Positions 1-64,000 of a stretch of DNA of 64,000 nt are shown here, piece by piece. Below the pieces are notes generated by a model. That model had not been told where the DNA came from. It saw only the letters and a program-made list of their open reading frames with translations, and searched no databases. The first letter of the stretch is position 1. The number at the start of each line of letters is the position of its first letter. The stretch is from sequence record DRR723986_4720. The stretch is one strand, 5' to 3'. Made by a program: the position numbers and the translations under genes.

Positions 1-486
1 AACGCCGCCACCAACCCCTATTTCGGCCATGTGCTCGACACCGACCTCGGGGCATTCAACAAGACGGTCGAGGTCAATATCCGCGGCTACTTCTTCGTGT
101 CCATCGAGGCGGGCAAGCTCATGCGGGAGCAGGGCGGTGGCGCGATTGTTAACACCGCCTCCATCAACGCCCTGCAGCCAGGGCCCATGCAGGGTATTTA
201 CTCCATCACCAAGGCGGCGGTGGTCAACATGACCAAGGTATTCGCCAAGGAATGCGGGCCGCTGGGAATACGCTGTAATGCCTTGCTCCCGGGGATCACC
301 CGAACCAAATTTGCCGGTGCGCTATTCGAGCATGACGAAATTTACAATGAAGCGATGAAGCGGATTCCCCTGGGTCGCCACGCGGAACCGGACGAGATGG
401 CCGGTACGGTGTTGTACCTGGTGTCCGACGCTGGCAGCTATACCAACGGCGAGTGCATCGTCGTCGACGGTGGTATGACAACCTAG
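1..486 (+). CDS. SDR family oxidoreductase (5'-truncated by window edge)
   Basis: Frame open from base 1 (NAATNPYFGHVLDTD...); YSITK catalytic YxxxK; C-terminal IVVDGG. Confidence 0.9.
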   Translation, partial: NAATNPYFGHVLDTDLGAFNKTVEVNIRGYFFVSIEAGKLMREQGGGAIVNTASINALQPGPMQGIYSITKAAVVNMTKVFAKECGPLGIRCNALLPGITRTKFAGALFEHDEIYNEAMKRIPLGRHAEPDEMAGTVLYLVSDAGSYTNGECIVVDGGMTT

Positions 487-1169
487 CGCAGGTAGGTGAA
501 GCCACCTTCCTTGATGTAGAGCTCACAATAGTCATCACTGGTGGGTATCAGTGAGCCGCCCGCCGGGATGCGCAGCCAGCAATGGGTGGGGTAATGACCG
601 CGCTCATCGGCAAAGCCCCCAGCCAGTACCAGCAGCTCGGCACCGAGCGGGAAATTGATCCTGCCCATTTCCGCCGGTGACTCCCAGCGTTCCAGTCGGC
701 TGAAGTCGGTGTAGGGCTCCTGGGCATAAAGCTTCTTCCAGCTCACGCTTTTGCGCACCGAGGGTTTCCAGTCCAGGTCGTGAGTCTGGCACGCCACGTG
801 AATCCGGTCAGCGCCCGGGTACTGCCGCAGTTTCACGAATAGCAGGCAGCCCTCCCGGGAAAACGGTGCGTGGTGAAAGCCTTCCGGGTTCAGCAGGTAG
901 GTGCCTGCGGGCCAGTCGCCGTGCTCATCGGAAAACACCCCGTCCAGTACCAGGATCTCCTCCCCCTCGGGGTGGTCGTGGCCGGGGAAGCTGGCGCCGG
1001 GCTGGTAGCGCACCAGCGAGGTGACCTGGCCGGATTCTGCCGGACCAACCCGGTGCAGGCGCTTGCGCAGCACGTGGCCGCCCGGGCTCTCGGTCCAGGC
1101 GAGTTGCTCGCTGTCGATCGCAAGACGCGCTGACAGGTCGCCGTTAAGGTCCTCAATAGCTTGGTTCAT
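483..1169 (-). CDS. ChrR-like tandem cupin domain protein
   Basis: TSLVRYQPGASFPGHDHPEGEEILVLDGVFSDEHGDWPAGTYLLNP is the ChrR cupin signature; second degenerate cupin follows. Confidence 0.85.
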   Translation of the reverse strand: MNQAIEDLNGDLSARLAIDSEQLAWTESPGGHVLRKRLHRVGPAESGQVTSLVRYQPGASFPGHDHPEGEEILVLDGVFSDEHGDWPAGTYLLNPEGFHHAPFSREGCLLFVKLRQYPGADRIHVACQTHDLDWKPSVRKSVSWKKLYAQEPYTDFSRLERWESPAEMGRINFPLGAELLVLAGGFADERGHYPTHCWLRIPAGGSLIPTSDDYCELYIKEGGFTYLR

Positions 1170-1269
1170 AGTGATTCCGCTTGTCCCAGATGCTGGGTGA
1201 CAGTCTGGATTGGACTCCGTGGCTGTCGTGGTGTTCCTGCTGTGACCAGGCCACCGCCAGTTCCCGGGT

Positions 1270-1440
1270 TTATCCCCTGACGTCGGTCAGGACCAGCCAC
1301 AGGGCGTGAAGAACGCCTGGAACCCACACGAACAGGCAGAGGATGATATTCAGCCACAGGTGCTTACTGGCGCCGACCTGGAGGAAGGCCGCCAGGGGCG
1401 GCAGAAGGATGGCGATTATGATGAGCAGCAATTTACTCAT
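1270..1440 (-). CDS. yqaE: YqaE/Pmp3 family small membrane proteolipid (56 aa, absent from ORF track)
   Basis: Manual translation MSKLLLIIIAILLPPLAAFLQVGASKHLWLNIILCLFVWVPGVLHALWLVLTDVRG; LPPL and PGxxHALW motifs; AAGGAG RBS. Confidence 0.92.
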   Translation of the reverse strand: MSKLLLIIIAILLPPLAAFLQVGASKHLWLNIILCLFVWVPGVLHALWLVLTDVRG

Positions 1441-1567
1441 GGGATAGTCTCCTTGTGGTTATCCGTCGGTCATCCGTTGTATTAACGGGGACAGTGAAAA
1501 GCTGCCAACAGGATAGCGCCGAATCACGAATCAACAAGCGTTTTACACCCGCTACGGACGAAGAGTA

Positions 1568-2539
1568 ATGAAGAAAGTACTGGTGACCCATCAACTTCCC
1601 GGCGACAGGATTCACGACCTGGCCCAGTGCAGCGAGGTGAATGTCTGGGTTGGGCCGGGCCTGCTGTCGGCCAGCGGCCTGCGGGAGGAACTGGCCGGCT
1701 GCTCGGGCCTGGTCTGCCTGCTCACAGACCGGGTGGATGCGCAGCTGCTGGATGCCATGCCGGGGCTGGAATTTATCTCCAGCATGTCGGTGGGGGTGGA
1801 CCATATCGATGTTGCGGCCGCCTCCCGCCGGGGAATCCCGGTTGGCAACACGCCCGGTGTGTTGGTGGAAACCACTGCGGATACAGCATTCGGCCTGCTG
1901 CTGGCGGCCGCCCGCCGTATGGGGGAGGCGGATCGCTTTGTGCGCCAGGGTAACTGGGGCCCCGAGAACGCCTGGTCGCCCGATTTCTTTACCGGCAAGG
2001 ATGTGGCCGGCGCCACCCTGGGTATCATCGGCCTCGGTGAGACGGGACAGGCGGTAGCGCGCCGGGCCAGGGGATTCGGCATGCGCGTGCTGGCCTGGAA
2101 CCGCAGCCCGCGCTCGGTTGAGGGTGTGGAGAGCTTATCCCTGGAGACCCTGTTAGCGGCCAGCGATTTCGTCAGCGTGCACGTCGCCCTGGCAGCGGAA
2201 ACCCGCAACCTGCTCGATGCGTCCCGCATCGCGGCGATGAAACCGGGCGCCGTCCTGGTTAACACGGCTCGCGGGGGCATTGTGGATGAGTATGCGCTGG
2301 CGGATGCGCTATCCCGCGGCCATCTCTATGCTGCCGGCATTGATGTGTTCGAACAGGAGCCGGTGCCGCGGGACAATCCCCTGGTCAGCCTGTCCAACGT
2401 GGTGCTGGCACCCCACATCGGCAGTGCCACGGTGCAGACCCGGGCCCGGATGGCAGACCTCGCGGCGGAAAATGCGATCGCCGCCCTGGAGCAGCGGGTT
2501 ATGCCCCACTGCGTCAATCCCGAGGTTTACCCGGCCTAG
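1568..2539 (+). CDS. D-isomer-specific 2-hydroxyacid dehydrogenase (glyoxylate reductase/D-glycerate dehydrogenase)
   Basis: GIIGLGETG Rossmann motif, NTARGGIVDE, DVFEQEP, PHIGSAT. Confidence 0.92.
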   Translation: MKKVLVTHQLPGDRIHDLAQCSEVNVWVGPGLLSASGLREELAGCSGLVCLLTDRVDAQLLDAMPGLEFISSMSVGVDHIDVAAASRRGIPVGNTPGVLVETTADTAFGLLLAAARRMGEADRFVRQGNWGPENAWSPDFFTGKDVAGATLGIIGLGETGQAVARRARGFGMRVLAWNRSPRSVEGVESLSLETLLAASDFVSVHVALAAETRNLLDASRIAAMKPGAVLVNTARGGIVDEYALADALSRGHLYAAGIDVFEQEPVPRDNPLVSLSNVVLAPHIGSATVQTRARMADLAAENAIAALEQRVMPHCVNPEVYPA

Positions 2540-3117
2540 CTGCCGGCTTTGGGTAACGGGCGCAGGCCCTGGCGGATCGCGGACCGAACGGTCCTGGTGA
2601 GTTGCTTGTCTTCGGCCGTGTTGGCGTTTTCTACGATTTTGGTGATGATCACCCGCCACACCTCTTCCTTGCGTGCGACGTCGTTAAACTGCAGGGCGAT
2701 ATTATTGGTTTCCTTTACCCCGCCCAGGGCATAGGCATTGTCCACCGAGGCCTGGTCGATGTTGCGATTGGGGATCACACCCGGGTAGGTGGACAGGTTG
2801 CTGGCTTCGCTGCCTTTTTCACCCATGCGCATGCCGACGGCGAACAGGTAATCGACGCTGAACTGGGCCCGTTCCGGGTCGAGCACATAGCCCTTGCTCT
2901 GTAGCTCGCTGTCGATTTCCCGGCGCAGGACCGGGTCCATCACGTACAGGGGGTCGGTTGACTGGGCATTGCTCTGCAGAGGCACGCTGCGCCACTTGTA
3001 ATACGTGTAGTTGCCCTCGGCGAACCGGGCGGTGTCCTCGGGCCGGGTTTCGATACCACCGCAGGCCCAGAGAAGCGCGGCTGTCAGTAGCAGGGTTAAT
3101 GAAGTTGGCAGGCGCAT
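2536..3117 (-). CDS. DUF4136-like lipoprotein
   Basis: Lipobox LLWAC; YKW...RREIDSELQSKGY and EEVWR pattern. Start taken at MRLPTSL; upstream ATG at 3159 is possible. Confidence 0.7.
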   Translation of the reverse strand: MRLPTSLTLLLTAALLWACGGIETRPEDTARFAEGNYTYYKWRSVPLQSNAQSTDPLYVMDPVLRREIDSELQSKGYVLDPERAQFSVDYLFAVGMRMGEKGSEASNLSTYPGVIPNRNIDQASVDNAYALGGVKETNNIALQFNDVARKEEVWRVIITKIVENANTAEDKQLTRTVRSAIRQGLRPLPKAGS

Positions 3118-3197
3118 GGTCCGGTGGTCTCCTGGTTTGGCCGTCGTGGCGGGGTTCATGGTAGCAGGGGTCGCTGGACCCAGCTATACGCGTGACG

Positions 3198-3767
3198 TCA
3201 TCGGCTGGCCGGTATGCTGGCCAGCAATTGCCGGGCGGCCCAGGTCATCCGCTCCTGCTGCAGCGAAACCTCCTGCATCCCGGGCTCGGTGAACACCTCC
3301 AGAGCGCCGCGCCAGACAATATCCCCGGTGCCCGCTGGCGCGATAGCGACCAGAACGCTGCCCTGGCGGTACTGCCGGGAAGGTGCCTCAAGTGCGGGAT
3401 ACAGGCGGAACACTTCCTCTACCTCCGGGTGCCCTGAAATCGTCCCCAGCATGGCGAGCGCGGTCACTGCATAGTCGGCCTCGCCGGGCTGGTCGACGAA
3501 CCGGAAGCCCTTGCGTTCAAACTCCTGTTGCAGTGCTCGCTGCAGGCTATCCGCCCGGCGCTCAAAGCGGCCTTCCGGGTCATCGACCCAGATCAGGCTC
3601 GACCGCCAGGCGAGAGTTGTGTCGGCGGTGATCACGAAACCGGGCAGGCTCACCGAGACCGCGCTCGCCCGGCGCGGCGCCTCCTGCGGGGGTGCCGGTG
3701 CGGCGGTGCAGCCCCACAACAGGGTTGCGACCAGCAGGCATGACAGCGTCTTCAGGCGGGTGGACAT
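3198..3767 (-). CDS. DUF4136-like lipoprotein
   Basis: Lipobox LLWGC; QQEFERKGF...ADY, YRQGSVLVAI...IVWRG. Confidence 0.75.
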   Translation of the reverse strand: MSTRLKTLSCLLVATLLWGCTAAPAPPQEAPRRASAVSVSLPGFVITADTTLAWRSSLIWVDDPEGRFERRADSLQRALQQEFERKGFRFVDQPGEADYAVTALAMLGTISGHPEVEEVFRLYPALEAPSRQYRQGSVLVAIAPAGTGDIVWRGALEVFTEPGMQEVSLQQERMTWAARQLLASIPASR

Positions 3768-3937
3768 GGGCTCTCCCTGACAATCATCTGGGTCGGAAAT
3801 AGTAAACGATTTGCCGCTCGCTGGCAGCGCGAGTGCCTTATTACGCCTGCAGGGCTGCTTACAGGTGCCTGATCTGATTCTACTTTTTTAGGAAATTAAG
3901 CGTGTTTTCACAAAATCGCTTTGCTAGCATCGGTGCT

Positions 3938-3952
3938 ATAACCAGAAGTTAT
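3938..3952. promoter_or_regulatory. LysR-type T-N11-A inverted repeat ATAAC-N5-GTTAT (probable autoregulatory site)
   Basis: Perfect 5-bp arms 15 bp upstream of the LysR ATG. Confidence 0.55.
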
Positions 3953-3966
3953 GGAGCGGGGAAAGT

Positions 3967-4968
3967 ATGATCTCACGCAAATTGGTACGCACCGATCTCA
4001 ATCTGCTGGTTGCCCTGCAGATACTGCTCGAGGAGCGCAACGTCACCCGCGCCGCGGAACGGCTGTCGGTATCCCAGCCGGCCCTGAGCAAGACCTTGCA
4101 GAAACTTCGAGATGCGTTCGAGGACGAGCTGTTCACCCGAACCGCTCATGGCCTGATTCCTACACCCAGGGCGGAGGCGCTTGCCCAGCAACTCCCGGCC
4201 CTGCTGGAGTCGGTGGAGCAGGTGCTCGGCAATGACGCCTTCGACCCGGCGACCTACGTCGGCTGCTTCAAGATCCTGTTGCCGCCGATCATCAGTGAGG
4301 CCCTGCTGCCCAAGCTGATGGCGGAGCTGCACCAGGTTGCGCCCAGTGTGCAGGTCATCACCGCCGAGGTCACACCGGACTACCAGGACAAGTTGAAGAA
4401 AGGCGAGGCGGACTTTGCTGCCTTCGTCGCCCTGGAGACCGAGCGGGATATTCATGCCGAACCGATTTCCGCTCTCGCACCGCGCTGCTATATGCGCCTC
4501 GATCATCCCCTGGTTGATCGCGAAATGACCCTGCAGGACTTTCTGGCCTTTCCTCACTTGCGCCTCTACCTGCCCGGCCTGACCCGGGAAAACACCAGCA
4601 TGGTGGACGATGTACTGGGGCAGTACGGCGTGCACCGGACGATTGCCCTGGAGACCACCCAGTTTGCCTCGGCGGTCGGCGTGCTGTCGCGGACAGATAC
4701 CTTGCTGGTGGCGAACGCGGGTTTCGAGGAGAGCGGACTCTACCGCGGCCTGATCGTGGACAAGGAGTTGCCGGCGGAGCTGCAGCGCATGATCCGCAAT
4801 ACCCACAGCACCAACCGGGGCAAGATGTCACTCATGCGTCACACCCGCACCGCACGTTCAGCTCCGCACCAGTGGATGCGTACCCTGCTGATGAAGCACC
4901 TGACCCGTTCCGAGCACAAGGTCGACCCGGCCGAGCGGCTCGGGATTGGCGCTGCCACCGCCGCCTGA
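3967..4968 (+). CDS. LysR family transcriptional regulator (NodD/YidZ-like)
   Basis: DLNLLVALQILLEERNVTRAAERLSVSQPALSKTLQKLR HTH, LFTR, PTPRA. Confidence 0.95.
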   Translation: MISRKLVRTDLNLLVALQILLEERNVTRAAERLSVSQPALSKTLQKLRDAFEDELFTRTAHGLIPTPRAEALAQQLPALLESVEQVLGNDAFDPATYVGCFKILLPPIISEALLPKLMAELHQVAPSVQVITAEVTPDYQDKLKKGEADFAAFVALETERDIHAEPISALAPRCYMRLDHPLVDREMTLQDFLAFPHLRLYLPGLTRENTSMVDDVLGQYGVHRTIALETTQFASAVGVLSRTDTLLVANAGFEESGLYRGLIVDKELPAELQRMIRNTHSTNRGKMSLMRHTRTARSAPHQWMRTLLMKHLTRSEHKVDPAERLGIGAATAA

Positions 4969-4974
4969 ATCCCA

Positions 4975-5856
4975 CTACTTGCGACCCGAGCCGCGGTAGG
5001 CCCGCGGCGACAGTCCCAGGGTTTTCTTGAACAGCCGCGAAAAGTACAGCGGGTCGCTATAGCCGAGAGCGGCGGCGATCGCTTTCACGCTCAGCTCCGA
5101 ACTGTCCAGCAGTTGGCAGGCGCGCTGCATCTTCATATGGAGGAAGTGCTTGATAGGCGAGTAGCCGGTCAAGGCCTTATAGCGCGCCGAGAAATGGTAC
5201 TTTGACAGGTGGGCGACCGCCGCCAGGTCTTCCAGCTCGAGGTTCTGGTCGAGCCGGTCCTGCATGAAGGCCTGTATCTTGTCGAGCTGCAGCGCTCCTG
5301 GTCCGGCGGCCCGCTGGTGGCCCGACTCCAGTGCCAGCCGGGTCATTAGCTGGCGCCATTGGTTGCTGGCGTTGATGAAGGCGGCAGCGCTGTAGCCACT
5401 GTCGCGGACCCCGAGCAGGCTATTGAAACCCGCAACCAGCTCCGGCACGACCCCGCAGTGCACCACAGGCTGCCCCTCGCGGTAGCCCAGGTGATCCAGG
5501 AACTCTCGCGCTGCGGTGCCGCGGAAGTGAACCCAGTACAGGCTCCAGGGGGCCTCCTCGTCGGCGGCGTAGCTGTGGGCCAGACCGGTGGGTAACAGCA
5601 CCAGGTCGCCGGGGCTGATCGGGAAGCGCTGCCCGCCGGCGCGCAGCGAACCTTTGCCCTCGACGCAATACAGCACCAGGTTGTCATCATGGCGGCTGCG
5701 CCGCATGCGGTGGCCGCGGGCGTGCGGGTAGTAGCCCAGCGCGGTGGGATAGCAGTCGCGGGTGAGGGGGTGCTGGTGCAGCTTTTCCAGCAGGAAACCT
5801 GGTGTAAGCAAACGCACACCCTGTTCCGGCAGGGGCCATTTCGATGGGCGGCTCAC
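4975..5856 (-). CDS. AraC family regulator (MmsR-like, N-terminal cupin)
   Basis: PWSLYWVHFRG cupin; C-terminal IAAALGYSDPLYFSRLFKKTLGLSPRAYR. Confidence 0.93.
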   Translation of the reverse strand: MSRPSKWPLPEQGVRLLTPGFLLEKLHQHPLTRDCYPTALGYYPHARGHRMRRSRHDDNLVLYCVEGKGSLRAGGQRFPISPGDLVLLPTGLAHSYAADEEAPWSLYWVHFRGTAAREFLDHLGYREGQPVVHCGVVPELVAGFNSLLGVRDSGYSAAAFINASNQWRQLMTRLALESGHQRAAGPGALQLDKIQAFMQDRLDQNLELEDLAAVAHLSKYHFSARYKALTGYSPIKHFLHMKMQRACQLLDSSELSVKAIAAALGYSDPLYFSRLFKKTLGLSPRAYRGSGRK

Positions 5857-5957
5857 GGGAGTGCGGGCGGTTCCTGCCGGTGTCCAGAGATACCCGCAAT
5901 ATAGTCTATGTATTGCGCCCGGGGCCAGCCGGCTTGCGGCTGCCGGGGAGGTGCCGC

Positions 5958-6149
5958 CTAGTTGCCTTCTTCCAGGGACTTGAGCCGGTCTTCGGCGGAT
6001 TGCTGCAGTTTTTGCTCCACCTGCTCTGCTTTCTCCAGGGACTTCTTGTAGCCCTCGGGGATGGCATCTTCTGGCTCCTCGTCCTTCATGCAGCCACCGA
6101 GGGTAAACACCAGGACCAGTGCGGTGATGGCGGCTTGGGTTTGCTTCAT
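5958..6149 (-). CDS. Small hypothetical lipoprotein (63 aa)
   Basis: MKQTQAAITALVLVFTLGGC lipobox, charged helical tail, GGGAG RBS. Confidence 0.75.
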   Translation of the reverse strand: MKQTQAAITALVLVFTLGGCMKDEEPEDAIPEGYKKSLEKAEQVEQKLQQSAEDRLKSLEEGN

Positions 6150-6309
6150 GTTGTTACTCCCTGTCAGCTTAGCGGCTAGCCGTGGACTGGAGCCCCGGGC
6201 AGAGCTTTTACACGAACCAGTCATGGCAGTTTCACTGGCCGCGCGCACCATGGCCCGCAGAACAATGCTCCCCTACAGTATAGGCAGTATTCCTGCGAGG
6301 TAAGCGCTT

Positions 6310-7113
6310 ATGGCCTTTGTTACCGTCGAGAAGCCCCGCCCCGGGGTCACCCTGATCACACTCAACCGCCCGGAGCGCATGAATGCCATGGCATTCGACG
6401 TGATGGTGCCCTTCAAGGAAGCGCTGGAGGAAGTCAGCTTTGATAATGAGACCCGGGTGGTGGTGGTCACTGGCGCGGGTGAGGCTTTCTGCTCCGGTGC
6501 GGACCTTGAAGACCCCGGCTGGCTCGATATTTTCAATGGCCTGACGGTTCCCGGTATTGCCCGTCGGGCGATGAAGATCCTGGATGATGTGGTGAAAGCT
6601 ATTCACGACATGCACCAACCGGTTATCGGGGCGATTAACGGTCCCGCGATTGGTGGTGGCTTCTGCCTGGCGATGGCCACCGATATCCGGGTCGCGGCGG
6701 AGCAGGCCTATTTCCGGCCCGCGGGCATTAACAACGGGCTGACCTCCGCAGAACTGGGGCTGAGTTACCTGTTGCCGCGGGCGATCGGCACGTCGAGGGC
6801 GTTTGAGATCATGCTCACCGGGCGTGATGTTGCTGCCGACGAGGCCGCGCAGATTGGCATGGTCAGCCAGGTGGTTTCCCGGGAAGCGCTGCTCGACAGG
6901 TGTTATGCGATGGCCGAGCGGATTATCGGGTTCAGCCAGCTGGGCGTGGAGCTTAGCAAGCAGATGCTGTGGGCCGGCATGGACGCGGGAAGCCTGCACA
7001 GCCACATGAATCACGAGGGGCATGCCCAGCTGTTCGTGCGCATGACCACCAAGAATTTTGAGGAAGCCATCCTGGCCCGGCGGGAAGGTCGGCCGCCTGC
7101 ATTTCAGGATTGA
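6310..7113 (+). CDS. Enoyl-CoA hydratase/isomerase (crotonase) family
   Basis: LNRPERMNA, AFCSGADL, GAINGPAIGGG. Confidence 0.93.
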   Translation: MAFVTVEKPRPGVTLITLNRPERMNAMAFDVMVPFKEALEEVSFDNETRVVVVTGAGEAFCSGADLEDPGWLDIFNGLTVPGIARRAMKILDDVVKAIHDMHQPVIGAINGPAIGGGFCLAMATDIRVAAEQAYFRPAGINNGLTSAELGLSYLLPRAIGTSRAFEIMLTGRDVAADEAAQIGMVSQVVSREALLDRCYAMAERIIGFSQLGVELSKQMLWAGMDAGSLHSHMNHEGHAQLFVRMTTKNFEEAILARREGRPPAFQD

Positions 7114-7125
7114 CCGCTGCTGCAG

Positions 7126-7157
7126 AAAAAGGCGCGAGCCGCTCAGCGGGTCGCGCC
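7126..7157 (-). terminator. Rho-independent terminator of the Gld-like operon; hairpin loop is the DUF4340 stop codon
   Basis: Minus strand GGCGCGACCCGC-TGA-GCGGCTCGCGCC-TTTTT (11 of 12 pairs). Confidence 0.65.
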
Positions 7158-8045
7158 GGTCCCTGCCAGCAAGGTGGCGTCGATACTGGTGAGGCGGTCG
7201 TAGTCGTAGGCGCTGAGCGTAAAGAACAGCGCGTGTCGACTGCTGTAGGCGGCGTAATAGCCCGCCAGGTCGAACAGCTCGAGGTCGACCGGCCCGCTGG
7301 CGTCCTCGATACGCAGGGACAGGCTGGGTGCCTGCTCCGACAGGCTGCGCTGTTCGTCTTCACCGGCAATGCCCTCGACCTGGATGCTGCCGAGGACGAG
7401 TAAGAGCGCGTCCAGTTCACGCGGCTCCGGTGCCTCGCCTGCCGCATTGCGCCATTCCCCCTGCTGCTGCGCCAGCTGGAAGCCCGGGCCCCGGATGCTG
7501 GTTGGCTGGGCTATTTGCAGCAGTTTCCGATCCAGCCACTGCTGGCTGACAGCCGGCGCATCGTGCGCGTTGTATTCGATCGTGTAGACCTCGTCCTGGG
7601 CGTCGTTGCGGGCATGGACCTTGCGGAACCCCGGCGAGGTGCCCAGGTAAATGGTACCCAGCAGCTCGCCGTCGCCGATGAAGGTGATGCGGCGGCGAAA
7701 ATGATAGGCGGCGACCTGGAAGCGCTGCCTGGCGGCAACGCTCCCGGCTACCGGCCGGCCCTGGTCGGTGCCGGTGATTGCGGCCAGCAGGCGTTCTATT
7801 TTGCCGCTGTCGGCCGGCAGATCGTCCATATCCGGCAGGACCCAGCGTCCATCCTGCTTCACCAGCAATGCTTCCTGGTCGCGATCATCGTTGACCTGGA
7901 TTTCGTCGATACCCTCGGCGACAGCTGGCAGCAGCGGGTCCGCTTCCGGCGTAGCCGGTAGCATGGATTCCGGCCGGTGGACCAGCAGTACCAGGCCGAG
8001 CTGCAGTATTAGCAGGCCGGCCAGTCCGAGGGCAGCCCTGCTCAC
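7143..8045 (-). CDS. DUF4340 domain membrane-anchored protein
   Basis: N-terminal TM, IYLGTSPGFRKVHAR, WLDRKLL; position directly after GldG-like gene. Confidence 0.8.
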   Translation of the reverse strand: MSRAALGLAGLLILQLGLVLLVHRPESMLPATPEADPLLPAVAEGIDEIQVNDDRDQEALLVKQDGRWVLPDMDDLPADSGKIERLLAAITGTDQGRPVAGSVAARQRFQVAAYHFRRRITFIGDGELLGTIYLGTSPGFRKVHARNDAQDEVYTIEYNAHDAPAVSQQWLDRKLLQIAQPTSIRGPGFQLAQQQGEWRNAAGEAPEPRELDALLLVLGSIQVEGIAGEDEQRSLSEQAPSLSLRIEDASGPVDLELFDLAGYYAAYSSRHALFFTLSAYDYDRLTSIDATLLAGTGATR

Positions 8046-10888
8046 AGCTCCAGCTCCCGGATGAAATGCTTGCGGCGCCGGCGGGTTTGCAGCCAGTTGA
8101 TGGCTGCCAGCAGGAGCAGCCAGGTCACGGCCAGGCCGTAGTTGAAATATTCGATCAGGCGCTGCGCCGGCGCGTCCATGGGCGGCAAGGTGCGGTTGAA
8201 ATGGGCGCGGGAGCGAATATTGAGCAAGGTCTCGTCCTGCAGTGCCCAGTCAACCGCGTTCATAAACAGTTCGATCGGGCCCAGGTACTGGGTTCCCGCT
8301 GCGGCAACCACGGCATTGAGAATCTGGTCGTCGAAAAAGTCATTCGAGCCGATCAGGATGAGGCGCGCTGACTCGGGTGAGCGCTCGATGATTGAGGAGA
8401 CGGTGCCGGCCGTGGCCTGCTCCGGGTCGCTATCGGCCAGCAGGGGGTTGTCGCGGCCGCGGAACCAGCTCTCGAATCGGCCCTGGACGACCACCGCGAT
8501 TTCCTCGGACTGGCGCTGCGCAGCGGGTTCAAAACTGCTGCGTCCGTCGCTGTCGACGCGGGGCATCACATCGAGATCGCTGGATCGCCAGGAGTCCGCT
8601 GAGCTGCGCATCAGGTTGGTTACCCGCAGCCCGCGACTGCGATCGGCGATAATCGGTGACGCCCAGGCCATGGTCAGCTGCGGCATGCTGGCGGTCACCG
8701 GGTGCTGTGGGTTGAGCCCCGGGGGGCGCAGGTCGATGAAGTAGGGATAATCCAGCATCTGTACATCGCGAAACTCGTAGTCACCGACCTGGCGGGTTAC
8801 CGGAACCGGGAACGGCGCGCTCTGCGGGTCCAGCACCAGGTGGGGCAGGATCTCCAGGCCCTGGGCTTTAAGCCAGCCACCGAGGCCGCTGTCCCAGGGC
8901 AGCATCCGCAGCTGCCCCTGGGCGAGCTCCGCGGTGAACGGCGAGGTAGACATCAGCACCGTGCCGCCGCGCATCAGGAACTGGTCAATGGCGAACAGGG
9001 ATTTGTCATCGAGTTGCAGCGGCGCGATCACCGCAAGGATATCGGCACTGGGGTCGATGCTGCCGTCGCCCAGCTGTTCCATGCGGATACTGTAATCCCG
9101 GGTGATCATGCGTTCGAGGTGTTTGAAGCTGGGCGCGCCCAGGTGATAGCGCGCCATCTGCTCATTGATCTCAGGTACCGCCAGCGCGACGGTCTTGGTG
9201 AAACCGCTGGCAAAGCGTTTCAGGCCGGCGTTGAAGGTGCTGCGGAAGGTTTCGGGATCGAAATTTTCGGTGGGTAACTGCACGACCTGGCGCTCATCGG
9301 CGAGCGTCAGGTAAAAGTAAAATTCACGATCATCGTCGAGGGCCGTGATCATGGGTTTGAAGCCCCACTCTTCGGCGATCTGCACGGCCACCGCGCCGTC
9401 GCCGGCTTCCGGTTCGATGAATCGGTAGCGGAACTTCCCTCCCGCCTCCCGGGTGATGGCCTCGAGTTCCGCGCCGATCGCATCCTTGTAGGTCAGCAGC
9501 AGGTCGGGCAGCACGGACTCGTCTGACACATAGGCGACCAGTTCCACCGTGTCCTCTATGCCGTCGAACAGGCTGCCGCCCAGCCGGTAGGCATACAGCA
9601 CATCGCGGATTGCGCGGGTCACGTCAAACTCCGGGTTACGCAGCATCACTTCGGCGGTGCCATTAGCCGCGGTGCGCACCTCGATCAGGTCGGCAAAGCC
9701 CAGCGAGGCGTGCTCGCCGCCATATTCCACGAGCACATTGAAGTAGGCGTTGACCAGTGCCGACTGGTAGCGATCGGCGACCTGGAAGGGTGTCGAAAAT
9801 ATCCCGAAACGCTCGTTTGCCTCCTGCTCCAGCGCGGGGTCGCTCGCCGGATCGATAAATTCCACCCGGATCTGCTGGCCGCCGGCGATTTCATATTCCT
9901 TGAGCAGGTCTTTCAGTTGCGGCACCAGCGGCGCCAGCAGCGGGTGCGTCTTGGCACTGAAATAGCCGCGGATCAGCAGGGGCTCTTCGACCTGGGCGAG
10001 GAACTCGTGAGTCGGCTCGGAGATGGAGTAGAGGCGTCCCTCGGTCAGATCCAGTCGCAGCTGGCTCAAGGGGGTGAGCCACAGGTTCAGCACCAGCAGG
10101 TTGAGCAGCAGCAGGCCGGTAGTGGCGCGCCAGTTGCGGTGCCGCGCGCTGCCGCCGCCGGCCCAGCGTTCGCGTTCCAGGGTGTAAATATTCAGCGCCA
10201 GGAAGGCGACGGTCAGGCTCAGGTAATAGGCCAGGTCCCGGATGTCGATGACGCCACGGGTGATGCTGTCGAAGCGCGCGCCAGTGCCGACCAGGCGCAG
10301 GTTTGCGGCGACACTGTCGTCAAAAAAGCTGGTAAAAGCAGGGCTGCCTGCCAGGTACAGCAGGCCGCAGAGGATGACGCTGCCGATCAGACTGACGATT
10401 GGGTTATCGGTCCGCGCCGATACGAACAGGCCAATACTCAGGTAGGCCGCGCCCAACAGCAGGGCCGCCAGGTAGCCTGCCAGCACCGGACCCCAGTCGA
10501 GATCGGCCATCAGGCCGATAGTGATCGGCAGGGGCAGGGTAGCCGCCAGCGCCAGGACCAGAAGAAACAGGCAGGCCCGGAATTTGCCGAGAACAAAGCG
10601 CCACAGGCCGGCGGGCTGGGTCAGTACGTGTTCCAGGGTTCCGGTGCGGCGCTCCTCGCTCCACATGCGCATGGTCAGGGCGGAGCAGAGAAAGACCAGC
10701 AGCAGGGGCATCCACTCGAACAGCGGCCTGACGTCGGCGACATTGCGGGCGAAGAAGGATTCCGCCCAGAAGAACACGAACAGGCAGACTGCGGCGAAAC
10801 TGGCCAGGAACAGCCATGCCACCGGCGAGGCGAAAAACAGGCGGGTCTCTTTTTGCGCAACCCGGCGACTGACTGCGTTACCCGTCAT
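8042..10888 (-). CDS. GldF-GldG fusion: ABC-2 permease plus periplasmic Gldg/GIFT auxiliary domain
   Basis: ETRLFFASPVAW, WSEERRTGTLEHVLTQP permease; LDLTEGRLYSIS, IDQFLMRGG, NAVDWALQDETLLNIRSR. Start at MTGNAV overlaps the ATPase stop. Confidence 0.88.
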   Translation of the reverse strand: MTGNAVSRRVAQKETRLFFASPVAWLFLASFAAVCLFVFFWAESFFARNVADVRPLFEWMPLLLVFLCSALTMRMWSEERRTGTLEHVLTQPAGLWRFVLGKFRACLFLLVLALAATLPLPITIGLMADLDWGPVLAGYLAALLLGAAYLSIGLFVSARTDNPIVSLIGSVILCGLLYLAGSPAFTSFFDDSVAANLRLVGTGARFDSITRGVIDIRDLAYYLSLTVAFLALNIYTLERERWAGGGSARHRNWRATTGLLLLNLLVLNLWLTPLSQLRLDLTEGRLYSISEPTHEFLAQVEEPLLIRGYFSAKTHPLLAPLVPQLKDLLKEYEIAGGQQIRVEFIDPASDPALEQEANERFGIFSTPFQVADRYQSALVNAYFNVLVEYGGEHASLGFADLIEVRTAANGTAEVMLRNPEFDVTRAIRDVLYAYRLGGSLFDGIEDTVELVAYVSDESVLPDLLLTYKDAIGAELEAITREAGGKFRYRFIEPEAGDGAVAVQIAEEWGFKPMITALDDDREFYFYLTLADERQVVQLPTENFDPETFRSTFNAGLKRFASGFTKTVALAVPEINEQMARYHLGAPSFKHLERMITRDYSIRMEQLGDGSIDPSADILAVIAPLQLDDKSLFAIDQFLMRGGTVLMSTSPFTAELAQGQLRMLPWDSGLGGWLKAQGLEILPHLVLDPQSAPFPVPVTRQVGDYEFRDVQMLDYPYFIDLRPPGLNPQHPVTASMPQLTMAWASPIIADRSRGLRVTNLMRSSADSWRSSDLDVMPRVDSDGRSSFEPAAQRQSEEIAVVVQGRFESWFRGRDNPLLADSDPEQATAGTVSSIIERSPESARLILIGSNDFFDDQILNAVVAAAGTQYLGPIELFMNAVDWALQDETLLNIRSRAHFNRTLPPMDAPAQRLIEYFNYGLAVTWLLLLAAINWLQTRRRRKHFIRELEL

Positions 10889-11819
10889 CGGCCGTCCCCT
10901 GGGTGGCCTCACGAAAGACGCTGTCCAGGTCCCGGACGATCGCCACCAGGCTATAGAGCCGTGACCCTGAGCTGACCACCGCCTGGCCGATATTAGCCGC
11001 CGCGATGTCGGCATCCGCATCATCCCGCAAGCCGAGGATGAACTCGCATTGTCCCGTCTTGCAGGCGCGTTGCTCCACCGAGTTGACCTGGGGTAGCTGG
11101 CGCAGCACGCCCGCCAGGCTTGCTACCGAGTCGCAGGTACGCAGCAGGAAAGTGCGGCTGTCCCGCAGCCAGGCCAGCTGTTCATCCAGCACCAGGCGAC
11201 CATTATTGAGCACCAGCACCCGGTCACAGATTGCCTCGACTTCCTGCATGATGTGAGTCGAGAGGATGATCGTCGCCTGGCGCGCCAGCCGGCGGATCAG
11301 CTGGCGCATCTGCTCGGTTTGTCCGGGGTCGAGGCCATTGGTTGGTTCGTCGAGGATGAGCAGGCGCGGTTGGCCAAGAATTGCCTGGGCCACGCCGACC
11401 CGCTGCTTCAAGCCCCGCGACAGGGTAGCGATCGGGTCGAGCGCGCGCGCGCCCAGGTCGGTGGCGAGAATGGCCTCGCGCAGAGCGCGGCTGCGCCGGC
11501 TCCGGTCGATGCCCTTGATCGTCGCCGTGTAGTCCAGGTAGTCCGCTACCGACATCTCCGGGTATACCGGCAGGTTCTCCGGCAGATAGCCCAGCTGGCG
11601 CTGCACCGCGCCGGGGTCAACGGCCACGTCGATTCCGGCGATCTCGATATGCCCTGCGCCGGGCTCGAGGTAGCCACTGAGCATCTTCATGATGGTCGAT
11701 TTTCCGGCACCGTTGTGGCCCAGCAACCCGACAATTTCATTGTCGGCGATGGAGAACGAGACTTTATCGACTGCGGTGATGTGACCGTAGCGCCGCGTCA
11801 GTGATTGCACTTCGATCAT
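10878..11819 (-). CDS. ABC transporter ATP-binding protein (GldA-like)
   Basis: GHNGAGKST, LSRGLKQRVG, ILDEPTNGLD, STH. Confidence 0.95.
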   Translation of the reverse strand: MIEVQSLTRRYGHITAVDKVSFSIADNEIVGLLGHNGAGKSTIMKMLSGYLEPGAGHIEIAGIDVAVDPGAVQRQLGYLPENLPVYPEMSVADYLDYTATIKGIDRSRRSRALREAILATDLGARALDPIATLSRGLKQRVGVAQAILGQPRLLILDEPTNGLDPGQTEQMRQLIRRLARQATIILSTHIMQEVEAICDRVLVLNNGRLVLDEQLAWLRDSRTFLLRTCDSVASLAGVLRQLPQVNSVEQRACKTGQCEFILGLRDDADADIAAANIGQAVVSSGSRLYSLVAIVRDLDSVFREATQGTADDG

Positions 11820-11845
11820 GGGTGAGGAGGCAACCGCGTTTAGCG

Positions 11846-12604
11846 TCAGGGGAAAAACAGTAGCTTAGCAATAAACGCCACCAGCACAAGATTAAGTATG
11901 ACCCGGATCAGCTTTTCACCGCGGGAGACAGTGAAATGTGCTCCGAGGTAGCCACCGATAGCGTTGCCCAGCGCCAGCGCTGCACCCACGACCCACAGAA
12001 TCTCTACCTGGGTAGCGAAGACCAGCAGGGCGACCACCGTATAGCAGGCGACAATGAACACCTTGTGCATGTTGGTCCGGACCAGGTCCAGGCCCATTAC
12101 CCGGTTGAGTACCGGCATGATGATGAAGCCGACGCCGATCTGAATGAACCCGCCCCAGAAGCCAACCCCCACCATCATCAGGTGGCCGCGGACCAGTTGC
12201 TGGCGAGTGGGCTGGCCACCAGTGTCGTTGTCGCGTTTGCCGGCGTCGAAGTGCATGATCAGCATCACCGCAACCATGATCAGCGCCAGGATCCGGTTAA
12301 ACCACGGTCCTTCCAGGTTGACCCCGACCAGCGCGCCCGCGACCGCGCCCGGGATCGCACAGGCCGCCAGGCTGAGGCTGAGCCGGAAATCGGCGAAGCC
12401 CCGACGAAAAAATGCAGTAATAGCCGACAGGTTCTGGGCCAGGATAGCGATACGGTTGGTGCCGTTGGCCACCGGGCCGGGCAGGCCCATGAATACCATC
12501 ACCGGCACCGTCAGCAGGGAGCCGCCCCCCGCCATCACGTTCAGGAAGCCGGCGATGATGCCAACCCCGGTGAGTAGGGCGGCCTGCCAGAGGGACAGGT
12601 CCAA
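11846..12604 (-). CDS. TauE/SafE sulfite exporter family protein
   Basis: AGFLNVMAGGGSLLTVP, ANGTNR, GGFIQIGVG; about 8 TM. Confidence 0.9.
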   Translation of the reverse strand: MDLSLWQAALLTGVGIIAGFLNVMAGGGSLLTVPVMVFMGLPGPVANGTNRIAILAQNLSAITAFFRRGFADFRLSLSLAACAIPGAVAGALVGVNLEGPWFNRILALIMVAVMLIMHFDAGKRDNDTGGQPTRQQLVRGHLMMVGVGFWGGFIQIGVGFIIMPVLNRVMGLDLVRTNMHKVFIVACYTVVALLVFATQVEILWVVGAALALGNAIGGYLGAHFTVSRGEKLIRVILNLVLVAFIAKLLFFP

Positions 12605-12605
12605 C

Positions 12606-13964
12606 TCAGTCTTCCACCCAGGGCTCGCGCATGGTCACGAATTCCTCGGCGGCGGTGGGGTGAATGCCGATGGTCGTATCGAACAGCGCCTTGGTCGCTC
12701 CCGCGCGCATGGCAATGGCCAGGCCCTGCATGATCTCGCCGGCATCCGGCCCGACCATATGCGCCCCCACCACTCGATCAGTCGCGGTGTCGACGATCAG
12801 TTTCATCAGCGACTTTTCGTCACGGCCGCTGATCGTGTGCTTCATTGGCTTGAAGGTCGACTTGAACTGGGTGATATCGCGGAAATGCGCCCGCGCTTCC
12901 TCTTCGGTGAAACCGACGGTACCGATATTGGGCTGGCAGAAAACCGCGGTGGGAATGAAGTCATAGGCCACCACGGACTCGGTATCGCCGAACTGGCGGC
13001 GGGCGAAGGCCATGCCCTCGGCCAGCGCCACGGGGGTGAGTTCGGGGCCGCCGGTGATATCGCCAAGGGCGAAAATGCCCGGTTCGGAAGTCTGGAACTC
13101 GTGGTCCACGGCGATCTCCCCGCTGTCCTTGAGCTCGACATTTACGTTTTCCAGGCCCAGTCCTTCCAGGTGTGGTTTGCGGCCGGTGGCGTAGAGCACG
13201 GCGTCAGCAATCAACTCGCCGCCATCTTCCAGCCTGATATGCAGGCCGTCGGCGGTGCGGGAAATTGATTCGATATTGCTCTCGAAGCGCAAATCGACCC
13301 CCGACTTGGCGATCTCCTGGGCGGCGTGCGCCCGGATGTCGGCGTCAAAGCCCCGCAGGAACAGGGGGCCGCGATACAGCTGGGTGACACTGGAGCCCAG
13401 GCCGTTGAAGATGCCCGCGAACTCGACCGCGATATAGCCCCCGCCCACCACGACCAGCCGCCGGGGAAACTCGTCCAGGTCAAAAATCTCGTTGGAGCTG
13501 ACCACGTGCTCGCTGCCGGGGAAGGGCGGGATATAGGGCCAGGTGCCGGTGGCGATGAGGATGCGATCGGTGCTGTAGTGCTGCTCGCCAACCGCCACGG
13601 TGTGCGCATCGACGATCCGGGCGCGGCCGTCGATGATCTCGGCTTCCACCCCGTCCAGCAGGCGCCGGTAGATTGCATTGAGCCGGGAAATCTCGGTCTT
13701 CTTGTTATCGCGCAAGGTAGCCCAGTCGAAAGGTGGCTGCTGGCTGTCCCAGCCGAAGCCGCGGGCATCCGCAAAGCCCTTGCCGTATTCCGAGGCATAA
13801 ACATACAGTTTCTTGGGTACACAGCCGACGTTGACGCAGGTACCGCCCATGTAACGGTCCTCGGCGATGGCGACTCGCGCGCCGAATCCTGCCGCCATGC
13901 GCGCCGCGCGCACACCACCTGACCCAGCCCCGATAACGAACAGGTCGTAGTCTCTCTCGCTCAC
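12606..13964 (-). CDS. gor: Glutathione-disulfide reductase
   Basis: [39 protein letters not shown] start with GGGAG RBS. Confidence 0.96.
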
Positions 13965-14146
13965 ACTCTTTCTCCCTGATTGAGCAGCCAGTCTAGCAGT
14001 CCCGGCGTGGACTGAACCAGATGCCGGGGCTCGGCTGCGCTGGTTTTCTACGCATTGCCACATCGATCCTTTACAATGTTTGCCGATAAATTAACCCGCA
14101 ATGCAATCCGGGAGGTTCCCGGGACCAACGAAAAGGTAGGTAAATC

Positions 14147-15193
14147 ATGGTAGGGATTTACAGGAAGGGCCTGTTGGCGGCCCTGTATGCGACGCTGCTA
14201 TGCCTGGCCGGTCCGGCCCTGGCCGAGGGCGATGCGGCGCTGGATCGCGTCGTACTCAAAAATGGCTCCACCGTGCTCGGCACGGTGACAGGCAGTCGTG
14301 ACGGTGTTATCAGTGTGGACACGGACTTTGCCGGTACCCTGGAGATTGCCCAGGACCAGATCGTGGCGCTGCACAGTAGCGAGCCCATGGTCCTGCAACT
14401 GGCTGACGGGACCGTTCTGGAAGCGCAGCCGCTGATGGTTCAGGACGAGCAGCTGGTGGTCTCCGGCACGGTGCCGGGAACCACCTTCAGTATCACCGAC
14501 CTGTCGCGGATCGATCCGGAGCCCTGGGAGCTCGGCTACGGCTACAACTGGACCGGGCTGGTGAATTTCGCCCTCCAGGTGCAGCGGGGCAATACGGACA
14601 CGGACGAGCTGGATTACAAGCTCGATACCAAGTGGCGCAGTGTTGATGATCGTTACACCCTGCGCATGGACGGTGAGCTGGACAAGTCCAATGGCATCAA
14701 GAATGCCGACAACTGGACCGTGCTCGGCAAGTACGACCGCTTCCTGGAAGATCGCTGGTACATGGGTGTGAACATGTCGATCGAGCAGGACGAATTCGCT
14801 GACCTGGACCTTCGCTACTACCTCGGGCCATACATGGGGCGCGAGTTCTACACCGACCCGATCTTCATGCTCGAGGCCGAGGCCGGCCTGGCCTATGTCA
14901 ACGAGGACTTCATCGTTGCCGAGGACCAGGATTACCCGGGTGCCAACTGGAACCTGAAGATGTCCAGTAACTACCTGGGTGGTGACTCGCGCCTGTACAT
15001 CGACCACCTCGGTATCTGGAACCTGGACGACACCTCGGACATGATTCTTAACACCACCTTCGGTCTGGCTTTCCCACTGCTGTTCGGTTTGGAGGCGGCG
15101 GCGGAAGTGCTGCTCGAGTACGATTCCGGCGCGGTGGCCGGGGTCGAGGAACTGCAGGAGACCTACAAGCTGCGCATCGGCTACGGCTGGTAG
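14147..15193 (+). CDS. DUF481/YdiY-family outer-membrane beta-barrel with N-terminal extension
   Basis: Signal peptide, DRVVLKNG extension, RGNTDT, EQDEFADLDLR, terminal GYGW. Confidence 0.82.
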   Translation: MVGIYRKGLLAALYATLLCLAGPALAEGDAALDRVVLKNGSTVLGTVTGSRDGVISVDTDFAGTLEIAQDQIVALHSSEPMVLQLADGTVLEAQPLMVQDEQLVVSGTVPGTTFSITDLSRIDPEPWELGYGYNWTGLVNFALQVQRGNTDTDELDYKLDTKWRSVDDRYTLRMDGELDKSNGIKNADNWTVLGKYDRFLEDRWYMGVNMSIEQDEFADLDLRYYLGPYMGREFYTDPIFMLEAEAGLAYVNEDFIVAEDQDYPGANWNLKMSSNYLGGDSRLYIDHLGIWNLDDTSDMILNTTFGLAFPLLFGLEAAAEVLLEYDSGAVAGVEELQETYKLRIGYGW

Positions 15194-15218
15194 GCCGGGG
15201 AGTGCGCTCGTGCGCCGC

Positions 15219-16289
15219 CTAGTTCGGCAGGCGCGCGCGGCGCACGGCAGTAGCCAGCTGCTCCAGCAGCGGCACGGTGTCGGCGAGTGACAGGCAGGCA
15301 TCGGTAATGCTCTGGCCGTAACGCAGTGCCGCCGGGTCGGCCAGCGGCTGGCTGCCGGCCACCAGGTGGCTTTCCAGCATGACGCCGCACAGGGCGGTCT
15401 GGCCCTGCTCGATCTGGTCGCACAGATCCGCCACTACCAGCGCCTGACGCGCCGGATCCTTGTCGCTGTTGCCGTGACTGCAGTCGACAATCACGGACGC
15501 CGGCAGGTCGTGATCCGCCAGGGCGACCGCCGCCCGCTGCATCGCGGCCGCGTCAAAATTGGGGCCCGACTGCTTGCCGCCGCGCAGGATCAGGTGGCAG
15601 TCCGGGTTGCCGGTGGAACGCAGTACCGCGGGCGTACCCTCCTTGGTCAGGGAGGGGAACCAGTGTTCCTGCCTGGCCGAACGTATCGCGTCGATCGCCA
15701 CGTCGATAGCGCCGTTGGTGCCGTTCTTGAAACCCACGGGCATGGACAGGCCGCTGGCCAGTTCCCGGTGAATCTGGCTTTCCACCGTGCGGGCACCAAT
15801 AGCGCCAAAGCTCACCAGCTCGGCGTAATACTGGCCAAAGGTGGTGTCGAGGAATTCGCTGGCCGCCGGGAGATCCAGTCGCGCGACGTCCAGGAGTACC
15901 TGGCGCGCAAGGTGCAGGCCCCGATTGATGTGGAAACTGCCGTCGAGATCCGGATCGTTGATCAGTCCCTTCCAGCCAACCACTGTGCGCGGTTTTTCGA
16001 AGTACACCCGCAACACCGGCAGCAGGGCATCCTGCAGTGGCTCGCAAGCCGCCTTCAGTTGCCGGGCGTAATCCTGCAGGGCCTCGGGGTCGTGGACAGA
16101 ACAGGGTCCGATGATGGCCAGCAGGCGGGGGTCGTCGCCGCGCAGGATGGATGCTATGGCGCGGCGATGGTGGACGATTTTTTCCGCCAGGGGCCCCGAC
16201 AGGGGGAGCTCTTCCGCCAGCACCCAGGGCGTGATAAGCGGCCTGGCCTGGCTGATCCGGATGTCGGTGATACCGTCGTCGCTACTCAT
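15219..16289 (-). CDS. aroG: 3-deoxy-7-phosphoheptulonate (DAHP) synthase, class I alpha
   Basis: GPCSVHD, RVYFEKPRT, IGARTVESQIHRE, DCSHGNS, YGQSITDAC; isoform (aroG/F/H) uncertain. Confidence 0.93.
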   Translation of the reverse strand: MSSDDGITDIRISQARPLITPWVLAEELPLSGPLAEKIVHHRRAIASILRGDDPRLLAIIGPCSVHDPEALQDYARQLKAACEPLQDALLPVLRVYFEKPRTVVGWKGLINDPDLDGSFHINRGLHLARQVLLDVARLDLPAASEFLDTTFGQYYAELVSFGAIGARTVESQIHRELASGLSMPVGFKNGTNGAIDVAIDAIRSARQEHWFPSLTKEGTPAVLRSTGNPDCHLILRGGKQSGPNFDAAAMQRAAVALADHDLPASVIVDCSHGNSDKDPARQALVVADLCDQIEQGQTALCGVMLESHLVAGSQPLADPAALRYGQSITDACLSLADTVPLLEQLATAVRRARLPN

Positions 16290-16331
16290 GTTATGTGCCC
16301 CGGCGCGTGGCCGGGCATTGTGTACCAGCGT

Positions 16332-17762
16332 CTACTGGCCGGCAAGCGCGCGGTCCTGGCGCCGGCTGACCAGCGCGGCCTGGATCTCCTCTACCTGTTC
16401 CCTGCGCATCCTGATCCGCAGTACCAGTAGCAGCGACAGCAACTGCAGCGGGATGACCCCCAGGCCCAGGGCGTAGATCAGGGCGTCCAGCGTTTCCCGG
16501 GGCAGCTCTCCCGGCAGGGCGCCGGTGGGCAGGGCAATGACATCCAGCGCGATACCGGCGTACACCGGTCCGAAAATCGTCGCCAGCTTGTTGATGAAGT
16601 TGATCGCGGAAAAAAAGCCCGCCTCCTGGCGCACGTCGTGAGTTAACTCATGCTCATCGGCGATATCCGCCACGATGGACTGGGTGTTTACCGAGCGCAG
16701 CGCGAACAGGTACATGTACAGGAGCATGAAACAGAAGTTGAGGACGAAGACCGTGGTACTGCCGTTGGCCGGCAGCAGGTCGAGCAGCTTGAGTGGATAG
16801 AGCCAGAAGCAGTTCAGCAGCAAGCCCGCCACCGCCAGGTGCAGCTGCTGGCATTTGTGCAGGTGGCGGCCCAGAGGGCGCAGGCTGAGCATCACCAGTG
16901 TCACCGCCAGCAGGCTGGGTATCGAGAGAATGATCGAGACCTCAATCGCGCTGAACTCCCAGACATAGGTCCACACCAGCATGTTGAGGGTGACCATCGC
17001 CCCGTAGGCCATCATCGTCGCCACCTCGTAGCCGATCAGCATGCGGAAATTACGGTTCTCCAGGGTTCGTGCCAGGTCGCGCAGCAGGTTCGCCGGGGTG
17101 GCGGCGCCGGCGCTCTCCAGCGGGTTGCGGGCGTAACGGCGGGTACCGAAGCTGCTGATGGTCGCCATGACCCAGACCACCAGGCAGGACAGGGCGCCGT
17201 ACAGCGGATAATTGGCGCTGACGAAGCGGCCGTCCACGCCCCCGTCCTCGGCAAAAATAAACAGCAGGCCCACGGCCGGCAGAAACACGGCAAACAGGAA
17301 CATAAAGGCCATGCGTACCCCCAGCACCTGGCTGCGTTCCTGGTAGTCTGCGGTAAGCTCGGTGGACAGTGCCAGGTGGGGGATGGAGAAGGTCGTCACG
17401 AAGGTCCGCACCCAGAGCGACCAGAACAGCAGCCATGCAGCCAGCCCCGCGGTGCTGTCAGCAACGCTCGCGGGCGGTGCGAACAGGCCGAAGAAACCGA
17501 TACCCAGCGGAAGTATGCTCAGCACCATGAACGGGTGGCGGCGGCCGTAGCGACTGCGCAGCCGGTCTGACAGGGTCCCGGTGAGGGGGTCAGACAGCGC
17601 ATCCCAGAACAGGCTGACAGAAATGATGACGCCGGTGATGGTGCCGTCCAGGCCCAGGACCTGGGTGTAGAACAGCAGCACGAACATGGCGTAGGCCGCT
17701 TCTTTGACGGCATAGACCGCGCCGCCAGCGCCGTACAACAAGCGGGTTCTGCGGTCGATCAT
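16332..17762 (-). CDS. MFS transporter, GPH (glycoside-pentoside-hexuronide) family
   Basis: WDALSDPLTGTLSDRLRSRYGRRHPF, ELTADYQERS, ADIADEHE. Confidence 0.9.
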   Translation of the reverse strand: MIDRRTRLLYGAGGAVYAVKEAAYAMFVLLFYTQVLGLDGTITGVIISVSLFWDALSDPLTGTLSDRLRSRYGRRHPFMVLSILPLGIGFFGLFAPPASVADSTAGLAAWLLFWSLWVRTFVTTFSIPHLALSTELTADYQERSQVLGVRMAFMFLFAVFLPAVGLLFIFAEDGGVDGRFVSANYPLYGALSCLVVWVMATISSFGTRRYARNPLESAGAATPANLLRDLARTLENRNFRMLIGYEVATMMAYGAMVTLNMLVWTYVWEFSAIEVSIILSIPSLLAVTLVMLSLRPLGRHLHKCQQLHLAVAGLLLNCFWLYPLKLLDLLPANGSTTVFVLNFCFMLLYMYLFALRSVNTQSIVADIADEHELTHDVRQEAGFFSAINFINKLATIFGPVYAGIALDVIALPTGALPGELPRETLDALIYALGLGVIPLQLLSLLLVLRIRMRREQVEEIQAALVSRRQDRALAGQ

Positions 17763-17928
17763 GTGACTTGCTGGCCGGGCATGGCTGGAGTCTGGGTTGT
17801 GTCTGGCCTGCTGTAAAGTGGTTCAGCCTGGACTGTCCAGCTTAATACACGCTGAATAACCGGCGGCGGCTTGATTCACCGCGTCATGCCCTTATGCTCG
17901 GCGGTTTGGTTTCGGGGATGGAAGAGCT

Positions 17929-18753
17929 ATGCCGGAGGGTCCTGAAATTCGGCGTGCCGCCGATCTGGTCGCGGCGGTCCTGGAGGGGCAAACGGTTGAG
18001 AAGGTGAGCTTCGGCCAGCCGCGCCTCAGGCGTTATGGGAAACCACTTAGCGGCGCCCGGGTGTTGGAGGTGGAAACCCGCGGCAAGGCGATGCTCACCC
18101 ATTTTGATATCGGTCAGACGATCTATTCCCACAACCAGCTTTACGGTGTCTGGAAAGTCGCCGCGCGGGGCAAGCTGCCAGCCACTGCCCGCTCCCTTCG
18201 CCTGGCGCTGCATACGGCTGAGTACAGCGCCTTGCTATACAGCGCTTCAGACATCAGCGTCTGGCCGACCGGCGAGCTGGGGCAACACCCGTTCCTCGCA
18301 CGGATCGGGCCGGACATCCTGGCGCGTGAACTGGACTGGCAGGAAGTGGCTGCGCGCCTGCAGCAGCCGGGCGTTATCGGACGTCAGCTATCCGCCGTTT
18401 ACCTCGACCAGGCTTTCCTGGCGGGGATCGGCAATTACCTGCGGGCAGAGATCCTGTTTGATGCCGGCATTTATCCAGGGCGCAGAGCGGCAGACCTTGG
18501 CCGTGGCGAGCGCGGCCGGCTGGCCCGCAGTACGCTGGCAATCAGCCGGCGCAGTTACCGGACAGCGGGTATCACCCTGGGCCCGGCCCTGGCCAGGCAG
18601 CTTGAGCGACTGGAGCTGCCCTGGGAACGGCGGCGCTTCGCCGTCTTTGGCCGCGGCGGCCTTCCCTGTTTTCGCTGCGGCAGCGAGATTCAGCATGACA
18701 CGATGAACAGTCGGCGTATCTACTGGTGCCCGGTCTGCCAGCCGGCTGAATGA
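17929..18753 (+). CDS. nei: Endonuclease VIII (Fpg/Nei glycosylase)
   Basis: MPEGPE, RGKAML, YSHNQLYGVW, H2TH AGIGNYLRAE, zinc finger CFRC...CPVCQ. Confidence 0.93.
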   Translation: MPEGPEIRRAADLVAAVLEGQTVEKVSFGQPRLRRYGKPLSGARVLEVETRGKAMLTHFDIGQTIYSHNQLYGVWKVAARGKLPATARSLRLALHTAEYSALLYSASDISVWPTGELGQHPFLARIGPDILARELDWQEVAARLQQPGVIGRQLSAVYLDQAFLAGIGNYLRAEILFDAGIYPGRRAADLGRGERGRLARSTLAISRRSYRTAGITLGPALARQLERLELPWERRRFAVFGRGGLPCFRCGSEIQHDTMNSRRIYWCPVCQPAE

Positions 18754-18845
18754 GCTGCGCTATCGCGGGCTCCTTTTTGTTTCCCTGGCGGCATTGCCGT
18801 ACAATCGGGGCAATCTCAGCTCTCTCGTCAGTGTCTCGTCTGCCT

Positions 18846-19673
18846 ATGAAATATCGTACTCTCCTCGCCGGGCTCGTTTGTTTTTCAATATCGGGTATCG
18901 CCCAGGCCGAGGAGTATTTCCACCCCTACCTCAATCCATCCAACAAGCATGGGCTGCTGCTTGGTGCGACCTGGCAGGAGGCCGATGCCTCCATCAGTGC
19001 CAGCCGCCGGAATCTGCCAGAGGTGGAGTTGAGTCTCGGTGACCTGGGAACGGATGACCGGTACGACAGCTGGATGGTGGAGTATCGCTATCGCTTTAAT
19101 GAGAACTGGGGTCTTGCCGCGGGCGCTTATACCTTCAAGGTTGACGGAAACCGGTCGGCCAGCCGCGACTTCAACTATGACGGTGTCGAGTTCGAGGCCG
19201 GGATAGTGCTGGACACCGAGGTGGAGGTTGATACCTATATCCTTGATGTCATGTACACAGCGCATCGGGGCGAACGCGCCGAACTGCTGGTTGGGGGCGG
19301 TCTCCATATGTTCGATTTCAGCGCCGGGATTCGCGCCGTGGCCAATATTGGTGATCTGGAGGGAGGTCGTCAGAACGCTGCGGAAAATTTGCTGGCCCCG
19401 CTGCCCAACCTGCGGGCCCAGGGCTTCTACGCATTTACACCGAAATTAGCCGGCCTGGCGACCCTGGGCTGGTTGAGCGCGAACTACGAGGATTACGAGG
19501 GGGAGTTCGTCTACCTCCATGCCCGCCTGCACTACCGCTTCGATGCCGGCTTCGGGATCGCCGCGGGCTACCAGCTCACCGATGTGAACGTGAGCGAGCA
19601 GACGTCCACCAAGAAAGACAGCTTTGACATTAGGTTCCGGGGACCGACGCTGCAGCTGACCTACAGTTTCTGA
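18846..19673 (+). CDS. Hypothetical outer-membrane beta-barrel protein
   Basis: Signal peptide, amphipathic strands, APLPNL motif, terminal LTYSF beta-signal. Confidence 0.75.
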   Translation: MKYRTLLAGLVCFSISGIAQAEEYFHPYLNPSNKHGLLLGATWQEADASISASRRNLPEVELSLGDLGTDDRYDSWMVEYRYRFNENWGLAAGAYTFKVDGNRSASRDFNYDGVEFEAGIVLDTEVEVDTYILDVMYTAHRGERAELLVGGGLHMFDFSAGIRAVANIGDLEGGRQNAAENLLAPLPNLRAQGFYAFTPKLAGLATLGWLSANYEDYEGEFVYLHARLHYRFDAGFGIAAGYQLTDVNVSEQTSTKKDSFDIRFRGPTLQLTYSF

Positions 19674-19716
19674 GCGACGGTCGCAGGCCTGGCCGGCGTT
19701 CGAGTGGATAGAATTG

Positions 19717-19741
19717 AAAAAGGGGCTGAACGCCCCTTTTT
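19717..19741. terminator. Bidirectional rho-independent terminator
   Basis: AAAAAGGGGC-TGAAC-GCCCCTTTTT between convergent genes. Confidence 0.9.
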
Positions 19742-19764
19742 AGCAAGTGCCTGCGCAGCGTGAT

Positions 19765-20163
19765 CTAGCTGCGGCCACCCTTGATCAGGCTGCGGAACCA
19801 GTCGGCCAGGGTTTCATGCTTGTAGTCAGTGAACTCGCCGGCATCCATGAACATACCGTGCTCGTTACACATTTCATACCAGATGTGGGGCTGGTCCGGA
19901 TCCGAGGTCTTTTCCATGTCCTTGCCGCAGCGTGGGCAGGCGATATCTTCGACGGCGTCCCATTTCTTGCCCTCGTCGGCGCTGCCCAGGTCCAGTGCGT
20001 CGCCCATCCACTGCTTTTTCAGCTGTTCGGCCTCGCCGGTGTCGAACCAGAGGCCCTGACAGCTGGTGCAACGGTCAATGGTGACCTGTCCGTAGGTGAT
20101 TTCTTCCATGCCATGACCACACTTGGGGCATTGGATGCTGTGTACGTCGGGATTGTGTTCCAT
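19765..20163 (-). CDS. Tandem zf-TFIIB-type zinc-ribbon protein
   Basis: CPKC...DRCTSCQGLWFDTGE and CPRC...CNEHGMFMDAGE repeats. Confidence 0.85.
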   Translation of the reverse strand: MEHNPDVHSIQCPKCGHGMEEITYGQVTIDRCTSCQGLWFDTGEAEQLKKQWMGDALDLGSADEGKKWDAVEDIACPRCGKDMEKTSDPDQPHIWYEMCNEHGMFMDAGEFTDYKHETLADWFRSLIKGGRS

Positions 20164-20389
20164 CTGCGTGATTCCGTAGCTGGTGGTTATTTGCATCTAT
20201 TATAGACACTGTTACGTGCCGGGCCAGAGGAGTCTAGCCCAGCGAAGGGGGAAAGTCCTCCCCGCTGGGGCAAAATATGGCGCCAGCGCTGGCTTTCAGC
20301 TTAGTTTAATATTGCGGGAGCAGACTGCTGGGCCTTTCGGGGGGAAACTCCGCCCGCAGGCGGTACAACCCTGATACGAGGAATCTGAC

Positions 20390-21016
20390 ATGCGAACAAT
20401 GACCCGCTGGATATCCGGCCTGATCACAGCACTTGCCTGTGGCGTCATGGCACCCGCCATGGCTGATGGTGAGGCGAGTTTCGCGACCTGCGCAGCCTGC
20501 CATGGTGCTGATGCCAGCGGTAATGTGGCGCTCAATGCCCCGCGGCTTAACCACCTTGCGCCAGTGTACATTGCCGCCCAGCTGTCCAAGTTCAAAACCG
20601 GCGTTCGCGGTGGTGAAGGTGGCAGTGTCGCCGGCAAGCAAATGGCACCAATGGCCTACACCCTCGCGGATGACGAGGCGATCACCGCAGTAGCAGACTA
20701 CATTGCCGGCCTCGACAGCGCGCCGTCACCAGTCACCATCGAGGGTGACGTGGCACTGGGTGCGGATTACTACAACCAGTTCTGCGGTGCCTGTCATGGT
20801 GCTGCGGCCGAGGGTAATCTGGCCCTCAGCTCGCCCCGATTGGCAGGGTCTGATGACTGGTATCTGGTGGAACAGCTGCGTGCGTTCCGCGCCGGCGAGC
20901 GCGGCGCCCACCCCGACGATCGTACCGGCAAGCAGATGCGGGCCATGTCCATGGTGCTGCCTGATGACCAGGCGGTTGCCGATGTGGTGGCATTTGTCCG
21001 GAGCCTGGCCAGGTAG
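20390..21016 (+). CDS. Diheme cytochrome c4/c553-like
   Basis: Signal peptide; CAACH and CGACH, each followed by PRL...QL..F and KQM distal Met; GAGG RBS. Confidence 0.92.
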   Translation: MRTMTRWISGLITALACGVMAPAMADGEASFATCAACHGADASGNVALNAPRLNHLAPVYIAAQLSKFKTGVRGGEGGSVAGKQMAPMAYTLADDEAITAVADYIAGLDSAPSPVTIEGDVALGADYYNQFCGACHGAAAEGNLALSSPRLAGSDDWYLVEQLRAFRAGERGAHPDDRTGKQMRAMSMVLPDDQAVADVVAFVRSLAR

Positions 21017-21025
21017 CCTCCTGCG

Positions 21026-22219
21026 ATGCAGCGCCTTCTTGCTACTTTCTGGATCGTGTTCCTGGCTCCGCTGTTACAGGCGGCGCCGGACGCTTTTGTG
21101 CTGGCCGAAGACTGCCCGCCGGGCTTTGAGCTCAGCAGCGGCCAGTGTGAACTGCGCAGCCTCTACCAGATGTATGCCTCGCTGGAAGATGCGGGGGTGG
21201 GTGGCCTGAAGACGGGCTTGCCGGCCCATAGGGACGGCTTTTCACCGCAGCAGACAGACCTCGGTCGTTACCTGTTCTTCGACCCGGTCCTGTCTGGCAA
21301 CGGCAAGGTGTCCTGCGCCACCTGTCACAACCCGAACCAGGGCTTCTCTGACGGCATGGGTCGCAGCGTCGGGGTAACCGGTGAGCGGGTCAAGCGCTCC
21401 GCGCCCACCCTGTGGAATGTGGCTTTCCTGCAGAGCTTTTTCTGGGATGCGCGGTCCGACAGCCTGGAAGCGCAGATGCAGGGTCCGCTGTACGATCCGC
21501 TGGAGATGGGCAATACACCGCAGCAGTTGCTGCAGTCGTTGAACGCTATTCCCGCGTATCGCGCGCTGTTTGCCCAGGCCTTCCCCGCCGAGTTCGGTGC
21601 GCCGGATGCGCAGATCCAGTTGCACCAGATTTATGCCGCGATCACGGCGTTCCAGGTGTCCCTGGTTTCCCTCAACAGCCGGTATGACCAGTATGCCCAT
21701 GGCTATGCCGACGCCCTCACTGAAAACGAGAAAGAGGGCCTCAATATTTTCCGTTCCTTCGTCGCTCGCTGCGCCGAATGTCACACCCCGCCGCTGTTCA
21801 CCAACCAGCAGGTGGCTGTCATCGGCACGCCGGAGCCCGAGGGCCTGCCTTTCGATCCGGGCGCGGCCACGCCCTTGAATGAGCCCAGCCAGCGCGGCGG
21901 TTTCAAAGTGCCCAGCCTGCGCAACATCGAACTCACCGCGCCTTACATGCACTCCGGACGCTTCGAGACCCTTTACGAGGCGGCCGAGTTCTATACCATG
22001 GGACGCGGCCACGCGGTCCCCGAGGGTGAGGAATTGATGATTCACTGGCATATCTGGGAGCCCAATTTGACGGACACCGAGATCCATCGCCTGGTGGATT
22101 TTCTGAAGACACTGACTGATGAAAGCTTTAAACCACAGACACCGGCCAGGTTGCCCTCCGGGCTATCGCTGGTAAACAATAATCTCGCCAGTCTGAGCGA
22201 GTCCCACAAGGGGGAGTAG
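21026..22219 (+). CDS. Diheme cytochrome c peroxidase superfamily protein, MauG-type (Tyr at distal-ligand position)
   Basis: LGRYLFFDPVLS, CATCH, FFWDAR, CAECH, FKVPSLRNIELTAPYMHSGRFETLYEAAEFY. Confidence 0.9.
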   Translation: MQRLLATFWIVFLAPLLQAAPDAFVLAEDCPPGFELSSGQCELRSLYQMYASLEDAGVGGLKTGLPAHRDGFSPQQTDLGRYLFFDPVLSGNGKVSCATCHNPNQGFSDGMGRSVGVTGERVKRSAPTLWNVAFLQSFFWDARSDSLEAQMQGPLYDPLEMGNTPQQLLQSLNAIPAYRALFAQAFPAEFGAPDAQIQLHQIYAAITAFQVSLVSLNSRYDQYAHGYADALTENEKEGLNIFRSFVARCAECHTPPLFTNQQVAVIGTPEPEGLPFDPGAATPLNEPSQRGGFKVPSLRNIELTAPYMHSGRFETLYEAAEFYTMGRGHAVPEGEELMIHWHIWEPNLTDTEIHRLVDFLKTLTDESFKPQTPARLPSGLSLVNNNLASLSESHKGE

Positions 22220-22223
22220 CAGC

Positions 22224-23756
22224 ATGAATAAGTTAATCGGCATTATTGGCGCCGTGGTATTGGTGGGGGCCGGTTTTTACCTCGGCCAGGCCAACCAGCC
22301 GGAACCGACGGTAATCAAGGTTCCCGAGGCGCAGAAATCAGCGTTCACTTCCGAAGGTGCTGAGGAAGCCGCCGCCGCAACTGCCGCGGCCGGCGCTGCC
22401 ACCGCCGTGGTGCGCAGCCTGCAGACGCCGACCTCTGGCGAGGTCATCATCGTCAACGATGGTGAGTCCATCCAGGACGCAGTAGTGGCGGCTTCTCCCG
22501 GCGCGGTGATCAAGATCATGCCGGGCACCTACCGCGAAACGGTCTACGTGGATAAAGACAACATCACCCTGTCCGGGGTGATCGAGCAGGGTAACTACCC
22601 GGTGATGGACGGTGAGGGCGTGCGCAATGACGCGGTGCTTTACTCCGGTAACGGATTTACCGTCGAGAACCTGTACATCACCAAGTACAAAGGCAATGCC
22701 ATCATGGGGCAGGCGGGTAATAACTACATTATCCGTAATAACATCATTGTCGATACCGGCGTGTACGGCATTTTTCCCCAGCTCGGCAAGAACGGCATCG
22801 TCTCCCACAACGTGATATCGGGCATTGAAGATGCGGCAATCTACGTGGGCATGTCCGATAACGTTGATGTGGTGTTCAACGAGGTGTTCGACAGTGTTGC
22901 CGGCATCGAGATCGAGAACAGCCGCCACGCGCTTGTCGAAGGCAATATGGTCTACAACAACACCGGCGGTATCCTGGCCTTTATTACTCCCGGCTTACCC
23001 ATCAAGACCTGCGGTGATGTGCTGATTCGCAATAACTTCGTGGTCAACAACAACCACGAAAACTTCGCAATACCGGGATCACTGGTTTCCAATATCCCAG
23101 AAGGCACCGGCATCCTGGTCATGGCCTGTGACGATGTCGTGGTCGAAGGCAATATCATCACCGGCAATGACTCGGTCGGTATAACCCTGACCGACTTCTC
23201 CCTAGCCTCTAGCACGGCCAAGGATATTGAGGCTGACGGCAATCCGAACCGCCCCCGGATCCTGAACAACATCATGCGCAATAACGGCAACAATCCGGCA
23301 CCGATGGTGCGTGCGGCCCTGGCAGCAATGATGACGACGACTGGCCCGGATATTGCCGACACGGTGGGCATGGATGATGGCTGTATCCTTAATCCAGAGC
23401 GCTATCGCACCATCGGTCTGGGCAAGTATGGCGACTGCGAGTTTGATACCACCATGAACGTGGCCAGCTATACCTTGCCTGAGCCGGTGCCGCCGCGGAC
23501 CAAGGAGCACATGCAGACCGGCAGGCTGGTGTACTACGGTGTGTGTGCCGGTTGTCACGCCTATAATTCGCGCATGATCGGTCCGCCGACCCAGATCATC
23601 CAGGCGCTGTACATGGACAACCCCCAGGGCATCGCCGATTATGCGGCCAACCCGGTCAAGAAACGCGACGATTACCCCGAGATGCCGCCCCAGGGGCACC
23701 TCGACGAGGCCTCGCGTCTTGCCGCTGCGGAGTTCATGCTTAAAATCAAGAAGTAA
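22224..23756 (+). CDS. Membrane-anchored parallel beta-helix protein with C-terminal cytochrome c domain
   Basis: N-terminal TM, Ala linker, SIQDAV..PG, DAAIYVGMS/GIEIENS beta-helix (TIGR03805-like), C-terminal CAGCH...EMPPQ. Confidence 0.88.
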   Translation: MNKLIGIIGAVVLVGAGFYLGQANQPEPTVIKVPEAQKSAFTSEGAEEAAAATAAAGAATAVVRSLQTPTSGEVIIVNDGESIQDAVVAASPGAVIKIMPGTYRETVYVDKDNITLSGVIEQGNYPVMDGEGVRNDAVLYSGNGFTVENLYITKYKGNAIMGQAGNNYIIRNNIIVDTGVYGIFPQLGKNGIVSHNVISGIEDAAIYVGMSDNVDVVFNEVFDSVAGIEIENSRHALVEGNMVYNNTGGILAFITPGLPIKTCGDVLIRNNFVVNNNHENFAIPGSLVSNIPEGTGILVMACDDVVVEGNIITGNDSVGITLTDFSLASSTAKDIEADGNPNRPRILNNIMRNNGNNPAPMVRAALAAMMTTTGPDIADTVGMDDGCILNPERYRTIGLGKYGDCEFDTTMNVASYTLPEPVPPRTKEHMQTGRLVYYGVCAGCHAYNSRMIGPPTQIIQALYMDNPQGIADYAANPVKKRDDYPEMPPQGHLDEASRLAAAEFMLKIKK

Positions 23757-23774
23757 GCGGAACCTGTATGTCTC

Positions 23775-23799
23775 AAAGCCACCTGCGGGTGGCTTTTTT
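23775..23799 (+). terminator. Rho-independent terminator
   Basis: AAAGCCACC-TGCG-GGTGGCTTT followed by further T residues, after the cytochrome operon. Confidence 0.88.
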
Positions 23800-24203
23800 C
23801 ATTCCCGCTCCCGGGTTTTTTCCAGCACGCGATCGTAGCGCGACTTCAGCTGTGCATGCTCGCGCACATCGGCGAGCCGGGACAGCCGGTCCTGGGGGTC
23901 GGCCGGGGCAGGGGGTTCAGCTGCCTCAGCCCGGCTGCTTGCCGGCCCCGGCTTCTTGTCCGCCTGGGGCCTGAACTGCCATAGGACAAAGAGCAGGGCA
24001 CCGTAGACGATCAGGATTTTTGCGACCAGTGCGTAAATTTCGGTGCCCGGGTGTTCACGCGCCAGGTAATCGGCGATGTCCCGGTACAGTAGCGAACTCA
24101 CCGCGGCGAACAGCAGTACGCCGACCACGCGGAACAGCTTGTCTTTGTACTTGCCGAGGAAGAACAGGATGGACGAGTATTTGACGACCCGGAACAGGGA
24201 CAT
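23799..24203 (-). CDS. Hypothetical two-TM membrane protein
   Basis: Two hydrophobic segments; tightly coupled to the upstream gene. Confidence 0.7.
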   Translation of the reverse strand: MSLFRVVKYSSILFFLGKYKDKLFRVVGVLLFAAVSSLLYRDIADYLAREHPGTEIYALVAKILIVYGALLFVLWQFRPQADKKPGPASSRAEAAEPPAPADPQDRLSRLADVREHAQLKSRYDRVLEKTRERE

Positions 24204-24205
24204 GG

Positions 24206-24457
24206 TCAGATACCGATGTTAATGCCCAACAACAGGGCGACAATGCCAAAGCCTTTCCAGCCGATGCCGGACCAGATTTCTTTTTCCTTCTCGGCCACCA
24301 GGTACTCGAGGTCTTCGTCAGAATAATCCGTTTCCTGGCGACCGGCATGGATAATATCCTGCCGCACCCGCGCAATTGCAGCTTCCCGCAGTTTCTGGCG
24401 AACGAGACGAGGTGCGCGGATGCGCGACTTGCTGTCCTGGTTCATGCTTTCCGTCAT
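24206..24457 (-). CDS. Hypothetical small protein with C-terminal membrane anchor
   Basis: AAIARVRQDIIHAGRQETDYSDEDLEYLVAEKEKEI plus hydrophobic tail. Confidence 0.7.
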   Translation of the reverse strand: MTESMNQDSKSRIRAPRLVRQKLREAAIARVRQDIIHAGRQETDYSDEDLEYLVAEKEKEIWSGIGWKGFGIVALLLGINIGI

Positions 24458-24494
24458 TTGCTGATTCCAATCACAGGATAGGCCCTGGTGCCGG

Positions 24495-25145
24495 TCAACA
24501 CCAGCTTGCCTCGCCGGCCGGTTGGCGCATCAGTTCCTCGATATTGGCTCGCAGGATCCGGTAACCCACGTTGCCATATAGCATCTGGCGGCCATCGTTC
24601 AGCACCCAGGTCGGGCTGCCGCGAACGCCGAGCTCCTGCGCCAGCCGCTGGTCTGCGCTCAGGGCGGCAATGGCTTGCCCGCTGCGTATTACCGCCCGCA
24701 ATGCGGCCTCATCCAGTCCGCAGGCGCCTGCGACCGGGAGTAACTGGTCGCCATCGCCAATGTCGATGCCCTCACAGAAGAAGGCCTTGCGCAGTGCCAG
24801 CGCCAGCGCATGGCTGGCATCCGGCCCGCTGACCAGGGTGGCCGCCTTGAGCAGCAGGTGCGCCTGTTGCGAAGAGTGGGGCCGGACCTGTGTCCAGATA
24901 TCGCGGTGCACGGCCGTGTGTTCGTGTCCCGCAGCCGACTCCCGTACATGCGTGCCGAAAGCCTCGAAGCCATCTTCCCCGCCCCACTGCTTGCGGATCT
25001 TGTTATGGGCATCCCCGAAGATATCGACATAGCGATGCCGAACTTTAATCTCCTGCTGCCACTCCGCCTGCAGTGTGTCCAGGCGCGGCTGCGCTACCCA
25101 TGCCCAGACGCAAAGCACGTCACTGTAGTAGTCGATAGCAATCAC
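24495..25145 (-). CDS. DsbA/FrnE-like thioredoxin-fold protein (single Cys, CVWA)
   Basis: IDYYSDVLCVWAW, GVRGSPTW cis-Pro loop, LYGNVGYRI, GEASWC; GTG start with GAGGAG RBS. Confidence 0.85.
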   Translation of the reverse strand: MIAIDYYSDVLCVWAWVAQPRLDTLQAEWQQEIKVRHRYVDIFGDAHNKIRKQWGGEDGFEAFGTHVRESAAGHEHTAVHRDIWTQVRPHSSQQAHLLLKAATLVSGPDASHALALALRKAFFCEGIDIGDGDQLLPVAGACGLDEAALRAVIRSGQAIAALSADQRLAQELGVRGSPTWVLNDGRQMLYGNVGYRILRANIEELMRQPAGEASWC

Positions 25146-25334
25146 CTGCTTCTCCTCGGGATTGATTATTGATGCGTGGAACTGTGCAGCCTTGTTGTCC
25201 CACTGCGGGAACTTAGCTTGCTGATGCTGATTAATGCAGCAAACACCGATGCAGGTCAAAAAATAATCGTTACACCGGTCGCGTTTCATCCTAAACTGAT
25301 TCTGCGGTACCCCCGATATTACGGAGTGCGAGAC

Positions 25335-25949
25335 ATGTTGGAAAAAGAATTGGCCCAGGCCACCAAAATGGCTGAGCGGGCAAGCAAACAGGTAGAGCAG
25401 TTACGCAAGCGTCTGCTGGCGGAGACTGAAAAAGCACATGCCAAAGCCAAGCGTGATCTGGCTGCTGCGCGCAAGAAGCATGGCACGGCAAGCACCCGGC
25501 TGAAGAAGGCCCGCGCCAGCATCCGGACCAGGCCGGGCAGCGTCGATCAGAAGAAAGTGGACGAACTGCGCAAGCAGGTTGAACACCTTGCCGATACCGT
25601 GGCGAGCATAGCAAAGGCCGCCTACGAGTATGCGGAGAAGCTGATGCCCATGCGTGCCGACTACATGCTGGAACAGCGCAAGGCGGCGGCAGCGGAACGC
25701 GCGGCTGCAATGGTAGAGAAAGCGGCGGAGCGCCAGGCCAAGGCCAAATCGCGTAAGAAGAAGCCTGCGGCCAAGAAAAAAGCTGCGCCCAAAAAGGCTG
25801 CTGCCAAAAAGAAAGCGGCGCCGAAGAAGACAGCAGCCGTGAAGAAAAAGGCGGCACCTAAGAAGAAAGCGGCACCGAAGAAGAAAGCTGCAGCGAAGAA
25901 AAAGGCAGCGCCGAGGAAGAAAGCGGCACCGAGAAAGAAGGCCGCCTGA
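25335..25949 (+). CDS. Histone H1-like / AlgP-like nucleoid protein
   Basis: Coiled-coil N-terminus plus KKKAAP repeat tail; GGAG RBS. Confidence 0.8.
   Translation: MLEKELAQATKMAERASKQVEQLRKRLLAETEKAHAKAKRDLAAARKKHGTASTRLKKARASIRTRPGSVDQKKVDELRKQVEHLADTVASIAKAAYEYAEKLMPMRADYMLEQRKAAAAERAAAMVEKAAERQAKAKSRKKKPAAKKKAAPKKAAAKKKAAPKKTAAVKKKAAPKKKAAPKKKAAAKKKAAPRKKAAPRKKAA
25755..25946 (+). repeat. About 11 coding tandem repeats (K/R)KKAA(P/A/V), mostly 18 bp
   Basis: Seen directly, with synonymous codon variation between units. Confidence 0.95.
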
Positions 25950-25991
25950 TTCTGGCAGGCGCCCCTCAGGGGCGCAGCCGATCGCTACGTT

Positions 25992-27089
25992 CTACTGCGC
26001 CCGGTCTGCCGGGCGCACTCTTATCAGGCTTCCCTGCGAGCCGTCGGTGAGCAGGTACAGGAAGCCGTCCCCGAGGTCGCGAACGTCCCGGATGCGCTCT
26101 TCGAGCTCGTCGAACAGCACCTCCTCAGTGGCAACCCGGCCATCCTGCATGTCCAGTCGCCGAACCTCCTGGTCGACCAGTGCGCCCACAAATAGGTCTC
26201 CCCGCCATGCGGGAAAGGCGTCTCCGCCATACCAGGCCATGCCGGAAGGCGCGATACTTGGCACCCAGTACTTAAGCGGCTGCGCCATGCCGGGTGCCTC
26301 GGTGAAGGGCGAGACGTAGGCGCCGCTATAGTCCACGCCATAGCTTATCGCCGGCCAGCCATAGTTGGTGCCCGGTGCCAGAAGATTCAGCTCATCGCCG
26401 CCTCGAGGGCCGTGCTCATGGAGGTAGATTGCGCCGCTGTCCTGGTCAAGGCTGAGGCCCTGGATGTTGCGATGCCCGTAGGTCCATACTCGCCCGGTGC
26501 CGGTCCCGACAAAGGGGTTGTCAGCTGGCGTGGAGCCATCGTCATTGATGCGCAGCACCTTGCCGAGTTCGCTACTGACGTCCTGCGCCGCCTCCCGATA
26601 CTCGAAGCCTTCGCCAGTGGCAACCAGCAAGCTGCCGTCGGGGAGGAACAGCAGCCGGCCGCCGTAGTGCTGGGGCGTCGCCTTGAGCGGTTGGGTCAAC
26701 AGGATTTGCTGCGCATCGATCAGCTGGTTTCCGTCCAGGCGCGCCCGCATAACCGCGGTGCCATTCGCTGCCGGCGTCCCGTGGGCGTAGGACAGGTAAA
26801 TCAACTGGTTGCTGTCAAACTCGGGGTGCAGCACCACATCGAAGAAACCGCCCTGGCCCGCGTAGTAGGTCTCGGGAACGCCGCGAATTTCCGTGCCTTC
26901 CCCGCCGGCGCTCACGCGCAACAGCTTGCCCGGCCGCAGGGTAACCAGGAAGTCGCCCCCGGGCAGTAAGGCCACCGACCAGGGCTGGTCCAGGCCGCCG
27001 GCCACGGTTTCCAGCTGGTAATCGTCCGCCTTCGCCGGCAGGGCGATAAGGAGCAGGGATACAAGCAGTGTGCGCAGTGCAGTCGCCAT
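25992..27089 (-). CDS. PQQ-dependent soluble sugar (aldose) dehydrogenase
   Basis: GLDQPW, GQGGFFDVVLHP, HYGGRL, YGHRNIQG, HEHGPRGGDELN, SIAPSG. Confidence 0.93.
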   Translation of the reverse strand: MATALRTLLVSLLLIALPAKADDYQLETVAGGLDQPWSVALLPGGDFLVTLRPGKLLRVSAGGEGTEIRGVPETYYAGQGGFFDVVLHPEFDSNQLIYLSYAHGTPAANGTAVMRARLDGNQLIDAQQILLTQPLKATPQHYGGRLLFLPDGSLLVATGEGFEYREAAQDVSSELGKVLRINDDGSTPADNPFVGTGTGRVWTYGHRNIQGLSLDQDSGAIYLHEHGPRGGDELNLLAPGTNYGWPAISYGVDYSGAYVSPFTEAPGMAQPLKYWVPSIAPSGMAWYGGDAFPAWRGDLFVGALVDQEVRRLDMQDGRVATEEVLFDELEERIRDVRDLGDGFLYLLTDGSQGSLIRVRPADRAQ

Positions 27090-27145
27090 GTCGGGGTTTC
27101 TCTCGTCCGGGATTCGGTCCATTATAAGCGCTTATCAAAGACAGG

Positions 27146-27598
27146 ATGAACGTCATGATTCGCGTGCTGAAAGCCTTTTTCCCCGCGGTATTACTGGCCT
27201 ACGTGCTGGGCACGGCTCTGGCGACCCAGGTGATTCTCGGCAATGTGCAGGACCTGGGCCTGGCGGTTAGCCTCACTGACCGGGCCGCAGCGACCCTGCA
27301 CGACATCATGGGGATGGCGTCCAGCTACCTGTTGCTGATCCTGGTTGCGTTCATTCTGGCCTTGCCGGTGGCGGCCGCCCTGGCTCGCTGGCTGCCGGGC
27401 CAGAGAGCCCTGCTGTTTGCGCTCGCGGGGTTCGCCGGCATTGTTGTCCTGCACCTGACGATGAAGGCCCTGCTGGGCATTACTGGTGTGGCGGCCACCC
27501 GGACCCTGGGCGGGCTGCTGACGCAGGGACTGGCTGGTGCTGTTGGCGGCCTGTGCTTTCACTGGCTCAGCCGAACCAAGCCGAATCCAGTTCAATGA
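27146..27598 (+). CDS. Hypothetical 4-TM membrane protein
   Basis: Four hydrophobic helices; divergent from the PQQ dehydrogenase. Confidence 0.7.
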   Translation: MNVMIRVLKAFFPAVLLAYVLGTALATQVILGNVQDLGLAVSLTDRAAATLHDIMGMASSYLLLILVAFILALPVAAALARWLPGQRALLFALAGFAGIVVLHLTMKALLGITGVAATRTLGGLLTQGLAGAVGGLCFHWLSRTKPNPVQ

Positions 27599-28602
27599 CT
27601 GTGGAGGCGCCCGCCACAAATAAAGCCCCTGCGCTGGTCATTGGTGCCAGCGGTTTTCTTGGCAGCCATGTAGTGAAAGCGTTGGTCGAGGACGGGCGCC
27701 CGGTGCGTGCCATGTTCCGCGAGAGCAGCGACACCCGGGCCACGGATCACCTGGCGCTGGAGCGGGTCATCGGCAGTATCGACGATCCGGATGCTCTGGT
27801 AGCCGCCATGACGGGTTGCGACTCGGTTTTTTACTGTGTGGTCGATACCCGGGCCTGGCTGCGGGATCCGGCACCGCTTTACCATACCAACGTCGATTGC
27901 CTGCGGGTCGTGCTTGAGGCTGCACTCGCCACCGGGGTGTCACGCTTCGTGTTTACCAGCACCTTCGGCACCATCGGCCGCAATGCCACTGGCGTCTCGA
28001 CCGAAGAGGATGAATTCAACTGGTGGGACCAGGCGCCTGCTTACGTGCGTTGCCGGGTACAGGCGGAACAACTGTTGTTCGAGTACCAGCGCGAGCGTGG
28101 TCTGCCGGCGATTGCCTGCTGTGTCGGCAATACCTACGGTGCCGACGACATCGCACCAACGCCTCATGGTCAAATGGTCAAGGATGCGGCCCTGGGTAAT
28201 ATGCCCTTCATCTGGGACGGGGGTGGACCGTCGGTAGGTATTCGCGATGCCGCCGGAGCCCTGGTGCTGGCCGAACAGCGTGGCAAAGTGGGTGAGCGCT
28301 ACATCATTGCCGAACGGTGGGTGGATTACGAGGAGCTGTTCGCTATTGCTGCCAGGGCCGCCGGGGTCCCAGCGCCCGGCCGCAAACTGCCTTTGCCCTT
28401 GTTGTATGCCATGGCAGCTGTGTCTGACGTGATGGGCTGGTTCACCCGGCGCGACAATCGCTTCAGTATTGCGTCGATCAAATGCTCACGCCTGCTGCCC
28501 AACGTGGACGCGGGCAAGGCGAGACGCGAACTCGGCTGGGTGCCGGCACCGATCGAGCAATCGGTTGCCGAGGCGGTCAGTTACTATCTCACCCACCCCT
28601 GA
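27595..28602 (+). CDS. NAD-dependent epimerase/dehydratase (extended SDR, dihydroflavonol reductase-like)
   Basis: GASGFLGSH, VFTST, YVRCR, GERYI, KARRELGW. Confidence 0.88.
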   Translation: MTVEAPATNKAPALVIGASGFLGSHVVKALVEDGRPVRAMFRESSDTRATDHLALERVIGSIDDPDALVAAMTGCDSVFYCVVDTRAWLRDPAPLYHTNVDCLRVVLEAALATGVSRFVFTSTFGTIGRNATGVSTEEDEFNWWDQAPAYVRCRVQAEQLLFEYQRERGLPAIACCVGNTYGADDIAPTPHGQMVKDAALGNMPFIWDGGGPSVGIRDAAGALVLAEQRGKVGERYIIAERWVDYEELFAIAARAAGVPAPGRKLPLPLLYAMAAVSDVMGWFTRRDNRFSIASIKCSRLLPNVDAGKARRELGWVPAPIEQSVAEAVSYYLTHP

Positions 28603-28629
28603 GCGGGTGCGCCTGCGCCAGGCCGGCGG

Positions 28630-30198
28630 TCAGATGCCGGCCTTTTCCCTGGCAGCCTCGTGCCGTACCTGTTGCATGGCCACCATGCGGTAGCTCAGGT
28701 AGTACTTGTAGATGTTGGCGACGTACTGCACGGTTTCCCTGCCGATTTCCTGTGCGGCAATCACTTCCACATTGTCGAACCACAGGTTGGGGTTGTAGCC
28801 CGCTTTCTCCGCTTTACTGCGCAGGTTGATCATGCGGGATGGTCCGGCGTTATAGGCCGCAAGCGCCAGCAGGGTCTTGTTGAGATCGTCGATGTCCGGT
28901 GACTCGAAATAGCGGGACTTGAGATAGTCGAGGTATTTGATGCCTGCATGGATGTTCGCTTCCACCTCGCGAATATCCTGGATGTTGACGTTGGGGTCAT
29001 CGGCTGTCGTGGGCAGCAGCTGCATCACACCAACGGCGCCGGCGTTGCTGCGCACGCTCTGGTCAAGCCGCGATTCCTGGTAGCCCTGGGCGGCGGCCAG
29101 GGTGTAGTCCACACCGTACTGCTCGCCATATTTGCGGAAAATTTCCTCGAGGTTGCGGAAGCGCTGGTAATCCTCGGCATCGAGCGCGTTGGCGGCCCAG
29201 TCGAAATCGCGGATGTAGCGATTGCGCAGCACATTGCCGACCAGGGTGCCTTCCCGGTGCTTCTTGAGGAACGCATCTACCTCCGCCTTCAGCTTGGGGC
29301 TGTCCTTGCGCATCGCCCAGCCAAGTCGACCACCCTCGCGGAACACAATGTCCCCGCGGACCGCCAGCTCGTTGAACACACCTTCCCAGAGCTGCGGCTT
29401 GTATTCGTCGACCACCGCCCAGGGCAGCAGGCCGCCGTTTACCATTTCGATGAGATCGTCATCCTCCAGCAGTTCCGACATGAACTGGATCTCTACCGGT
29501 TCCTTGCCCTCGGCGACCAGGCGGGCATTGAGTGCTTCTGCACTCTCGCGGTAGCTACTGGTTTCGCGCAGGTAGAGGGTCTGCCCGGACAAGCCCTCAA
29601 TGCTCTCCAGGGGCGGCGCGCTGGGGCCGGTCACCAGGATTTCCGACATGGGTTTGGACGAGGGGATACTGAAGTCCACCAGTTCCTGGCGCTCGTCGGT
29701 AATGGTCAGCCCGGCGGATACCAGGTCGCCGCGGCCCTCGATCAGCGCCGGTAGTAACTGGTCCCGGGCCACAGGGATCACCACCACATGGACCTTGAGA
29801 TGCTTGCGGTCCATGCGCTGATTGAGAAACTCTTCGAACAGCTGGGCCATCTCCGCTACCAGGCCTTCCTGCTGTGGTCCGTCGAGGTAGTAGCGGCCGG
29901 GCCCGTAGACGGTCAGCAGGCGGATCACCCGGGCCTCTTCCAGGACATCGAGATCCCCCAGGCGAACGTCGACGAAGGACAGGACATCGCGTCGCGTGCC
30001 GCCCTCGGGACTGTCGATGGACGTCGGCGCCACCGGCATCGAGGCGGTCTCATCGACGTTGTCGGCAGCTGCGGATTGCTCTTCGGTAGCCGGCTGGCCG
30101 GTTACAGGCGCTGTTGCCGTAGTGTCCCCGGTGTCCGAACAGGCACTCATTACGCCGCACAGAAGCAGGGCAGTCAGGAATCGCAGGCTGCTGGTCAT
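28630..30198 (-). CDS. mltF: MltF-like lytic transglycosylase (SBP domain plus SLT domain), lipoprotein
   Basis: Lipobox MSAC, GRGDL..GLTIT, QESRLD, GAVGVMQL, AYNAG, ETVQYV. Confidence 0.88.
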   Translation of the reverse strand: MTSSLRFLTALLLCGVMSACSDTGDTTATAPVTGQPATEEQSAAADNVDETASMPVAPTSIDSPEGGTRRDVLSFVDVRLGDLDVLEEARVIRLLTVYGPGRYYLDGPQQEGLVAEMAQLFEEFLNQRMDRKHLKVHVVVIPVARDQLLPALIEGRGDLVSAGLTITDERQELVDFSIPSSKPMSEILVTGPSAPPLESIEGLSGQTLYLRETSSYRESAEALNARLVAEGKEPVEIQFMSELLEDDDLIEMVNGGLLPWAVVDEYKPQLWEGVFNELAVRGDIVFREGGRLGWAMRKDSPKLKAEVDAFLKKHREGTLVGNVLRNRYIRDFDWAANALDAEDYQRFRNLEEIFRKYGEQYGVDYTLAAAQGYQESRLDQSVRSNAGAVGVMQLLPTTADDPNVNIQDIREVEANIHAGIKYLDYLKSRYFESPDIDDLNKTLLALAAYNAGPSRMINLRSKAEKAGYNPNLWFDNVEVIAAQEIGRETVQYVANIYKYYLSYRMVAMQQVRHEAAREKAGI

Positions 30199-30216
30199 CG
30201 CTGTATCGTCCTCGTA

Positions 30217-33093
30217 TCAGGGTGTCGGGCGCCGCTGGCGCCGCGGTGGGCCGGGTTGTGGGTTCACACTGGCCTGCGCCGCGCCGGGCGACGGTATGGC
30301 CACAAGGTACTCGATTGTAAACTCGATGTCCTGCCTGTCGCTATCCAGGTCCAGCAGCAGTGGCTGGTCGATGGTCAGCCAGGCGCCGCAGGCTTCCCCG
30401 GCATCGCAAATGAACAGGTCATTGTCGATATCGGTACCGGCGACCAGCTCGTAGCGACCAGCGGGTGCCGCGGGAAACCGGAAGCGATATCCGTCGGCTC
30501 CGGGCAGGGCGACCGCCTGGTCGGCGACGCTCTCCGTCACCGGGTCATATAGCAGAATATAGACGGTGCCGACGTTGGCCTCGCTTGGCGTGCCGATAGT
30601 GACCAGCACATCAATAACGACCTGGTTCACTGCTGACGTGGCCACAATGAGACCCCGGTAGATGCCGTCCTCCAGCAGGCTGCGGTCCACCTCCACCCGG
30701 TAGCGGCCGAGGCCCTGCTGATCCACCTCAATGGCGCGGATGGACAGCCACTCGACGTTGGTTTCCACGGCCACGTTACCCAGGTCTCCCTGGCCGATGT
30801 TGCGCAGGGCGAAGTCCAGCCCCTCCAGGCCGGTACCCAGGTTGAGTGAACTGCTTGAGGCGGCGAGTGAGGCCGCGGTGGCTGGCGCCTCGCCGATGGC
30901 ATCAAGGGCTGCCGTGACCGCCTTGGCGGCGTTGATCAGGCCGTAGCCGTAGCTGTCGTCGCGGCCGGCTGTGCCGAGATCGTCGGTCAGCGCGCCGTTG
31001 CGCAAGAGGCGCTCCAGGTCGGCGCCGGTCAGCTCGGGGTTGACGCTTTTCATCAGCGCGAAGACCCCGGCAACGTGGGGTGCTGCCATCGAGGTGCCGC
31101 TGAGAAAGGTGTAGGCGAAGCCATTGCCGGAGGCGCCAGTGCTCAGGACCCCGTCCGGGTAGCCGTCGCCGTTGATATCGCTGCGGCCGTCGCCCCCGGG
31201 GGCTGCCAGGTCGATGCGGCTGCCGCGGTTGGAGTACGCGGTAAGCCGTCCCTGAATGTCCACGGCGCTCACTGAGAAAACCCCGTCGTAGGCCGCCGGA
31301 TAAGCGGGGCGGGTGCTGCCCTCATTGCCGGATGCCGCCACTACGATGACGCCCCGCTCGCGCAATTCGTTAAACAGTTGCTGGTCGAGCTGGCTGAACG
31401 ACGGTCCGCCGAGACTCAGGTTGATCACTGCTGCGGCCTGCGCCGGCACCGTGCCGGAATCATTGGGCAGGCCGGCAGCAAAGCGCACTGCCTGATTGAT
31501 GTCGTAGGAGGTGCCGCCATCGGCGGCGAGCGCGCGCAGCGGCATGATCCGCGCGTCATAGGCCACGCCGGCGACGCCGATACGGTTATTACCCCGGGCG
31601 GCGACTGTGCCGCCGACATGGGTGCCATGGAAACTGCTGGCGCCCGGCTCGCTGCTTCCCGGGTCCTCGGGGTCAGGGTCGATGCCGTCGCCGTCTCCCG
31701 AGCGGCCCGGGTCGCGGACGAAGTCGTAGCCATTGACCAGTTGGCCGGCAAGATCCGGGTGGCCGGCTAGGATGCCGGTATCAATCACCGCGACAACGAC
31801 CGATGCGCTGCCGGTGGTGGTATCCCAGGCGTCCGGCAGGCCGATCAGGGGGTAGTGCCACTGGAAGGCTATTGCCTCGTCGTTCGGGGTCGAAAAAGGC
31901 AATAGCCGGTAGTTGGGTTCCGCCGCCAGCACGCCCGGCTCGCGGCGTAGTGCCTTGATTGTGTGTAGGGTCTCCCAGCGCGCCCGCTGTGCCGGATCGC
32001 TGATTTTCTGCCGCAGCTTCATTGCCGCTCCAAGCCGGGCCTTCAGTGCCAGCGGGTCCGGGGTGTCGGCTTCGAGGGCCAGCAGGCGTTCGCGCCGCGG
32101 GCCGCCGCTGCGCTGGTTCATGCCCATGCGTCGGGCGAGGAACTCGCGCCTTTCTCCGGCCTGGTTGTCAGTGGCGTCGAGTGCCTCGTCGTAGCGCACC
32201 ACCGCCTCCCATGGCACCAGATCCTGTGCCGGCGCGCTGGCACCGGCCGCGCTGCCTACCGCGAGGGTGTAACTGGTAGCGCCGGCAAAGGCGAAGACGT
32301 TGATGATGTAGCGCCCGTCGGCGGGCACGCTCAGGGACTCGATTTCCCCGGTGTTGATGGAGAAGTCGATCACCTCGCCTGCAGGTCCCAGCAGGTAGAG
32401 GTCTGCATCCGCTGCTTCGAAGTCCGCCACCAGCAGGGTGATCAGCTGTCCGGCGAGCAGGTCCGCCTGGAAATAGTCGTCCGTGTCTCCCTGCAGGCTG
32501 GAACTGCCCTCGGCGCCGGTGCCAGGCTGGTTCACGTAGCCGCCCAGGGTGGTAGGTATGCCGATGACCTGCGCGGTATCGATTGAGTTGTTCGCGGCGA
32601 CGGGGTTTCCCAGGTCATTGGTGTCGCCATCCAGGGAGTGGCCGGCAGCCGGAATGATGCGGCCGCTGAGTTCGACCAGGGACACAGAGGTATCGGCTCG
32701 CACCGACACTGTTACGGCGGTGCTGGCGCTCGCGCCGTCATCGTCGGTTACGGTCAGCTGGAAGGACAGCTCTGCGCCCTGCACCAGGGTCGGTGCGGTG
32801 AAGCTGGCCTCAGCACTGGTGCTGCCCTGCAGCTCGACCGCCAGCCCGCCGGTCTGCTCCCAGAGGTAGTTGGTGATAGTGCCGTCGGGATCACGGCTGT
32901 CGCTGCCGTCCAGCACCACCTCGACACCCCGGTCGACGGTCTGCGCCGGTCCGGCGTCTGCGACTGGCGGCTGGTTGGCCGGCGGCGCGGGTGGCGGCGG
33001 TGCACTGGCACTGCTACCACCGCCACCGCCCCCACCACAGCCCCACAGCAGCGCGACAAGCAGTAACAGGATGAGTTGGGTCTTTGCGAACAT
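30217..33093 (-). CDS. Multidomain S8 subtilisin-like serine protease lipoprotein (PKD/Ig, PPC, catalytic and C-terminal domains)
   Basis: LLWGC plus poly-Gly/Pro; NQPPVADAG PKD-like; triad IDTG, HGTHV, GTSMAAPH. Confidence 0.93.
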   Translation of the reverse strand: MFAKTQLILLLLVALLWGCGGGGGGGSSASAPPPPAPPANQPPVADAGPAQTVDRGVEVVLDGSDSRDPDGTITNYLWEQTGGLAVELQGSTSAEASFTAPTLVQGAELSFQLTVTDDDGASASTAVTVSVRADTSVSLVELSGRIIPAAGHSLDGDTNDLGNPVAANNSIDTAQVIGIPTTLGGYVNQPGTGAEGSSSLQGDTDDYFQADLLAGQLITLLVADFEAADADLYLLGPAGEVIDFSINTGEIESLSVPADGRYIINVFAFAGATSYTLAVGSAAGASAPAQDLVPWEAVVRYDEALDATDNQAGERREFLARRMGMNQRSGGPRRERLLALEADTPDPLALKARLGAAMKLRQKISDPAQRARWETLHTIKALRREPGVLAAEPNYRLLPFSTPNDEAIAFQWHYPLIGLPDAWDTTTGSASVVVAVIDTGILAGHPDLAGQLVNGYDFVRDPGRSGDGDGIDPDPEDPGSSEPGASSFHGTHVGGTVAARGNNRIGVAGVAYDARIMPLRALAADGGTSYDINQAVRFAAGLPNDSGTVPAQAAAVINLSLGGPSFSQLDQQLFNELRERGVIVVAASGNEGSTRPAYPAAYDGVFSVSAVDIQGRLTAYSNRGSRIDLAAPGGDGRSDINGDGYPDGVLSTGASGNGFAYTFLSGTSMAAPHVAGVFALMKSVNPELTGADLERLLRNGALTDDLGTAGRDDSYGYGLINAAKAVTAALDAIGEAPATAASLAASSSSLNLGTGLEGLDFALRNIGQGDLGNVAVETNVEWLSIRAIEVDQQGLGRYRVEVDRSLLEDGIYRGLIVATSAVNQVVIDVLVTIGTPSEANVGTVYILLYDPVTESVADQAVALPGADGYRFRFPAAPAGRYELVAGTDIDNDLFICDAGEACGAWLTIDQPLLLDLDSDRQDIEFTIEYLVAIPSPGAAQASVNPQPGPPRRQRRPTP

Positions 33094-33263
33094 CGGCGGA
33101 TCTGTAAGCTCTACTGTTCTGAACGATAGCAGATTTGCCCGCTCAGTCCCCTAAAAGTTCCCGGGTCTACCGTCTGGCCACACAGCTGCAAGACGCGCTG
33201 CGCGTTAATTGCATCGCTGAGTATCTCGCTGTACTGTTTCGTTTTCTGCTGGAGAACTCACCG

Positions 33264-34796
33264 ATGCGCCGTCTTATCCCGTTGCTCGCCCTGGGTATTG
33301 CTGCTCTCGCGCCGCTGACGCAGGCTGCGGACAAACCCAATATCCTGGTCATCTGGGGAGATGACATCGGCTGGTCGAATATCAGCGCCTATCACCGGGG
33401 TATGCTCGGTGGCAGCACGCCGAATATCGATCGGATCGCAGCCGAGGGCGCGCTGTTCACCGACCACTATGGTGAGCAGAGCTGCACTGCCGCGCGTTCG
33501 GCCTTTATTACCGGGCAGCACCCGCTGCGCACCGGCCTGCTGAAGGTGGGGCTGCCGGGCGCGGATATCGGCCTGCAGGCGGAAGACCCAACCCTCGCGG
33601 AGCTGCTCAAACCCCATGGCTATGCCACCGGACAGTTTGGCAAGAACCACCTCGGTGACAAGGATGAATTCCTGCCCTCTAACCACGGCTTCGATGAGTT
33701 CTTCGGCAACCTGTACCACCTCAATGCGGAGGAGGAGCCCGAGACCTATTTTTACCCCAAGGATCCCGCCTTCCGTGAGCGCTACGCCCCCCGGGGGGTG
33801 ATCCGTTCCTACGCCGACGGCAAGATAGAGGACACGGGGCCGCTGACGCGCAAGCGGATGGAAACGGTTGACCAGGAGTTCGCCGATGCGGCGCTGAAAT
33901 TCATGGACAAGGCTGCCGAGGAAGACAAGCCATTCTTCCTTTGGTTCAACGCTACCCGGATGCACGTGTGGACTCGGCTTGCGCCGCGCTGGCAGGGCGC
34001 CTCAGGCCACGGTCTGTACGCCGATGGCCTCATGGAGCATGATCATCATGTGGGGCAGCTACTGGACAAGCTCGATGCCCTGGGCATCAGCGATAACACG
34101 ATCGTGATCTACTCCACCGACAACGGCTCCCAGAGCAATACCTATCCCGACGGCGGCAGTGAGCCATTCCGGGGAGAGAAAGGCTCAACCTGGGAAGGTG
34201 GTTTCCGGGTGCCCGCGCTGATCCGCTGGCCGGGGGTGGTCAAGCCCGGCACGGTGATTAACGACATGGTCTCCCACCAGGACTGGCTGCCAACCCTGAT
34301 GGCGGCGGCGGGTGAACCGGACGTGGTCAACAAGTTGAAGGCCGGGCACCGGGTGGGGGAGAAGACCTTCCGGGTCCATCTCGATGGTTATGACCAGACG
34401 CCGCTGCTTGCCGGGACCGGTCCGGGCCGGCGCACAACCGTGTATTACTTCGATGACAATGCCAATTTCAACGCCCTGCGCTGGGGCGACTGGAAGGTGC
34501 ATTTTGCGCTGATGCCCGATGGCTGGTCTGGCCAACGCGAGCCGCTCAACTTCCCGCGGATAGTCAACCTGCGCAGTGATCCCTACGAGGGTTCTCTGGA
34601 ATCGGGCCTTTATAGCCGCTTTTTTGCCGACCAGCTTTGGCTGTTTGTGCCGGTACAGCAGGAAGTCGGCAAGTGGCTGGCGACTTTTCGTGAGTATCCG
34701 CCACGTCAGCCGACCGCCAGTTTCACTATCGACCGGATGATGCAGCAAATGCAGCAGATGCTGCAGATGCGGGCTCGCGGCGGCGCTCCCGGCTAG
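33264..34796 (+). CDS. Secreted arylsulfatase (CxAxR type)
   Basis: PNILVIWGDDIG, SCTAARS, GKNHLG, STDNG, GEKG..WEGG. Confidence 0.93.
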   Translation: MRRLIPLLALGIAALAPLTQAADKPNILVIWGDDIGWSNISAYHRGMLGGSTPNIDRIAAEGALFTDHYGEQSCTAARSAFITGQHPLRTGLLKVGLPGADIGLQAEDPTLAELLKPHGYATGQFGKNHLGDKDEFLPSNHGFDEFFGNLYHLNAEEEPETYFYPKDPAFRERYAPRGVIRSYADGKIEDTGPLTRKRMETVDQEFADAALKFMDKAAEEDKPFFLWFNATRMHVWTRLAPRWQGASGHGLYADGLMEHDHHVGQLLDKLDALGISDNTIVIYSTDNGSQSNTYPDGGSEPFRGEKGSTWEGGFRVPALIRWPGVVKPGTVINDMVSHQDWLPTLMAAAGEPDVVNKLKAGHRVGEKTFRVHLDGYDQTPLLAGTGPGRRTTVYYFDDNANFNALRWGDWKVHFALMPDGWSGQREPLNFPRIVNLRSDPYEGSLESGLYSRFFADQLWLFVPVQQEVGKWLATFREYPPRQPTASFTIDRMMQQMQQMLQMRARGGAPG

Positions 34797-34798
34797 GC

Positions 34799-35548
34799 TC
34801 AGCCCGCGGTCTGGGCGCCGTCGATAGGCAGAGCGGCGCCGGTGACGAAGCGCGCCTCATCCGAGGCCAGGTAGGCAATGGCCGCCGCGATTTCTTCCGG
34901 TTCAGCGCCTTCCAGCAACGGGTTCAGCTTCGCCATCAGCATCAGGTCGACGTCGTCCGGAGCCTGGAAATTCTGGGTCAGGGGTGTCTTTACCATCCCC
35001 GGGCACAGGCAGTTGACCCGCACCCCGTGCTGCGCATATTCGATAGCCAGCGCCTTGCTGAACATCAACACGCCGGCCTTGGTGGCGCAATAGGCTGACA
35101 TATAGGCCTGTCCGATCAGCCCGGCCGACGAGGACATATTGATGATGTTGCCAGCGCTCTCCTTCAGGTGCGGCATGGCCGCGCGACACATGTAGAACAC
35201 CCCGCTGAGATTGATGTCCAGCTGGCGCTGCCACTGCTGGTCACTGATCTCGTCCATGTGCGCGCAGAGAGGGATCCCGGCGATGTTGCACAGGATGTCG
35301 AGCCTGCCGAATTCCGCCAGGCAGTGATCGACGGCGGCCTGGCAACTCTGCGAATCCGCAACATCCAGGCGCAGCCGGGTCGAGCGGCTGTCCGCGCCGA
35401 GCTCCTGCGCGGTCTGCGCCATGCCGGCCTCATCGATGTCTGCCAGCATCACGGCTGCGCCCTCGCTCGCCAGCCGCTTTGCGGTTGCGCGCCCGATGCC
35501 GGAGGCCGCGCCGGTAACCAGTGCAATCTTGTCCTTGAACCGTGTCAT
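34799..35548 (-). CDS. SDR family oxidoreductase
   Basis: TGAASGIG, NIAG, YCATK. Confidence 0.93.
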   Translation of the reverse strand: MTRFKDKIALVTGAASGIGRATAKRLASEGAAVMLADIDEAGMAQTAQELGADSRSTRLRLDVADSQSCQAAVDHCLAEFGRLDILCNIAGIPLCAHMDEISDQQWQRQLDINLSGVFYMCRAAMPHLKESAGNIINMSSSAGLIGQAYMSAYCATKAGVLMFSKALAIEYAQHGVRVNCLCPGMVKTPLTQNFQAPDDVDLMLMAKLNPLLEGAEPEEIAAAIAYLASDEARFVTGAALPIDGAQTAG

Positions 35549-35558
35549 ATTTCCTTCC

Positions 35559-36560
35559 CTACATTTGCAGAATTATCTTGCCCATGTGCTCGCCGCCCTG
35601 CATCCGCTCGTGCGCCTGTGCCACCTCTTCCAGGGGGAACACGCGATCGATGACCGGTCGGATAGTCCCGTTTTCCAGCTGCGGGTAAACATGCTCCAGG
35701 ATCTCTTCGACCATCACCGCCTTCTGGGCAAAGCTCTGGGCACGTAGGGTCGATCCGGTCAAGGTGAGCCGCTTGATCAGCATCGGGGCGAGGTTGAGTT
35801 GTGCCTCGAAGCCGCGGATGAAGGCGATATAGACGATGCGCCCTTCCGGCGCGGCTACATTGAGGTTTTTCTGCACGAAGTCGCCCCCGGCCATATCCAG
35901 GATCACGTTGATTGTGTCCTTCAGCCCGGCATCGGTCATGGCCTGTTCAAAGTCGCAGCTGCGGTAGTTGAATGCCCGGGTAGCGCCGAGTTCTTCCAGC
36001 GCAGCGCATTTTTCATCGGTGCCTGCTGTGGTGTACACCTCGGCACCCAGGGCGGCGCAGATGCGGATGCCGAGGGACCCGATACCGCTGGCGCCACCGT
36101 GAATGAGTACTCTCTCCCCGGCCTGCAGCCTGCAGCGCTGGAACAGGTTATGCCAGACCGTGAGCAGGGCTTCCGGCAGGGCCGCCGCCTCGCCCATGGA
36201 GAAATCGCGGGGAATGGGCAGGCTCTGGCTCGCCGGTGCCACGGTGTAATCAGCGTAGCCACCACCGTGGGTCAGGGCACACACCGCGTCCCCGACTTGC
36301 CAGTCGGCAACGCCGGGGCCTACGGCAACGACATGGCCGGCTACCTCCAGACCCATGATCGGAGAGGCATCCGCAGGCGGCGGATAGAGGCCCGCTCGCT
36401 GCAGCAGGTCGGCGCGATTGAGGCCCGCGGCGCGCACGGCGATCAGCAACTCGCCCTCGGCCGGTGTCGGGACGGCTTCCAGGGCGATCGAGAGACTGCG
36501 GTCATCCAGATCAATAGCAACGTAGCGTCGCTGCCCGGGTATATCGAGATTTGGTTGCAT
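35559..36560 (-). CDS. NAD(P)H-quinone oxidoreductase (PIG3-type MDR)
   Basis: GLNRADLLQRAGLYPPP, HGGASGIG, GSTLRA, HMGKIIL. Confidence 0.93.
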   Translation of the reverse strand: MQPNLDIPGQRRYVAIDLDDRSLSIALEAVPTPAEGELLIAVRAAGLNRADLLQRAGLYPPPADASPIMGLEVAGHVVAVGPGVADWQVGDAVCALTHGGGYADYTVAPASQSLPIPRDFSMGEAAALPEALLTVWHNLFQRCRLQAGERVLIHGGASGIGSLGIRICAALGAEVYTTAGTDEKCAALEELGATRAFNYRSCDFEQAMTDAGLKDTINVILDMAGGDFVQKNLNVAAPEGRIVYIAFIRGFEAQLNLAPMLIKRLTLTGSTLRAQSFAQKAVMVEEILEHVYPQLENGTIRPVIDRVFPLEEVAQAHERMQGGEHMGKIILQM

Positions 36561-36714
36561 TGCTTCCTCGGTCTGGCGCTGGTCGCCCCGGATTATGCAG
36601 CATCTACCGGCTGCCCGGCAGCGGCTGCTGAAGCGGGGCGCGATTTACTGTTTGCTACTGAATAATCCCGGAGAATGCGGGCTGGCGCCGGGCCGGCCAA
36701 TGGCGGCAGGGGTC

Positions 36715-37338
36715 TTAGTCGCTGTCCTTGCAGATCAGCGCCTCGAACAGCAGGCGGGCTTCTTCCAGCTTGGCAAACACGGGGTAGTCGCTGTCGAACG
36801 CCCAGCTGGTGGTCAGCGAATTCAGGGTGCCTACCACGACGCTGGCCAGCATTTCTGCCGAATAGTCGGTGGTGGTGTCGCCCAGCTCGCGCCCGGCTTC
36901 GAACAGCCGGGTGAAGCTCGCCAGCGCGGTGCTGCCAATTTGTCGCTGCTGTTCGGTGTCGTTGGCGAAACTGGAGGGGGCCAGCAGGATCAGCTGGCGG
37001 TCGATGTCCTCGTAGCCGGCAAAGCGCGCCTCGATATAGTCGATCATCGCCTCGAGCCGCGCCCGGGTGGTGCGGTGATTGCCCATCAGCTGGCGCAGCA
37101 TCGGCTCTGACTGGCTGTACAGGCGGCTGATGCCCAGGCCCCCGAGCAGGGCGTGTTTGTTGGGGAAGTAGCCGTAGAAGGTGCGGCGGGCCACGTCTGC
37201 CGCTTCGCAGATCTGCTCGATCGAGGTGTCGTCGATACCCTGTTCGCGGAATAGCTGGTAGGCAGCGTCCTCAATCCGGCCCCGGATCTGCTGCTTGCGC
37301 TTTTCCCGCCGGCTGATCGGTGCCTCGACCGTGTCCAT
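36715..37338 (-). CDS. TetR/AcrR family regulator
   Basis: RREKRKQQIR...TSIEQICEAADVARRTFYGYFPNK. Confidence 0.93.
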   Translation of the reverse strand: MDTVEAPISRREKRKQQIRGRIEDAAYQLFREQGIDDTSIEQICEAADVARRTFYGYFPNKHALLGGLGISRLYSQSEPMLRQLMGNHRTTRARLEAMIDYIEARFAGYEDIDRQLILLAPSSFANDTEQQRQIGSTALASFTRLFEAGRELGDTTTDYSAEMLASVVVGTLNSLTTSWAFDSDYPVFAKLEEARLLFEALICKDSD

Positions 37339-37386
37339 GAAAATTCCGTAATGCTGTTGCAATGCTTTTGGCATTAAACTAGATTG

Positions 37387-37418
37387 TATACATATGTGCA
37401 AGTTTGCTCATTTGTGAG
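37387..37418. promoter_or_regulatory. Two tandem imperfect TGCACA-N2-TGTGCA-like palindromes, putative TetR operators
   Basis: TATACA-TA-TGTGCA (37387-37400) and TGCTCA-TT-TGTGAG (37405-37418) in the divergent intergenic region. Confidence 0.45.
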
Positions 37419-37473
37419 CGCGCTCTGCGCCGTCGACAGTAAACTTTATTCACCGGGTGAGAGTGGTATCGAC

Positions 37474-38688
37474 ATGTCTGAACGCCTGATCGTGGTATCA
37501 ACCGACTGCCACGCCGGATTACCTATTGCCGATTACAAGCCGTACGTGGAATCCAAATATCACGAGATGATGGACATGGCCGTGCCCATCCAGGTCGAGA
37601 TGATGGACAAGGCCGAGTCGAGTTTCCTGATCAAGGAGATCAACGACGCCTGGCGAGCGCCGATCAAGCAGGCGCTGACCGGTGCCTGGGACTACCGGGA
37701 GCGGGTCAAGATGCTTGCCGGCGATGGCATCGCCGCGGAGATTATCTTCCCGGACGGGATCACCGAGCAGAACACGCCGCCTTTCGGCGCCGGCCTGGGC
37801 CTCAGCCCCCGGGATATGGTGCCGGAGCTGCAGTGGGCCGGGGCCATGGCCCACAACCGCTGGCTGGCGGAATTGTGCGCCAACGACCCGGCGCGGCATA
37901 TCGGGGTGGCCTCCATACCCTTGCTCTGGGATGTGCAGCAGGCTGTGGACGCGGTGCGCTGGTGCGTGGACAACGGCCTGCGCGCGGTGATGATCCCCAC
38001 CCTGTGGCTCGACCATGATCCCTACCACCACGTGAAGTACGACCCGTTCTGGGAAGTGTGCGAGGACCTTGGGGTCATCATTCACTTCCACTCGGGCCCT
38101 GCGCCCCATCCTGAGTATTTTGGCCGCGAATGGCCGGTAGAGGACAAGTCCGACCAGCTCCCGGGCGCCATGGGTATCTATGTTTCCGAAGTCATGTGGT
38201 GGCTGTACCGGCCGCTCACATTCATGATCTGGGGTGGTGTATTCGAGCGCTTCCCCAGGCTCAAGGCGATGATGGTCGAGGGTGGCACCATGTTCATGCT
38301 GCCGCCGTGGCTGCGCCTGCTGGATCACAATTACACCGATGTGCAGTTCTCCGCCAAGCTTGGCGACTTCCGTTCTCACCTGACCATGGCGCCCAGCGAG
38401 TACTTCCGCCGCAATTGCGGTATCGGTGCATCCTGTGTGCCGCGCGCCGATCTCGACCTGCGCGCCATGCTCGGTACCGAGCTGATCATGTGGGGCAGCG
38501 ACTTCCCCCATCCGGAGGGGACGTGGCCGAACACCGCGGACTATTTCCGCACGACTTTCTCCGATTTCCCGGAGGAGGACGGGCGCAAGATTCTCGGCGA
38601 GAACGCCGTGCGTTTCTACGGCCTGGATCGCGACCGCCTGCAGCAGGTGGCCGATGATATCGGGCCGGATACATCCCTGTTTCACTAA
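37474..38688 (+). CDS. Amidohydrolase_2 family metal-dependent hydrolase
   Basis: STDCH, HNRWLAE, HFHSG, GVFERFP, WGSDFPHPEGTWP. Confidence 0.92.
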   Translation: MSERLIVVSTDCHAGLPIADYKPYVESKYHEMMDMAVPIQVEMMDKAESSFLIKEINDAWRAPIKQALTGAWDYRERVKMLAGDGIAAEIIFPDGITEQNTPPFGAGLGLSPRDMVPELQWAGAMAHNRWLAELCANDPARHIGVASIPLLWDVQQAVDAVRWCVDNGLRAVMIPTLWLDHDPYHHVKYDPFWEVCEDLGVIIHFHSGPAPHPEYFGREWPVEDKSDQLPGAMGIYVSEVMWWLYRPLTFMIWGGVFERFPRLKAMMVEGGTMFMLPPWLRLLDHNYTDVQFSAKLGDFRSHLTMAPSEYFRRNCGIGASCVPRADLDLRAMLGTELIMWGSDFPHPEGTWPNTADYFRTTFSDFPEEDGRKILGENAVRFYGLDRDRLQQVADDIGPDTSLFH

Positions 38689-38720
38689 CTGGAGGCACTA
38701 CCCGGCAAGGGTGGTGGTAA

Positions 38721-39698
38721 ATGATTATGAGCATTGTTGAAGCCTGCGAATCCAGGACCAACGCCACGCCCGATTTTCCGATGGGCTGGTACAGTGTGGG
38801 CCGTACCCACGAACTGCAGATCGGTGAGGTGACCAATGTCAGCGCGTTTGACCGCGAGCTGGCCCTGTACCGCACGCGCTCCGGCGTTGCGGTGCTGCAG
38901 GACGCTTTCTGCCCGCACCTGGGTGCACACCTCGGAGTCGAGGGTCGCGTAGTCGGCGAGTCCATCCGCTGCCCATTCCACGGCTGGCGTTTCGGCACCG
39001 ACGGCGTGTGCGAGGAAATACCCTACTGCGACGAGATCCCGGAGCGGGCGCGGATCAGGACCTGGCATACGGAAGAAAAGCACGGCCAGGTCTGGGTCTG
39101 GTTCCACCCGGAGAACATTGCTCCCAAGTGGCCGCTGCCCGATATTCCCCAGTTTGGTGACGAGAACTGGACCCAGCCGCGATTCGCCGAGTTCGACGTG
39201 CCGGCCCATGTTCAGGATATTGCCGAGAACTCCTGTGACCCGGTCCACTTCCAGTATGTGCACAAGCAGCCGGATGTACCGCCGTCCGAGGTTACCGTGG
39301 AAGACAATGGGCGCATTCTGCATCTGCGTTCCGATGCCAGGAATGCGCCGATCCCCAACCAGCTCCACGCCACGGTGTTCAGCCCCGGCCATGCGCTGGT
39401 GCATACGGATTACGGTCCCAATGCCGAAATGATCGTCTATAACAGCGCCCAGCCTATCGACCGGCACAATACCAAGATGCGCTGGTCGCTGATCGTACGC
39501 AAGGAGATCGAGGATCTCGCCGGCGACGATGTGATGCAGGGCATTATCAACGGCCTGTCGGATGACTATCCGATCTGGGCCAACAAGGTGCACAAGCGCA
39601 GGCCGCTGTTCTGCAAGGCGGATAAGACCCTGGTGCTGTTCCGCAAGTGGGTAAGGCAGTTCTACCTGACCGAGGAAGACAAGCGGGAGATTGCCTGA
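38721..39698 (+). CDS. Rieske non-heme iron oxygenase, KshA/Neverland-like
   Basis: CPHLGAHL...CPFHGW; ENSCDPVHFQYVH; DDYPIWANK. Confidence 0.9.
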   Translation: MIMSIVEACESRTNATPDFPMGWYSVGRTHELQIGEVTNVSAFDRELALYRTRSGVAVLQDAFCPHLGAHLGVEGRVVGESIRCPFHGWRFGTDGVCEEIPYCDEIPERARIRTWHTEEKHGQVWVWFHPENIAPKWPLPDIPQFGDENWTQPRFAEFDVPAHVQDIAENSCDPVHFQYVHKQPDVPPSEVTVEDNGRILHLRSDARNAPIPNQLHATVFSPGHALVHTDYGPNAEMIVYNSAQPIDRHNTKMRWSLIVRKEIEDLAGDDVMQGIINGLSDDYPIWANKVHKRRPLFCKADKTLVLFRKWVRQFYLTEEDKREIA

Positions 39699-39700
39699 TA

Positions 39701-40582
39701 ATGCAGGATTTCACCGATAAGGTCGCCGTCATCACCGGCGGCGCCAGCGGCGTCGGCCGGTCCCTCGCTTTCGCCCTCGGGCGGCGTGGCGCCAGAATTG
39801 TGGTCGGCGACGTCGACCAGGCTGCGATGTCACAGATCGCCGAGGAGCTTGCGGCCGAGGGCATTGATGCCGCCGTTGCCCAGTGTGATGTCACCTCACC
39901 GGACAGCCTCAAGGCACTGGCCGACAGCGCCCAACAGACCTTCGGCTCCATCGATCTGGTATTTGCCAATGCGGGTATCGGCGCCGGTGAGTCCGGGGCT
40001 ATGTGGGACTATTCGGACAAGGACTGGCAATGGTGTCTCAACGTTAACCTGTGGGGCGTGATCAATACGATCAAGGCTTTCATGCCGCGGCTCGTCGCGC
40101 GCAATGAGCCGGCGCACTTCGTGGTCACCGGCTCGGGCAATGGCGCGTTCATGGTCCTGCCGGATGCGCCGATCTATACCACCAGCAAAGCCGCGGTGCA
40201 TGCCATTACCGAGAACCTGCACTACCAGGTCATGGCGGCGGGCAGTCCGGTAAAGGTGAGCGCCCTGTTCCCGGGACCGCATGTGGTGGAAACCGGGCTA
40301 TTCAATTCCGGGCGGGTACGCCCCGAGGACCTGAAAAAGGATGTCGAGGGCAATGAGTCCGGCATCAACTCGGTCGAGGATATGAAAAAGATGGCGGCAG
40401 AGTTCGGCATCGAAATGCAGAGCACTCACCCGGACGAGGTGGCGGCTATGGCAATCGAAGGCCTGGAGCAGGATGCTTTCTGGTTGCTGGCCACCACCCC
40501 GGAAACCGATGACAAGATACGCCGGCGCGCGCAGATGATTCTTGAGCGCAGCACGCCGGTCCCGGAAATGGTTGGCGCCTGA
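39701..40582 (+). CDS. SDR family oxidoreductase
   Basis: TGGASGVG, FANAG, VNLWGV, YTTSK. Confidence 0.92.
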   Translation: MQDFTDKVAVITGGASGVGRSLAFALGRRGARIVVGDVDQAAMSQIAEELAAEGIDAAVAQCDVTSPDSLKALADSAQQTFGSIDLVFANAGIGAGESGAMWDYSDKDWQWCLNVNLWGVINTIKAFMPRLVARNEPAHFVVTGSGNGAFMVLPDAPIYTTSKAAVHAITENLHYQVMAAGSPVKVSALFPGPHVVETGLFNSGRVRPEDLKKDVEGNESGINSVEDMKKMAAEFGIEMQSTHPDEVAAMAIEGLEQDAFWLLATTPETDDKIRRRAQMILERSTPVPEMVGA

Positions 40583-40635
40583 CGGCGCCACTTCCCCAAG
40601 CAAGTACCATTCAAGTAACAATAAGGACGCAAAGC

Positions 40636-41415
40636 ATGTCGAATGAAGCAGCCGCCCCCCAGGGCAACCCCGGCGATATCGTCAACTGGCCGATGCTGAA
40701 GATCGTTTATCGCACTGACCCCGACAAGATCGCCGCACTGTTACCACCCGGTATCGAGCCGGGCGCCAACCCGCATGTCACCCTGACCATTTACAACTAC
40801 CCGGTACCCGACGAGCCCGAGTACGGCATCGTTACCACGGTAGACGCCAATTACAACGGCATCGAAGGCGAGTACACCCTCGGCTACGGCATCGACCAGG
40901 AATCAGCGATTTTCATCAGCCAGGAAACCAACGGCCAGCCCAAGTACCCCTGTACCACCGAGTATTACCGTCTTGGGCCATCCGTCTCGGCGCGCTGCAT
41001 TCACCAGGGCTACACCTTCGTGGAATTCAAAGGTGTGTCCAAGGGGCCGGTAGACCCGCTTCCAGAATTTGACCAGAACGAGTGGTGGATCAAGGTGTCT
41101 CGCGCGGTGAGCGTTGGCGGCCCTGCCACTGGCTATGACTTCCCGCCGCACGTGGTGCATGTGCGCAGCCGTTACGGCACCGCATGGCGCGAGGAAGTTG
41201 AGGGTGAGCTCGTGCTGCGTGACAGCCCCTGGGATCCGCTGACTACCCTGCTGCCGATGCGCGAGCAGGTGTCGGCACACCTGTGGTGGCCGATCTTCCT
41301 CGACCGTGAGATCAAGCTGGCGGGCAAGCTCGACCCGGAGGGCTTCCTGCCCTTCGTCGATACGATCTCAGGCTCGCGTTACCCCGGCACCAACGGCGGT
41401 CCCAAGCGAGGCTGA
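40636..41415 (+). CDS. Acetoacetate decarboxylase superfamily protein
   Basis: YRTDPDKIAALLPPG, QETNGQPK (Schiff-base Lys position), SPWDPL..LP. Confidence 0.82.
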   Translation: MSNEAAAPQGNPGDIVNWPMLKIVYRTDPDKIAALLPPGIEPGANPHVTLTIYNYPVPDEPEYGIVTTVDANYNGIEGEYTLGYGIDQESAIFISQETNGQPKYPCTTEYYRLGPSVSARCIHQGYTFVEFKGVSKGPVDPLPEFDQNEWWIKVSRAVSVGGPATGYDFPPHVVHVRSRYGTAWREEVEGELVLRDSPWDPLTTLLPMREQVSAHLWWPIFLDREIKLAGKLDPEGFLPFVDTISGSRYPGTNGGPKRG

Positions 41416-41433
41416 ACCCGGGCTGGCAGGCGG

Positions 41434-41769
41434 TCAGTCTGCCAGTAATTTCGGGTGGGATTTGGTGAGCAGGTATTCGGCGGCGGCGTCGACGTCGTAC
41501 TCACTCATGCCCGGCTCACCGCCTTTCGGGGGCATTGCGATCCAGCCCTGGTTGGCGTGCTCGAACAGCACGCCTTCCCATAGTTCCGAGCGCTCTTCCC
41601 AGTCGGCGGGGCTGCCGAAGGCCGGTGCGCCCATGATGCCTGTGTTGTGGCACTTGGCGCAGACCGCCTCGTAGGCCTTACGGCCTTCCTCCATACGCTC
41701 GGGGGTGGCAGTGGCGACAGCGCTGGTGAACGACAGGGCAAGTGCGGAAACAGTCAGCAAACGGTTCAT
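41434..41769 (-). CDS. Cytochrome c5
   Basis: Signal peptide, CAKCH, GIMGAP..G...W, AMPPKGG. Confidence 0.92.
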   Translation of the reverse strand: MNRLLTVSALALSFTSAVATATPERMEEGRKAYEAVCAKCHNTGIMGAPAFGSPADWEERSELWEGVLFEHANQGWIAMPPKGGEPGMSEYDVDAAAEYLLTKSHPKLLAD

Positions 41770-41857
41770 CGAAACACTCCGTGAGTAGGTCTTTGGCTTG
41801 TAAATGTAGCCCACAATGCGGGAGATATCTTCTTCTGCGGCCTGTTCCTGCCAAAGT

Positions 41858-41866
41858 TGCTACAAT
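41858..41866 (+). promoter_or_regulatory. Extended -10 promoter (TGnTACAAT) for the GMC operon
   Basis: TGCTACAAT about 35 bp upstream of the first ORF. Confidence 0.45.
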
Positions 41867-41899
41867 GCGGCGCTTCCAGTTCTCATGGAATGGCGAATA

Positions 41900-42160
41900 A
41901 TGATAAGAGCTCTGGTCTGGGGCCTGCTGACGGGTAGCTACCTGTTCTTTGGCCTGGAACCCACGGGATGGCTGTTTTACGAGGCCAGCCACGCCACCGG
42001 TATCGAATCGCTGTACCACGGGTACAGCGTGTTTCGTGCGGGGGGCTACTTCTTCGGCCTGTGGCCTTACCAGGCACTGGCCTGCGCCGTCGCCGGATTG
42101 GTTGTGGCGGCCCTGGTTTACCTGCTCGGACAACGGAGGCGACATCGTGAACAGGCGTGA
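41900..42160 (+). CDS. Small aromatic-rich two-TM membrane protein
   Basis: MIRALVWGLLTGSYLFFG...; overlaps the start of the next gene. Confidence 0.6.
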   Translation: MIRALVWGLLTGSYLFFGLEPTGWLFYEASHATGIESLYHGYSVFRAGGYFFGLWPYQALACAVAGLVVAALVYLLGQRRRHREQA

Positions 42161-42782
42161 TTTCCTGCAGTGTGCCGCGCTGCTCACCGCCGGGACCTCG
42201 GTGGTTCCCGCGGCCTGGAGTTTGAACCAGGAACAATCCCGGTTTCTGGCCGCCAGGGCATCGTACATCGACAGCCCACTGCCCGGTTTGTTCAGCGAGC
42301 CGCAGCGGGCGGCCGTCAGTGCGGCGGCGGAGTTGATCATTCCCCGCACAGACACGCCGGGTGCGCTCGATGCGGGCGTCCCCCGGTTTATCGAACTCAT
42401 GGTTGCGGACTGGTTCACCGAGTCGGAGCGGACCCTGTTTGTCGCAGGATTGGACGATCTCCTGGGTCAGGCAGATGGCGACTTCGCCGGGCTGGCGCAG
42501 GAGCAGCAGCTGGTGCTGTTGCAAGCCCTGGAGGAAGAGGCCGCCGATTCCCCCTGGTACGAGCTTGGCAACGCGCTGCGAATCTGGGATGACAGCGCCC
42601 CGTTCATCTGCCAGCTGAAAGAGCTGACTGTGCTCGGTTTCATGCTGTCTGAGCTTGGCAGCGCGCAGTTCCTGCGGCCCAATCCGATGGGGACCTTCGA
42701 CGGCAGCCTGCCGCTCGCCGCCGATGATCGTGCCTACGAGAAGCACACCATGATCCGCATGATGGCCAAGGAGACCAGCTGA
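42147..42782 (+). CDS. Gluconate 2-dehydrogenase subunit 3 family (Tat hitch-hiker subunit)
   Basis: VNRRDFLQ Tat motif, IIPRTDTPGALDAGVPRFI, LKELTVLGF; GGAGG RBS. Confidence 0.92.
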   Translation: MNRRDFLQCAALLTAGTSVVPAAWSLNQEQSRFLAARASYIDSPLPGLFSEPQRAAVSAAAELIIPRTDTPGALDAGVPRFIELMVADWFTESERTLFVAGLDDLLGQADGDFAGLAQEQQLVLLQALEEEAADSPWYELGNALRIWDDSAPFICQLKELTVLGFMLSELGSAQFLRPNPMGTFDGSLPLAADDRAYEKHTMIRMMAKETS

Positions 42783-44482
42783 TGACAGTGTCCGGTTTTG
42801 ACGCGATTGTCGTAGGGTCCGGTGTTTCCGGTGGCTGGGCGGCCAAGGAGTTGACCGAGCAGGGCCTGAAAGTGCTGGTGCTGGAGCGCGGCAAGAATAT
42901 CCGTCACCAGCGGGATTACCTTGGTGAGCATGCCAGCAGCTGGCAGCAGCCGTTCTATGGGATGCCGGATCGCGAGCGCGCGAACCGCGATTACGCGATC
43001 CAGCAGAAGTCTTATGCGTTTGGCGAGCCGACCATTCAGTACTGGAACAATGACCGGCTGAATCCCTACGTAAAGAACGAGGACAAGCCGTTCAACTGGA
43101 TGCGCGCAGACGCGGTTGGCGGACGTTCACTGCTCTGGGGCCGTCAGGTCTATCGCTGGGGCCAGCACGATTTTGACGCTAACAGCGCAGACGGCCACGG
43201 CGTGGCATGGCCCGTGTCCTACCGGGATATTGCACCCTGGTACAGCCACGTGGAGAAATTTATCGGGGTCAGCGGCCAGGCTGAAGGCTGGGATCACCTG
43301 CCGGACAGTGAGTTCCTGCCGCCGATGGAATACTACGCGTTGGAAAAAACCATTGTTGCCCGGATGCGCGACAAGGTACCCGAGATTCCCATCACCATGG
43401 GCCGCGTAGCGATTCTCACCCGCGATCACAATGGCCGTTCCGCCTGTCATTACTGCGGCCCCTGTCATCGTGGCTGTTCCACCGGCAGCTATTTCAGTTC
43501 GCAGAGCTCGACCCTGCCGGCGGCGGAAGCTACCGGCAACCTGACCCTGCTGCCTGACCATGTGGTTGAGCGGCTGGTGCACGATGACAGTGGTCGCCGG
43601 ATAACCGAGGTCCGGGCGATCGATACCCGAACCGGCGAGCGGCACAGCTTTTCGGCGAAGCTGGTGTTCCTCTGCGCCTCAACCCTGGCCAGCACCCAGA
43701 TCATGCTGAACTCCGCCAGCGAACGTCATCCGGCGGGGCTGGGCAATGGCAGCGGGGTGCTCGGCAGCTACCTGATGGACCATCTCGCGGTGTCCAACAC
43801 CGGCACCTTTGTCGACGATACCGACAAATACTACAAGGGTGAGCGCCCCAACGGGCTTTACGTCCCGCGGTTCCGGAACCTGGGCGGACAGGACGAGGAC
43901 GCCGATTTCCTCCGCGGCTATGGCTACCAGGCCATTCCCATTCGCCCCGACTGGGAGCTGAGTTTCAATCGGCGCGGTTTTGGTGCCGATTACAAGGCAG
44001 CATTGGGCAAGCCGGCGCCGATCTGGATCTGGGCCCTGCGCGCCTTTATCGAATGCCTGCCCACCGCGTCCAACCGCATATCCCTGCACCCCACGCGCAA
44101 GGACCGCTTCGGTATTCCGCTGCTGGTCACCGAGTTTGAGTGGAGTGACAACGAGCGCAATGCGGCGCTGGATGCCGGGGTTCAGGCTTCGCGTATCCTG
44201 CGTGCCGCCGGCGCGGTGATGATCGATGCCAATGACAACAGCAAGCTCGATGTGGGGGGCGATGCCATCCACGAAATGGGTACCGCGCGAATGGGTAGGG
44301 ATCCGGCCAGCTCGGTGCTCAACGCCTACAACCAGGCCCACGAAGTGGATAACCTGTTCGTCACCGATGGCTCTTTCATGACCTCGTCTTCCTGTGTGAA
44401 TCCCTCACTGACCTATATGGCGTTCACTGCCCGGGCCTGCAATTACGCGGTCACCCAGTTGCGGGAAGGCAAATTTGGCTGA
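42782..44482 (+). CDS. GMC flavoprotein dehydrogenase, large subunit (glycoside 3-dehydrogenase-like)
   Basis: GSGVSGGWAAKELTE, CHYCGPCHRGC Fe-S motif, HEMGTARMG, CVNPSLTYMA. Confidence 0.93.
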   Translation: MTVSGFDAIVVGSGVSGGWAAKELTEQGLKVLVLERGKNIRHQRDYLGEHASSWQQPFYGMPDRERANRDYAIQQKSYAFGEPTIQYWNNDRLNPYVKNEDKPFNWMRADAVGGRSLLWGRQVYRWGQHDFDANSADGHGVAWPVSYRDIAPWYSHVEKFIGVSGQAEGWDHLPDSEFLPPMEYYALEKTIVARMRDKVPEIPITMGRVAILTRDHNGRSACHYCGPCHRGCSTGSYFSSQSSTLPAAEATGNLTLLPDHVVERLVHDDSGRRITEVRAIDTRTGERHSFSAKLVFLCASTLASTQIMLNSASERHPAGLGNGSGVLGSYLMDHLAVSNTGTFVDDTDKYYKGERPNGLYVPRFRNLGGQDEDADFLRGYGYQAIPIRPDWELSFNRRGFGADYKAALGKPAPIWIWALRAFIECLPTASNRISLHPTRKDRFGIPLLVTEFEWSDNERNAALDAGVQASRILRAAGAVMIDANDNSKLDVGGDAIHEMGTARMGRDPASSVLNAYNQAHEVDNLFVTDGSFMTSSSCVNPSLTYMAFTARACNYAVTQLREGKFG

Positions 44483-44548
44483 GCATTTGGCCCGCGGGTC
44501 TGCGCTAAAGGTGTAATGACAGGTACTGATTACTGACAGGAGTTGTTA

Positions 44549-45754
44549 ATGTCGATGTTCATCCGCAAGCTCAAGCATTCCCTGTCGATGGGCCTGACCC
44601 GGTTCATCGTGCAGTTCATGCCGGGCTCGAGCTACATGGTTTTTGCCGGTGCCGGCAGTTCCCGCCAGTTGTGCGAACTGCTGGTGAATACCGGCGCCGG
44701 CAAGGTCCTGGTGGTGACTGACAAGGCCCTGCGTGAACTGGGTGTGGTGGACCGGGCGATAGCCCGCCTGGTGGAGGCCGGCCTGGATATCGCGTACTAC
44801 GATGGCGTGTTACCCGACCCCACCTATGCCCAGGTTGCCGAGGGGGTTGCCGTTATGCGCCAGCACGGCAGCGAGGTCGTACTGGCAGTGGGTGGCGGCT
44901 CCTCCATCGATGCAGCCAAGATCATCGCGGCGTCCTCCGCCAGCAGTGATAACCCGCAGGACTGGGTCGGTTTTGGTAAGGTCAAACACGAAATTCCCAA
45001 AATCTACGCGATCCCCACAACCTCCGGCACGGGCTCCGAGGCCACCATGGGTGCGGTTATTTCCGACCCGGTCAGCCACGAGAAGGGGGTGATTTCCGGC
45101 GCTACCTTGTTACCTGCTGCGGCCGCACTGGACTCGGAGCTGATCCTCGGGCTGCCTCCCGCGATGACGGCGGCAACCGGGATGGACGCTCTGACCCACG
45201 GTATCGAGGCCTATATCGGCACCTGGGAGCGCGGCACTCGCAAGGAACATGCCCGCTCGGCGATCAAGCTGATCTTCGATAACCTGGTAACGGCCTGTGA
45301 CGACGGCAGCAACCAGGAGGCGCGCAGTGCCATGGCCGTGGCGGCCTATTACGCAGGCGTCGCAATCAACCAGGTCAACGTTGGCAACGTCCACGCCATC
45401 GCGCATCAGCTGGGGGCGAAATACGGCATTCCCCACGGTCTGGCGAATGCGCTGGTGCTGCCGCATGTGCTGGAGTTCTGTCGCGAGGAGGCGCAGCCGG
45501 CGCTCGCCGAGCTGGCCCTGCTGGTCGGTGCTGGTAATCCCGGTGACAGCGAGGAGCAACTGTCACATGCGTTTATCAGCGCGGTCAGGGATCTGCGCAC
45601 GGCGGTGCACATCGAGGCCCACAGTGACCGGATCAAGCCAGCGGACTACGACCATATTGCCGAACTGGCGATGGCCGAGGGGGACGGCTACCCCGTGCCG
45701 CGTCTGCTCGACCGCGACAGCGTCCTGGCGATTCTGGCCCGGCTGGCAGTCTGA
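44549..45754 (+). CDS. Iron-containing alcohol dehydrogenase
   Basis: GGGSSIDAAK, PTTSGTGSE, TGMDALTH, HAIAHQLG, PHG. Confidence 0.93.
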   Translation: MSMFIRKLKHSLSMGLTRFIVQFMPGSSYMVFAGAGSSRQLCELLVNTGAGKVLVVTDKALRELGVVDRAIARLVEAGLDIAYYDGVLPDPTYAQVAEGVAVMRQHGSEVVLAVGGGSSIDAAKIIAASSASSDNPQDWVGFGKVKHEIPKIYAIPTTSGTGSEATMGAVISDPVSHEKGVISGATLLPAAAALDSELILGLPPAMTAATGMDALTHGIEAYIGTWERGTRKEHARSAIKLIFDNLVTACDDGSNQEARSAMAVAAYYAGVAINQVNVGNVHAIAHQLGAKYGIPHGLANALVLPHVLEFCREEAQPALAELALLVGAGNPGDSEEQLSHAFISAVRDLRTAVHIEAHSDRIKPADYDHIAELAMAEGDGYPVPRLLDRDSVLAILARLAV

Positions 45755-45858
45755 GGCACGTTGCCAGGCCAGCGGCTGTTCCGCTGCCTGGCCCCGAACT
45801 GGTAATCTTCTCTCCGCGGTCGTCCCGGGGACGGCCTTTGTCTTCTGTTGAGGTAGTC

Positions 45859-46179
45859 ATGGTGAAAATACATGTAGCGCTGGCAACCCTGTCCTTGTTG
45901 TCGGCTTGTACCTGGGTTGATGTTGAAGAAGCGGGGCAGGGTGTGACCCTGGTTGGGCCCGAGCATGTTAGCAACTGCGAGAAACTCGGCACCACGACCG
46001 CAGAAACACTGGAAAAGGTGGTTGGCGTGCGGCGCAACGAGGAAAAACTTGCAACCGAGCTCGCCACGATAGCGCGCAACAGCGCCGGGAAAATGGGCGG
46101 CAATACCATTGTGCCGCTGGGCCCGGTGGAGGAAAACCAGCGGGCCTTCGCCGTGTACAGCTGCCCCCAGGCGAACTGA
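45859..46179 (+). CDS. DUF4156-like small lipoprotein
   Basis: LSAC lipobox, CEKLG, ARNSAGKMGGNTIV, YSC. Confidence 0.82.
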   Translation: MVKIHVALATLSLLSACTWVDVEEAGQGVTLVGPEHVSNCEKLGTTTAETLEKVVGVRRNEEKLATELATIARNSAGKMGGNTIVPLGPVEENQRAFAVYSCPQAN

Positions 46180-46219
46180 GACCTTTCTAGAGCGCAGGGC
46201 GCAGGCAGGAGCCCCTGGC

Positions 46220-47116
46220 TCAGGCGTGCTGTTGCTTGCCAGTTTCCAGGGTGGTCAGCCAGCAGCGAACCTGCTCCACAAACGCCTGGTAGTTCTCGCT
46301 CTCTCCCTCCGAGCAGGCGAAGCCGTGCTCGGCGTCCGGGTAGTGGCGGTAGTCGACCGCTACGCCCGCCTCCCGGCAGCGCTCGGCCAGGGCACTACCC
46401 TCGTCCCGCAGCGGGTCGTGCTCGGCAGTAACCAGCAGTAGGGGCGGCAGCCCGGAAAGGTTTTCCGAACGCAGGGGCAGGGCGCGCAGCACCTCGGGGT
46501 TGGCAGGAGACGTGTCGCCGAGATAGGTATCCCAGAACCAGATCATCAGGTCCCGGGTAAGGGCCTGGCCGGTTGCGCGCTCGGTATAGGACGGGAAGTC
46601 GCCGCTGTAGTGCTCACTGGCCGGGTAGATCGACAGCACGCCGGCGATACCGGCCCGCGCCTCCGGGGCCAGGTCCAGGGCAGTGCAGACCGCTAGGTTG
46701 CCGCCGGCGCTGTCTCCCGCGAGTACCACTGAACCGTTCGACGCACCGGCCACCGCCCGATTAGCCAGCAGCCATTGGGCAGCTGCCAGGCAGTCGTCGT
46801 GTGCACCGGGGAAACAGTGCTCCGGCGCCAGTCGGTAGTCCACCGCGACGACAGAGCAACCGGTGGCGTCGGCGAGGCTGGCGCAGAAGTAGTGATGAGT
46901 CCTCAGGTCCCCGATGACCCAGCCGCCGCCGTGGAAGTACAGGATCAGTGGCCGCTGTGCCGCCTGCGCGCCGGGGTAGACCCTGGCCGCCAGCTCGCCC
47001 GCCGGCCCCGGGATGGCGATCGCGGTGAACACGCCACGCGGTGCCGCTTTGCGCCAGCCGAGGTAGTTGGCAAGGCGGTAGTACCAGCGGAAAAATAAAA
47101 CCTTGAGTGCCTGCAT
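46220..47116 (-). CDS. HSL-family esterase/lipase (alpha/beta hydrolase)
   Basis: HGGGW, DYRLAPE, GDSAGG, DPLRDEG, HGF. Confidence 0.93.
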   Translation of the reverse strand: MQALKVLFFRWYYRLANYLGWRKAAPRGVFTAIAIPGPAGELAARVYPGAQAAQRPLILYFHGGGWVIGDLRTHHYFCASLADATGCSVVAVDYRLAPEHCFPGAHDDCLAAAQWLLANRAVAGASNGSVVLAGDSAGGNLAVCTALDLAPEARAGIAGVLSIYPASEHYSGDFPSYTERATGQALTRDLMIWFWDTYLGDTSPANPEVLRALPLRSENLSGLPPLLLVTAEHDPLRDEGSALAERCREAGVAVDYRHYPDAEHGFACSEGESENYQAFVEQVRCWLTTLETGKQQHA

Positions 47117-47129
47117 CGGTCTTCCTCGT

Positions 47130-48155
47130 TCACGGGTGATCGTTGTTGGCCCTGGCCTGTTTGCGGTAGTCACGCGGGGACCCGCCGTGCCAGCGCTTGA
47201 ATGCATTGGTGAAGTTGCCCGGTGCACTGTAACCGAGCAGGGCCGCTATTTCCTCTACCGGCAAGGTGCTGTTGGCAAGGTACTCTTTCGCCAGGCCATA
47301 GCGGACTTCGGCAAGAATCTGCTGGTAGCTGGTGTCCTCGCTGGCCAGCCGGCGGCGCAGGGTTCTGTCGGTCAGGCGCAGTTTCTCGGCAACAAAGTCG
47401 ATATCCGGGAAGTAGCCGGGGCGGGCGACGATCAGCTGCCGTACCCGCTCCGCCAGCCCGCTGCGCTCGCTGAGCCGGGCCAGCAGGAGCCGACACTGTT
47501 GCTGGCACAGGCTCGACGTCTCCGCATCGCCCAGCGGCATGACCTGGTCGAGTATGTCGGACCGGAACTGCAGTGCGCCCTGGGACTTATTGAAGCCCAC
47601 ATCACACTGGAAGTAGTCGCGGTAGGCGTCCTGCTGACCCTGGCCATCGTGCATGAGTTCAACCCGCTGCAGCTCAAAGCGTTTTGCCAGCGCGCTTTCA
47701 CCGCCGAAGCGCGCCGCGCTCAGGTCGCGGTCGATGTAGTAGGGCAGCAGGTCCTCCGGTATTGGCTCACTGCGTTGGAAGATCAGTTCGGCGATGCTCC
47801 CGGAGACCCGGAATGCCATGCGGAACAGGGTGAAGGTCAGGGGTCCGTAGTTGGCGCTCACTGTCATGGCCTGCCTCAGGGTTGGTGCGCTCATGAAGGC
47901 ATAGCCGAATAAACCGTAGGTCTCCAGGGTGTAGGCCCTGCCCATCGTCAGTCCCAGCAGCGGGTTGCCGGTCAGTTGCAGCAGGTTGCGGTGAAAGCGG
48001 TATTCCTGGCCCAGGGTGAAGTGGGCCGTCTGGCCACCGGCAAGGTCAGTTGGGACCAGGTCGGTCCCCTGCAGGCAGGCCGCCTCGTCGTAACCGAGCT
48101 CACCCATTGCCCGTAGAGCCGGGGGCAGCGCCCTGATGTGGTGGTCGAAGGACAT
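47130..48155 (-). CDS. AraC family regulator (OruR/ArgR-like)
   Basis: YGLFGYAFMSAPTL; RTLRRRL; LGYSAPGNFTNAFKRWHG. Confidence 0.93.
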   Translation of the reverse strand: MSFDHHIRALPPALRAMGELGYDEAACLQGTDLVPTDLAGGQTAHFTLGQEYRFHRNLLQLTGNPLLGLTMGRAYTLETYGLFGYAFMSAPTLRQAMTVSANYGPLTFTLFRMAFRVSGSIAELIFQRSEPIPEDLLPYYIDRDLSAARFGGESALAKRFELQRVELMHDGQGQQDAYRDYFQCDVGFNKSQGALQFRSDILDQVMPLGDAETSSLCQQQCRLLLARLSERSGLAERVRQLIVARPGYFPDIDFVAEKLRLTDRTLRRRLASEDTSYQQILAEVRYGLAKEYLANSTLPVEEIAALLGYSAPGNFTNAFKRWHGGSPRDYRKQARANNDHP

Positions 48156-48277
48156 CTGCCCAGCATACCCCGCCTTGGCCGATTTTCATAAGTTTTTGGC
48201 CGCGGCCGAGATTCGCTGCGCGGCGCCCCGGCGCTAAGGTGGCAGCATTCGGAATCGTACCCCCGGGGAGAGCCATC

Positions 48278-49777
48278 ATGAAGACTATCCAGCGACAAGC
48301 TACCGTGGCCATTATCGGCGCCGGCATGACCGGTATCCTGATGGCGATTCGCCTGCGGGAAGCGGGCATCGAGGACATCACCATCCTGGAAAAGGCGGAG
48401 AAGCTCGGCGGCACCTGGCGCGAGAACAGGTACCCCGGCGTTGCATGCGACGTTCCGGCCCACATGTATACCTACTCCTTCGCCGGCAATCCCGAATGGA
48501 GCAACCGCTATGCCCACGGTGACGAAATCCAGGCCTACTTCGAATCGGTCGCGGAAGATCACGGCATCACCGGGCAGGTGCGCTATAACGAGGCGCTCAC
48601 CGAGAGCAACTACCGTGATGGCAAATGGCAGCTGGAAACCAGCAAGGGCAATCGGCTGGAAGTCGACTTCGTCGTCTGCGCTACGGGCATCCTGCACCAC
48701 CCGGCCTATCCGGATATCAAGGGCTTGCGGCACTTCCGGGGCAGCTGTTTTCACACCGCTCGCTGGGACCACAGTGTGGATCTCGCTGGCAAGCGGGTCG
48801 GGATCATCGGCACTGGCTCCACTGCCACCCAGGTGATCTCGGCGATCGCCGGGGATGTGGAGGAACTGACCGTGTTCCAGCGCACACCACAGTGGATCTA
48901 CCCCTTACCTGACCGACCCTATACTGAACAGGACAAGGCGCGCCTGCGCGGCAAGCCCTGGCGCCAGAAGCTGCTGCACAAGGGGTACTCCTGGTTGATG
49001 CGCACCCTGTTCAGTGAGGCGGTAATCGGTAGCCCGGTGCAGCGCCGGCTGATGGAGTGGACCGTGAAGCGCAACCTCAGGAAGAGCGTGCGTGACCCGG
49101 ATCTGCGATCAAAGCTCACTCCGGACTATGCGGTGGGCTGCAAGCGGCTGATCTTCAGTGCGACTTTTTACGATGCCATGCAACGCGACAACGTGGTTCT
49201 GGAGACCGGTGGCATTGAGGAAGTGACCGCGCGCGGCGTGCGCACCGCCGATGGGGTGGAGCACGAGCTGGACGTATTGGTCCTGGCCACCGGCTTCCAC
49301 CCCTTCAACTTCATGCGCCCGATGGCGCTGACCGGGCGCGATGGCCTGTCGATTGATCGCGTCTGGGAACGCAAGGTGCAGGCCTACCGCTCGGTGTGCC
49401 TGCCGGGTTTTCCCAACTTCTTCCTGATGCTCGGCCCCAACACGCCGATCGGCAATTACTCGGTAATCGCCATGAGCGAGGTACAGTCAAGCTATGTGTT
49501 GAAGCTGATTGACCACTGGCGTTGCGGTGAGTTGGAGACGGTGGAGGCGACTGAGGAGGCCAAGCAGGCCTACAACGCCTACCTGAAACAGGGCATGGGC
49601 AAGACGGTCTGGGTGGGTGGTTGCCAGAGCTGGTATATGGATGCAGACGGAGACCTGGCGATGTGGCCCTATTCCTGGAAGCAGTGGGTCAGTGAGATGA
49701 GCGAACCGAAGCTCGAGGACTTCCAGCGCTGCTCGCAGGCGGCACGGGTGCCCGCGCCTGCGCAAGAGGCGGCCTGA
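48278..49777 (+). CDS. Baeyer-Villiger type flavin-containing monooxygenase
   Basis: GAGMTG, GGTWRENRYPGVACD, FRGSCFHTARW fingerprint, GTGST, ATGF. Confidence 0.93.
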   Translation: MKTIQRQATVAIIGAGMTGILMAIRLREAGIEDITILEKAEKLGGTWRENRYPGVACDVPAHMYTYSFAGNPEWSNRYAHGDEIQAYFESVAEDHGITGQVRYNEALTESNYRDGKWQLETSKGNRLEVDFVVCATGILHHPAYPDIKGLRHFRGSCFHTARWDHSVDLAGKRVGIIGTGSTATQVISAIAGDVEELTVFQRTPQWIYPLPDRPYTEQDKARLRGKPWRQKLLHKGYSWLMRTLFSEAVIGSPVQRRLMEWTVKRNLRKSVRDPDLRSKLTPDYAVGCKRLIFSATFYDAMQRDNVVLETGGIEEVTARGVRTADGVEHELDVLVLATGFHPFNFMRPMALTGRDGLSIDRVWERKVQAYRSVCLPGFPNFFLMLGPNTPIGNYSVIAMSEVQSSYVLKLIDHWRCGELETVEATEEAKQAYNAYLKQGMGKTVWVGGCQSWYMDADGDLAMWPYSWKQWVSEMSEPKLEDFQRCSQAARVPAPAQEAA

Positions 49778-49794
49778 GGAGCGCCGCCTTTCGG

Positions 49795-50877
49795 CTAGTC
49801 TTCCTCGAACTCGGCGGTTTCCGGGATCTGCTGGTACCAGTAGATCCCGGCGTCATCCTGGCTGCGAGCGACCCGGCCCCGGTGCAGCAGGCAGTTGAGG
49901 TGGGCCAGGGTTTCGCCGGTCGCCAGCCCCAGTGAATTTTCATCGATCTTGCGATCGAACAGGGCATCGAAGCAGTCCACCGCGCGTCGCGGCTCCTTGA
50001 GCAGGTCGAACAGTGCGTTGAGATCGTTCTTGTGACCCTCCAGCAACTGGCTGAGCCGGATATGCAGCCCGTAAAAAGGCGCTTCGTGGGCGGGCAACAC
50101 CAGCAGGTCATTGGGCAGGATTTCCCGGATCCGTGAGCTGGATCGTAACCATTCTTTCAAGGGGTCGCCGTCGGGCTCGGTCGGAAACACGCTGACGTTG
50201 GGACTGATCCGCGGCAGTACCTGGTCGCCGGCAATCAGTAGCTTGAGGGCGGGGCAGTACAGGCAGACGTGCTCTGGCGAGTGCCCGGAGCCGACGATTA
50301 CCTGCCAGTAGCGACCACCGATATTGATTGTTTCCCGGTCCACCATCCGGCGATAGCTCGGTGGCAGGGCGTACACGGCCTTACCAAAGCCGCCGAAGCG
50401 CTGGCGGTATTTCTCCAGCTGGTCCTCGGTGTAGCCCGCCGCCCGGTAAAAGCGCAGCGCGATCTCGGGTGCCGGCCGGCCGGTGTCACTGGTCAGCGAC
50501 CGGCACATCAGGAACTCTTCCCGCGACATCCACAGCTGGCAGTCGAACCGTTCGGTAATCCAGCCGGCCAGGCCAACATGGTCGGGGTGCATGTGGGTAC
50601 AGATGACCCGCTTCACCGGTTTGTCGGCCATGAAATTCTCGAACAGGCCCTCCCAGATCTCCCTTGCCTGGCGCAGATTCAGGCAGGTATCCACCACGGT
50701 CCAGCCATCGTCCTCTTCCAGCAGCCACAGGTTGATATGGTCAAGGGACATGGGCATCGGGAAGCGCACCCAGTACACCCCATCGGCGATCTGTTCCGGT
50801 ACCCCGGGCGCGGGATCGATCAGGCGGCCGAAGGGGTAGCGCAGGCCGCGATAGGTTTCGGGGGCGTCGGGGAGCAT
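49795..50877 (-). CDS. MBL-fold metallo-hydrolase
   Basis: THMHPDH, GHSPEH, GDQVLP, LPAHE. Confidence 0.92.
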   Translation of the reverse strand: MLPDAPETYRGLRYPFGRLIDPAPGVPEQIADGVYWVRFPMPMSLDHINLWLLEEDDGWTVVDTCLNLRQAREIWEGLFENFMADKPVKRVICTHMHPDHVGLAGWITERFDCQLWMSREEFLMCRSLTSDTGRPAPEIALRFYRAAGYTEDQLEKYRQRFGGFGKAVYALPPSYRRMVDRETINIGGRYWQVIVGSGHSPEHVCLYCPALKLLIAGDQVLPRISPNVSVFPTEPDGDPLKEWLRSSSRIREILPNDLLVLPAHEAPFYGLHIRLSQLLEGHKNDLNALFDLLKEPRRAVDCFDALFDRKIDENSLGLATGETLAHLNCLLHRGRVARSQDDAGIYWYQQIPETAEFEED

Positions 50878-50982
50878 AGGGTGTAAGTCGTGGCGAATCG
50901 GGCAGTTATAGTGGGGTTTCGTGGGGGCGATGTCCAGCTGGCAGCGCCCGACGACCAGCGCTCACGGGGCCCGTGTTCGGGC

Positions 50983-52854
50983 TCAGGGCTGGTACCAGAT
51001 CGCCGAGGTCACCGCCCGCTCCTGCAGCGTGCCCGGTGACGGCGGCGCGGTTTGCAGGGTTTGCGCATCGAAGGTGGACCAGCGCGGGGTCGGGATTTCG
51101 ATTACCCGGGCGTAGTAGAACGCGGGTCGCTGCGAATCGAAGGCCGGGTCGGTCCACAGGGCCTGCAACACCGGCTCGCCGAGGGTATTGGTGTAACTGG
51201 CGGTCGCCAGATCTACCGAACTGCCAACTGTCGGCAGGGCGCCGGTGGTGGGGTCCTGCACGCGATCCCCCGACCAGGCCACATCAAATACCCGCTCCCG
51301 GCTCTCGCCGTCCGCCGTGACCCACCCCTTGACGATCTGGAGTCGGTCGAGGTTGGCGCCCTCCGGGTCGCGCTGTGCCCAGACCAGAAAGCGGGGTGCG
51401 GTGGAAGTCGGTGCCGGCAGCTCGGCCCCCATCGGTACGCCCTGCTGCTGGGCCCGAGCCAGGCGCTCGTGGTGATCGATCAGATCGGCGTCGAAGTCCC
51501 AGCCACCATAAAACCGTACCGCAATGCGTGGGCCTGAGGTGGCGAAGGTCTCTCGCCGGCGCATCGCGTCAAACAAGGCCTCGCGGGTATTTTCCGGCGC
51601 CCAGACGCCAGCCAGGCCAGCGGCACTCCAGCGCACACCTCCAGGCATGTCGGCGGGAAAATAGGTGGCTTTGCCCAGCCGGAGCCCGGCGCTGCCGTCC
51701 AGCAAGGGCAGCTTGCCATGGTAGTTGTCCTCCTCCACCGGGGCGCTGGCGTTATGCCCGTCGGAGCTGCCGATAACGCCGAAGCGATAGGGGTTAAAGT
51801 CCTCTGCATGGCTGAACTCGATGCCACGGCGCAGGGCATCACGGGCATAGCTGCCGGCGGCCTGACCCTGCGTCTGCTCAGTCGATAACAGGGTGTCGTA
51901 GAGCTCGAAGCCGGCGAAGCTATCTTCGTCGGAGAGCAGGGGGTGCGTTTCGGAAGAGCCTTTCACCTGGAAGATCTCACTGATCGGCTCGTTGCGCAGG
52001 CGGCGTTCTGCATAGCTCGCGTTCATCGCCGTGCCGTCGTACTGCACCCGGTCGTACATCAGGCCGTCGCTGACATTGCCGTTATGGGGGATGGCGAAGT
52101 TGTCCATGCCCTCGGCCCGCTGTGCCTCCAGCGCGGTCCACAGGTCGCGGGGGTCCTCGGAGTCGACCGCACTGAATGGCAGTGCCGGCACCGCGGTGCC
52201 CCGGTAGATGACGTTACGGTGCAGGTTGCGGTCGCCTGGCATTGAGGTCCACTCGTAGCCGATCAGGGTGGTGAAGCGGCCCGGCTCGTTGTGCCGCTGC
52301 GCAATCTCGATGCTGTCGCGCCATGCGGACCGGCTGATGGCCTGCCAGTCAGGCACGGCAGCGTCGCGCAGGTCAAACCCCGCCAGCGAGCGGGCGATCA
52401 TGAGGCTATTCGCCAGGCGTCCGTCTCCCAGCAGGTGCTGACGTAGCGTGCGGGCTTTCAGTGGGAGGTCCGGGTCGGTGGCCCGGAGCACGCCGAGGTA
52501 CTCCGCGTGGTCGGTCACCGCGGCAAAGTCCAGCGGACGCTGCAGGCGAATGCCGTAGCCGGCGGCATGTTCGATTTCCCCGCCCCGGGCGAAGGTATAG
52601 GCGTCGTCGGGGGTGGCCCGCACGCCGTTGGTCCAGGCATCGGTCGAATAACTGGTGTGGATGTGCAGATCACCCCAGAACAGCTGGCCCGCCGGGTCCG
52701 GCGGGGCGAGTGCTTTGTCAGGGGGCGGGTGGGCCCGGCCGGGATCGAAGGCCGGGTACAGCCCGGGGTCAGGTACCGGCTCGCAAGCCGCAGCGAGCAG
52801 GGCCAGGCTCAGCGTGGCGCCCAGCCCGGCGCCGCGCGCCGCGGGGGTCGGCAA
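50983..52854 (-). CDS. DUF3604 (PHP-like) lipoprotein
   Basis: LAAC lipobox, WGDLHIHT..S.DA, VTDHAE, PHNGNVS, SSDGH, QERAVTSAIWY. Confidence 0.88.
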   Translation of the reverse strand: MPTPAARGAGLGATLSLALLAAACEPVPDPGLYPAFDPGRAHPPPDKALAPPDPAGQLFWGDLHIHTSYSTDAWTNGVRATPDDAYTFARGGEIEHAAGYGIRLQRPLDFAAVTDHAEYLGVLRATDPDLPLKARTLRQHLLGDGRLANSLMIARSLAGFDLRDAAVPDWQAISRSAWRDSIEIAQRHNEPGRFTTLIGYEWTSMPGDRNLHRNVIYRGTAVPALPFSAVDSEDPRDLWTALEAQRAEGMDNFAIPHNGNVSDGLMYDRVQYDGTAMNASYAERRLRNEPISEIFQVKGSSETHPLLSDEDSFAGFELYDTLLSTEQTQGQAAGSYARDALRRGIEFSHAEDFNPYRFGVIGSSDGHNASAPVEEDNYHGKLPLLDGSAGLRLGKATYFPADMPGGVRWSAAGLAGVWAPENTREALFDAMRRRETFATSGPRIAVRFYGGWDFDADLIDHHERLARAQQQGVPMGAELPAPTSTAPRFLVWAQRDPEGANLDRLQIVKGWVTADGESRERVFDVAWSGDRVQDPTTGALPTVGSSVDLATASYTNTLGEPVLQALWTDPAFDSQRPAFYYARVIEIPTPRWSTFDAQTLQTAPPSPGTLQERAVTSAIWYQP

Positions 52855-52858
52855 GTGC

Positions 52859-54436
52859 TCAGCCTACGCCGCGGTCAGCGCCTTCCCAGTAGCTTGCCCG
52901 GACAGCTTTCTTGTCGGGTTTGCCCACCGGGGTGAGTGGTATGGCGTCCACGAAGTCGATGGTTTTCGGCGCCTGGACCGAGCCCTTGGCATCTTTCACC
53001 AGCCGCTGTAAGCCGGCGACCAGCTCGTCGCTGGCCTCGGCACCGGGGCGCAAAACCACCACAGCCTTGACCGCCTCGCCCCATTTTTCATCCGGAACGC
53101 CAATCACCACCACCTGTCCGACTGCTTCGTGGGTGGCGAGCACGTCTTCAATTTCCCGCGGGAAAACATTGAAGCCGCCGGTGACGATCATGTCCTTGGT
53201 GCGATCCACGATGTACAGGAAACCGTCCTCGTCCAGCCGGCCGACGTCGCCGGTGTGCAACCAACCGCGGGCGAAGGCCTCTGCGGTCTGTTCGGGCATG
53301 TCCTTGTAGCCTTTCATGACCAGCGGGCCGCGCACGCAGATTTCCCCCGGCTCTCCCCGGGGCACTTCCCTGCCCTGGGGGTCCAGCAGGGCAAGATGGA
53401 CCCAGGGACTGGGCCGGCCGCAGGAAGAAAATCGCTCCGGTTTGCCCGGGTCGTGCTCGGCGCGGGTCATGTTGGTAATCACCATGGGCGCTTCCGACTG
53501 ACCGTAGAACTGATAGAACACCTGGCCCCATTTCTCGATGCCCTCGCGCAGGCGCGCCGGGCTCATCGGCGAGGCGCCGTAGAAAATCGTTTCCATGCTC
53601 GACATGTCTGCTGTTGCCGAGCGTGGCGAGTCGAGCAGGAAATACAGCATCACCGGCACCAGCATCGTGCAGGTGATACGGTGCTGCTCCACCATGTCGA
53701 AGAAGCCGTCGGGGCTGAAGCCCTGCATCACGTAAAACGCGCCGCCCTTTTGCAGTACCGGGATGAAGAATGCCGCCGCCGCGTGAGACAGGGGCGTGGC
53801 GATCAGCATGCGCAGTTCTGCCGGAAATTCCCATTCCGCCAGCTGGATCTGGGTCATGTAAGCGGCAACGGTGTAGGGGCTCAATACGCCCTTGGGCTTG
53901 CCTGTGGTACCGCCGGTAAAGGTAATGCTGGAAATCGCATCCGGATCCACATCCGGTGCCACCAGCGGCTGTGGCTCGAAGCCCGCTGCGAGCGCGAGGT
54001 AGTCATCCCCCTTGGCCGAGGGGCCGAAGGCCAGCAGTTGCAGTCCCGGCACCCGGTCGCGCAGGGCCGCCGCGTGCTCGTCAAACACTGTCGGGTCGTA
54101 GACCAGTGCATCAACGTTAGCGGCCTCCAGCACATAGGCGTGGTCGTCGAGCGAGCCAAGCGGGTGCAGCGGGGTGCCGACACAGCCGGCGAGTTGCATC
54201 GCGGCGATATTGGACAGGACTTCCGGCCGGTTGGCGGACAGCACTGCGATCACCTTACCGTTCTTCAGTCCTCGGGACTGGAGTGCCTGAACCATCTGGC
54301 TGGTGGACTCGCGCACTTCCCGATAGGTGGCCACCCGGTCGCCGAGGTACAGGCAGGGCTGGTCGTTGTAGCGGTTCAGGCCGTCAATGAGCAGGTGGGG
54401 CATCAGGGGTGGCTGGTGCAGCTTGTGGTCAGTCAT
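52859..54436 (-). CDS. Fatty acid/acyl-CoA ligase (FadD8-like)
   Basis: FTGGTTGKPKG, YGQSE, TGDVG, DRTKDMI, GKPDKK. Confidence 0.93.
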   Translation of the reverse strand: MTDHKLHQPPLMPHLLIDGLNRYNDQPCLYLGDRVATYREVRESTSQMVQALQSRGLKNGKVIAVLSANRPEVLSNIAAMQLAGCVGTPLHPLGSLDDHAYVLEAANVDALVYDPTVFDEHAAALRDRVPGLQLLAFGPSAKGDDYLALAAGFEPQPLVAPDVDPDAISSITFTGGTTGKPKGVLSPYTVAAYMTQIQLAEWEFPAELRMLIATPLSHAAAAFFIPVLQKGGAFYVMQGFSPDGFFDMVEQHRITCTMLVPVMLYFLLDSPRSATADMSSMETIFYGASPMSPARLREGIEKWGQVFYQFYGQSEAPMVITNMTRAEHDPGKPERFSSCGRPSPWVHLALLDPQGREVPRGEPGEICVRGPLVMKGYKDMPEQTAEAFARGWLHTGDVGRLDEDGFLYIVDRTKDMIVTGGFNVFPREIEDVLATHEAVGQVVVIGVPDEKWGEAVKAVVVLRPGAEASDELVAGLQRLVKDAKGSVQAPKTIDFVDAIPLTPVGKPDKKAVRASYWEGADRGVG

Positions 54437-54468
54437 CAAAATATCCTGGTTGTGCGGGCGAAGCCCGA

Positions 54469-55419
54469 CTAGTCGATGGCAAGTCCGCGGCGCAGCACGG
54501 TGAGCATTTCCTGCGCTTCGCGCTGACTCACCGCCACGTGGGCGAACAACATGGAGCCGTGGAAGGTTCCGGGGAAACTGTGCAGTTCGGTGCGCACGCC
54601 AGCCTGCATCAGCCTGAGCGCGTACAGCACACCCTCGTCGCGCAAGGGGTCGAATTCCATGGTGGTAACGTGAGCGGGTGGCAGCCCGGAGAGATCGTCC
54701 GCGCGGGCCGGCGATGCATAACCGGGTACGTCGTCGCCGCCCCTGCGGTAACTATCACCAAGATAGTAATCCCAACTCAATTCAGCGTTCGGCCGGTTCC
54801 ACATGGGGGTGTCGGTGAACTGTTGCATGCTCGGTGTGTCCAGGCGGTCGTCCAGCTCCGGGATGCCCAGGTACTGGAAACAGATCGCCGGGCCCTTGCG
54901 ATCGCGGGCCAGCAGCGCGGTCGCGGCGGACAGGCCGCCGCCGGCACTCTGGCCGAACAGACCGAGTCGCTTGGGGTCGATGGCGAGTTCCGCGGCGTTG
55001 GCGCTGACCCATTCCAGGGCGGCGTAACAGTCCTCGAGGCCTCCGGGATAGGGTGTTTCCGGGGCGAGCCGATAGTCCACTGAGACGATGCTGATGCCGA
55101 GTTCGCGACACAGGTTCAGGCAGTTACCGTGCTCGGACTCCAGGTCACCCAGGACGAAACCGCCGCCGTGAATGTACAACAGGCCCGGCCCCGGACCATC
55201 CTGCCCGTCGGGTCGATAGATGCGCACGGTGAAATCTGGATCGCCTTCGGCACCCGGAATGCGGCGGTCCTCCCAGGAGACGCCCGATGCGTCCAGGTCC
55301 CCGGCCATCGCGGCCACCATGGCGGACAGGCCCTCGCGGCTGGCTACCGGGTCCTCGATGGTGAGAGGTGGAATCAGCGGGAGTAGCTCGAGGAATTCCT
55401 GATCGATGTTATAGCTCAT
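54469..55419 (-). CDS. HSL-family esterase (alpha/beta hydrolase)
   Basis: HGGGF, DYRLAPE, GQSAGG, DPLRDEG, HGS. Confidence 0.93.
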   Translation of the reverse strand: MSYNIDQEFLELLPLIPPLTIEDPVASREGLSAMVAAMAGDLDASGVSWEDRRIPGAEGDPDFTVRIYRPDGQDGPGPGLLYIHGGGFVLGDLESEHGNCLNLCRELGISIVSVDYRLAPETPYPGGLEDCYAALEWVSANAAELAIDPKRLGLFGQSAGGGLSAATALLARDRKGPAICFQYLGIPELDDRLDTPSMQQFTDTPMWNRPNAELSWDYYLGDSYRRGGDDVPGYASPARADDLSGLPPAHVTTMEFDPLRDEGVLYALRLMQAGVRTELHSFPGTFHGSMLFAHVAVSQREAQEMLTVLRRGLAID

Positions 55420-55518
55420 GCTGTGTGCTTCCTTTTTCGCTTATTGTGAGACAAGTGCCTGCCCGGGCAATGACGGGAGCGGCCAGAGGCAGTGCTGCGC
55501 CTGTGCGCTTCTGCCAGT

Positions 55519-57009
55519 TCAGTCCGCCGCTGGCTGGCCGTTGCTCCAGCCTCGCGGATCAGTAGCCATGTCGTGTTGCTTATCGCGGAAAACGCCGCGC
55601 AAGCGCGCGAGCGCCTGTGGGTAGCGCGCACTGACATCGTATGACTCCCCGGGATCGCTCTCAAGGTCGAACAACCACTCCTTTTGCGGCACGGCGGCGG
55701 CGACAGGCATCTGGTCGGTACCGTAGTGCACACCTCTCGGTCCTCGGTACTTGAAGCGCTGATCCCGCACTGAAATCAGGCTGTCGCCGTCAAAGTAGAA
55801 GAGATAGTCATGCGGCGAGGGAGCATTGGCGGTGAGCAGCGGCAGCAGACTGCGACCGTCGAGTCGACGATCCGGCGGTGCTGGCAGTTCCAGCAAGTCC
55901 AGTACGGTGGGCAGTAGGTCGATGCCCATGGCCATGGCATCGGAGCGCGAGGCGGCGGCGATACGCTCGGGCCAGTGGGCGATGAACGGGACCCGCATGC
56001 CGCCCTCGAAAGCGCTGCCCTTACGCCCGCGCCAGCCCGCGGCATTGCCGAGAAACCACGGGCCGTTGTCCGAGCTGATGATAATCAGGGTGTTGTCCAG
56101 TAACTGTTGCTGGCGGAGCGCGTCAACCAGCTCGCCCACGCCGGCGTCGAGTGACTCAATTACATCGCCATACAGGCCAGCGCCGGATTTACCCAGCCGT
56201 CCGGGCGCGACGGCAAGCGGGTCATGGGGAAAGTTGTGGGCAAAGTAGAGCAGGAAGGGACCTCGCTCCTGTTCGGTGATGAAGCGTTCAGCCTCCCGGG
56301 TATAGATCTGGTTCAGCTGGCGCTGGTCCACGGGTGCGGGCACGGCGATTTCGGCGTCACGGTACAGCGCAAACGGCGTCATGTCGTTGCTGTACAGCGC
56401 GCCGAAATACTGCTCAAAACCCATGTCCCGGGGCAGGCTGGGGCTGCGATCACCGAGATGCCATTTCCCGACCATCCCCGTTCGATAGCCTACGGCCTTG
56501 AGGACGTCGGCAAGCGTAATCTCCTCGGCCGGTAGTCGCGTGTTGGCCCGGGGATTCAGAATTCTGCTGAACAGCAAGGCCTTGCCGCTGCCGGTTGGAA
56601 AGACCACGTTCGGCAGTCCGGCCCGCGGTGCCAGGCGCCCGGTGAGGTAGCCGGCCCGGGCAGGGGTGCAGACCGGCGCCGGTGAGTAAAAGTTGCTCAG
56701 CACCATGCCGCTGGCCGCGAGCTGGTTGATGTTGGGCGTGGCGAGCAGGCCGCTGGCGCCGGCACCCAGGTCACCGTAGCCCAGATCATCGTAGAGGATG
56801 AAGACGATATTTGGCGCGCTATCGCTTACCCGGTGTTTGCTGCTGAGCTGGGCAAGATAGTCCCGCTTGGCCGCAAGGTGCTGGCTATCGTCCTGTTGAT
56901 CGTGACTCAGGTAGCGCCAGGCACCGAGGGCGGTGAGCACCAGCGCCAACAGCAGGGCCACCCGGGCCACCTCGCCGGGCAAGCGCTTTAACAACTGCAC
57001 CAGTTTCAT
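55519..57009 (-). CDS. Membrane-anchored sulfatase (CxPxR)
   Basis: N-terminal TM, PNIVFILYDDLG, CTPARAG, GKWHLG, SSDNG. Confidence 0.92.
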   Translation of the reverse strand: MKLVQLLKRLPGEVARVALLLALVLTALGAWRYLSHDQQDDSQHLAAKRDYLAQLSSKHRVSDSAPNIVFILYDDLGYGDLGAGASGLLATPNINQLAASGMVLSNFYSPAPVCTPARAGYLTGRLAPRAGLPNVVFPTGSGKALLFSRILNPRANTRLPAEEITLADVLKAVGYRTGMVGKWHLGDRSPSLPRDMGFEQYFGALYSNDMTPFALYRDAEIAVPAPVDQRQLNQIYTREAERFITEQERGPFLLYFAHNFPHDPLAVAPGRLGKSGAGLYGDVIESLDAGVGELVDALRQQQLLDNTLIIISSDNGPWFLGNAAGWRGRKGSAFEGGMRVPFIAHWPERIAAASRSDAMAMGIDLLPTVLDLLELPAPPDRRLDGRSLLPLLTANAPSPHDYLFYFDGDSLISVRDQRFKYRGPRGVHYGTDQMPVAAAVPQKEWLFDLESDPGESYDVSARYPQALARLRGVFRDKQHDMATDPRGWSNGQPAAD

Positions 57010-57123
57010 TACTTGCGACGCCCTCCACTGCAGTGTCTGGTCAGGACAAACTCGGCTCCCGCGAGCCAATTTCCGTTTTATGGGTAATACTGTCAGACGA
57101 GTCAAACAGAGCCGGAGATTACC

Positions 57124-58812
57124 ATGACTCCACTGACCCAGAGTTATTACTGTGGTGAATCGAATAGCCAGATCATTTACCAGACCATCGGTGACTGCCT
57201 GGAAACGATCGCTCACCGCTATCCCGATAACGAAGCACTGGTAGTGAGGCACCAGGCTGTGCGCTGGACCTATGCCGAATTACTCGAGCAGGTCGACAGG
57301 CTGGCCAGTGGCTTGCTTGCGCTGGGTATCGAGCCCGGCGATCGGATCGGTATCTGGGGTCCGAACAGCAGTGAATGGGCCCTGGTGCAATACGCGACTG
57401 CGCGTATCGGCGCGATTATGGTCTGCATCAATCCGGCCTATCGCCTTTACGAGCTGGAGTATGCGCTCAACAAGGTTGAATGCCGGGCGCTTATTACTGA
57501 CCAGCAGTTCAAGACCAGCAATTACCTGGCGATGTTGCAGGATCTGGCACCCGAACTCGCGCATTGCGCGCCGGGTCGGTTGAATGCCCACAAGCTACCG
57601 CATCTGGAGATGGTTATCCGGATGGGTGATGCCGCGACCACGGGGATGCTCAATTTTGCCGATGTCTGCGATATGGGAGAGGCCGGCGATCGGGCCCGGC
57701 TACGACGCCTTGCCACGGAATTGCGGCCCGACGATCCGATCAATATCCAGTTCACCAGCGGCACCACCGGTTCGCCCAAGGGCGCGACGCTCACCCATTG
57801 CAATATCCTCAACAATGGCAATCTCTGCGCTCGCGGTATGGGCTTCACAGATCGTGACCGCCTGTGCATTCCGGTCCCGCTGTATCACTGCTTCGGCATG
57901 GTGATGGGTAACCTCGCCTGCCTCAGCCATGGCGCTACGGCGATCTACCCGGCGCCGGCTTTCGATCCACTGGCCACCCTGGAAACCGTGGAGGCGGAGC
58001 GCTGCACCGCTCTGCACGGCGTACCGACCATGTTCATCAACGAACTGGATCACCCCCGCTTTCCAGACTTCGACCTGTCGTCCCTGCGCACCGGGATGAT
58101 GGCCGGGGCACCCTGCCCGGTGGAGGTCATGAAGCGGGTGATTAGCGAAATGCACATGGAGGATGTGCTGATCGCCTATGGCCAGACTGAACTGAGCCCG
58201 GTCAATCACATGACCTCGCGGGATGACTCCCTGGTGCGGCGTACCGAAACGGTCGGTCGGGCGGTGCCCTGGGTCGAGATCAAGATTGTCGACGAGCAGA
58301 ACCGGGTGGTTGCCCCGGGGGAGAAAGGTGAGATCTGCACCCGCGGCTACTCGGTGATGCGCGGCTACTGGAACGACGAAGAGCGCACCCGGGAAACCAT
58401 CGATCCCGGCGGCTGGCTGCACTCCGGCGATCTGGGCGTGATGGATGAGGCGGGCTATGTACAGGTGGTTGGCAGGATCAAGGACATGGTCATCCGCGGC
58501 GGCGAGAATATCTATCCGCGGGAAGTGGAAGAATTCCTCTATACCCATCCCGACATCGCCGAAGTCCAGGTTTTCGGGGTGCCGGATCCTGTCCTGGGGG
58601 AGGAGGTTTGCGCGTGGATCCAGCTGCATCCGGATGCCAGCCTGACGGCGTCCCAGGTCACGGACTTCTGCCGAGACCAGATTACCCACTTCAAGATCCC
58701 CCGGCATATCCGCTTCGTCAGCGAATACCCGATGACCGTGACCAGCAAGATCCAGAAGTTCATTATGCGGGAGCAGATGCAGGCAGAACTGGCCCAGAGC
58801 CGGGCCGGCTAG
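57124..58812 (+). CDS. AMP-binding acyl-CoA synthetase (ACSF2-like)
   Basis: FTSGTTGSPKG, YGQTE, SGDLG, GRIKDMVIRGGENIYPRE. Confidence 0.93.
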   Translation: MTPLTQSYYCGESNSQIIYQTIGDCLETIAHRYPDNEALVVRHQAVRWTYAELLEQVDRLASGLLALGIEPGDRIGIWGPNSSEWALVQYATARIGAIMVCINPAYRLYELEYALNKVECRALITDQQFKTSNYLAMLQDLAPELAHCAPGRLNAHKLPHLEMVIRMGDAATTGMLNFADVCDMGEAGDRARLRRLATELRPDDPINIQFTSGTTGSPKGATLTHCNILNNGNLCARGMGFTDRDRLCIPVPLYHCFGMVMGNLACLSHGATAIYPAPAFDPLATLETVEAERCTALHGVPTMFINELDHPRFPDFDLSSLRTGMMAGAPCPVEVMKRVISEMHMEDVLIAYGQTELSPVNHMTSRDDSLVRRTETVGRAVPWVEIKIVDEQNRVVAPGEKGEICTRGYSVMRGYWNDEERTRETIDPGGWLHSGDLGVMDEAGYVQVVGRIKDMVIRGGENIYPREVEEFLYTHPDIAEVQVFGVPDPVLGEEVCAWIQLHPDASLTASQVTDFCRDQITHFKIPRHIRFVSEYPMTVTSKIQKFIMREQMQAELAQSRAG

Positions 58813-58838
58813 CCCGACCACTGAATTCGCCGGATTAT

Positions 58839-58854
58839 TGTGAAGCCGGTCACA
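58839..58854. promoter_or_regulatory. CRP/Vfr binding site
   Basis: Perfect TGTGA-N6-TCACA (TGTGAAGCCGGTCACA), intergenic, upstream of the FHA gene. Confidence 0.7.
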
Positions 58855-58961
58855 GCCTGCCGGCCGTTAACTGGTCATTTCCTGAACGAACCGTAACCTT
58901 GTCCCCAGGTCGCGCGCTAAGTGTTGCGCGCTGGAACCTTACAGGAAAGGAGAGGGTGTTG

Positions 58962-59480
58962 ATGGCCATCTTGCAGGAATCATTGACCGAGCTGGTTCGG
59001 GATCTGCGCCGCGGGACCCAGCGGCTGAAAAGCAGCATCAGCGAGCGGCGTACCGCTATGAACATGGCGCCCATCAATGATCGGCGTGGTGATGGCGGCT
59101 ACGTATCACGGCCTATCCCGACGTCCTATGAATGGATCATTACCGCCGAGTCCGGGCCCCTCTGTGGCATGCGCTACGCGGTGGCGGGGCCGGTGATGGT
59201 CGGCAAGGCCCAGGAATGTGACCTGACCCTGATGTCATCGCAGGTGTCGCTCTACCATACCCGCCTGACTCTCGAACGCTACGCCCTGTACGTGGAAGAT
59301 ATGGGATCGGACGCAGGTACCTCGCTTAACGGCCGGCCGATTGTCGGGCGCCTGCCGTTGCACCATGGCGATGTTATCCAGATCCAGAACAGCCAGTTCC
59401 GGGTCACCTCGGGCTTCTACCGGAACGTCGGCAGCGGCACGCAGGCCCAGGCCGGGGCCGAACAGCCACGGCTTGCCTGA
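58962..59480 (+). CDS. FHA-domain protein (degenerate phosphothreonine-binding motifs)
   Basis: VGKAQECDL...VSLYH...VEDMGSDAGTSLNG...LHHGDVI; AAGGAG RBS. Confidence 0.8.
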   Translation: MAILQESLTELVRDLRRGTQRLKSSISERRTAMNMAPINDRRGDGGYVSRPIPTSYEWIITAESGPLCGMRYAVAGPVMVGKAQECDLTLMSSQVSLYHTRLTLERYALYVEDMGSDAGTSLNGRPIVGRLPLHHGDVIQIQNSQFRVTSGFYRNVGSGTQAQAGAEQPRLA

Positions 59481-59481
59481 T

Positions 59482-60588
59482 TCAGTCCAGGGTCTTGTTG
59501 AAGCGCACGGTCGCCACGGTCAGGGTGACGGCAGTGAATGCCAGCAGCCAGGCTACGTCCGGTAGCATCTGTCCGGCGTCTGCGCCGCGCAATACCACAC
59601 CGCGGATCAGGCGTATGAAGTGGGTGGCGGGGAAGGCTTCCGCAATGTACTGGGCTGGCACCGGCATCGCATCGTAGGGAAACATGAAACCGCTGAGCAG
59701 GATGGACGGCAGCAGGATGAATATCGTCATCTGCATGGCCTGCAGCTGGGTTTTGGCCAGCGTTGAGATCAGCAACCCGAGGGACAGGCTGGCGGCGATA
59801 AACGCCAGGGTGATGATGCCGAGGCTGCCGAGCCCGCCCTGGAAGGGGACCTGGAATACCAGTCGGCCCAGCCCAAGGATAATACCTACCTGGATTAGTC
59901 CCACCACAATATAGGGCAGCAATTTGCCCAACATCAGCTCGACCGGCATCACCGGCGTGGTGATCAGCAGTTCGATATTGCCGCGTTCTCGCTCCCGGAC
60001 CAGCGCCAGTGAGGTGAACAGGATCATCGTCATGGTCAACACGATGGCGGTGAGCCCCGGCACAATATTTACCGCCGAGCGGCGCTCGGGGTTGAAGAAT
60101 AGCGCCAGTTCAAAGCTTGGACTGGGGCTGGTATAGGCGCCAGGCGGTGCGCCTGCCTCCAGTCGCAGGGGCATCGAGCGCAGACTGAGCAGGGCTGAAC
60201 TGACCATCGTGTCGGAACCATCCACCAGCCACTGGGCGACGGTTTCGCCGTTAGTGATACGCTGCGGCAGGTTCTCCGGGAATACCAGGACGGCGCGAAT
60301 CTGGCCGGCGACGAGCGCGGCCTCCGCCTCTTGCGGGGTGGCGTAGTCAGCGATGAAGTCGACCACCTGGGTGACCCTTACCTGTTCGGTGATCACTCGC
60401 GCTGCCGCACTGCCACTGAGATCGACCACCGCAACGGGGATGTTGCGGACCACCGTGTTGATGGCGAAGCCGAACAGCAGTAACTGCACCAGCGGTATCA
60501 TCACGATCATGCCGAAGGTCATCCGGTCGCGAGACATCTGGGCGAATTCCTTGCCGGTAATCGCACTGATGCGCTGCAGGCTGCTCAT
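59482..60588 (-). CDS. ABC-2 type exporter permease (YbhR/S-like)
   Basis: QLLLFGFAIN, RERERGNIELL.TP, LLSGFMFP. Confidence 0.92.
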   Translation of the reverse strand: MSSLQRISAITGKEFAQMSRDRMTFGMIVMIPLVQLLLFGFAINTVVRNIPVAVVDLSGSAAARVITEQVRVTQVVDFIADYATPQEAEAALVAGQIRAVLVFPENLPQRITNGETVAQWLVDGSDTMVSSALLSLRSMPLRLEAGAPPGAYTSPSPSFELALFFNPERRSAVNIVPGLTAIVLTMTMILFTSLALVRERERGNIELLITTPVMPVELMLGKLLPYIVVGLIQVGIILGLGRLVFQVPFQGGLGSLGIITLAFIAASLSLGLLISTLAKTQLQAMQMTIFILLPSILLSGFMFPYDAMPVPAQYIAEAFPATHFIRLIRGVVLRGADAGQMLPDVAWLLAFTAVTLTVATVRFNKTLD

Positions 60589-61511
60589 CCGTGGCGCTCC
60601 CCGTGGGTAGCCGCCACGAACACATCCTCGAGGTTGGGCCGCGCCCTGTTGAGCTCGCGATCACCAGCGCCCAGTGCCTCCCGCAGCGGGTACAGCGAAT
60701 CCTCGGCGTCATCGCGCAGCAGCACCCGTAGTCTGAGTCCCTGCTGGGCGGCGGACAGTACCTGCGGCAGACGCAGTAAGGTCTCCTTGACCTGGCGCAG
60801 CTCGGCCCCACTGACTTCCACCACCCGGCCCGAAAGGGCGGTCATCAGGGCAGTCGGTGTACCCGTGGCCCGTACCTGGCCCAGGTCGAGGATTGCCAGC
60901 TCGTGGCAGCGCTCGGCCTCGTCCATGTAATGCGTGGAAACCAGGATGGTGGTGCCTGCTTCACTCAGGTCGAACAGCTTCTCCCAGAAGTCGCGCCGGT
61001 TTTCCGGATCCACCGCGGAAGTAGGCTCGTCGAGAAACAGCAGGGTGGGCTTGTGCAGGGTGGCCGCTGCCAGGGCCAGGCGCTGGCGCTGGCCGCCGCT
61101 CATCGCACCGGCCAGTCTGTTGCGCATGGGCTCCAGGGTGTAGCGCTCCAGCAGTTCCTCGATCCGCGCCTCACGCTCGTTCCGGCGCAGGCCGTGAATG
61201 CGACCCATAAAGCGAAGGTTCTCGGTGACGGTCAGGTCGTCAAACAGGGAAAACTTCTGGGTCATGTAGCCGATCTGGCGGCGCAGTGGTTCGGCTTCCG
61301 CAGGCAGCGAGCGGCCGAGCACCCGGACCTCCCCTGCGCTGGGGGTGAGCAGGCCGCAGAGCATGCGAATGGCGGTAGTTTTGCCGCTGCCGTTCGGCCC
61401 CAGAAAACCGAAAATCTGGCCCCGCTCCACTGTCAGGTCGACCCGGTCAACTGCAGTCAGGTCACCGAAGCGGCGGGTCAGGCCGGAGGCCTGGATCGCG
61501 GGCTCAGTCAT
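60585..61511 (-). CDS. ABC transporter ATP-binding protein
   Basis: GPNGSGKTT, MSGGQRQR, LDEPT, THYMDE. Confidence 0.95.
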   Translation of the reverse strand: MTEPAIQASGLTRRFGDLTAVDRVDLTVERGQIFGFLGPNGSGKTTAIRMLCGLLTPSAGEVRVLGRSLPAEAEPLRRQIGYMTQKFSLFDDLTVTENLRFMGRIHGLRRNEREARIEELLERYTLEPMRNRLAGAMSGGQRQRLALAAATLHKPTLLFLDEPTSAVDPENRRDFWEKLFDLSEAGTTILVSTHYMDEAERCHELAILDLGQVRATGTPTALMTALSGRVVEVSGAELRQVKETLLRLPQVLSAAQQGLRLRVLLRDDAEDSLYPLREALGAGDRELNRARPNLEDVFVAATHGERHG

Positions 61512-62457
61512 TACCGAGGATAACCTGGGCCGGCACGCCGGTGGGCAGGTCGCTGTTTTCCTCGAGGTCGAACTCGGCCATATAAACCAGCCGGGCGCGG
61601 TCGCTGGCGTTCAGTGCGTAGTAGGGGGTAAAGGCCGGTTCGTTGGCGATCCAGCGCAAGGTGCCGCGCAGGGGCTGGTCGAGGCCATCGACCCGCACCT
61701 CCCGTACATCGCCGATGTTGAGTCCGGCCCTGTGTGGCTCGGGAATATAGACTCGCGCATAGGGACTTTCATCGGCCAGCATGATAGCCAGCGTAGCGCC
61801 CTGCGGCACTCTTTCGCCGACATTCCAGGGCAGGCTGTCCAGGTAGGCATCGCGGGTGGCATCCACGCTCAATTCCGCCAGCTGATGGCGCTCCAGGGAC
61901 AGCTGGGCCCGGGCAGCTTGCAGTGCCGCGGCGCCCTGGTCCAGCTGCTCCGGGCGGGTACCGTTAGTGAGCCGCAGCAACTCCTCCCTCGCTGAACTCA
62001 GGCTGGCGTCTGCCTCGTCGCGACTTGCTTGCGCGCTGTCCAGGGTGGCCTGGGCTGCGAGTTTCTGCTCCAGCAGCCGTTCGGCGCGGGCGTAGTTTGC
62101 CTCCGCCTCGATCAGTGCTGCCCGCGCTCCGGCTACCCGCGCCGTTGCGGCGGCGATGTCTTCCTTGCGAGCGCCATTGCGCAGTTCCGCGAGCCGCGCT
62201 TCGGCCTGCGCGACCTCGGCCTCGGCGCGGGCCACCACGGCCTGCTGACGCCGGTCATCCAGCTGCACCAGCAAGGTGCCGGCAGCGACCAGGGTGCCCT
62301 CGAGCACGGGTTGCGCGGTTATGATTTCGTTGGCCGTTGCCTTCAGTACGATGCGGTCGCGTTCCAGTGTCCCCAGGGCTTGGGCCGGTGTGTCCCCGTT
62401 GCAGGCGCTGAGGAGGAACCCGGCGAGCAGTAAGGGTAGAGACCAGAGACGCTGCAT
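61504..62457 (-). CDS. HlyD-family periplasmic adaptor lipoprotein (YbhG-like)
   Basis: LSAC lipobox, coiled-coil hairpin, EPAFTPYY, LPTGVPAQV. Confidence 0.9.
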   Translation of the reverse strand: MQRLWSLPLLLAGFLLSACNGDTPAQALGTLERDRIVLKATANEIITAQPVLEGTLVAAGTLLVQLDDRRQQAVVARAEAEVAQAEARLAELRNGARKEDIAAATARVAGARAALIEAEANYARAERLLEQKLAAQATLDSAQASRDEADASLSSAREELLRLTNGTRPEQLDQGAAALQAARAQLSLERHQLAELSVDATRDAYLDSLPWNVGERVPQGATLAIMLADESPYARVYIPEPHRAGLNIGDVREVRVDGLDQPLRGTLRWIANEPAFTPYYALNASDRARLVYMAEFDLEENSDLPTGVPAQVILGND

Positions 62458-62584
62458 GGCGGTGTCCGAAGCTTGTCTTTCGCCCGGTTATACGCAAGCC
62501 AGTGTTGCGAGGCAAGCCTGCGGCGAGCTACGCCCCGCCGCCAGGGGCCGGCTTTGGTGCTGGCCGCCTGGCTGTCGGGCGGGG

Positions 62585-63721
62585 TCAGGCCGCGGTGCGT
62601 TGCCCGGGGGGCTGCTGGCCCGGGGTGTACAGGGCGCGCGGGCGGATCAGCCGGCTGTCCCGGCGGAATTCCAGGAAGTGGGCGATGTAGCCGTAGATAC
62701 GGGCCATGGCGAACATGGAGGTGAAGTAGTGGCTGGGGATGCCGAGGCTGTGAAATACCGCGCCCTTGTAGAATTCCACGTTGGCGTGGATGTCCTTGCC
62801 GCCTTCGGCGAAGGCCCGCTGACAGGCTTCCTCCACGGCGACCAGGGTTTCCAGCAGCCGGCGACTCTCCGCATCCTGGCAGAGTTCGAGCGCCATCGGT
62901 TTGAGAATGCTGGCCCGCGGATCCACGGTGCGGTACTCACGGTGGCCCATACCCATGATTTTGGTGCCATTCGCCAGGCAGTCCCGGACGTAGGCCTCGG
63001 CATGCCGGGCGTCGCCGATGCTGCGGGCCATGTCCAGCGCCGCCTCGTCAGCGCCGCCGTGCAGCTTGCCGAACAGGGTACCGATAGAGGCTGAAATCGA
63101 CGACTGTATCGGTGCCAGGGTGCTGGCACACACCCGGCCCGCGAAGGTGCCCGCGTTGAAGCTGTGCTCGAGCTGCAGGATCTGGGCGGCGTCGAGCATG
63201 CGCACCTGCTCGGCCGACGGTTCCTGACCGGAGAACATGTACAGGAAGTTGTCGTGGAACAGGCGGCCGGGACGCGGGTTCAGGCACACCTTGCTCTGAC
63301 CCAGCCGATGGTGTGCAGCGATCAGGGCCGGCACTTTCGCCGCCAGGAACAGGCCGTGTTCGGCGTCTTCGTCCACCGGCAGATCGCCGCTCGCCGGCAG
63401 TTCCAGCAGGGGCAACACGCCCTGCAGCATCAGCATCGGGTGGCGTTCACGGGATACGTGCTGCATCAGTTCCAGTTCGCTGAAGCTCAAGCGACCATGG
63501 CGGATCATGAAGGCGACCAGCTGGCGCTTCTCTGCCGGTGTAGGCCAGTCGCCGAACAAGACCAGCCAGACGACGTGCAGGAAGGGCACGCCAATCAACT
63601 CGTTGATGTCGATACCGCGATAGCTCAGTGTGCCTTCCTCGCCGCGCACGTCGGAGATGGCGGTTTCGCCCACGATGACCCCCGCCAGGTCGGATGAAAA
63701 GACGGTGTTCTGATCGGTCAT
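62585..63721 (-). CDS. Citrate synthase family protein, CitA type (NVEFY)
   Basis: GLAG-like DLAGV, LSYRG, EHSFNAGTF, LHGGA, GMGHREY..DPR, NVEFY. Confidence 0.9.
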   Translation of the reverse strand: MTDQNTVFSSDLAGVIVGETAISDVRGEEGTLSYRGIDINELIGVPFLHVVWLVLFGDWPTPAEKRQLVAFMIRHGRLSFSELELMQHVSRERHPMLMLQGVLPLLELPASGDLPVDEDAEHGLFLAAKVPALIAAHHRLGQSKVCLNPRPGRLFHDNFLYMFSGQEPSAEQVRMLDAAQILQLEHSFNAGTFAGRVCASTLAPIQSSISASIGTLFGKLHGGADEAALDMARSIGDARHAEAYVRDCLANGTKIMGMGHREYRTVDPRASILKPMALELCQDAESRRLLETLVAVEEACQRAFAEGGKDIHANVEFYKGAVFHSLGIPSHYFTSMFAMARIYGYIAHFLEFRRDSRLIRPRALYTPGQQPPGQRTAA

Positions 63722-63773
63722 TGGCGGCCTCCCAAAAAGTGTGAATTTTTCACAGTATACGGATAGACTGGCG

Positions 63774-63818
63774 ATTAGATCAGTTAATCTTTCTTATCAT
63801 TCTATTAGTAGAGCTAAT
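63774..63818. promoter_or_regulatory. Two LysR T-N11-A boxes (ATTAG-N5-TTAAT at 63774-63788; ATTAG-N5-CTAAT at 63804-63818)
   Basis: AT-rich divergent promoter region between citrate synthase and LysR. Confidence 0.65.
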
Positions 63819-64000
63819 ATGCGCTTTGAAAACAGCGAGTTACGTGCGTTTCGTGCGGTAGTGGATCAGGGTGGTTTCAAGCGTGCCGCCGACACGCTGC
63901 ACATCAGCCAGTCGGCGGTCAGCCAGGCGGTGGCGGGGCTGGAGTCCAAGGTCGGTATGCCGCTGCTGGAGCGGGGTCGGACACCCTCGCTCACCGACGG
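63819..64000 (+). CDS. LysR family regulator (3'-truncated by window edge; absent from ORF track)
   Basis: Manual translation MRFENSELRAFRAVVDQGGFKRAADTLHISQSAVSQAVAGLESKVG. Confidence 0.92.
   Translation, partial: MRFENSELRAFRAVVDQGGFKRAADTLHISQSAVSQAVAGLESKVGMPLLERGRTPSLTD

Follow-up and report, generated by a model that had tools for sequence, protein, structure and literature searches.

We identify a conserved pair of adjacent genes, one for a MauG-type dihaem enzyme (P0002) and one for a protein that joins a beta-helix to a class I cytochrome c domain (P0003), within a three-gene operon in a window of 64,000 nucleotides (the whole stretch of DNA analysed, from record DRR723986_4720). 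The conserved unit is this dihaem/beta-helix pair, not all three genes. We tentatively read it as a periplasmic redox enzyme, P0003, with a dedicated MauG-type partner that installs a tyrosine cofactor in it, an interpretation to which we give somewhat less than an even chance. No characterised system matched the unit, in line with a sequence-only reading of the window that had proposed an uncharacterised pathway, and in the literature searched, subscription-only papers excepted, we found no description of a MauG-type/beta-helix pair.

Anatomy of the operon

The ORF listing places the three genes in the same orientation with intergenic gaps of 9 and 4 bp, and their translations carry two, two and one CxxCH motifs (CAACH and CGACH in P0001, CATCH and CAECH in P0002, CAGCH in P0003), both as the sequence-only reading had described (Table 1). 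The terminator with which it closed the operon is likewise found, as a hairpin of nine pairs, five of them G-C, followed by a T-run, in a region where terminator-like sites show no excess overall (4 found compared to 4.1 expected from shuffled sequence). Its suggestion that all three products are exported holds for P0001 and P0002, which by eye carry signal peptides of the classic type, and needs qualifying for P0003, whose model shows a hydrophobic helix at the N terminus (residues 3-23) and a disordered, non-conserved linker (residues 24-63) that in most orthologues, judged by eye, resemble a membrane anchor. The TFIIB-type zinc-ribbon gene is conserved beside the unit in 22 loci, all of them Halieaceae-like, and is at most a candidate member of it.

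Table 1 Features of the operon and its surroundings, in window positions
Feature	Position	Strand	Basis
P0001, cytochrome c4-like dihaem protein, 208 aa	20390-21016	+	ORF, Pfam, conservation
P0002, MauG-type dihaem enzyme, 397 aa	21026-22219	+	ORF, Pfam, NCBIfam, alignments
P0003, TIGR03805 beta-helix + class I cytochrome c fusion, 510 aa, no Trp	22224-23756	+	ORF, Pfam, NCBIfam, model
P0003 residues 1-23, N-terminal hydrophobic helix, putative signal anchor/signal peptide	22224-22292	+	model, by eye
P0003 residues 74-408, right-handed beta-helix with Tyr181, Asp203, Tyr207, Glu229, Glu231, Lys261	22443-23447	+	model, conservation
P0003 residues 430-507, helical cytochrome c domain, C441-x-x-C444-H445, Met487	23511-23744	+	Pfam, model, conservation
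Terminator-like hairpin with T-run at operon end	23775-23796	+	hairpin search
Divergent TFIIB-type zinc-ribbon gene, 143 aa	19765-20196	-	neighbour listing

The conserved unit is a gene pair

We compared 80 related loci, 32 gammaproteobacterial and 48 others, with Gammaproteobacteria and Bacteroidota represented. In 78 of them, the gene for the beta-helix/cytochrome c protein directly follows that for the MauG-type dihaem enzyme, and the two exceptions are contig ends. One Halioglobus genome has the pair duplicated as a pair, the second copy being 49% and 40% identical to the first; its beta-helix paralogue scores 134.3 on TIGR03805, slightly under the cut-off of 141.5. In 7 of the 32 relatives (clusters) scanned, the two proteins form a single polypeptide with CCP_MauG N-terminal and the beta-helix C-terminal, the halves being homologous to P0002 and P0003 (36-44% and 33-41% identity, respectively). 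Such fusion proteins occur on many contigs, Blastocatellia metagenome-assembled genomes among them, and each of the seven has two CxxCH motifs only and lacks a third carrier domain. At 50% identity, the family comprises 179 clusters (E values up to 1e-30).

The carrier domain of the beta-helix protein is exchangeable, as two of the 32 scanned relatives have a plastocyanin/azurin-type cupredoxin where P0003 has its haem c domain. One cupredoxin variant, P0144, has weak matches over short stretches in 14 loci of the metagenome scan (24-48% identity), and in 401 Pseudomonadota genomes only its beta-helix part was matched (16 genomes at E values up to 1e-40). Every branch of the family comes with a haem or copper partner, which indicates redox chemistry.

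P0001 has what defines the c4 type, two class I cytochrome c domains (Pfam Cytochrom_C twice, 4.1e-24), each with a CxxCH motif (at C34 and C132) and a distal Met (Met85 and Met183); C34/C37/H38/M85 and C132/C135/H136/M183 are each at least 97% conserved in 35 sequences. Its best NCBIfam matches are partial and all under their cut-offs, in a set with no curated c4 model. A c4 homologue is present in 34 of the 80 loci: none of the 32 gammaproteobacterial loci lacks it, and 2 of the 48 others have it, so that across the loci as a whole the three-gene synteny expected from the sequence is kept for the P0002/P0003 pair only. The c4 is a lineage-specific accessory and not part of the core, missing from most Bacteroidota loci. 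Of the self-contained redox module proposed earlier, the dihaem/beta-helix pair stands, with its conservation and its seven fusion clusters, whereas the c4 is an add-on and the Flavobacteriaceae bring extra genes.

Genomic context beyond the pair

In Flavobacteriaceae, the pair is accompanied by a LytTR regulator, SusC/SusD/PKD genes and an aldehyde dehydrogenase. Across the loci, regulator genes lie upstream (LytTR in 30 loci, AraC in 5), SusC/SusD/PKD genes downstream (14-22 loci), and TonB-dependent/SusC receptors adjoin the pair in many. An MdlD-like aldehyde dehydrogenase gene immediately follows the beta-helix gene in 14 loci, and in all 7 SusCD-type loci that we examined an aldehyde dehydrogenase gene comes right after the PKD gene. 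This link is absent from the window and from the other Gammaproteobacteria, Cytophagales and Saprospirales loci; being confined to Flavobacteriaceae, it possibly reflects mere shared ancestry. No methylamine dehydrogenase or other mau genes were found among the neighbours, and neither NosF/NosY-type ABC genes, a nos context nor a peroxide source is encoded beside the operon. We considered the AraC regulator as a FeaR/QhpR type and gave this no weight, the matches being to the generic DNA-binding domain only (E ~1e-6).

P0002 is a MauG-type enzyme by sequence

Sequence comparisons support P0002 as a MauG-type enzyme, with a predicted His/Tyr-ligated second haem, rather than a canonical peroxidase. 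It has a CCP_MauG domain (Pfam, 2.2e-54) and CxxCH motifs at C97-H101 and C249-H253, and its Tyr323 (codon 21992-21994) aligns with Tyr294 of MauG and with the corresponding Tyr of MbnH. All 76 orthologues and all 7 fusion proteins have this Tyr, whereas Met325, aligned with the Met ligand of the Nitrosomonas peroxidase, is less than 80% conserved (76 sequences), which argues against a canonical cytochrome c peroxidase. His/Tyr ligation is the mark of MauG-type enzymes, which are poor peroxidases, according to the accessible part of PMC11892367. The inter-haem Trp140, Gln150 and Glu160 are all invariant in the orthologue alignment, and two motifs are specific to the subfamily, an N-terminal CPPGF..C and HWHIW at 340-344.

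Among NCBIfam models, P0002 scores best with the MbnH family TIGR04039 (226.3 bits, under its cut-off of 362.85), and MauG TIGR03791 reaches 188.1 bits (cut-off 443.85). Solved MbnH (6e1c) aligns with residues 72-369, Tyr included, and solved BthA (6nx0) matches weakly (1.2e-22) and over residues 137-324 only. The AlphaFold model of P0002 has a pLDDT of 60.6 and was left out of the fold searches. Two other comparisons were rejected: a dihaem enzyme of the Pseudomonas oleate-diol synthase type, for which the related NCBIfam model, NF040606, gives no more than 15 bits, and the MauG-like gene beside PhoX in Flavobacterium, which has a different context in the portion of PMC8115612 available.

These features bear on plain periplasmic peroxide detoxification, in which the c4 and the P0003 haem would serve a cytochrome c peroxidase and the beta-helix would be unrelated or merely structural. 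The CCP_MauG domain does match solved peroxidases (E ~1e-43) and some database records label the proteins 'cytochrome-c peroxidase'. We nonetheless regard this explanation as improbable, given the unconserved Met ligand position, the invariant MauG Tyr and the poor peroxidase activity of the class; it also leaves unexplained the invariant pairing or fusion with a beta-helix and the importer, regulator and aldehyde dehydrogenase context. That c4-type cytochromes are the usual electron donors is a further point in its favour. The alignments are consistent with the earlier suggestion of something other than simple H2O2 detoxification.

P0003 is a tryptophan-free beta-helix with a conserved groove

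P0003 passes TIGR03805 (166.9 bits compared to a cut-off of 141.5, residues 83-375), and no TIGR03806 match was found in P0001, P0002 or P0003 at E values up to 0.01 (NCBIfam), nor above the cut-off in the genomes of five relatives, which bears out the original assignment to TIGR03805 with its usual partner missing. In Pfam, it matches Beta_helix/NosD (NosD 5.7e-13) and, weakly at its C terminus, Cytochrome_CBB3. Six residues, Tyr181, Asp203, Tyr207, Glu229, Glu231 and Lys261, are family-wide and recur in three relatives with a C-terminal two-CxxCH extension. P0003 contains no Trp at all, its beta-helix has no conserved Cys, and its single near-conserved His, H278, is not kept by the paralogue or by several relatives. 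The lack of Trp and of a conserved beta-helix Cys makes TTQ and kynurenine, the known products of MauG and MbnH, impossible in P0003.

This composition weighs on a role in metal (copper) handling after the manner of MbnH/MbnP or NosD, with the dihaem enzyme creating a metal site on the beta-helix and the metal arriving through a TonB-dependent receptor. Such a role would fit the best NCBIfam model of P0002, the Pfam NosD match of P0003, the similarity of its model to solved NosD (7osf_A, Z 24.7 over 261 residues, 16% identity) and the adjoining TonB-dependent/SusC receptors; MbnH turns its partner MbnP into a copper protein, as far as the accessible text of PMC11951088 goes. We consider it unlikely all the same, because both curated cut-offs are missed (MbnH, 226 versus 362.85; NosD family TIGR04247, 51.8 versus 300), kynurenine is ruled out, neither a conserved Cys nor a stable His is available, NosFY-type ABC genes are absent and an aldehyde dehydrogenase is ill-suited to metal uptake.

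Fold searches with the predicted model of P0003 return alginate epimerases/lyases and polygalacturonases as top matches (alginate epimerase/lyase 8ja4, Z 29.6, rmsd 2.0 over 276 residues; AlgE4, Z 26.8). Together with the SusC/SusD/PKD genes adjacent in Flavobacteriaceae and the segment Tyr181-Gly-x-x-Pro185, which resembles what we take to be the mannuronan epimerase active-site motif, they could suggest a carbohydrate-active lyase, epimerase or hydrolase acting on an imported glycan, with the haems as redox sensor or accessory. This we hold to be very improbable: Z scores of 21-30 spread over many unrelated beta-helix enzymes make the match, though strong, generic, no CAZy-type family model in Pfam or NCBIfam matched P0003, Phe184 and Gln186 stand where the epimerase would presumably have its Asp and His, and a haem or copper partner accompanies every family branch. 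A Protein Atlas search returned generic beta-helix/NosD clusters only.

A proposed mechanism

Starting from the anatomy, family assignments, invariant pairing, fusions, swappable carrier domain and neighbouring genes, we infer a scheme of how the two proteins bind, what is modified, which way electrons flow and what class of substrate is oxidised. At its five-coordinate haem, P0002 would react with H2O2, or with O2 and electrons, and, with its His/Tyr second haem, reach a high-valent state whose oxidising equivalents are sent over a distance to P0003, its single, membrane-tethered target. The most likely outcome would be a tyrosine-derived redox cofactor in the groove formed by Tyr181, Asp203, Tyr207, Glu229, Glu231 and Lys261. 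Once matured, P0003 would work as a dehydrogenase on an organic compound that the cell imports, the product probably being an aldehyde, and electrons would leave through the C-terminal haem c of P0003 (the cupredoxin in some relatives) to the c4 of P0001 and on to a terminal oxidase. In its most specific form, P0003 would be a new quinohaemoprotein-like dehydrogenase whose cofactor is made by the MauG-type enzyme from the invariant tyrosines, possibly cross-linked to Lys261, in a widespread marine pathway from imported amines or alcohols to aldehydes; this elaboration is doubtful.

Some observations count against the cofactor reading. The known MauG and MbnH products cannot form in P0003, we know of no precedent for a MauG-made tyrosine cofactor, the aldehyde dehydrogenase link stops at Flavobacteriaceae, a permanent fusion is more natural for a standing oxidant module than for a maturase used only once, and the fusions, with two CxxCH motifs only, lack a third carrier. 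The fusions lend themselves instead to a standing peroxide-driven oxidase, a possible alternative to which we assign a lesser chance, in which P0002 and P0003 would form a permanent complex, the high-valent dihaem centre would oxidise a groove-held substrate at each turnover via the conserved tyrosines with no stable cofactor, and haem c, cupredoxin and c4 would merely reset or protect the enzyme. Strict one-to-one pairing, duplication as a pair and retention of the peroxide-activating Gln150 and Glu160 and of Trp140 are in keeping with it, as is the modelled P0003 groove, which appears similar to polymer-binding grooves (8ja4 and AlgE4). The alternative leaves the swappable haem c/cupredoxin without an obvious role, and likewise the c4 of every gammaproteobacterial locus, and no peroxide source is encoded nearby.

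Relation to known systems and significance

The unit resembles MauG/methylamine dehydrogenase in the CCP_MauG fold of P0002, which has distal Gln/Glu, a Trp between the haems and a counterpart of MauG Tyr294, in a dedicated partner encoded adjacently, here with its one-electron carrier (haem c or cupredoxin) attached, and in the aldehyde dehydrogenase of the Flavobacteriaceae clusters. It differs in scoring 188 bits against 443.85 and lacking mau genes, and in a partner that is a Trp-less beta-helix, cannot form TTQ and is fused to the enzyme in some bacteria. With MbnH/MbnP, a unit often found beside a TonB-dependent transporter, it shares a two-gene layout and the best curated family for P0002; the partner fold differs, and the Trp-rich WxW motif of MbnP, as given in the part of PMC11951088 available, has no counterpart in P0003. 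A dihaem partner is also the common theme with the TIGR03805/TIGR03806 pair (a beta-helix and an SO2930-family dihaem cytochrome), to whose first family P0003 belongs, but here the partner is a CCP_MauG enzyme and P0003 has an extra fused haem c domain. NosD is similar in its Pfam match, its fold and its periplasmic location (predicted for P0003), and dissimilar in its family model and in its NosF/NosY genes, absent here. BthA and BthB of Burkholderia, MauG-type dihaem enzymes without an assigned function, are likewise of the His/Tyr type (predicted for P0002) and have no mau operon and an unknown substrate, going by the accessible text of PMC6405878; unlike BthA, P0002 keeps the inter-haem Trp, absent in BthA according to the same portion of PMC11892367, and has another neighbourhood and only a weak match to 6nx0.

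The genomes reveal a likely target for P0002, one fold always encoded adjacent, co-duplicated and fused in other phyla. To our knowledge, work on MauG-type enzymes has covered just three, MauG, MbnH and BthA, with the protein target known for two, and the role of many orphan MauG-like enzymes becomes directly testable with two recombinant proteins. The TIGR03805 beta-helix family, of unknown function, is now firmly tied to redox chemistry, and the pair occurs in abundant marine heterotrophs (Halieaceae and Flavobacteriaceae). If the quinohaemoprotein-like reading is true, P0003 would be the first case of a beta-helix scaffold with a tyrosine-derived redox cofactor put in place by an enzyme.

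Operon organization

The sequence-only reading had placed three co-oriented genes with 9-bp and 4-bp gaps in the window, and ORF calling recovered them at the positions claimed, with these same gaps and with two, two and one CxxCH motifs in their translations (see table). It had also proposed a terminator 3′ of the operon, where a hairpin with a T-run is indeed present; a pattern scan found terminator-like sites in the region to be no commoner than in shuffled sequence, so that this one is credible because of its position rather than statistics.

Searches against NCBIfam bore out the assignment of the beta-helix/cytochrome c protein P0003 to the TIGR03805 type (166.9 bits, above the cut-off of 141.5). 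Among curated families, the dihaem enzyme P0002 scored highest against MbnH (226 bits versus a cut-off of 362.85), followed by MauG (188 bits versus 443.85), and no operon protein qualified as a member of the curated MauG, MbnH, NosD or TIGR03806 families. The window is most closely related to Halieaceae (82–84% identity for P0003), and the genes flanking the operon are unrelated, housekeeping or catabolic. Elsewhere in the window, one gene set looks like a small catabolic cluster, and the gene order of another recalls three-subunit flavocytochrome dehydrogenases.

Features of the operon, of the P0003 model and of related loci
Feature	Location	Strand	Content
P0001, cytochrome c4-like	window:20390-21016	+	Two class I cytochrome c domains (Pfam/NCBIfam)
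P0002, MauG-type	window:21026-22219	+	CCP_MauG domain (Pfam/NCBIfam)
P0003, beta-helix/cytochrome c	window:22224-23756	+	TIGR03805; weak C-terminal cytochrome c match (Pfam/NCBIfam)
Putative terminator	window:23775-23796		Hairpin with T-run
Small ORFs	window:23799-24457	-	134 and 83 aa, convergent on operon; no family match
Catabolic-looking cluster	window:37384-41415		Amidohydrolase, KshA-like Rieske oxygenase, short-chain dehydrogenase, acetoacetate-decarboxylase-family protein, behind TetR gene
Cytochrome/flavoprotein genes	window:41434-44482		Monohaem cytochrome c (126 aa, -), 287 aa ORF without family match, divergent GMC-family flavoprotein (566 aa)
P0003 N-terminal helix	residues 3-23		Model
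P0003 disordered linker	residues 24-63		Model
P0003 right-handed beta-helix	residues 74 to about 408		Model
P0003 helical C-terminal domain	C441-x-x-C444-H445, Met487		Model
Second Halioglobus pair	L087:6991-9682	-	Same genome as L003
Neighbours of second pair	L087:3427-6957		333 aa protein without family match, PHB-depolymerase-like esterase
Dihaem-homologue tblastn ranges (MAG contigs)	L026:230-1336; L043:4776-5963		Two stop codons each
Large Flavobacteriaceae proteins	L090:3977-7183; L048:11719-13332		DUF7133 + HEAT + cytochrome c

A conserved and sometimes fused gene pair

We surveyed one genome per species for P0003 homologues, which returned 80 loci, nearly all encoding a full-length protein including the haem domain. 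In 78 of these the gene immediately upstream, in the same orientation, encodes a P0002 homologue (59–78% identity), and the two exceptions (L027 and L067) start at a contig end. P0001 homologues occur in only 34 of the 80, namely all 32 loci titled Gammaproteobacteria and two Flavobacteriales MAGs; six of the remaining 46 have too short an upstream sequence to judge. The synteny check proposed for the operon thus has a positive outcome, although the invariant core is the dihaem/beta-helix pair, not all three genes. The stop codons in two dihaem-homologue ranges could reflect broken genes, sequencing errors or matches overrunning the true start.

One Halioglobus genome carries a second, diverged and again adjacent copy of both genes (49% and 40% identity); an RPE65/carotenoid-oxygenase-family gene is oriented divergently to this copy, and the 333 aa protein and the esterase come after it. 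Of the 150 relatives listed by a search covering 1.84 billion cluster representatives, we domain-scanned 32, picked for odd length or full-length match, and seven proved to be single proteins of 755–1001 aa with an N-terminal CCP_MauG half (36–44% identity to P0002) and a C-terminal beta-helix half (33–41% to P0003). Such fused forms occur on many contigs; one cluster contains 23 proteins, some of them assigned by name to Blastocatellia MAGs. Duplication as a pair and fusion tie the two types together, and from this genomic evidence we infer that enzyme and beta-helix protein act together physically.

The dihaem protein

According to one study, MauG-type enzymes are told apart from canonical ones by His/Tyr versus His/Met ligation (PMC11892367). 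In HMMER alignments to solved structures, P0002 Tyr323 aligns with MauG Tyr294 and the equivalent MbnH tyrosine, and Met325 with the methionine ligand of the Nitrosomonas peroxidase; Tyr323 does not vary across the 76 P0002-type sequences compared, and Met325 is conserved in fewer than 80% of them. All seven fusions keep the MauG-type tyrosine. Trp140, between the haems, and the distal residues Gln150 and Glu160 are likewise invariant, so that the P0002 type probably retains peroxide activation; plain peroxide detoxification we consider an unlikely role for the pair. Features peculiar to the subfamily are a CPPGF...C element at the N-terminus and, beyond the tyrosine, an HWHIW motif; the alignment of the seven fusions shows neither. 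The AlphaFold model of P0002 was of too low confidence for use.

The beta-helix protein

P0003 was predicted with a pLDDT of 82 and a pTM of 0.81. By eye, orthologue N-termini resemble signal anchors followed by variable linkers, except in L030, which has a cleavable-looking signal peptide. Structural neighbours of the model are generic beta-helix enzymes: alginate epimerase/lyase 8ja4 (Z 29.6, rmsd 2.0 over 276 residues), AlgE4 (26.8), RbmB (26.0) and NosD (24.7); a carbohydrate-active role nevertheless seems very improbable to us.

We aligned 27 diverse relatives, comprising orthologues, the Halioglobus paralogue, haem-c and cupredoxin forms, dihaem fusions and proteins with two CxxCH motifs in a C-terminal extension. 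Tyr207 is kept in all, Tyr181, Asp203 and Glu231 in 26 each and Glu229 in 25, and the Lys261 position holds 24 Lys and two Arg. Conservation across this set does not extend to His278 or the methionines. Metal handling is an explanation to which we give little credence. In two of the 32 scanned relatives a plastocyanin/azurin-type cupredoxin replaces the haem domain, which marks the latter as a one-electron carrier. Three relatives of 776–785 aa (P0214, P0215 and P0219) retain the Tyr/Asp/Tyr/Glu/Glu/Lys set, carry a C-terminal extension with two CxxCH motifs ~78 residues apart and are probably a fused form of the TIGR03805/TIGR03806 pair.

Gene neighbourhoods and proposed function

In Bacteroidota, a LytTR-domain regulator lies upstream of the pair in 30 loci and SusC, SusD and PKD genes downstream in 14–22. 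An aldehyde dehydrogenase (closest model benzaldehyde dehydrogenase MdlD, 420 bits versus a cut-off of 550) directly follows the beta-helix gene in 14 loci (clustered, with a Pfam check on one member) and, by coordinates, the PKD gene in all seven extended SusCD-type loci. Both sets of loci are from Flavobacteriaceae; the gene is missing from the Cytophagales and Saprospirales pair loci examined, and the match in L066's genome contains one TGA. Large DUF7133 + HEAT + cytochrome c proteins lie near the pair in eight loci, and weak TIGR03806 C-terminal matches in those genomes came from similar proteins located elsewhere. Other Gammaproteobacteria have an upstream AraC regulator (five loci) and sometimes a TonB-dependent receptor. 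In Halieaceae a zinc-ribbon gene in divergent orientation is the only common neighbour (22 loci), the two small ORFs convergent on the operon are conserved in nine Halieaceae loci, and the paralogous pair adjoins the esterase and carotenoid-oxygenase-family genes.

MauG and MbnH each oxidise one partner protein; by analogy, the oxidising equivalents here probably pass to the beta-helix protein. We tentatively favour a model in which the P0002 type would be a maturase of the beta-helix protein, which, once matured, would act as a dehydrogenase. Three points speak for this model: quinoprotein dehydrogenases typically pass their electrons to high-potential carriers of the haem c, cupredoxin and c4 kind, the importers and regulators have a catabolic look, and the neighbouring aldehyde dehydrogenase suggests that the reaction yields an aldehyde. 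Against it, the P0003 translation contains no Trp and its beta-helix no conserved Cys, and a tyrosine cofactor made by an enzyme would, to our knowledge, be unprecedented. A further point against it is that the fused forms have no third carrier domain, which agrees about as well with the pair being a standing peroxide-driven oxidase, a possible if doubtful reading.

The literature searched contained no description of the dihaem/beta-helix pair and mentions SO2930/SO2931 in gene lists only. The pair is best filed with the MauG-type enzyme-plus-partner systems.
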